From Lama guanicoe (Eukaryota), in the NCBI GenBank assembly GCA_013239625.1, contig MU053823.1:813565-850528 (forward strand): a stretch of DNA of 36,964 nt, written 5' to 3'. Below are positions 1 through 36,964 of this stretch, piece after piece. The position numbers and the translations under genes were made by a program. The notes beneath the pieces were generated by a model. That model saw only the letters and a program-made list of their open reading frames with translations. It was not told the DNA's origin and did no database searches. Numbering within the stretch: position 1 is the first letter of the stretch; the number at the start of each line of letters is the position of its first letter.

Positions 1-247
1 TCCACGGATATACCAGGAATGGACTTCCTAGCCCAGTCCTGACCTGTGCTCCCCAGGTACTTCTGTCATGTCTAAGATTATGATTTTTAAGACTTTTAGT
101 CTTGGGTCATTGAGATCTTGGAGATCAGAGAAGAGTAGACATTTTTCTTCATGTTCCCCGCATTATGATGTATACTTTCTCCTCCCGCCATACACACATT
201 CCCTCATTATAGTTCACCCGCACCCCAAAGCCCACCATGGAACTTAC

Positions 248-389
248 ATTTCTTTATATGTTGGTCTGTGTCAGATAGAAAGGGCGAAAACATGACAAAG
301 AGAAAAAATACAAAGAACATAGCATACAGGACATAGAGCCAAGGAACAACGTTTGGGAACAGACCGGCCCCCAGGTCAACTTCCGCCAT
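248..389 (-). CDS. Candidate first coding exon of an SRCR-less single-pass membrane protein, paralogous to a WC1-type transmembrane exon (exon 395->248, ATG at 389; gene would continue past the window start)
   Basis: Minus strand reads cctcag|ATCTCG ATG GCG ... AAG AAA T|gtaagt and encodes MAEVDLGAGLFPNVVPWLYVLYAMFFVFFLFVMFSPFLSDTDQHIKK, with a hydrophobic run and a consensus phase-1 donor. Flanking introns align with those of the TM exon at 11459-11596. Confidence 0.55.
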
Positions 390-2682
390 CGAGATCTGAG
401 GACACGGAATTCTCTGCCCCAGCTCGCTCACCTTCTAGGTGACCAGGGCGATGAAGTCACAGCTTCAGGCACAATGGGAGTGATGAAGCTCTGGATGGGG
501 ATTGGCCAAGGCTCGTTCTATAAATGCTGGATGGAAACAGGTACTCTCAGGGAGCTTCACCTCTGCCACAGCTCCATTGAGCCCAGACACTAGATGATCA
601 GGTCAGACTGGCAACGGGGTGGATTTTACTACATGTATTCAGAGTGTGTATCTCACTGCATTGGAACCATATTCATTCACATAATGAAGAAACTATTTCT
701 CTAGACTTCACAGCCCTGCAGCCAGCCGTTTTCAACAGAATGCTGTCTAAGTTGAAGGACCCAAAACAAAGGACAGATTTTCTTTGCCACAGGGAATACT
801 CTGTCCCAGCACCGCTCCCCAGTGCACATAATGATCTCAATTTCTGGTCTGAGCTCAGCCTTCTAGGAGGTGACCGACCAGTGCAGACCCATTGACAAAA
901 TGCTAATGTAGTTCCGTGGTCTTTGTCAGCTTCCAAAACATTTTACATACTATCTTTATGATCCTTTGCACTTCATCTCTATCTGCCATGAGTGTGTGTT
1001 TCCTCTCAAGGTGCACAAACCCCCTACTCCTCACTCAAAACCGCAGAGCAATCACTGACACCACGACCCTGCCTAAGAGAAAAAATGTGTCCAGTGCTCG
1101 GCTGGACAAGAAATATGAGGTTTAAATATTGCTCTGTGGGAGCGTCTCATCCAATTGCGGAAATTAAATTCCAGACAGAAAAGGCCAGGGTCACTGTGGA
1201 TTGTGAAAATCAGGGGGTTCTTATGGAACGTTAGAGAGGAAAAATTATAAGCGAATGGAGCTGAAATAAAATTATCTACTGAGGTCAAGATGACTTCCTG
1301 ATTCTGAGGGATGTAAACAGGAAACCCAGATGTCTAAGTGCCTTTATTAGCTTCATTTTTGATCGAGTCTCAGATATTAAACTTTTTCAACCTATTTTTT
1401 TAAACTTGCCAAGATAAGAATTAATGTTTAAAAGCTGAAACAAACAAACAAAAATGTTCATGCTATTTCACTTTTATCATTGCTAATAACCACACCAGAA
1501 TAAAATCATGACTGTTGTTTTGTTTTGTTTGTGTTGTTTTGTTTTGTGTTGATATCTTCACACAGAAAGGTTCACGTTTTAGGCCAAAACAATACTCATT
1601 AACTCAGGCACACCTTTCTCCTCCCAATAAAGCTTTTTCCTCCTTATGTAGAAATCCGTTCAATTTTATATTCTTTTTTTCATATAAAGTCTGTTTATAA
1701 CCCCTTGTATAGGAAAAAATAAGGAAAATATAATTAAAATAATCATGAGTGGGGAGGTTTTAAAACATATAGTATTTACCTTTATTTTTTTTTTAACAAA
1801 CAGAGGGTTTTAAATCTGATGGTTCATTAAATGATTCAAAATTAATGTAAGTAAATAAAGGAGAAAAACTGGGGGACAAAGATGTTGAAGTAGTATAAGA
1901 AAACAGTATGGCACTAAAAAATGGTTCATTGGAGTCTCTTTAAATTTTACTTTCTTTAGATTTTCCCCAGATTTGTTGAGATATGATTGACATATAGCAT
2001 TGTGTAAGTTTAAGATATACAACATGATGATTTGATACAAGTATATATTGCAAAATGATTACAATAAATTAGTAAACACCTCCATCACCTCATATAATCA
2101 CCTCTTATTTCTCCTTGTGTTGAGAACATTTAAGATCTGCTGTGCTGGCAGTTTTCAAGCACGTAGTATAGTATTGGTAACTATAGTCATCATGCTGGCA
2201 TTAGATTCCCAGAACTTACTCATCTTGCAGCTGGGCGTTCGTGCCCTCTGACCAACACTTCCCCATTCCTCCACTGTCCCAGCTCCTGAGAACTACATTT
2301 ACTCTATTTTTAAGAGTTCCATTTTTTTTTAGATCCCACACGTAAAAAATATCACAAGGTATTTGCCGCTAGCTGTCTGGCTTATTTCGTTTACCATAGT
2401 GCCTTCAGGTTCCATCCATGTTGTCACAAATGGCAGAGATTCCATTTTTTATGGCTAAATAATATTCTATTATATATATATATAATATATATATTCAAAC
2501 CACATTTTATTTATCAATGAACACTTAAATTGTAGATTCCATTTCTTGGCCACTGTGAATACTGCTGCAATGAACATAAGAGTGAAGACATCTCTTTGAG
2601 ATACTGATTTCATTTCCTTTGGGTTGGAAGTTGAATTGCTGGATCATATGGTGGTTTTGTTTTTAATTTTTCGAGGAACCTC

Positions 2683-3585
2683 TATGGGAGCACACACTTG
2701 GGTTAACAAATTTTGATATTGTAATGATTGCTTTACCAAATTATATTCTCACCTTTATGTAAACATATAAACAATGTATAATCAAAACCCATGCTTTCTA
2801 TATTTGTCTTTATACTGCTACTTCAAAGCAAAATGTCCAAAAGCTCAAAAGACTAAACTCTCATTACCAGTCACCACCTTCTCTATGGAACTTAGCTTAA
2901 TTGCGTTGAAGCTGCTTTGATAGCAGGAATCTGCTACAACCTGTCTCCTTGCCGTAAAAAGCAGAGACAAGCTTTGCTTGCTTTGCTTAGTTCGAGGTCA
3001 TAGATTCAGGGCTGCTTATGCTCATGGGAAACCATAACTCGTCCCTCGCCCTAACCGGCAGGACATGCTTCGCTTACCAGGTGCAGGTGCATAGTGTAGG
3101 CTGCTCCTGCTTACAGAAGACAGTGGCTTAGCCCTTAGCTGGGAACAGCGGGGCTGCTTCGCGTGCTTAGATGGTTTCTGATCATTGTATGGAGACTCTG
3201 TGATGGTCTGGGTTTTCATTATCAATTGTTCAGAACACTGTAACCTTGCTCATGATTGTTTGGGGCTTAAAATAACCTTTTGTACTACCAGTATTGTAAC
3301 CTTCTCTCTAAGTATAAATTAAGATTATAATGTTTCTGTTTTTCATGAACTGAAACTGCTGACCTGCATCCCTGCACGTATACCATGCCCCTTACTCATT
3401 CCTATGATGTATTTCACTTTGATTCTTTGTTTAACTATTCTCAATAAATACAAGAGCTTTGGAGGAGTTGGGGGGGGTGGTCTCTGGCTCCCCCTCACTC
3501 TCTTGACTTAATAAAGCCTTGAGTAATTTCATTCTTCCTCGGTGGGACTTTTGCTGGACAAAACCGACAACGAGCAGAACCCACA
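2683..3585 (+). mobile_element. Solo LTR, probably class II (ERVK/betaretrovirus-like), 903 bp
   Basis: Termini TATGGG...CCCACA (inverted, one mismatch), 6-bp TSD AACCTC (2677-2682 / 3586-3591) that splits an L1 motif, AATAAA at 3510-3515. Confidence 0.8.
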
Positions 3586-3973
3586 AACCTCCACACTGTT
3601 TCCATAGTGGCTACACCAATGTAACGTTCCCACCAACAGTGCACAAGGGCCCCCTGTTCTCCTCAGCCTTGCTAAAACTTGCCTCTTGTCTGTTTGGTAA
3701 TAGCCACTGTAACAGGTGTGAGAGGATATCTCATTGCGGTTTTGATTTGCATCTGCCTGATGATTCTAGTGATAGTATATTTTCATGTACCTCTTGGCCA
3801 TCGTATGTCTTCTTTGGAGAAATGACCATTCAAATCCTTTGCCCATTTTCTTAATTGGATATTTTTTGCTATTAAATTGTATGAGCTCCCTTATAGAATT
3901 CGGGTATTAACCCCTTATCAGACAGATGGTTTGCAAATATTTTCTCCCACTCCGTAGGTTGCCTTTGCATTTT

Positions 3974-4132
3974 TTTTTAAAGAGTAACTTATTTATTTAT
4001 TTAGGTTTTTTTTGAGGGAGGGGTATAATTAGGTTCATTTATTCATTTAATTTTAGAGGTAGCGCTGGGGATTGAACCCAGGACCCTGTGCATGCTAAGC
4101 ATGCGCTCTACTGCTTGAGCTATACCCTCCCC
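3974..4132 (-). mobile_element. tRNA-derived camelid SINE (Vic-1-like)
   Basis: Reverse complement GGGGAGGGTATAGCTCAAGCAGTAGAGCGCATGCTTAGCATGCACAGGGTCCTGGGTTCAATCCCCAG (A/B boxes), A-rich tail, 14-bp TSD TGCCTTTGCATTTT (3960-3973 / 4133-4146). Confidence 0.9.
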
Positions 4133-4539
4133 TGCCTTTGCATTTTGTTGATTGTTCCCTCTGCTGTGCAGGGACACTTTTAGTGTTGTGTAGTCTACTT
4201 GTTTATTTTTGCTTTTTATTGTCTATGTTTTTGGTTTCACATTCAAAAATTGGTGTCAAGACCAATGTCTAGGAGCATTTTTACTATGTTTTCCTCAAGG
4301 ATTTTTTACAGTTTCAGGTCTTCCCTTTAAGCCTTTAATCCATTTCTAGTTAATTTAAATCTAGGGGTATGACATGGGGTCCTGTTTTATTCATTTGCTT
4401 GTGAATATCATGTTTTACCATTTATTGAAGAGACCATTGTTTTCTAATGGCTTGTTCATGGCACCCTTATTGAAGATTAGTTGGACACTTGTAGGAGAAC
4501 ATATTTCCAATAGAATGAACATAAATGACCATAAATGAC

Positions 4540-5190
4540 CGAACAATAGCATGCCAGTAGGTGCAGAAATTCGTAAACCTTAAAAAATGGCTTGTTAAGA
4601 TCTACAGCGTATACATATAATATCCCCTATAACCCAGCTGCTCCTCTTCTGAGTATATTCCTAAGAAAAGCTTTCATCAATTGTGGGTAAAAGTTGGCTG
4701 ATATGAATATGTTATATAGTTGTTTTGGTAGATAAAGTTTTTTTTCTTTCCTATGATCCATCTCTCACATCAGCTCTATTTATTATAGCCAAAAACTAGA
4801 AATAATTTAATGTTCAAAATGCAGTAGAGCAAATAAATGAGCTGTGATACAGACTTGCATTCGAATATTAGACAGCATTTAAAAAAATACTGCTACATGT
4901 AGTAACATATTGGAATTTCACAGACATACTATTTTGTAAAAGAAGCTGAGCAGAAAAGAATTCTCACTGTTCAAACAGCTCAAAAACAGGAAGAGCTAAT
5001 CTGTGATGATAAGAGGTCAGTACAGCAGGGGGCAGGGAGGGCGGGCCTGAGAGTGCCTTATCTGACACAGAAAATACCCTTTACCTAGCAAACACATATA
5101 CGGGTATACCGTTGTGTATCCGTTCTGTACTTGTACACTTGATATTTGTCAGATTTACTCTATGTAAGTTGTAACTCCATAAAAAAGTGA
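4540..5190 (+). mobile_element. Old L1 (L1M/L1ME-type) 3' end fragment
   Basis: Degenerate ORF2-end/3'UTR motifs (ccctataacccagc..ctcttctgagtatattcc, tttattatagccaaaaactagaaataa) ending in an A-rich tract. Confidence 0.55.
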
Positions 5191-7524
5191 AATTAATATT
5201 ATACTAGGCTTGTTAAATGATCTGGGGTTTTTGCCTCTATTTTCTGCTGCTTTTTTTTATTTAAATAGTAGTTATTGCTTGAGAGTTTGATGAAACTTAC
5301 CAATAAAATCTACACCTGAATTCTACTGAGAAGATTTGTCTTCGAACAGCACTTCAATTCCATCACGTTTATTGTCTAATTCAATTTCACTGTTTCTTCT
5401 TCTGTCAGTAACAGAATTACACATATATATATTTTACAAAGTTGTGGGCCCTACATATTTCTCTCTCACTTAGGAATGATACTTCTGCCGTACACCAAAT
5501 TCCAAGTTCAATGTTCTTGTTCTTTTAAAGACACTATTTGATTGTCTTCTTATAAGTAGTGTTGCTCCCGATGAGTTGAAAGTCAACCTCATTTTTGTTT
5601 CTTGGTATATCATGTGCTCTTTTTTTCTTGGAGATTTTACTTTGATATTTTTAAAATTTCTTTGTCGTTTATCTGGGTGTGAATGTTTTTCCTTACTTCA
5701 CTGACATTCTGCAAATCCTTCCAATATGAGACCTTACGTTTTTTGTTTTTAATTCTGTGAAATTTTATCTATTGTTCTTCAACTCCTTTCCTCTCTCTAG
5801 TTTTCTGCTCCTTTCCTTCTAAGACCCCTGCTTAGCATATGCTGGTGCTTCTCTCCTGTCCTCTAGATCCCTTACATGTTGCTTATATTTTCCACGTCCT
5901 TGTTCTTTTCTCTTGCCTTCGTGGAAAATTCCTCAAAATGATGTTCCAGTTCGCCTTGTTCTTCATCCACATGCATCCGACTGTTGATTTCTTAATTGTT
6001 TTCTTCAACTTCCCAGCTTAGTGGAACTTTTGCAGTTGCCTGATATTAGTCATGGACCCAGTGAGTAACTTAGGCTGCTGCCCCAGGTCTCTGTGTTTAT
6101 AAAACAAGCGATAAAATGAATAGGGGGAAATGCAAGATCAGAGCTTGCCTCTGGGCCACACGTTCGCTTTCTCCCCTGCAGCTCGCCTCCCAGGCCGCAG
6201 CCGCTCCCCAGCCTCTGCCGGGTCCTCCTCTTTCTACTCACCAGTTCAGTCAGGTTTCGCGTACGTACGCAGGGGATGGTCTCACTCTGACGTGGTTGAT
6301 TCTCTGGACACTTATTTCCCTTTTATCTCTATTATTTTTCCAGAATTGATTTTAGGAATTGGCAGCCCCTGTTTGTTCAGCATTTTGGCAGGAGTAGGGT
6401 TTCATGGCATACAAAAGCAATTATCCTACTAAAGAAGAAATATTTTCAGAACACGATACAAATGTATGTCTCTTTGCTGAGCCAAACTACAGAACACATG
6501 ATCAGTAATACATGAAGTTCACATTTATAAAATTATAATCACCCCTTTATCTCTCTGATTGATCAATGGTGAAGCTGTCAGTTTAGGAGAGTCTGTAGAT
6601 ACCACGGATCTTGCAGAGCAGCGTAAGATAGACAACGTACACCACAGATTTCTGCCGAGCAGAGATCAGCAAGGCCTCCTACATTACAGTTAATCAGATA
6701 TTACTAAAGGTGCAGGGTGTTTTCCTGTTCATCATTAAGCCCATTTGCGATTATAACCACAGTGGTATGTGACAGGAAGGAAAATTCTGCCATATCAAAG
6801 AAATAGCAGCCGTTGCTTGTGCATTCAGGAGAAGGGGGAGGGCTGTGGGTAATAGCAAAAGTTAACACTCTATGTGTGTATTTTATTACAGGAGGTCGGC
6901 CAATGCCCAAGTATTATCATTGACTTTATATTCCTTATAGCATGTCTGTTGTGTGGACAAGGGGTTCCTGTGTGTACCTACTAATGACTAACGTGTATAT
7001 GCTGAAATTCTGCCCTGTTCCTATACAAAAATGTAGGCAGTCCCTGCCAGAAACAAAGCACAGGGCTGCCCTCATCGCCGAATAGGCAGAATGTGCAAAT
7101 TCTGTTTAGTGGGATCAGCTTGTGCACAAAGATACCTCAAATGTGAGAGTCGGGGAACAAAGAGCTGGCCAGGCAGGGGCTGCTAAAAAGATAGACCTTC
7201 TCTCTGATTTCCTGACGACAAATCAAACATGTGATATGAAGTGGTCAAAATTCTTCTACCTCGTCTTTGTTGGAGGAAGGATGTTTTGTTGGTTTTTGCC
7301 TCCCAGTCCCTCCCTATACCGGAGGCAGAGGGTCAATTTCAGGAGCATTTATGGGAGGTATTGCAAACTTGTTAGAAAAAGAAATTAAGAAAGGTCAGTA
7401 GAGAGACAGGAGAGCGTGTACTAGGTGTTGTTGACAGGATGAAAAACAAAAAGAGAAACCAACAGAAATTCTCTTGGGCAGAGCGGGTGGGAGAGAACAA
7501 TAGTGGGATCCTAAGATTAGGTCA

Positions 7525-7730
7525 CATCTAGACAAACAAGTTCATTCTGTAGAGCATGGGGAGGTATATTCAAGGTCTTGTAGTGGCTCACGGTGAAAAA
7601 GAACATGAAAATGAATATATGTATATTCATGCATGACTGAAAAATTGTGCTGTACACCAGAAATTGCACAACATTGTAAACTGACTATAACTCAACAAAA
7701 AAATAAATTAAAATTTGAAAAGAAAAAAAA
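7525..7730 (+). mobile_element. Young 5'-truncated L1 3'UTR (artiodactyl/camelid type)
   Basis: tgtgctgtacaccagaaattg..acaacattgtaaactgactata, polyA tail, perfect 12-bp TSD AAGATTAGGTCA (7513-7524 / 7731-7742). Confidence 0.85.
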
Positions 7731-9326
7731 AAGATTAGGTCAAGTCTGCTAATTACTTACATCTTGCACCAGGCTGTACCCCTTCTTCTCCCCACTTTAA
7801 CACTAAACTTCAGTAAATATTCGCTGCATAAAATAAGCTTTTGATGGGAATGTTTTGAAAAAGGAAGCAGTGGCAAAATGTCCACACATTAGCCAAAATG
7901 GGGCGGAGAGAAAATAGGAGGCATGGGGGTAGAAAAGAGCTTGGGAATTCAAAACACTCTTTCAGGAAGTAGTAGTTAGAAGTACGATGGCCCGAACACA
8001 TCCAAGGTCTATTAGAAATACCGGGGATAGTATACAAAGCTGACGATTCAAACCATTCCATTTCTTATTAGCCAAAGGATCTGAGAACTTGGGCGTGTTA
8101 TATGTCGATGTTGTATGTGTCCCCAGCAGATGTGTGTACTCCAATGATTTTCCCAGGAAGCTCAGAAGATTAGCAAGTGTGACCCTGCTCTGTGTAATAT
8201 GTAACCCTATTGATTGTAACGCAATCGGTAAGATCTTAAGGACCTCATTCTCTTCCCTTTCTACTAATAGGTACACATTAGGATGGGATTTGGGGGTGAA
8301 AGCAGGCACTTTTTTCTTGTAAGGGTTTATCATTTGACTCCTAGCTTGAATCTATAGGGTTTATTTCTTCAAAACAAGTAATTCAGAGATAGTAGACTAG
8401 AGGATAATTTTAGAGAGAGTGTATAACTGCTTATAATAGAACTATTTTCCAAGATACCATGCACCAGTATCTCGTAGGCTGCGAGCTGAGAAGACTGTCC
8501 ACATTCACCATGGCTATGGCATGCTGAGGAACAAGAATGGTCCAACTCCTAGTGAATCATCTCTAACCTTGACCCTCACCCAGCAACCAGCACTCCTCTT
8601 GTTTGCCAGGAGGCAACATAGCTTCTGACCTTCTATAACCACAGGAAGTGAGAACAGGGAACCAAAATTTGTTTTCCCAACTAAAATCTGATGATACTAT
8701 GGGGTAACTTGAATTGATTTACTTTTTAAAATGTCACTGCACATGAAGATATAAGAAATAATCTTCATTTAAATTAACCACTAGCACACATTACGCACTA
8801 TACCCAGTAGCTCAGTCATGAGAAGACAGAACTGGGTTTGAAAATAAGTTGAAGGTAAAGAATCTTCACAACCAAAGTTACAAAGTTGACAGAAAAAACA
8901 TTCTGCTTCTGTACTTTCCTATTCCAGTTATGCCTCTGAGAAGTTTTTAGATTGATTTTCGCTAGGAAAGTTCTGCTGCACCTACATCTACCTCCATGAA
9001 ATCAAATCCCAGACTCTAGGGGGAGGGGCCAAAATTATGCAAGAAAAGACAATGTAATTAGGATCGAACATTCCTAGAATATTCAAGTGTTCTTACTATG
9101 AGGTCATCTTGGGAGAAGACAGACCTCAACTCTGGATCTGGATTCAGCTTCTCTCCCCAGTCTGACCATTGATCACTTAACTAGGGTTTCACTCTGGAGA
9201 AGAAAATATATGTTTGGATCTAAGTGGCTAGGGTATGACTACTGTAAAAGCAGTTTGTGTCAAAAGTCTCTAGATGTTCATAAAACTTTCTCAATAACAC
9301 AGAACTGCTCTGAAAGGACCAAAATA

Positions 9327-9332
9327 TTTATT
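9327..9332 (-). terminator. Polyadenylation signal AATAAA of the minus-strand WC1-like remnant
   Basis: TTTATT on + strand, about 110 nt 3' of the TGA at 9440-9442. Confidence 0.5.
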
Positions 9333-9439
9333 ATTGAACAATCTATGTGAAAACGGAACACAAATCAGCATTATTCTTTCTGGACATAGACAGCGACATT
9401 TTCTGAGCCTCTAGTCTGGACTAAAATGCAATAGGAGTT

Positions 9440-9576
9440 TCAATAGGTGCATATTTCTTCTTCAGTTGAAATTCCACTGCCTCCAAGCTCAGCATCCTCA
9501 CATCCAAGCTCATATTCTTCAGTCAAGAGCTTCTCCTTTTCCAGATCTTCTTTCCTGGAGGAATGTGAAAACCAAC
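9440..9576 (-). pseudogene. Terminal cytoplasmic exon of a WC1/SCART-like gene remnant
   Basis: Acceptor tttgctgttgcag|GT, phase 1. Encodes (G)WFSHSSRKEDLEKEKLLTEEYELGCEDAELGGSGISTEEEICTY*, resembling the recalled WC1 last exon (GSFLNFSRE...GYDDVELSALGTS). Confidence 0.65.
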
Positions 9577-9970
9577 CTGCAACAGCAAATTTAGGGCCTC
9601 ATTATGATTATGACTTGGAGACTAAACAGAGCCCTCTAGAGGCATCAGAGTCATGGGCCAGGTGAAAACAGCATTCCTGGAGACTCAGATTGAAAACATT
9701 TCTGCCCGAAATAAAGCACACCAGGAAAAGCATATTAGATACAAACTGTTGATCTCAGATCACCGTCTAGGAAGTACCTGTAACAGAGACTAAAAACTTC
9801 TATGACATCTATACAAACAGTAGGTACATGAAACCAGAGAAAGGAATTGTGAGCATCTGACTTTTCCCAGTAAGACTGGACTAAATCAGAGGAATTTGGT
9901 GATAGGAAGGTACAACTTCATTACCATCTATTCCATAAGGACACTTAGGGACCAGATCCTGATTTCCCAA

Positions 9971-10102
9971 ATGTCTGCAAGGATAATCCCAGCCTTTTCT
10001 CAAAGTCCTCCAAGGCTTCAGCTGCTTTGGTTTCTCTCCTCCCAAGGGACCCCACTGCCCTCCCACAGCCATGATAAAGATGGTTTATTGGGCCCTCCAG
10101 CT
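9971..10102 (-). pseudogene. Middle cytoplasmic exon remnant (donor lost)
   Basis: Acceptor aatttcag|AG. Reads ELEGPINHLYHG...EDFEKRLGLSLQT, resembling WC1 ...NYDDAE...EKEDGVRSSQT(G). The expected G|GT donor is T|TT. Confidence 0.5.
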
Positions 10103-10118
10103 CTGAAATTCTGTGGGT

Positions 10119-10276
10119 CATAGCCAGCTTTGTGAACATGCAACTTACGCTCAGCAGAGCCCTGTGCTTGGTTTAAAGTTCTGCTGTCACCATCTTCAAC
10201 CTCTAAATAATTTTTCAACAAGGAATCCCACATTCTCATTTTACATTGGACCCTGAAAGTTATGAAATCAGTCCTG
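10119..10276 (+). mobile_element. MER45A-like hAT-Tip100 DNA transposon fossil
   Basis: gcttggtttaaagttctgctgtcaccatcttc..aataatttttcaacaagg..cattctcattttacattggaccctgaaagttatg..gtcctg matches the recalled MER45A consensus. Confidence 0.7.
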
Positions 10277-10789
10277 CCATGGATCTTAAGGAAATATGGA
10301 GTGAGTCTCACCTTTTACCCAAAGTTTGCCTCCATGAAAGCACACTTATTAGAGTAACCTTAACATTTTAGTAGCTATGGAGTATCACAATGTGTCTTAA
10401 TATCTATGCTTTGCCATTTTAACTGTATCTCTCACTTGGTCGCATTTTGAATTAACCGAAAGAAATCTTTAGATAATCTATGTGATTGTTGTGATTGAGA
10501 AAATATGTCACAGCATCAAACAATACACTCATGGCTGTAACGGCAGGAAGGTACCTGCTATGAAGTCTGATCTATTCCCATCCTCCCTAAAGATATATGG
10601 AAATAACTGAAATGACTTGGGAAGCCAATTCTAGTCATAATTAAGAAATACGGGCCAACCCACATCTTGTCTCTACAGGAAAGATTGACAGTTAGGGGCT
10701 CAAAGGCATCTTCTGAGAAAGTAAGACTATGTAAGATGTCAGGCTTCCCTTTTACTTGTCCCTAAGGGAATCTTTTCTGGACAACAGAA

Positions 10790-10870
10790 TTTGGCGGCGG
10801 GTTGTGAGGGGGTGGGGCCTGGTGCAAAATAAAATGCAGACCCTCTTATTCCAAAACTATCAAAAGGTTC
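10790..10870 (-). mobile_element. MER45-family fragment
   Basis: ggggcctggtgcaaaataaaatgcagaccctcttattccaaaa is the reverse complement of the MER45 3' motif. Confidence 0.45.
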
Positions 10871-10985
10871 TGAGGTGGGACTCAGGGAAGCCATGTGTAG
10901 ACGCTGTGCCCACAGATGCTGTGAATCACTCCAGGTGATAGTGTATGTTCCAAAGAGCACGCTTGGGAGGGTGAGGGACATCCAC

Positions 10986-11092
10986 CTGACTCCAGCTGTC
11001 TCTCCTCCCCAGTCTCACATTCCTCATCGATATCCTCGTGTACAACCTCACACAGACAGTATTTACATGCGGACAAGATTGATACCAAGGTT
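10986..11092 (-). pseudogene. First cytoplasmic exon remnant (YEEL-motif exon), 107 nt, frameshifted
   Basis: ctcag|...TCA G|gtggat. Homologous frame reads ILSACKYCLCEVVHEDIDEECETGEERQLESG versus WC1 ALSSYEDALAEAVYEELD. Length is not a multiple of 3. Confidence 0.6.
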
Positions 11093-11458
11093 CTGAGTCA
11101 GAAACTCATCTTGAAACACCTGCACATGGAGCCACCTTTGAAGTCTGGGGCTGCTCTCAGCTCATCAGAACCACTAACTTCTTCATGTCTTATCCTTCAA
11201 CCCAGAATTCCAGGCCCAGTCCTAACTTGTGTCTCTATAACTGATGCTAAACTTACTGCTGTTCTGTATGATGCCATGTTTCCTTAGCACTCCTAGTTCA
11301 AGATCACAGAGACTTAAGAATCCAAAGAAGCACAGGTATCATTTTCCAGAAAAAAGTAATAAGGACAAGGTGCATATTCAGTATCCCACATCACAGTGTG
11401 TCCCTCCTCATCCATTGCCCACAGCTCTCCTCATCCTCATCTCCATTTTGGAGCCTAC

Positions 11459-11596
11459 CTTCACACTTTGTTTTCTTTCTGCACTGCTTTATCGCCAGGA
11501 AAATGAAAAAAAGAAAGATGCAGGGTGCCAGGGTGCAACCAAGGATGACTGTCACAAAGATGATCCCAGGGCCAGTGTGGGAGCCTGAATGGTCTC
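11459..11596 (-). pseudogene. Intact WC1-like transmembrane exon (138 nt, phase 1-1) of the minus-strand remnant
   Basis: tttttttag|GA GAC ... TGT GAA G|gtaggc. Encodes GDHSGSHTGPGIIFVTVILGCTLAPCIFLFFIFLAIKQCRKKTKCE (hydrophobic helix plus basic stop-transfer; cf. WC1 PGIFSLPGVLCLILGSLLFLVLVILVTQLLRWRAE). Confidence 0.75.
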
Positions 11597-11732
11597 CTAA
11601 AAAAAAATATCCTCAGGGTGGGAAAGGACATGGGGGGATCCTGCCCCTTACTGTCACCTGCTGAGTGCCCAGAGTGATGAGGTCACAGCTTAAGACACAA
11701 TGGGAGATAGTGAGAGCCTGTCAGGGACTGAC

Positions 11733-11776
11733 CTGGTCTCTTTCCTTTGGAGATCTCAGTGCCATCTTACACCAGT
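11733..11776 (-). pseudogene. Possible small juxtamembrane linker exon remnant (44 nt)
   Basis: Acceptor ttctcctctgtaacttctcag and donor CAG|gtcagt at the position where WC1 has a short exon between d' and TM. Not frame-preserving. Confidence 0.3.
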
Positions 11777-12399
11777 CTGAGAAGTTACAGAGGAGAATAC
11801 TAGGGAATATCAGGGAGATTCACAACGGTCGTGGAATCATGGTTCAGAAGCGTCACATCCAGCCCCCTTTGCAGGGATAAGCCGGCCCACATTAGAGCAG
11901 GGAGAGAGAAGGCTCAGAGCATCCTGTTCAGGATGAGACTGTCCCCAAAGGCAAAAGTACCTACATGCATGGCAGAGTGGTCTGTGTCCCCAACTCTTCT
12001 GCCCCAAGTCAGCCGAAGTGGAGAAAAATGTCCCAAGAAGGGCTTCTGATCCTTTTCTGAACATCCCCTCAGTGCACATCCAGTCCTGTCTGAACGGTGG
12101 GCACCAGAAAGACTATCTCTCCTGCCATATAAGACAGAAGGAATGGAACACCATACCTGTTTAAATATGACACAAAACTTCCCCATCAACTGGACAGCAA
12201 AGAAAGAACCTAGGGTTGTCCAAACACCACCAGGATATGCCCCCTGACTCCCTCACCCTTTATTCCTGGGAGGCCCTAGGGCCCCTCCCAAAAGTGTCTA
12301 GAGAAATCCAACAACTCCGGCCAGAGCCTCTCCTGGTGTGAGAACACGTATGGTCTGTGGAAGCACTTCTTGAAAAAACATTTTTTTTTTTGCATTGCT

Positions 12400-12874
12400 G
12401 CCCTGTTTCCTAAGGCTACCATAACAAATTAACACAAACTAAGTAACTTCAAACAGAAATGTATTCCCTCATAGTTCTGGAGGCTAGAAATCCAAAGTCA
12501 AGGTGTCAGCAGGGCCCTGCTACCTCTGGAGGCTTTTGGGGAGGATCTTTTCTTGCCTCTTCCCAGCCTCTGGTGATTGTCAGCAATCCTTGGCATTCCT
12601 TGGCTTGTAGATACATCACTCCAGTCTCTGCCTCCATCATCACAAAGTGTTGTCCTTGTGTCTCCTGTTTTCACATGATATTCTCTCTATGTCTGCGTTT
12701 AAATGTCTCTTTTTTTAGAAGGATGCTAGTCTTTGTATTAAGGACCACCCTAATCCAGTGAGACCTCATCTTAAACTGATTACATCTACAAAGACACTAT
12801 TTCTAAATAAGGTCACATTCTGAAGCTCTGGCTGGACATGAACTTAGGGGGAGGGACACTATTCAACCTAGTAC
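12400..12874 (-). mobile_element. MaLR solo LTR (MLT1C-like)
   Basis: catagttctggaggctagaaatccaaagtcaaggtgtcagcagggcc, aataaggtcacattctga, ggacactattcaacctagtaca end. Confidence 0.85.
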
Positions 12875-12951
12875 ATAGCTTATCCTCAAAGATCCCAAAA
12901 CAAATTCTCCTTTACAGAGTTTCAGTCCAGAGCCCAGACCTCTCTACTCAC

Positions 12952-13106
12952 CAGGGCACTTCACTCCAGCATCCTCTTTTCCCTTGTGTTCTTGCAGTGA
13001 CTGCAAGCTCTGGGCCTGTGGTGGGGACCATCTCTGCACCTGCTCTGCACCTTGACCAGCCAGGTGCTCCCATGTCCTAGGCCAAAGGCAGCCTCCCCAG
13101 GCAACC
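12952..13106 (-). pseudogene. 3' half of a degenerate SRCR d'-type exon
   Basis: PGEAAFGLGHGSTWLVKVQS (cf. AAFGPGNGSIWLDEVQC), then after a frameshift EDAGVKCP G|gtgagt. The 5' half of the exon is absent. Confidence 0.75.
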
Positions 13107-13419
13107 AGAACAGAGACATGATAGAAAGTACAAAAAAGACGAACAATGCCTTCAGATAGCCACTGATTTGTATGAACACATCCTGGAAAGCGGCATGGGC
13201 TGTGTAATCAAAACGAACTGTGTTCAGTCCTTTTTTGGATGACCCATACTTCAAGGTATCAGCATCACTCTGTAGAGCTTACAGAAATGCACACAGTAGC
13301 AAACCCCGAACCAAACCCTCCAATTCATCTTCCTATGATGCGCCAAAGTGAGGACCAAGAACTGATATTTTAAATAGTCACTACTAGTGGCTGGATATTT
13401 TTCACTATAGCAGAAATAG

Positions 13420-13780
13420 CTGTTATGAGCCGAGTTCCTCAGGAAATAAGCTGTGAGAAAGAGATTCAAGGACAGGAAGTTTCTTGAGGAATACTCTCTT
13501 AGGAGATCAAAAGAGGCAGATTGAATGGGGGAGAAGTTGAACTGTGATGCACTCGCAAGAAAAGCTCAGTTGATCCCACAGGGAGCTGGAACATTCCTTT
13601 ATGTTCATCCCAAATGGAAGCAAAAGGGCTGGATTAAAATAACTATGTACTGAAGTGAGATGAGGACTTCATTCATTGGGTGAGGACTCCCCCCAAGGAA
13701 TGGATGGCTACCATTACCTGCAGCAGCTGGGAAATGAGTGCTTTAGTCAGAAAGAGGGTCAAAACACAGCACCCACCACA
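13420..13780. mobile_element. Old ERVL-type LTR (LTR16-like)
   Basis: ggggagaagttgaactgtgatgca..ctcagttgatcccacagggagctgg motif. Confidence 0.45.
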
Positions 13781-14699
13781 GACACCTTTTGTACCTCTGA
13801 TTCATTTTTGTATCTTTGATTCATTTGCCTTATACATTAAGTATACATTTTACATTAAATTTTGAGAGCTTTTTCTTGTTGGATCAGAACCAAATAAATG
13901 GATAGAACACTGAAGACCATGGCACTGATTTTACATTGTTCATCCTTAAACATCACATATTTAGTATCACAAATATATTCTGAGTCTACCTGCTTCAGTT
14001 ATTGAACAGAGAGAACATAATAATCAAACAGAATAATCTCTTAAAATACAAAACCACCACTATGGTAATTGAAACAAAATTCTAGTTTTTTTTTTAACAA
14101 GCTCAGATTTTTATTAGACTTAACAAACATAAAGTTGTATTTTAATATATAACTGGAACAACCAAAACAGAGGTGAATAAAAGAATTACCAAATCTATAG
14201 TCACAGTTCATGTGTGTCTACATATTGTTGATAAAGAGAATTGCTATCATATTAATAAAATTTGTCATTTGACAACTATAACTACACAAGAAGTTATCTG
14301 TGAAACAGTGATTCCATATATTAAATGACTATATTTAAACTTTGAAAGAACACTATATATAGTGTTAAATAAATTTAAAATTGCTAATGTGCCAAACATT
14401 TGGCTCTTGCTTGTTAACTTTCTAAGTTGGTTTGGCAATAATGCTATTTCCAGGGAAGTTCCTATGTTTAGTTTTAGTAGTGCATAAAGTAGGGACATCA
14501 GTCTGCTAGATGCATGTTGACAGCCTTTTGAGAAGCAATGTAAATCAAGTTCAGAAAATTTAGAATATTTTTTTAACTTTCATCCAAAATTATGTGTCTC
14601 TGTATCTTGACAATTAACCTCCATGATTCTGTCAGTAATCACTTCCAAAAATTTTTCTATAAAATACTAGTCATATCTAAATTACCTTCTGATGCAAGA

Positions 14700-17065
14700 C
14701 AATTCAATATAAAGCCAGGAAAACAATACAGGAGCAAAATGAGATATTTGCCAAAGAGATAGAATTCATTAAAAAAAAACTAAACAGAAATTCTAGAACT
14801 GAAGGATTCAATAAATGAAATGAAAATTATAATAAAAAGCATGTGCAGCAGCAGTCTGCAAACAGAAGACTGAGTGATCTAGAGGTCAGGAATTCTGAAA
14901 AGCCCAGTCAGCAGAGAACAAAATATAAAGAAGGAAAGAAAGTAAAGAAAGTCTATGTGGTCTGTGGGATTCCAACAAAAGAACAAATGTTAGAGTAATC
15001 AGGATTCCAGAAGAACATGAAAGGGAGAAAGGGGCAGAAAGTTTATTTAAAAAAACATTAGCTGAGGACTTCCCAAAACCTGGGAAAGACTGATAGATCA
15101 CCTTATTAGCCCTTGCAAAAAGAACGGATCCAAGGTGCATTATAATGAAACTGTCAAAATCAAAGATAAAGAGAGAATATGGAAAGCAACTGGTGGGCGA
15201 GGTGTGTGGGGACCATTTATAACCTATAAGAAACCCCCATTAGGCTAACAGCACATTTTTCAACACTCTATAGGCCAGGAGAGAGTGGAATGTCATATTC
15301 AAAGGGTTGAAAGAAAAAAATTAACCAGCCAAGAATACTCTATCCAAAGTTATCCTTCCCATATGAAGGAGAAATAAAAGGTTCTCCCAGACAAAGCTGA
15401 GAGATTTCATCACCACTAGACTTGTCTTGCACAAAAGGCTGAAAGGAGTTCTTCAAGCTTAAATGAAAAGACACTAATTAGCAACATGAAAACATATGAC
15501 AGCATATAGCACACTCATAAAGATATATATATAGAGAGAGATACAGATAGATAGATAGTCAGATTTAGGAAACTCTAATTCTGTAATAGGGTGATGTGTT
15601 AACCACTTAACTATACCATAAAGGTTAAAGGAAATGAGTATTGAAAGTAACTATAGCTACTATAATTTTTTTAAGGAATACACAAAAAAATATAAAAAGA
15701 GGTAAATTGTGACATCAAAAATATAAAAAGGGGGAAGTAAAAGGGGGAAACTTACAATCAAAGAGAAGTTGCTCTTAGCTTAAAATGACTAATCAACAGT
15801 AAAGTGCAGGATGTAAAATCAACGTATAGAAATTAATTGTGTTTCTAAACACTAACAATGAAACATCTGAAAAAGAAGTAAACTATCCCATTCACAGTGG
15901 CATCAAAAATAATCAAATACTTAGGAATACACTTACCAAAGACATGAAAGATTGGTACAGTGAGAATTACAAGAATTTTATGAAAGAAGTTGAAAACAAA
16001 ACAAACTAGTGGAAAGATATCCCATGTTCATGGATTAGAAGAATTCATGTTGTTAAAATGTCCATACTTTCTAAAACCATCTATAGATTCAACACAACCC
16101 CTTAAAATCCCAATGGCATTTTTCATAGAAATAGAAAAACAATCCTAAAATTTGTATAGAACCACAAAAGACACCAAACAGATAAAGCAATTGTGAGAAA
16201 GAAGAACAAAGTCAGACATCACACTTTCTGATTTGAAACTATACTACAAAGCTATTGTAGTTAAAACAGTGTGGTACTGGCACAAAAATACACATGTAAA
16301 CCAAAGGACCAGAATAGACAGCCCAGAAATAAACCCTCACATCCTCAATCAACTAATATTTGACAAGGAAGCCAAAAATCTCGATGGGGAAAGAATAGTA
16401 TCTTCCACAAATGGTGCTGGGAATGCTGGGTAACCACATGCAGAAAAATTAATTTAGGCTTCTATCTTATATCACTCACAAAAGTTAACTCATAAAATAT
16501 TAAAAACTTTAACATAAGATCTGACACCATAAACTCCTGGGAGAAAACATAGGGAAGAAGCTTCTTGATATTGGTCTTGGCAATGAATGACTTTTTTGGA
16601 TATGACCTTAAAAGCATAGACAACAAAAGCAAAAATCAACAACTGGCACTACATTATGCTAAGTGGGGTAAGTCAGAAAGAAGGACAAACACTATCGAGT
16701 CCAAAAAAAAATGAATTCATATAAACAGAGAGTAGAGAGCCAGTTGCCAGGGGCTGTGGGTTGGGGTTTTGGGGAGATGTTGTTGAGGGTTACAAAGTTG
16801 CAATCAGAAAATAAATAAGTCCTGGATATCTAATGGTGATCATGGACAACAATACTGTATTATAAACGTCCAAGTTACTAAGAGATTACATCTTTATTAT
16901 TTCCACCACAAAAAAGAGACGATAATTCTGTGACGTGATAAAGGTGTTAGCTAATGCTGTGGTGCTAATCATATTGCAACATATAAATGATCAAATCAAC
17001 ATGCTGTATGCCTTAAATTTACACAATGTTCTATGTCTTTCATATCTCAATAAACATTTTAAAAA
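14700..17065 (+). mobile_element. L1 with internal deletions: ORF1 fragment, inter-ORF region, ORF2 C-terminal part and 3'UTR with AATAAA/polyA
   Basis: ORF1 motifs (ccagccaagaatactctatcc, catcaccactagac), ORF2 ORF 16233-16433 [18 protein letters not shown], jumps at about 15790 and 16655, end catatctcaataaac. Confidence 0.9.
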
Positions 17066-17959
17066 TTTCTAAAGTGAGAACACGCCGAGTACTTGTTTTG
17101 TAGATAGCAAGGCTGAGATCAGCAATTTGTGTAAAACCGATTGCATTTCCAAGCACTGTAATGACAACCATCTTACTTATTTATTCAAAGAGGCCTGAAA
17201 AGAATGTGAAAATGGCCTAACTGGTTTATATGAAAATGAATGGAAGGAAAGGAGGCATAGGGACAGTATTGTTGAAAAAGAGGACCCAGGAGCCGGAGGG
17301 CACACACTTTCTAATCACTGAAGCCTGGATTATCAGGTGCAGATTGCCACATTCTAACAAGGGGATTCATCTTGTAATCAGTTTGTAATCTGTCATCCCA
17401 CCATGTCCCAGGGAACTATAATTTATTCCCAGGCGAGGCATCTGTACTGGTCATGGTAGTCTTGGGGGCAAGAGCTTCTCTGTGATGTGAGGGAAGGAAA
17501 GACTTTAGGCCTGTTCAGGGCCATCAGGAGGCCTGGATCTATGAGGCTTTCATGCACCAAAAAGAAATGGAAGGAGAGGACAGCCCACCCCATGAAGCCA
17601 ACAGTATGTCCCTTTGTTGTACATCTCACCTTTTTTTCATTTACCTGAGAACTTTTCATCCTTCTAATCCCAATTTTGTCGTTTGCTGATTTTAGTTCTC
17701 ACTGTTAGATATTTCTTCATTTCTTTGCAGCCACAACATGTTGGTCACTTGACACTGGAGACCTAAGCTCAATTTTGAAAAAACTCATCTTTTCTTGGGC
17801 CGGTGGGGTGGTAGAACCGACCCAGAAACAGTGCATCTGGCTGATCCCACCAGCTGAACTGAACCAGCCAATGAGCTGGATCCCTGGGGTGGAGAAAAGA
17901 AAGCCTTATACATACATAGCTTTTTAAAATACAGCTCTTCTGTATCAGCTTTAAGGACA

Positions 17960-18238
17960 GAATGACACCTGACGTCAGAAAACCTTGTATCTCATATAAG
18001 GAGATATTTAAGATTCAGCATCTAATTGGTGTTCGAACTTCAGAAAGTTTCCTTTTATATAGTATCTGATGGCAGGGAAGATGTTAAACAGGGTTTCTAT
18101 TGGCTCCGAAGATGGTAGTGTCAGGGGATTGGACTACATAATCCCCTTCCTGCTGGAAGAGCCCCCATTAACGGCCCAGAGGACTCCTTGTGTGGTCTGA
18201 GGAGACTGAGGCTGTTACCCGAAGACGTGAGGATCAGC
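17960..18238 (+). promoter_or_regulatory. Putative proximal promoter and 5'UTR of the WC1-like gene
   Basis: Perfect CRE TGACGTCA 17970-17977, inverted CCAAT boxes 18099-18103 and 18128-18132, TATA-like TACATAA 18135-18141, ETS cores CTTCC/GGAAG near 18146-18159, RUNX TGTGGT 18191-18196, all directly upstream of the leader ATG. Confidence 0.55.
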
Positions 18239-18311
18239 ATGACCATGAACCAGCACGGCTTTCTCCAAGGACTTGTCTTTCTCCTCTTCAGTGTCCTATC
18301 GAGTGCTCAAG
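18239..18311 (+). CDS. WC1: WC1-like exon 1, signal peptide
   Basis: MTMNQHGFLQGLVFLLFSVLSSAQ G|gtaagc, similar to the WC1 leader MALGRHLSLRGLCVLLLGTMVGGQ. Phase-1 donor. Confidence 0.85.
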
Positions 18312-18715
18312 GTAAGCGTTCGTAAGACCAGCAGAGATGCTGAGTTAGCTGTAAGAAGCCGGGCGAATGACCTCTGGGGCTGCCTAGACTGCACTTCTCT
18401 GTTGACCATTTGGTTTTGACCAGATGTGTTCCTTAGTGGCAGTGAATGGTAATTTTTCTCCTGTGGGGCTCTGTGTTTCAAGTTAAGCAGTAAGGTGTTT
18501 CAGACATACAAGGTTTGTTCTCAGACTGACCTGACTCTGTTTCAGCCCTCCCCCGACAACACCTAACAGCTTAGAAAATGTCGCTCACATCCCAGTTTTC
18601 CTGTAATGGATTATGGCGGAGGGATGGCCTCAGGCTGGGTCTCTGATCTGTCCTTCTGACATTCTATACTATGTTTCTCTCCACTAGTATTTTGGTATGT
18701 CTGGTCCTATGGACT

Positions 18716-18832
18716 TTGTGTGTGCATGTATGTATGCTTTGAGTGTATGTACACATATGTGTGTGCACGTGTGTATGCTTTGTATGTATATGTGTGCATG
18801 TGTGTCTGTGTATGCGTGTATGAGAGAGAGGA
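18716..18832. repeat. Degenerate (TG/TA)n followed by (GA)n microsatellite
   Basis: tgtgtgtgcatgtatgtatg...gagagagag. Confidence 0.8.
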
Positions 18833-20210
18833 GGCAGTCAGGGAAGGGGAGTCTGAAGAGTACATGAAGACTAAATGTATAAACAGAAATATGTCTGCCC
18901 AGTGGAAGTCAATTTTTTATGTAGGAGTCTGTAGAATTCATACTCCCTAAGTAAGCCCGACTGCTAGATCTGGTGGTGGCAGTGGTAATGGTGGTGATTG
19001 TATGCATGTTTATGTGTGATGAGAGCAGATATGGAAACCTTTCTATAAAGAAAGCCCTCTCGATATAAACTATAATTACACTTCCAGTTAACTGTGCACC
19101 TGCAGTCTAAGCCCAACTTTGAGTTTCTTTTTCTTCCCCACAAACCCACAGCTCAGACGTTTTTCTGCTTTTCTGAAGTCTTTCTCCAGCACTGGGTTCT
19201 TGGCAGAACTCTATTTCCTGCCTGTGATGTGTTCCCTTCCTGTCTCTTGGATCAATGGTCCTCCAACCCCACTGTGCAACAGAAAAAACTAATGCCAAAA
19301 GTAGGTGCCATAAATGGACAGATATGAACATCGAAGGCAGGAGAGGGATTTAGCCTTAGAGACTTCAGGATGTGCCTCTCTTGGTCAACTTTTTCCCCTC
19401 CCCAGTGGGGAACTCAAGCTTGTTCTGTGACATCTCAAAGGATCAGCTACCCAGGAAGAACCCTGCGCTTGTGAATGCTCTTACAATGAATTTTCTCCCT
19501 TGTAATTCCCTCCAGACTCGGTACGAACCTTGGTCTCCAATGGACATCAGGGGAGTCCAAGTCATCACCTTTGAGCTCCCAAAGTTAGAATGATCTAGCC
19601 ACATGCCTGAAAAGCCAGCTCTTCTAGATGTGGGCCTTGGTCCTGGCTGCCTTAGCAATCCTTCTCACCTTCTTTATTCTGTGTTCCCGCCTCATCTGAA
19701 GCCTCTCCAGTCAGATGTCTCTGTCTCTCTTCTTTAAGAAATCCTACTCCTCCCAACAGAAGCAAGAAGTTCTGCTCCTCGTTCCTTTGTTATATTTCTT
19801 CAAACTTCCAGTTCTTCGGGTTTGGGACATATTGTGAAGATGGTTGTCCTTTTTCAGGCTTTACAGGCTCTTACGGATAGAGGTGGACTCTCAAAATGAA
19901 ATGTGGAATTGGTGCTCTGATTTCATTTTGGCCTCTCCAGCTATGAGAGCAATGAACAAATTCCTCTTTAGGCTAAGAAGAAGCCATACCTCGCTCCAAC
20001 AAACATGATGTTTCCTCCAAGAGAACTTTCTGTAGGTTCATCTTATTAAAGCACATACTCACCTTCGCATGAGTTTGCCCTGTCTACTTGTCAATTTCAG
20101 CCTTGGCATCATGGTTCCGAAGAGCATTAAATATTTGCTGAGCCTGGCACATGTCACACAGTCACTGTAGCACAAGTCAGGATCTGCTAGCTCCCTTTCA
20201 TTCTTTCTGA

Positions 20211-20600
20211 ACACTGAAAAGCTTCTGCACCACTAAGGAAACATTAATAGAGTGAAAAGGGAATCTATAGCAAATCACATATATGATAAAGGATTAATTT
20301 CCAAAATATATAAGAAACTCCTACAGCTAGAGAGCAAAAACAAAAACAAACAACAACAACAACAAAAAACCCCCTAATAACCCAATTTAAAAATTGGCTA
20401 AGGACTTGCATAGAGACTTCTCCAAAGAAGACACACAAATGGCCAGCAGATACATGAAAAGGTGCCCAGTATCACTAATCATCAGGGAAATGTAAATCAA
20501 AACCATAATGAGATATCACCTCACGCATGCCAGAATGGCTATTATTAAAAAAAAAAAAACAAGGGTTGGCAAGGTGGTGGAGAAATTGGAACTCTTCTGC
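20211..20600 (+). mobile_element. L1 ORF2 3' fragment
   Basis: aaaagcttctgcac, ttctccaaagaagacacacaaatggcc, atcactaatcatcagggaaatg, gagatatcacctcac. Confidence 0.85.
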
Positions 20601-20639
20601 ATATTTCTCCACATTAAATGTATAAATCTTATCTCAATA

Positions 20640-23100
20640 AAATTATTACCAAAAAATCTATATGATTTATAATGATGTCTCTTTTCATTCTTGGTATTGT
20701 TAACTTCATTTTCTCTCTGTTCTTGATTAGTATTGTTTGATGTTTATCAATTTCCAGTGAGCCATATTTAAAAGGTTTTTTCTCTGTATCCTCTACCTTA
20801 TGTTCACCTTCCTTTTCATTAAATTTTGCTGTTGTCTTTAATAATTCCACCTTCTACGTCCTTTGGGGTTTATTTTCTCGTCTCCTAGTTTCTTAAATAG
20901 AAGCTTACACTTCTTCATTTTCTAAATCTACAGTATAAATTTCTTTTAGGCACTACTTTAATTGCATTAGGAGAATTTAGTTATAATATATCTTTATTAT
21001 CATTATTTTATAGTATTTTCTAATTATTTTAAATTTATTCCCAGACCCAGGTATTTTTTGGAAGGGTGTTGCTTAAAAATTTCCCCAAATGGGGATTGCT
21101 AACTATATTTTCTTATTATTAACTTAATTTCACAGTGGTCAGAGTAAATATGCTGTATGAATTCAATTATCTGAAAGTTTTTGTCCTATCATGTGGTCAT
21201 TTTCGATAAATGTTTGTATGTTTACAATAATGTAAACGCTCTCTTTGTTGGGTACATTGTTCTACGTATGTTGCTTAGTTAAACGTGTTGGTTGTGCTGT
21301 TTTACATTTGCTGTGTTCTTCCTCTTTTTGCATGCTTGGTCTGCATGCTATTGGAACAGGTATGTTAAAGCTCCCCCATTTTGATTGTGATTGTGTCTAT
21401 TTCTTCTTTTCATTCTGTCAGGTGTTATTGTATATTTTGAAGCTAGGTTTTGAAACCTTTCTTGGATTTTGATATCTATAATGTCTTTATTAAGGCCTTA
21501 TCCCATTATAATCATGAACATTCCCCCTTTAACTCAGTTAGTGTATCTTGCCTTAAAGTCTACTTTCTGTGACATTGACAGAGCCACTCCTGTTTTCTCA
21601 TGGTTAGTGTTTACATGGTACATGCCTTTTCCCACCATTTTACTTTTGAACTTTCTTTGCCTTCATACATAAGGTGAGCATCTTGCAAGGAGCATTTACA
21701 TGAATTTTGTTGTTTTATCTTGATTGGCTTTTATTTGAATCTAATCCATTTACTGTAAAAGCAATTACTGGTGTTATTGGGTGAGTATCTACCATCTGCT
21801 TTTAATTGACCCACCTGCTTTATGGTCCTTTCTCTCTCCTTTTCCGTCTTCTTCTGTATAAACAAATCTGCTATTATTCCAGATTTTCCTTTTTTCCCTT
21901 TGATTTTCAGCAGCTTTACTAGGTGCAGAGGTTTTCATACCCTTCTACCCATTTAAAAAAATTCTCAACCATTACATCGTTAAGTATTACTTCTGCTGCT
22001 CTGTCTCTGTTTCTGTCCTTCTTCTCCTCCTCCTTCTCTTCCTCCTCCTATTCCTCCTCCTTCTCGTCTCTCATCTCTAGGACTCCTCCAAGTCACTAAT
22101 TCTAGGTTGAGTTCTATCTAAAATTCTTTTAAGCCTATCCATTCAATTCTTAATCCCAGACATTTTATTTTCAGTTGGCAACTGTTCCTTTGGTGTTTCT
22201 TGTATACTTACAGCTCTTTGGTTTTTTTTAATCTTTCACTTGTTTATTCTCTCCTTTCCTCTTTTTTCCTAAATACATTGGTTACAGTTAAACTCCCTAT
22301 TTGCTAACTCCAATATTTGCATCATGTGTGTTTCTGCCTTCTCTTATCTTCTTTTATCTGCTTTGTTAATCTGTCATGCCATCCCATCTCTTCACATGCC
22401 ATGTAATCTTTTATTGAATGCTAGAAATTACATATGAACAAATAAAATACTCCAGATATATTTTCTAATGCCTAGAAGGACTCATCTTAGGCGGGTGGGA
22501 GAAGAGTTGCAGATGACCCAAATATCTGCACACAACGTAGGCCTGAGTTGTAACAAGTCTGGGCTGCAGTTTGGTGACACTCTGTCTGATCGCCCTCTGT
22601 TCCCATGGCCTGTCAGGGATTTCAGCTGAGAGCCTGGGTGTTTTGGTAGCTCAGTACCCAAGAGTTGAGGGAATATCCACTCTGCTTTCCAAGATTTTTG
22701 ACATGGCTCTTTGGCCTCCTGCCCTTCACAGCTTGCATACTGGGCAAATATTTGAGGGGAAAACCTGCTATGTGAGAGAGGCCCTCAAGTCTCCAATTTT
22801 GTCACTCCAGCACCAGGGAACCCCGAAAGTTACGCTGGCTTCTCTGCTCCAACAAGAGTCCTCTGCTTGCCTGAGCACAGATTCTGAGCTATTAACCCAT
22901 GCCCCAAAGTGGGAAGTTCCCACAGAGAAAAGGAAGCTGTAAATCCTTGGCTGACATTAAAATGATCTCCACTCTTTAGAATTTCAGTATGTTTGGTCCA
23001 TATTGTGTCCATAAAAGTCTAACATCTTTACTTTTTTTTTTTTTTTTACATTTTCCAGCTTTTTTGTTGTTGTTGTATCCAGCAGGACCACTGGCCTGCC
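20640..23100 (-). mobile_element. Old, highly degenerate L1 (L1M-type) fragments
   Basis: T-rich antisense L1 motifs (ttgccttaaagtctactttctgtgacattgacagagccactcc, ttagtgtttacatggta). Boundaries approximate. Confidence 0.55.
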
Positions 23101-23990
23101 GTGAACGCCTCCATTCTTCACGGAAGTAGAAAATTTTAGGTTTTATTTTCTACTCATTATTTACTCAAAGTGCGACATTGCTGGGCGTTATTTAACCTTT
23201 CTTTAAATCACTCTTTATGTATAAAGGCGAGAGTAATAGAGTGAGTCTGTCAGAACTGTTTGTACAAGTGCCTCGAAATACATGATGTTTTTCCCCTAGA
23301 AAACAAATAACTCCAAATTTTGAATAATAGTGATTCCTGACATGAAATCCAAATCGAGATCATACTGACTTGGGAGAAGAAGCAACAGTCTATGATTCCC
23401 AGTGGAATCTGTCCAATGTCGATCAGTATGATTTTACATCAGATCTCATGCAAGGTCACCCAATATACTCAAAGAGATTATGTAGTTTGAAACTAAGCAT
23501 CCAGATCCGGAGTCTGAAGCCTAGAATCATAAGAGAAGTACTCTGGGGTAAACCAAAGCGTCTCGTGGTCCATTCATGTCTCAGTTCTGAGTGACGATGC
23601 CAAGAAGAACAATTCTAGTTGGTAGAGGGTCACACCTGCTACCTGAGGCTCCTGATGAGGCCAGTTCCTCACTCTATTCCGTTTAATCCGATCCCTTTAA
23701 CTTTCAGGGCAGTGGCATCAAAGTGTGTGTGGTTTACAAGAAACCCATCTAGCTGCCAGCCCACTCCTGTGACTCTGAACCCATTTATTTGCTCAGAGTA
23801 GAGAGACTAACATTTCCTGTCTATCTTTCTCAGATGCTATGCAGAACTCTGCAAATCAGAAGGTTAACACTGATAGGCCCCGTGTAACATGGCTTGTCTG
23901 GTACTACTCTCTAGATTATTCTTAACTCAACATTTCTTGTGGGTTTTCCTGACAATTTTCAACCGTATTATTCTCTTGTCACTGCTGTAA

Positions 23991-24082
23991 GAAACAAGAC
24001 CCAGGTCCTGCCCGATTCGATGACTCCATGTCTGAGCCAGCAGGCTCTGCGGCCTCAGAGGAGAGTTCCGCCAACTGCTTAG
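23991..24082 (+). pseudogene. Dead copy (pseudo-exon) of the c-d interdomain linker exon
   Basis: Aligns with 31964-32056, but the acceptor is AA (ctgtaa|GAAAC versus ctgcag|GAAAC) and there is a 1-nt deletion (92 versus 93 nt). Donor AG|gtgagg retained. Confidence 0.85.
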
Positions 24083-24125
24083 GTGAGGGGTCCTATAAGG
24101 AAGATCCTTCTCCATCTCTGTGTAA

Positions 24126-24494
<369 letters not shown>

Positions 24495-25676
24495 TGAGAG
24501 GATGGAAAGTTCCAAGAAAGCTGGTGTCTAATCACCCGGGCAATAGGAGATGGATGGGCTAGAGAGGTCTCAGACATCTCCCCATGCTCCCTGAGTGCAC
24601 AGAGTATCTGTGAATGATGGCTTCATTTACTTTCCTCTTAAAAGTCTCTCCTATTCTTTTCTTCTCCAATGGTCTTACCTGACATAGTTTAATCTATTGA
24701 CCTACTTAAGATTAATCTTCATAATTTTTTTATATTTCATTTTTTGAAAGAGTGAAACCTTTGCAACTCACTACACATACACACTCCCTTTGCACGGTGA
24801 GCCTGTCGGAGGGAGGGGCAAGAATGTAGATGCACTTTCTGTGGTCGAGTTGTTTCTGTATGAATAGTGCGAGACACTATTTTGCACTAGGTTAGTGGCT
24901 GTGGGGGCAGAGGGGATATTATTAAACAAATTAGAGAGAAATTTGTGGCCAATATGTGCCAAATTTCAAGTCTCCTTTGCAAATTTAGACATAAACATTC
25001 ATAGCTCTTGGGCAGGTAGGAGCAGAGAACTGTGGATGAGATGTTCTGAGTCACAGGTTCCCCTTCTATTGTTACTAGAGAAGACTCTCTCTCCATTTTT
25101 TTCTTTTAAGACATCTGTATAAACTCAAACTTTGGAGGAACACTTAGCCATGCACTGACAAGCTAGTGGTGGAGGCAATGAAATATTAATGTCACCCAGT
25201 AAGTGGGTGTTATCTGTGGTGAGCCCAGATTTACTTCAGATGACAACATCTATCAACTGACTGGATCATTTAAACTTCATGTTTCACTAAACACCAGTCC
25301 TGCAGGGATATTACAATGTCCTTACCAAATCGTAGACCAGTGAAAAGATTACTGTCACGTTGTAGAGGCGAATGACTTTAGTCAACATGGAAAAGTGGGG
25401 TCATGTGAGATGGCACGCAGAAAAATTTTATGTCAGTGAGAAAGCCCTAGAATGAATCTTCTTCACAATCAACTCTATTTTTCACACAACATCTGTATTC
25501 ATTATTTTCTCTCAAAGTCTTATGCTACACTTCTGATACGCATATATTTAACTACATAAAATTTAGTTTGGAGATTGATAGCAAGTAAAGATTTGATTTG
25601 ATTGTTTTTAAAAGTTTTCCAGCACTATTTTTTGAATAATCTATCTTTTCTAATGATTTAAAATATTACCTTCCTT

Positions 25677-25826
25677 GGGGGATGATATATGTCAGTGGTA
25701 GAGGGCATGCTTAGCATGCATGAGGTCCTGAGTTCAGTCCCCAGTGTCCCTTCTAAAAGTAAATAAATGAATAAACCTAATTACCCCTTCAAGAAAAAAG
25801 GCAATAAAATTTTTAAAACTAAAATA
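25677..25826 (+). mobile_element. tRNA-derived camelid SINE (Vic-1-like), more diverged copy
   Basis: cagtggtagagggcatgcttagcatgcatgaggtcctgagttcagtccccag, A-rich tail, imperfect TSD aaatattaccttcctt / aactattaccctcctc. Confidence 0.85.
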
Positions 25827-28029
25827 AACTATTACCCTCCTCCAATACGATATTTCTACATATGTGTGTACGTGTGTCTTTGAGTCTATGAGATATTTAT
25901 ATTCTGCCCCAACCACTCTAGTTTATTGTTACACAAGAACATAACTGGTGTTATTACATTTAATACTTTATCCCCTTATCACATCAGCCTTCTATTTCAT
26001 AAATTTTCTTGCAGTTTTCACACACTCATTCTTCCACGTAAATTCTAAAATCAAGTAGAAAATAAAAAAGAAATAGTAATTTGTCTCAGAAGACTCTACC
26101 CTGATGTATATAAGACTTTATTGATAATTCAAAACATATTTGGGTATCTAACATGTGTCAGGCTACATAAAACAGTATACAAGAAATATTTCTTGCTCAT
26201 CATTTCTAAATTTGTAATCTCACGGAATTTATCTGTTACATAAAAAAATGCTTTAATTAGAGTGAGTAGCTTATGACCAAACTCCCAACCAAACCAGAAT
26301 AAAGGTCCCAGCCTGAGCCTCTCTGGGGAGAGGGAAATGGACAAATAATAAAGGACAAGCATGTTTTCTCTCACATTCGTTCCTGTATAAGTGGTCAAGC
26401 CACTCCTTCAGTTGTTTAATTTCTGTGGTGTCCTTGCTGCTCTCCCCCACTCTCTGTAGTGGGATGTTTATCCTGTTAGGACATTCCTTCTGAAACTCCA
26501 TAACATATGCTTCAAAGTTCACATTCTTATGTAATCGGAGTCCTTTACCAGAAAGAAGTCCACCGTGCACATAAACAACCATGAACACACTCAAAAGCCA
26601 GGCAAGCGTATTAAAATTGTTCTTTATGATTTGGGGGTCTTAATATTTTTCTTTGGATTATTTTCTCTCTATCTAAAATATGGTCCCTGGAGGACCAAAT
26701 CACGATCATGAGCCTTTTCTTTGGTCTCCCTCTTTCAATTTCATACTCCATCCACTTCCAACGTAACCTCCCACACACCCTCTCATACTCCACTGCTACA
26801 GAAGCCCTTCCCTTTTGGAGTCTCCTTTCCATGCATTTAAAGTTCTTAAGATTGTTTTTTCTTTCTGCAGTGGGAGAAACGGGAAAAGGTAACAGGGTTA
26901 GGTGGCAGATGGGAGGAGCACAGGGGACAAAATGTGCTAAAAGCTTTTTGGACAAGTATTTTTCCCAAAGTCTTTCTATCTTTCAACCATATTGAGGTTT
27001 TTGCAATTTGAAAGTCTCCAATTTATGTATGGCTTGTTTGCTTTCTGCGTTCTTCCTCTCAATTTCCTTTTATATATCATGCTGGCTTCTTGTCTTAAGA
27101 ATCCAAATAGGAAAGGAATACACAGTTGGCATATAGATAGGATTAAAATACATCAATTACCATCATTCTCTAGTATTTGCTAAGGTTCTCGTGTCTTGGA
27201 AGGAAAATCCCTACTGTGAAGTAATCAGCAATCTGAGCTGTCGCATATACCCCACTGAGAGCTCACTCCCACCTTCACCAATAAATCCTAGGCTTTTAGG
27301 AACAATGACTGGGATCAGCCCCTCCCTCTCTTACGACTCTCTGAGCTTCCTTAATATCCAAACTCATCTGTGGACAACTTCTTTCACAATCAGGTCACCC
27401 AAGAAATTCTTGGAATTCTTCACCATCAAAAATTATGAGAAAAATATGAAATCATAAAGGTAGATATGTTATAATATCAATATTTCTACCCTTGAGCCAT
27501 TAGTCTACAGTTTGGCTTGCATTCACGGATCCAGCCCTCATGATTTTTCCTACCTTCGGTGAGTTGAGTATTGGCTTCCGAGAAAAAACTGGCCATAATT
27601 CAAGCCCCCAAAGCCTCAGGATGGCCTTCTTACCTTGTCTGGCTCATAGGCTTCTAACCTCTTGAATCCCCATGGACTTTTTTCACTCTGGGTTAGTTCG
27701 GCTCTGCACCCAAGTCTGAATGCCCACTACCGTGCAGCTTCCTTGGGCCCTGTAGTTTCCAGGCCCCGACTTAAGGAATTCACATTTCTAACCAATCTCA
27801 AGATACACATTCTTGGAAATCAACCATTCCACACAGATCCTGCAAATCCTTCTGAATTTCTCTTCAGAAATTTGCTCATGAAAATGCAGTTATAACACTG
27901 TCAAATTCTCTCCCCATGCCCCACTCCTGGAAAAGAAAAGCTTTCACCCCATTGCCTGTGACATGTTGTTTCTATTTGCCAAGCCAGGTTTATGAACATT
28001 CACTGAGTTTGTTTGCTTGTTTCTCTTAG

Positions 28030-28338
28030 GATTTGTGCGTCTGGTTGGAGGGCACGGACCCTGCTCAGGGCAAGTAGAAGTGCGTTCTGAAGAAGACTGG
28101 ACTCCAGTGTCTGACGGAAACTTTACATTCCTCACAGCCCAGGTTATCTGTGCAGAGCTGGGCTGTGGCAAGGCTGTGTCTGTCCTGGGACATGTGCCAT
28201 TCAGAAGGTCAGGTGGTCAGATCTGGGCTGAGGAGTTCAGGTGTACTGGGGAGGAGCCTGAGCTCTGGTTCTGCCCCAGGGTGCCCTGTCCAGGAGGAAC
28301 CTGCCGCCACAGTGGAGCTGTTCAAGTTGTCTGTTCAG
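28030..28338 (+). CDS. WC1: SRCR domain exon, b-type
   Basis: cttag|GA TTT...TCA G|gtgaga, 309 nt. GFVRLVGGHGPCSGQVEVRSEEDWTPVSDGNF...CPRVPCPGGTCRHSGAVQVVCS, typical WC1 b domain. Confidence 0.93.
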
Positions 28339-28430
28339 GTGAGATGCGGATCAGGACTCTAACCTCCCTGCACACCCTGGTCAGGTAAGAAAAACATGAG
28401 ATTTTGCTGAGCTCCTGTCTTTTCTACCAG

Positions 28431-28748
28431 CATACACAGAAGTGCGGCTCATGAACAACAGCACGTCTCAGTGTGAGGGACAAGTGCAGATGCATATTTC
28501 TGGAGGATGGAGAGCGCTCTGTGCCTCCCACTGGACCATGGTCAACGCCCATGTTGTCTGTCGTCAGCTCGGCTGTGGAGTCGCCACCTCCACCCCCAGA
28601 GGACCATACTTTGTTAAAGGAAGCAATCCGATCTGGAAAGCCCGATTTCACTGCTCGGGGGCTGAGTCCTTCTTGTGGAATTGCCCTGTGACTACCCTGG
28701 GTGCTCCTGACTGTGCCCACGGAAACACAGCCTCTGTGATCTGCTCAG
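28431..28748 (+). CDS. WC1: SRCR domain exon, c-type
   Basis: ctaccag|CA TAC...TCA G|gtgaga, 318 nt. AYTEVRLMNNSTSQCEGQVQMHISGGWRALCASHW...DCAHGNTASVICS. Confidence 0.93.
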
Positions 28749-28870
28749 GTGAGAGAGAGGGAGGGGCTGACTGGTACTCAGGATGCTCCTTGTGTGAAAT
28801 GTCCCCAAGAGCAGAGAGTGAGGGAAAACTGACTTCAAACATAAGATTTTCATGGTGAAATGTTTATTCT

Positions 28871-29576
28871 TGTTACTGAATTCAGGTTTGGCAACTCATC
28901 ACTCAAGAATCCAATACTGAGAGACAAGCATTGGGTAAAAGGAAAATAGCTTTATTGAGGAAGCCGACAATCCTGGGGAGATGGCAGACTAATGTCCCAA
29001 AAAGCCAACTCCCCATTGCCAATTGGGGCCAAGAGTTTTTAAAGGGAAACTTCAGGGGTGTATAGGCAGTAGGGGGTAGGGACGAGCTACATGCAGAGCA
29101 GCATAGTTAACTCTGACAGTCATCTTGAAGTTGGTCATATGGTAGTCTGATCAGTGTCAATTGATTGTTTTAAGAACAATTAATTTTCAGTTCTAGGATT
29201 GCTTTGTTCCCATTTCCTTGAGGCCAGTTCATGGAATTGTGTAAAATGGAACAGTTTATGTCATAGTTACAGTCTGGTCATCATGCAGTTAACTTCTTCA
29301 CCTGGTGGGAGTTTCAGTAGCTACAAAACAGTTCAAAGGATATGGCTCAGAATATTATCTAGAGCCCAGAGGAGGAACTCAAGATCCTTGACTTTTGTTT
29401 AATGGCTAAACTATTATTATTTAGTCTTGTTTGACTGTTTTCCTTTGTTTCTGCATTTTTTCATTTCTCTGATTAAATTTATTCTTTGGCCAAAATTCTT
29501 CTACAGACAAGAGGCAAATGAGGGTCATGGGGGTGGTCTGTCCTGGGAAGGACCCATAGGGCTTTGCTCCATTGCA
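28871..29576 (-). mobile_element. Solo LTR, probably class I (ERV1-like), about 706 bp
   Basis: TG...CA termini, 4-bp near-TSD ttct/ttgt, antisense AATAAA (tttatt near 28952) close to the left end. Confidence 0.7.
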
Positions 29577-29629
29577 TTGTCATTGTTCATTCATATTTCA
29601 AGTCAAAGAAAGAAAGTTTAAGAGGAATA

Positions 29630-30930
29630 ATTTTTTTAAGGAAATGTTATTTAAGTACAATCATGGAGAACAATGTACAAACAGTAAGTGTGTCCTTCAG
29701 TCATGTACCCAACCCAGAATAACAAAAGAACATTAACAGCAACACAGAAGTCGCCGTTGCACGCCAGTAACTATGGCCTCCCTCCTCTCCAGTGAACACC
29801 ACTTACCTCACTTCTGCTACCATAGAATATTTTGTCAGTTTTCGAACTTTATATAAAATCATGCATTATGTTTTCTTTGGTTTCTAAATTGTTTGACTCA
29901 ACATTATGTTTGAGATTCATTCATGATGTTGTTTAGAGCAGCACTTTATTCATCCTTATTACTGGAGAGTATTCCTTTGAATGATCACATGACCATGTAT
30001 TGATCCATTCAGCTGATGGGCGAGATCTGAATTGTTTCCAGTTCTTGTCTATTACAAATACAGGGCTACAAATGACCATGACAGTGACTTTTGGTGCAAA
30101 TACATGTTATTTATTTTGTGTGTTTAACCCTTGGTCTTTTATTTTTATTTTCTTAATAGTATGGTGTTCTTCAGTGAGCCAAGTTCTTAATCTTAAGGAA
30201 GTATAATTTATAAAATTTTTCCTATATATTTACCTCTCCTTATATCCTTTTAAAAGTAACTTTGTCTACTCCAAGATGACAAAAAATACTCTCCAAGAAT
30301 ATCTCATAGAAGTTGAATCATTTTCCTTTTGTATATAATTATACATTCCTTCTGGGTTTGAGATCTGTGTAAGATAAGTGTCAAGTTTCATATTTTTATA
30401 TGGATATCCAACTGACTCAGAATCTTTTTCTGAAAAGACTCTTTTCCCTGTTTCACTGCCACCTTTGTCAAAAGCAGCATGCATGTACATCTGAGTCTTT
30501 TTTAAGACTCTCTGTTCTGTTCCATTGTATCATTTGGCTATCCTTGCACCAATACCACATTTTCTGAATTATTCTAACTTTATGGTAAGCCTGGATAACT
30601 TTCATTTGCAGGAGTTACTTTATATTAACTCCTCTAACTTTGTTGCTTTTCTTGCTGTTAGTCATCCTTCATTTTTGTATTTTGTATAAATTTTAGAATC
30701 AACTTGTCATTACTCACACACACACACACACACAAAGCATAAGGGTATTTTAATTGAGATTAGATTTAGTCTACATATAAATTTGAGGGTCACTTTGACA
30801 ATACTGAGTCTCCCAATTCACTGACATGATATTCCCCTCCATTCAAGTAGGTCTTGAATTTCTCTCAGAGGTTTTGCACAGCTTTTTACTAGGTTTTCTC
30901 CTAGGCGTTTTATGATTTTGATGTTATTAG
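29630..30930 (-). mobile_element. Old L1 3' fragments (L1ME/L1MC-type) with a (CA)n tract at about 30715-30735
   Basis: caacattatgtttgagattcattcatgatgttg, ttgtttccagttcttgtctattacaaata, ttgcaccaataccaca. Confidence 0.7.
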
Positions 30931-31149
30931 CTTTTCTTATAGTGAAGGTGCCCTAGGAATGAATTCTCTCTGACCTATACCCGGATCCCCCCAGTGTTAG
31001 TATTTTACTTTAATCTTTTTCTCTCTGCTTCTCTCTCCACCTCCCTTTCTACCCTCCTTCTGCCCGATTTCTGCCCAAATATGTACAATCTTTCTGAATT
31101 AGATTGTCCCTTTACCTCTAAATTACTTGAAGGAATTTCCTTATAAAAC

Positions 31150-31328
31150 TATAGTTCAGTCAAGCCTTCAGGTGACTTCAGCCCCACATGAGAGACCCCC
31201 AGGTTAGAACTACCAAGATGAGTCTCCCCCAAATTACTAACCCAGGAAATCATTAGAAAAAAATTTTTTTTGCTTCAGCTGCTAAGTTTGGCGGGAAATT
31301 TTGTTATAGAGCAGTAGTAACCAGTACA
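31150..31328 (+). mobile_element. MaLR (MLT1-type) 3' fragment
   Basis: cagtcaagccttcaggtgacttcagccc..gctaagtttgg..ttgttatagagcagtagtaaccagtaca. Confidence 0.65.
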
Positions 31329-31974
31329 CCTGCCATGTGACCAGCACTTCTAAACAGAGGAATATTTGTCCTCCGATCTTCAATTTTACTGTTTCTAACT
31401 TCTGCTAATCTACTGTGCTGATACACTCATTCTTTAGTTCTTCATTTCAGCCGTTAATTTTTTCAGCTCTAGACATTTGTTGATTGATTGATTGATTGTT
31501 ACCATTTCTCTGCTCAGATACACAACTGGTCAACTAATTATATGAGCATTTATGGCTATTTAAATTCTCCGTCAGTTAACTAACAGCTGAATACCCTTGG
31601 AAATTCTTTCTATCTCCATTTTTCTCTTGGTTTTCCATAAGATCTGTTTTAAATAAGTATTTTTTAATGAGAGACATTGTAGGTGAAAAATTGTAGCAAT
31701 CCATCACAGGATTTTATTTTGCTTCCTCCATTTAAGTATAGATTCAGGGATAGAACACCTTATTTAATTCATTCTTAACGCAATGCTTGGCTTAAAACAG
31801 AAAATTTGGCGTTGTCAGAACACTCCATTGAGAATGCGAACTTTAAAATTAGGATAATTTTACTGCTATGTTACAGCTTTCATCTCAGACCTGATCAGCA
31901 GGTCATTATTTGGTTTAATTCAATTTCCTGTTCTTCAACCCTCTGATCATTGCTGTCCTGCAGGAAACCAGACC

Positions 31975-32620
<646 letters not shown>

Positions 32621-32721
32621 GGGGCTGGGCCTTCCTGCTCAGCAGCAGCTCCTGGCAGGGCCGTTTCTTACAGTTTCCACGTGAAAGCAGGGCTCACTCT
32701 TCAGTTACCTCTTAAACCCAT

Positions 32722-33244
32722 TGTACTAGTTTCCGTTTGCTTCTCTAACAAATTACTACAGTGTTTAAAAGAACATATATTTATTGCCTTTCAGTTCTGT
32801 AGTTTAGTTGTCCAACAGGGATCTCCCTGGGCTAAAGCCAAGTTTTCAACAGGGCCACATGACTTCTGAGGCTCTGGGGAAGAATCCATATCCTGTCTTT
32901 CCAAGCTTTTAGAAACTACCTGCGTTCTTTGGCTCAGAGCTCCATTCATCTAACATCAGATCAGCAAAACTGCATGTCTCTAACCATTATCTATAGTCAC
33001 ATCACTCTGCAATCAGAGCCAGTAAAAGTATTCCACTTCTAATGATAGTAGGTCTAGGAGTGTGATTAGACTGGGCTCACATGTTTAATCCACAATGTTC
33101 CAGCTTAATCTGACCATCCCATGGTCCTTGACTTAATCATATGTGTAAAATCCCTTTTGCCAAATAAGGTAGCATTTTCAGATTGCAGGGACTGGGATGC
33201 GGACGTCTCTGGGGGAGTCCACCCTTCTGCCTGCCTCCCTACTA
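32722..33244 (-). mobile_element. MaLR solo LTR (MLT1D-like)
   Basis: tgtactagtttcc..aacaaattac..cagttctgtag..ctgggctaaa..gaggctctggggaagaatcc..tgattagactgggctcac..aaaatcccttttgcca. Confidence 0.75.
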
Positions 33245-33442
33245 TCCACATCCCTTTCACATACTCTTCCACGGGTTTTTCAGGAAGTGGGATTCAGCTC
33301 CAATATGGTAGCATTTTCACAGGTTCCAGGGACTGGGATGTGGACGTCTCTTGGGGGGTCCACCCTTCTGCCTGCCTCCCTAGTATCCACATCCCTTTCA
33401 CATACTCTTCCACGGGTTTTTCAGGAAGTGGGATTCAGCTCC
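33160..33442. repeat. Tandem duplication, about 140-bp unit, two copies
   Basis: ggtagcattttca...caggaagtgggattcagctcc at 33168-33301 and 33307-33442, few mismatches. Confidence 0.95.
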
Positions 33443-33617
33443 CCCTCCCTGCAGGGTGCCCAGATCAGTGTTCCTCTCAGTTCATTTTCCATCACATCAT
33501 TGTGGTAGAAATTGAAAGACAGACACAAATGGACAAAGTCAGGAAAAAGGGAAACAAATTTCAGTCTTGTCACCTAGTGAGTATCTCCTCAGCAGGGTCA
33601 GGGATGAGTGTTCACAG

Positions 33618-33863
33618 TTTCTGGGAGAGAGGAACACCCAGATCTTTGAGTGGAGTGTCAACTGTGCCCTGTTTCCCCCTTTCAATTTTAGAGTTCCTGG
33701 CCCTGAGGATGGTGAGCGAGGACCAGGAGTGTGCCGGGTGAATTTCTGTGAGAGGAGCACCCAGATCGTTGAGTGGAGTGTCAACTGTGCCCTGTCTCCC
33801 CCTTTCAATTTTAGAGTTCCTGGCCCTGAGGATGGTGAGCGAGGACCAGGAGTGTGCTGGGTG
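33618..33863. repeat. Tandem duplication, about 123-bp unit, two copies, spanning the e-exon acceptor
   Basis: tttctg..cacccagatc..caattttag|AGTTCCTGGCCCTGAGG..GGGTG at 33618-33740 and 33743-33863. Confidence 0.95.
33692..33741 (+). pseudogene. Duplicated 5' stub of the e exon ending in a stop codon
   Basis: ttttag|AG TTC...GCC GGG TGA encodes EFLALRMVSEDQECAG*. Confidence 0.85.
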
Positions 33864-33995
33864 GCTGGAAGTCTTCTACAACGGGACTTGGGGCAGAGTG
33901 TCGGAGAACTGATACCTTTCTCTGGGAGTGTCCTTCTGACCCTTGGAAATACGATTCCTGTTCTCCAAAGGAGGAAGCTTACATCTCCTGTGCAG
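33815..33995 (+). pseudogene. WC1: SRCR e-type exon with internal deletion and frameshift (181 nt)
   Basis: EFLALRMVSEDQECAGWLEVFYNGTWG joined out of frame to CRRTDTFLWECPSDPWKYDSCSPKEEAYISCA G|gtgact. In-frame TGA at 33910-33912. Confidence 0.9.
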
Positions 33996-34146
33996 GTGAC
34001 TTACTGCCTGTTTCTATGTGTATGTCCCAACCCTCTAGGATGTTGCTAGTGAGATTTTATATTTTCAAATCTAATTGATGACTTTAAGTTGAATCCACAA
34101 AATGAAATATGGCTGGAGCTAATTTAATCTACATGTGCCAACCTTG

Positions 34147-36840
34147 TTTTTTTTTTTCATTTTTAAACAAGATATAATTGACATAACATTATATTAGTTT
34201 CAGGCTTATAACATAATACTTACATATTTATATATATTGGTATATGATCACCACAATAAGTCTATTAATATCCATTGCCATAAAAAGTTACAATTTTTCC
34301 TTATGCTGAGCACTTTTAAGATGTATTTTCTTATCAACTTTCAAATAGACAACACAGTATTAACTATAGTCACCATGTTGTACATTACATTAGCCATGAT
34401 TTATGAATTTTATAGCTGAAAGTTTATATCTTTTAACCACCTTCACCCACTTTTTGCCCAAACTAACCACCCACCTCTGACAACCATCAAACTGTTCTCT
34501 GCATCATTGAACTTGTTTTTTTGTTATAAGATTCCACATTTAAGTGAGATCATATTGTATTTTTCTTTCCCTATCTAATTTATTTCAGTTAGCATAATGC
34601 CCTCGAGGTCCATCCATGTTGTTGCAAATGGCAAGATTTTCTTCTTTGTTAACTTTTTTATGGTTGGTATACAAATATATATATATATATATATTTTTTT
34701 TTCTTTTTCTTTTAGCCATTCATCCATCAGTGAAGACTTACGTTGCTTGGCTATTGTAAATAATGCTGCAGTGAACTTTGGAATGCATCTTTACAACTTA
34801 ATGTTTTCATTTCCTTTGGATAAATTGCCAGAAGTGAAACTGCTAAATCATAGGGCAGTGCTATTTTTAATTTTTGAGGAACATCAATACTGTTTTCCAT
34901 AGTGGTTGCACCAACTTACGTTCCCCTAGCAGTGCACAGGCCTTCCCTTTTCTCTGCATCCTCACCAACTCTTGCTATTTCATGTCTTTTTGGTAACAGC
35001 CATTTTAGCAGATGTAAGATGGTATCTCATTGTGGTTTTGATTTGCATTTCCCAGTTGAGCACTTTTTCATGCACCTATTGGTCAAGTATATGTTTTCTT
35101 TGAAAAAATATCTATTCAGATCTTCTGCCTATCTTTTAATCAGATTGTTTAGTTTTTTGCTATTGAGCTGTATGAGTTCTTTATACATTTTGGATATTAA
35201 CCTTTATCAAAAATATAATATATTTTCTCCAGTTCTAAAGGTTGCCTTTTCATTCTGTTGATGGTTTCCTTTGCTATGCAGAAGCTTTTTAGTTTTATGT
35301 AGTCCCACTTGCTTATTTTTGTTCTTATTGCCTTTGCTTTTGGTGTCAAATCCAGAAAATCGTCCCCAAGACTGACATCAAAGAGCTTTTTTTTCCTTCT
35401 AAGAGTTTTATGACTTTAGGTCTTTTGATCAAGTCTTTAATCCATTTTGAGTTAATTTTTGTGTATGGTGTAGACAGGGGTCCAGTTTCATTCTTTATCA
35501 TGTAGCTGTCCAATATTCCTGAGACCTTTTATTAAAGAGACTGTCCTTTCTTCACTGTGCATTCTTGTCCTTTGTCAAAAATTAATTGACCATATAAATT
35601 TGAGTTTGTTTTTGGGCTCTCTGTTATGTTCCATTGATCTCTGTGCCCATTTTTATACCAATAGCATGCTCTTTTGGTTGATGTAGTTTTGTAATATAGT
35701 TTGAAATCAGGAAACATGACACCTCCAGCTTTGTTCTTCTTTCTTAAGATTGCTTTGGCTATTTGGGGTCTTTTGTGGTTCCATACAAATTTTAGGATTG
35801 TTTGCCCTGTATCTGTGAAAAATTCCATTGAAATTTTGATAACAATTGCAGTGAATTTGTAGGTTGCTTTGGGTAGTGTGGGCATTTTAACAATATTAGA
35901 TCTCCATAAGCACAAACTATCTTTCCATTTATTTGTATCTTCTTCAATATCTTTCTTCAATGTTTTATAGTTTTCAGTATACAGATCTTTCACCTCCTTG
36001 GTTAAATTTATTCCTAGATATTTTATTCTTTTGGATGCAACTGAAAATAAAATTGTTTTCTTAATTTTTCTTTCTGCCAGTTTGTTGTTACTATATAGAA
36101 ATACAACTGATTTTTGTATATAGATTTTTGCATCCTGCATCTTTCCTAAGTTTATTAGTTCTAACAGTTTTTTGGTGGAGTCTGTAGGGTTTTTTATATA
36201 CAGTATCACATAATCTGCAAATAGTGTCAGTCTGCCTCTTCTTTTCAGATGTGGATGCCCTTATTTTCTTTCTCTCGCCTGATTGCTCTGGCTAAGACTG
36301 CCAAAACTATGTTGAATTAAAGTGGTGAGAGTGGACATCTTTGCCTTGTGTCTGATCTTAGGGGAAAATGTTTGTAGCATTTTATAGGTGAGTATGATGT
36401 TATCTGTAGTTTTGTCATATGGCCTTTATTATATTGAGGTACAATTCTGCTATATCTACTTTGTAGAGAGGTTTTTTAAAATCATAAATGGATATTGAAT
36501 TTTGTCAAATGTTCTTCCTGCATCTAATGAGAGGGTAAGATTTGTACCCCTCATTTTGTTAATTTGGTGTATCACATTGTATTAATTTGTGGTTGTTGAA
36601 CCATCCTTGCATCCTTGGAATAAATCTCACTTGATCATGGTACATGAAGCTTTTAATGTATTGTTGAATTCCATTTTATAATATTTTGTCGAGGATTTTT
36701 GCATCTATATTTATCAGGAATATAACCTGTAATTTTCTTTTCTTGTAGTGTCCTTGTCTGGTTTTGGTATCAGGATAATGATGGCCTTATAAAATGAGTT
36801 TGGAAGTGTTCCTTTCTTCTGTTTTTGGAAGCATTTGAGA
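34147..36840 (-). mobile_element. 5'-truncated L1 (L1MA9-like): polyA, 3'UTR and ORF2 C-terminal part
   Basis: Poly-T at about 34147-34165. ORF 35532-36209 is an L1 ORF2 segment ([14 protein letters not shown]...FKLYYK). Confidence 0.92.
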
Positions 36841-36841
36841 A

Positions 36842-36936
36842 GGCTCCACTGCTTAATACCATTACATTGGGAATTAGAATTTCAACATATTGAAATAAAT
36901 AAATGTTAGTGGGGTAACAAATATTCAGACCATAGC
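36842..36936 (-). mobile_element. MaLR (MST/MLT1A-type) terminal fragment
   Basis: cttaataccattacattgggaattagaatttcaacat..aaatattcagaccatagca. Confidence 0.6.
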
Positions 36937-36964
36937 ACTTTACTTTTTTTTTTTAACATTTTTT

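Follow-up and report, generated by a model that had tools for sequence, protein, structure and literature searches.

WC1 is a gamma-delta T-cell co-receptor of the group B SRCR type, for which the name SCARI has been proposed, and together with CD163 and the SCART receptors it is studied among the pattern-recognition co-receptors of gamma-delta T cells and macrophages. According to excerpts of one study, WC1 tails are encoded by four to six exons (PMC2681482), and the excerpted text of another describes the tails of CD163A and CD163b as unrelated to those of WC1 and CD163c-alpha (PMC2906472). In the stretch of Lama guanicoe DNA analysed here (36,964 nucleotides, called the window in the following; negative positions lie to its left), a minus-strand exon at 395..248 is probably the first coding exon of an intact gene with three coding exons that derives, judged from its sequence, from the tail of a WC1-type receptor. 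This gene, here called gene B, lies between the 3' end of CD163 (plus strand, left) and a WC1-type SRCR gene (plus strand, right). The left neighbour is identified as CD163 by nine SRCR exons, the fifth of which scores 212 bits to the single-domain SRCR structures of CD163 (M130) 5jfb, 5hrj and 6k0l. Intact WC1-type transmembrane (TM) exons are found outside the window, at a distance of 43 to 52 kb from exon 395..248 on its right.

Read on the minus strand, the exon appears as ...gtgtcctcag, then ATCTCGATGGCGGAA...AAGAAAT, then gtaagt, with the acceptor CCTCAG at 396/395 and the donor T/GTAAGT at 248/247. An earlier note had described this exon with a good acceptor, a phase-1 donor and a frame of 47 codons, and a rereading of the sequence gave the same picture. 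The 148 nt begin with a 6-nt leader, followed by an ATG at 389-387 and 47 open codons up to the donor, which leaves phase 1, and the codons after the ATG specify a short acidic N-terminus, a TM helix and an HIKK stop-transfer. The hydrophobic run that had been called intact reaches a mean Kyte-Doolittle value of 2.37 in its best 21-residue window. Both the ATG 6 nt into the exon and the stop codon on phase-1 entry, as the note had claimed, could be seen: entering at the acceptor in phase 1 leads to a TGA after 6 codons (by eye). An in-frame TAG is located 15 codons 5' of the ATG, and the Kozak -3 position is a T, which is weak. In a six-way MAFFT alignment of TM exons, that of gene B is 4 codons shorter than the WC1-type exons, and the donors of both WC1-type genes, of CD163 and of the pseudogene A described below align with a GTGGGC at 236/235. 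A stretch of 12 nt (247..236, minus strand) thus separates the used donor from the ancestral WC1-type donor position (CATG/GTGGGC). That the donor at 248/247 is the one in use follows from the orthologous proteins, which are spliced directly after ...KK.

The earlier note had suggested looking for phase-1 cytoplasmic exons in open frame to the left of the window, and two were found there, followed by a stop codon and an AATAAA. Exon 2 is located at window -134..-223 (C1746:813430..813341, minus strand; 90 nt, phase 1 to 1), exon 3 at window -2341..-2483 (C1746:811223..811081, minus strand), including the TGA stop, and the AATAAA at C1746:810983..810978 on the same strand, 97 nt past the stop. 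The three joined exons form an open reading frame of 124 amino acids. The predicted product of 124 residues would lack a signal peptide; an acidic N-terminus of about 13-16 residues would be followed by a single Phe-rich TM helix and by a cytoplasmic tail of about 75-90 residues, mostly disordered. The reading frame starts 13-16 residues before the sole hydrophobic segment, with no N-terminal signal peptide, and as this segment is part of a helix longer than 21 residues, it is taken to be a signal-anchor rather than a cleavable signal (judged without a signal-peptide predictor). The charge distribution suggests a topology with the N-terminus outside and the C-terminus inside. AlphaFold2 modelled the fur-seal orthologue, with an alignment of eight sequences, as one helix spanning residues 16-68; pLDDT values lie at 70-91 for residues 11-50, and the tail stays below 50. 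ESM Atlas neighbours such as Nlp36 and adipogenin score at most 0.86, belong to unrelated families and were discarded as leads without value.

A phmmer search with the bat protein against 1.84 billion representative proteins (cut-off E <= 1e-3) gave 14 matches of 63-123 amino acids, except for one 254-residue repeat protein that looks like noise, and none of the matches contains an SRCR domain. The relatives on record come from Callorhinus, Mirounga, Mustela, Ailuropoda, Nyctereutes, Molossus, Catagonus, two species of Muntiacus, Prolemur and Grammomys, that is from carnivores, a bat, a peccary, muntjacs, a lemur and a rodent, and their models in RefSeq, Ensembl/UniProt and GenBank are automatic predictions. 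The same gene as gene B is LOC112816309 of Callorhinus ursinus (XP_025718540.1), with three coding exons, about 120-124 amino acids and the same start methionine and junctions, and so are the unnamed proteins M3YZ87 (Mustela), A0A7N5JBN1 (Ailuropoda), A0A7J8FZ22 (Molossus) and XP_028610199.1 (Grammomys). The labels are exclusively "uncharacterized protein LOC..." or "hypothetical protein", with neither a name nor a family, and Pfam contained no family and no SRCR (PF00530) match for the exon-1 peptide or for four relatives. A match to an already named, unrelated gene, which might have removed the candidate, was accordingly not encountered, and our literature searches, as far as they reach, found no paper describing this family. 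Among metagenome contigs, 592 stretches matched the orthologue patterns and none was confirmed by tblastn; one contig matched by a degenerate DNA pattern is G+C-rich by eye, unrelated, and a chance match.

The start methionine, whose conservation had been named as a critical point, is shared at the homologous position by all 18 exon-1 sequences, the window copy included, and all independent annotations of the relatives begin at this residue. The spliced reading frame of the window aligns end to end with six full-length orthologues. Indels, which would have spoken against a coding gene, are restricted to gaps of whole codons among these seven sequences from four orders: one residue is present in the window copy and the rodent but in none of the others, and short gaps occur in the bat and rodent tails. 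The stop position is identical (...PGPSV) in four of the six orthologues, and the bat and rodent proteins end in the related ...SV/...PV. The window copy thus shows the three exons, the length of about 120 residues, the Met-Ala-Glu start and the ...PGPSV stop of the family. A family HMM recognizes exons 1, 2 and 3 of gene B with E-values of 1.3e-26, 3.3e-11 and 4.1e-19, and the identities between the window and the carnivore and bat sequences amount to 35-37 of 47 residues in exon 1, 17-24 of 30 in exon 2 and 27-30 of 44-46 in exon 3. The window copy shows lineage-specific changes in the TM flank, and near the C-terminus it keeps a tyrosine (EYD) at a position where the carnivore sequences have serine or glycine. 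The exon-1 peptides of seal and lemur are identical at 47 of 47 positions. On these comparisons, the TM segment of gene B is under very strong constraint.

As an alternative to a coding gene, the conservation could reflect a regulatory element or the exon of a long non-coding RNA in the interval between CD163 and the WC1-type gene, with the reading frame being incidental. This would fit with the identities of exons 2 and 3, which are not clearly better than those of their short flanks (16/29 vs 18/36 for exon 2; 31/47 vs 10/15 for exon 3), so that in these two exons the case for coding is made only by the lack of frameshifts, and it would also fit with an intron segment directly 5' of exon 1 (523..401, minus strand) that is conserved among gene B and its two paralogous copies A and C. 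However, the shared start, the two phase-1 junctions, the stop and the restriction to whole-codon gaps in the seven full-length sequences are difficult to reconcile with a non-coding relic. In the unspliced reading frames of relatives, similarity falls and indels appear directly past the donor; in one such comparison with the genomic reading frame of another species, exon 1 is identical at 37 of 47 positions (79%) with no gaps, whereas the flank in the same frame reaches 53 of 125 (42%) with 23 gap positions and contains 10 stops in the translated stretch of the window. We therefore think that a non-coding origin of the conservation is very improbable.

A second possibility is that the family is real elsewhere and that the guanaco locus is drifting towards a pseudogene, with a frame that is open by luck and with little or no expression. 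Counted against the exon-1 consensus, the window copy shows 10 differences, compared with 0-3 in five carnivores, lemur and peccary, and of the 31 positions without variation among the other 11 sequences, 5 are altered in it (by eye). Being among the most diverged, it may be under relaxed constraint in its lineage. The weak Kozak position and the neighbouring partial duplicate C, which is already dead, also point in this direction. On the other hand, all three exons are open, none of the four splice sites is damaged, stop and AATAAA are likewise preserved, no frameshift occurs over 124 codons, and the invariant TM core of the family, FVFFLFVMFSP, is unchanged. The rodent with 12 differences and the muntjac with 10 are equally diverged and yet carry annotated open models. 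Taken together, decay of gene B in this lineage appears improbable to us, and an intact gene is the preferred explanation.

The origin of this gene from a WC1-type tail is seen at the level of DNA profiles and in part through a decayed relative. Pseudogene A, on the minus strand at 9.2-13.1 kb, contains a WC1-type TM exon at 11459..11596 (138 nt, phase 1 to 1), and the earlier note had regarded its flanks as paralogous to those of exon 395..248. This was borne out by blastn of the gene B flank 428-480 against 11654-11706 of A (83% over 53 nt, E 1e-9 in 67 kb) and by nhmmer of 523-401 against 11749-11627 (E 1.9e-10). The decayed tail of A extends over 9234..11124 (minus strand), with an exon-2 equivalent at 11124-10920 and an exon-3 equivalent with the polyA-signal region at about 9560-9234; the exon 2 and exon 3 regions of gene B match this tail with E 2.5e-6 and E 0.005, and the polyA-signal region is 71% identical over 59 nt (E 3.6e-7). 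As the exon-2 equivalent has lost its acceptor and contains a TAA, exon 11459-11596 belongs to a decayed pseudogene. To the 5' side of the A TM exon, a decayed and frameshifted half of an SRCR exon is located at 12943..13099 (minus strand), which matches positions 151-313 of an SRCR DNA profile (nhmmer E 7.2e-7), gives two sub-threshold SRCR protein matches in two frames and is 88.6% identical over 35 nt (blastn) to the end of the last SRCR exon of the plus-strand WC1-type gene. Copy C is a partial duplicate 5.7 kb further left that has lost both donors and has no exon 3, and its segment -4936..-5309 matches gene B 784-404 with E 1.4e-25 (nhmmer). The start of intron 2 in A and C resembles the start of exon 3, and a retrocopy reading of this resemblance was rejected, as it is the same intronic sequence in another frame. 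By their sequences, A and C are dead relatives of gene B, and a database search for homologues of the A TM exon and of the C reading frame found none.

A profile of the TM units of A, B and C recognizes a WC1-type TM exon on the same contig with E 2.1e-8 (nhmmer), and the A TM exon alone matches the two intact WC1-type TM exons with E 1.1e-11 and 1.1e-8. Gene B alone does not match the WC1-type TM exons, so the link of its TM exon runs through pseudogene A, which in these comparisons is the bridge between gene B and the intact WC1-type genes. The tail exons are connected more directly. The exon-3 region of gene B alone matches the terminal exons of two WC1-type genes with E 2.6e-7 and 5.1e-5 (nhmmer), and a profile of A and B does so with E 1.3e-13 and 4.1e-11. 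The exon-2 region matches the first cytoplasmic exon of the minus-strand WC1-type gene with E 0.0037, with acceptor and donor lining up, and the fossil of a middle cytoplasmic exon, carrying a stop codon, is found in intron 2 of gene B at window -1209..-1351 (minus strand; E 4.4e-5). At the protein level, BLASTP of exon 3 against a WC1-type terminal reading frame yielded 9 of 17 identities at the extreme C-terminus (E 0.013), where the corresponding motifs are GYDDVELSVPGTPSV in the WC1-type gene of the contig and EYDAEMCSPGPSV in gene B. The other protein-level tests were weak or empty: the family HMM against all regional reading frames found the WC1-type terminal exon only with E 4.2, BLASTP of the ferret protein gave E 0.094, hhalign of the family against the reading frame of that terminal exon gave nothing, and exon 3 of the window did not align with the other WC1-type terminal frame by BLASTP. 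The TM exons of CD163 and A as protein queries against the whole genome matched only themselves. As direct protein-level similarity to WC1 and CD163 tails failed in this way, the homology rests on the DNA profiles instead. With their help the TM and cytoplasmic exons, joined in phase 1, are recognized as homologous to WC1-type exons, which supports exon by exon the idea of the earlier note that the TM and tail exons of a WC1/SCART-type receptor were re-founded as a small protein.

That no SRCR exon lies between 395 and 9327 had been proposed as well, and neither search method found one above threshold on the minus strand of this interval: an HMM of the proteins of 11 SRCR exons of the contig gave E 0.59 at best, and a DNA profile of 12 SRCR exons matched only 812-785 (E 0.47 in 67 kb). 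This short match corresponds to profile positions 209-236 (E 0.014 in the 3.9 kb upstream of B and C), and 1006-962 corresponds to positions 172-216 (E 0.33). A scar of the last SRCR exon at 785..1006 (minus strand) is suggestive only, both matches being sub-threshold. As far as 24000, the protein HMM and the DNA profile revealed no minus-strand SRCR exon apart from the remnant in A. This absence, together with the TGA met on phase-1 entry, leads us to regard gene B as headless; at least one SRCR domain (PF00530) characterizes a group B SRCR receptor, and the predicted product has none.

Nevertheless, the acceptor at 396/395 implies some upstream exon, and the fur-seal isoform X2, which begins with two residues from neither exon 1 nor exon 2 and continues with exon 2, shows that a 5' exon exists in that species. 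A pattern search for an upstream 5' exon ending in ATGG/GTRAGT gave 7 matches, compared with 5.7 expected by chance, and nothing usable. Since minus-strand SRCR exons occur from C1746:866751 onwards, 53 kb upstream, gene B might be seen as the 3' end of a longer SRCR receptor gene, for which the database models would all be truncated. Exons of the SRCR family join in phase 1, however, which here runs into the TGA, and both the decayed gene end A with its own polyA signal and the plus-strand WC1-type gene intervene. Moreover, no protein of more than 123 amino acids with the gene B TM segment or tail was found by full HMMER over the 1.84 billion representatives or by a word search of longer proteins, in both of which isoforms inside clusters can be missed, and the independent annotations share one start methionine. 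We think that there is hardly any likelihood of such a long receptor gene and retain the headless gene as our explanation.

A receptor gene of the WC1/CD163c-alpha type would thus have supplied gene B with its 3' part: the TM exon and the first and terminal cytoplasmic exons would survive with their phase-1 splice sites, the SRCR exons being gone, and translation would start at the ATG in the 5' extension of the TM exon. The gene would be at least as old as the common ancestor of carnivores, bats, artiodactyls, primates and rodents. With low confidence we propose that the protein may partner or regulate another membrane protein, acting through the TM and juxtamembrane helix; the adaptor or decoy role put forward in the earlier note is speculation. 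A more far-reaching reading, which taken as a whole is rather unlikely, is that a WC1/CD163c-alpha-type gene beside CD163 had lost its SRCR ectodomain by the time of the boreoeutherian ancestor, that its TM segment and tail were kept as a micro-protein, and that the remodelled Phe-rich TM helix works within the membrane as an obligate partner or regulator of another receptor, possibly a neighbour of the CD163 family. Excerpts of one report describe primate and rodent orders without WC1 proteins (PMC12235456); in these groups, if that reading is true, gene B would be the sole surviving piece of a WC1-type gene. A conserved gene consisting only of a WC1-type anchor and tail has so far not been described, within reach of our literature searches, and it would illustrate clearly how truncation of a receptor gene can give rise to a small membrane protein in nature, besides offering a concrete candidate for a TM-level regulator at the CD163/WC1 locus. 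It would also account for an "uncharacterized LOC" model in many mammalian genomes, and annotators should neither merge it with WC1 pseudogene fragments nor discard it as one.

In its build, the predicted protein resembles by analogy the small adaptors DAP10, DAP12, FcR-gamma and CD3-zeta, which have a very short ectodomain, one partnering TM helix and a short cytoplasmic tail. These adaptors possess signal peptides, a charged TM residue and ITAM or YxxM motifs, whereas the gene B protein has none of these features and no sequence relationship to them. CD163 (M130) and CD163L1 (M160) belong to the same receptor superfamily as the presumed source of gene B, and CD163 is its immediate neighbour, but the TM exon and tail of CD163 have no detectable similarity to B, A or C. 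The closest systems are the WC1 and CD163c-alpha/SCART-type genes, with which gene B has in common the chromosomal neighbourhood, the TM and two tail exons and the aligned phase-1 sites. In comparison with WC1, gene B has no signal peptide, SRCR or interdomain exons, its start codon lies inside the TM exon, its donor is placed 12 nt further upstream, and of the middle cytoplasmic exon only a dead remnant is left. Where WC1 has the tyrosine of its AVYEEI motif, this residue is replaced in gene B (AVRKD), which makes WC1-like signalling by the protein unlikely. The TM sequence has been completely remodelled relative to WC1, and between orders it is far more conserved than the contig's own receptor TM exons are among themselves.

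The earlier note had described the exon at 395..248 as a 148-nt membrane-spanning (TM) exon with its own ATG, a 47-codon frame and a phase-1 donor, and this description proved accurate when the DNA was re-read. On the minus strand the exon reads ...gtgtcctcag/ATCTCGATGGCGGAA...CATATAAAGAAAT/gtaagt, with the ATG at 389-387, 47 open codons and a consensus donor leaving phase 1. SRCR-family exons are as a rule entered in phase 1, and translation of this exon in that phase stops at a TGA after the first six codons; 15 codons 5' of the ATG there is a TAG in frame, and of an upstream SRCR exon there is at most a sub-threshold scar at 785-1006. That the exon and its partners are part of a longer SRCR gene is very improbable. 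The sequence was extended by 30 kb beyond the left edge of the window, and a protein of the bat Molossus molossus was aligned onto it, where it marks three minus-strand exons at 389..249, -134..-223 and -2343..-2480 (negative positions lie left of the window). The continuation that the earlier note had proposed to look for on the left is present, as two further phase-1 exons in open frame: exon 2 (-134..-223, minus strand, 90 nt) has the acceptor ttttgccttag and the donor CCAG/gtgagt, and exon 3 (-2343..-2480 as matched by the bat protein, minus strand) has the acceptor tcttgtttcag and a TGA stop, with AATAAA 97 nt 3' of the stop codon. All junctions of this three-coding-exon gene, here called B, are phase 1 and in frame, and its spliced ORF has 124 codons. 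A pattern search upstream of exon 1 did not find a 5' exon or promoter.

When the exon-1 peptide was used in a word search, four relatives emerged, one of which is the bat protein, a 121-aa "uncharacterized protein" spliced immediately after ...KK. With it as query, HMMER found 14 matches at E <= 1e-3 among 1.84 billion representative proteins, all of 63-123 aa barring one 254-aa repeat protein that resembles noise, and none of the 14 is an SRCR protein. By exact look-up the northern fur seal record is "uncharacterized protein LOC112816309", with two isoforms, and that of the rodent Grammomys is "uncharacterized protein LOC114609965". Other uncharacterized or hypothetical records come from elephant seal, ferret, giant panda, raccoon dog, peccary, two muntjacs, the lemur Prolemur and the bat, and several unspliced ORFs from assembled reads match as well. 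This family of small proteins, whose database models are automatic predictions, includes a lemur and a rodent. It matches no Pfam family and its records are unnamed, which leaves no already named unrelated gene as its identity. The models differ among themselves. One fur-seal isoform lacks the TM exon and begins in an unseen 5' exon; those of lemur and peccary run on into intron 2; and in that of the raccoon dog exon 2 is followed by a different stretch and then by the common C-terminus. These differences may reflect alternative splicing of the locus or uncertain models.

The initiator methionine, whose conservation the earlier note had named as a test, is kept at the identical place in all 18 sequences containing exon 1, that of the window among them, although in five of these the ORF caller necessarily starts there. 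The window ORF can be aligned over its whole length with six full-length orthologues, and the gaps comprise whole codons only, with no frameshift. Four of the six share its stop position, and the bat and rodent proteins end in the related ...SV/...PV. Against the five carnivore and bat sequences, the window is identical at 35-37/47 positions in exon 1, 17-24/30 in exon 2 and 27-30 of 44-46 in exon 3. The exon-1 peptide is the same in elephant seal and lemur (47/47) and shows 0-3 differences in five carnivores and the peccary. Compared with the unspliced genomic ORF of another species, exon 1 of the window is identical at 37/47 positions with no gap, whereas the upstream flank of the same ORF in the same frame gives 53/125 with 23 gap positions and ten stops in the window's translated stretch; register and similarity of the unspliced ORFs are lost just past the exon-1 donor. 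Exons 2 and 3 do not exceed their short flanks in identity (16/29 vs 18/36; 31/47 vs 10/15), and they are taken as coding because frame, junctions and stop are preserved across orders; a non-coding B is very improbable. Two scans of metagenome contigs yielded no orthologue DNA. The window copy is among the most diverged, with 10 differences from the exon-1 consensus (rodent 12, muntjac 10), and in the family alignment it departs at 5 of the 31 positions where the other eleven all agree. A copy decaying in this genome would fit this divergence and fits poorly with the intact ORF, and we consider it unlikely.

The assembly is mammalian (2.05 Gb), the window occupies C1746:813565-850528 in it, and a Pfam SRCR genome scan placed nine plus-strand SRCR exons at C1746:779360-796022 on this contig, five at C1746:837741-856377 (+) and minus-strand ones only from C1746:866751 onwards. 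The left-hand gene with the nine exons is CD163: its fifth SRCR domain scores 212 bits against the CD163 (M130) single-domain structures 5jfb, 5hrj and 6k0l, and its TM exon lies at -16979..-16749. The exon map and this identity place B antisense between the 3' end of CD163 and the plus-strand SRCR gene. The TM exon and tail of the latter were located to the right of the window in L006 (C1746:856300-866299), and its tail ORFs bear AVYEEI/ALYQEI, GYDD and YDDVEL motifs. Labelling it WC1 rather than CD163L1-like is partly our assumption, based on the general features of WC1 tails. According to PMC2906472, WC1 and CD163c-alpha have tyrosine-based tail motifs in common, which the tails of CD163A and CD163b lack, and for this reason, together with the tail motifs, the gene is called WC1-type.

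In L006 two WC1-type genes stand tail to tail within 10 kb, with TM exons at L006 555-872 (+) and 9690-9439 (-) and terminal exons near 3879-3995 (+) and 6941-6669 (-); farther right, L008 and L009 are mostly N (8264 and 6579 of 10000). Within the window the WC1-type gene has four intact plus-strand SRCR exons (24126-24497, 27996-28388, 28400-28858, 32078-32512), those at 24165-24477 and 32144-32452 being 81% identical, flanks included, over ~500 nt. A broken SRCR piece is a remnant at 33851-33999, beside which tandem duplications at 33163-33442 (141 nt x 2.0, 93%) and 33627-33863 (123 nt x 1.9, 96%) give long repeated ORFs; G+C is 0.556 at 32-34 kb against ~0.40. A 242-codon minus-strand frame at 35532-36260 resembles, by eye, a LINE-1 ORF2 fragment, and further interspersed-repeat matches are present.

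Three related minus-strand units occur: B; A, a WC1-type pseudogene at 9.2-13.1 kb; and C, 5.7 kb left of B. A (9234-13099) derives from the 3' end of a WC1-type gene, now decayed, and includes a polyA signal; its canonical TM exon (11596..11459) is still open, phase 1 to 1 with good splice sites, its half SRCR exon (13099..12943, E 7.2e-7) is decayed and its tail is dead. Used by itself, A matches the TM exon of each of the two WC1-type genes (E 1.1e-11 and 1.1e-8). B and A match colinearly in the intron just 5' of the TM exon (E 1.9e-10), in exon 2 (E 2.5e-6) and in the polyA-signal region (E 3.6e-7). The exon-3 region of B matches WC1-type terminal exons directly (E 2.6e-7 and 5.1e-5), and an A+B profile does so at E 1.3e-13 and 4.1e-11; the exon-2 region matches the first cytoplasmic exon of the minus-strand WC1-type gene (E 0.0037). 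Acceptors align base for base in the exon-2 and exon-3 matches, as does the donor for exon 2. Intron 2 of B contains a fossil of the middle tail exon, detected with a profile of its WC1-type counterpart (-1209..-1351, E 4.4e-5); the fossil has a TGA in the ancestral frame. B thus retains TM exon, first tail exon, dead middle exon, terminal exon and polyA signal in the order of a WC1-type 3' end, which bears out the proposed WC1-tail derivation: exons 2 and 3 and the fossil match WC1-type genes, and the intron before the TM exon matches A. In protein sequence the link is faint, with EPGEYDAEMCSPG-PSV vs DPGYDDVELSVPGTPSV (9/17 identical, E 0.013) giving the best signal; other protein-level comparisons of the family or exon 3 with WC1-type tails gave no support, and the CD163 tail shows no similarity to B. 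The TM exon itself has changed in three ways: the ancestral acceptor position lacks AG and the exon starts at an upstream CCTCAG, the 5' extension holds an ATG common to B and C and not found in A, and the used donor lies 12 nt upstream of the ancestral one.

C (L002:4028-4794, -5972..-5206, minus strand) is a partial tandem duplicate of B that comprises exon 1, exon 2 and part of intron 2, with no exon 3. The ATG and the 47 open codons recur in its exon-1-like ORF, at ~32% identity, and exon 2 can still be recognised (family HMM E 0.0077); as both donor positions are gone and no database relatives were found, C appears to be a dead partial duplicate. An intron-2 block of B (L002 ~8385-9023, -977..-1615) is 84% identical to one of C (L002 ~3167-3797, -6203..-6833) and contains the middle-tail-exon fossil, while adjoining duplicated blocks reach only 71-74%. 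Gene conversion, a more recent secondary duplication or constraint on the block may account for this higher identity.

The existence of B is not new, since an unnamed model is already in public annotation. The core peptide, LOC numbers and accessions of the family occur in no paper found, and no record of B as a headless WC1-type receptor-tail derivative beside CD163 was found in the literature, including passages of PMC2681482, PMC2906472 and PMC12235456.

The product of B has its hydrophobic maximum at residues 14-34, preceded by a flank with two acidic and no basic residues and followed by HIKK and further basic residues. We infer an orientation like that of the parent receptor, for a signal-anchor protein whose very short N-terminus lies outside and whose tail lies in the cytoplasm. 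AlphaFold2, run on the fur-seal orthologue with eight aligned sequences, gave a single helix (16-68) with pLDDT of 70-91 over residues 11-50 and <50 in the tail; with a mean of 57.7, only the helix is believable. Cys 52, juxtamembrane and nearly invariant, might be palmitoylated. B has HNAVRKDKE at the place of HEAVYEEID in the WC1-type gene, the motif tyrosine being gone; we take this tyrosine to be the phosphorylation site needed for WC1 co-stimulation. In WC1 the second tail tyrosine is required, according to the Discussion of PMC2906472. Structure, conservation and descent of the gene are shown by the data above, and the role of its product is proposed from them. The strongest constraint lies on the TM and juxtamembrane helix, and the parent's signalling tyrosine is lost from the tail, which together make intramembrane association the most likely mode of action. 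The product would then associate in the membrane with another protein, as regulator, chaperone or assembly decoy, and we put this forward with considerable doubt, in place of signalling of the WC1 kind.
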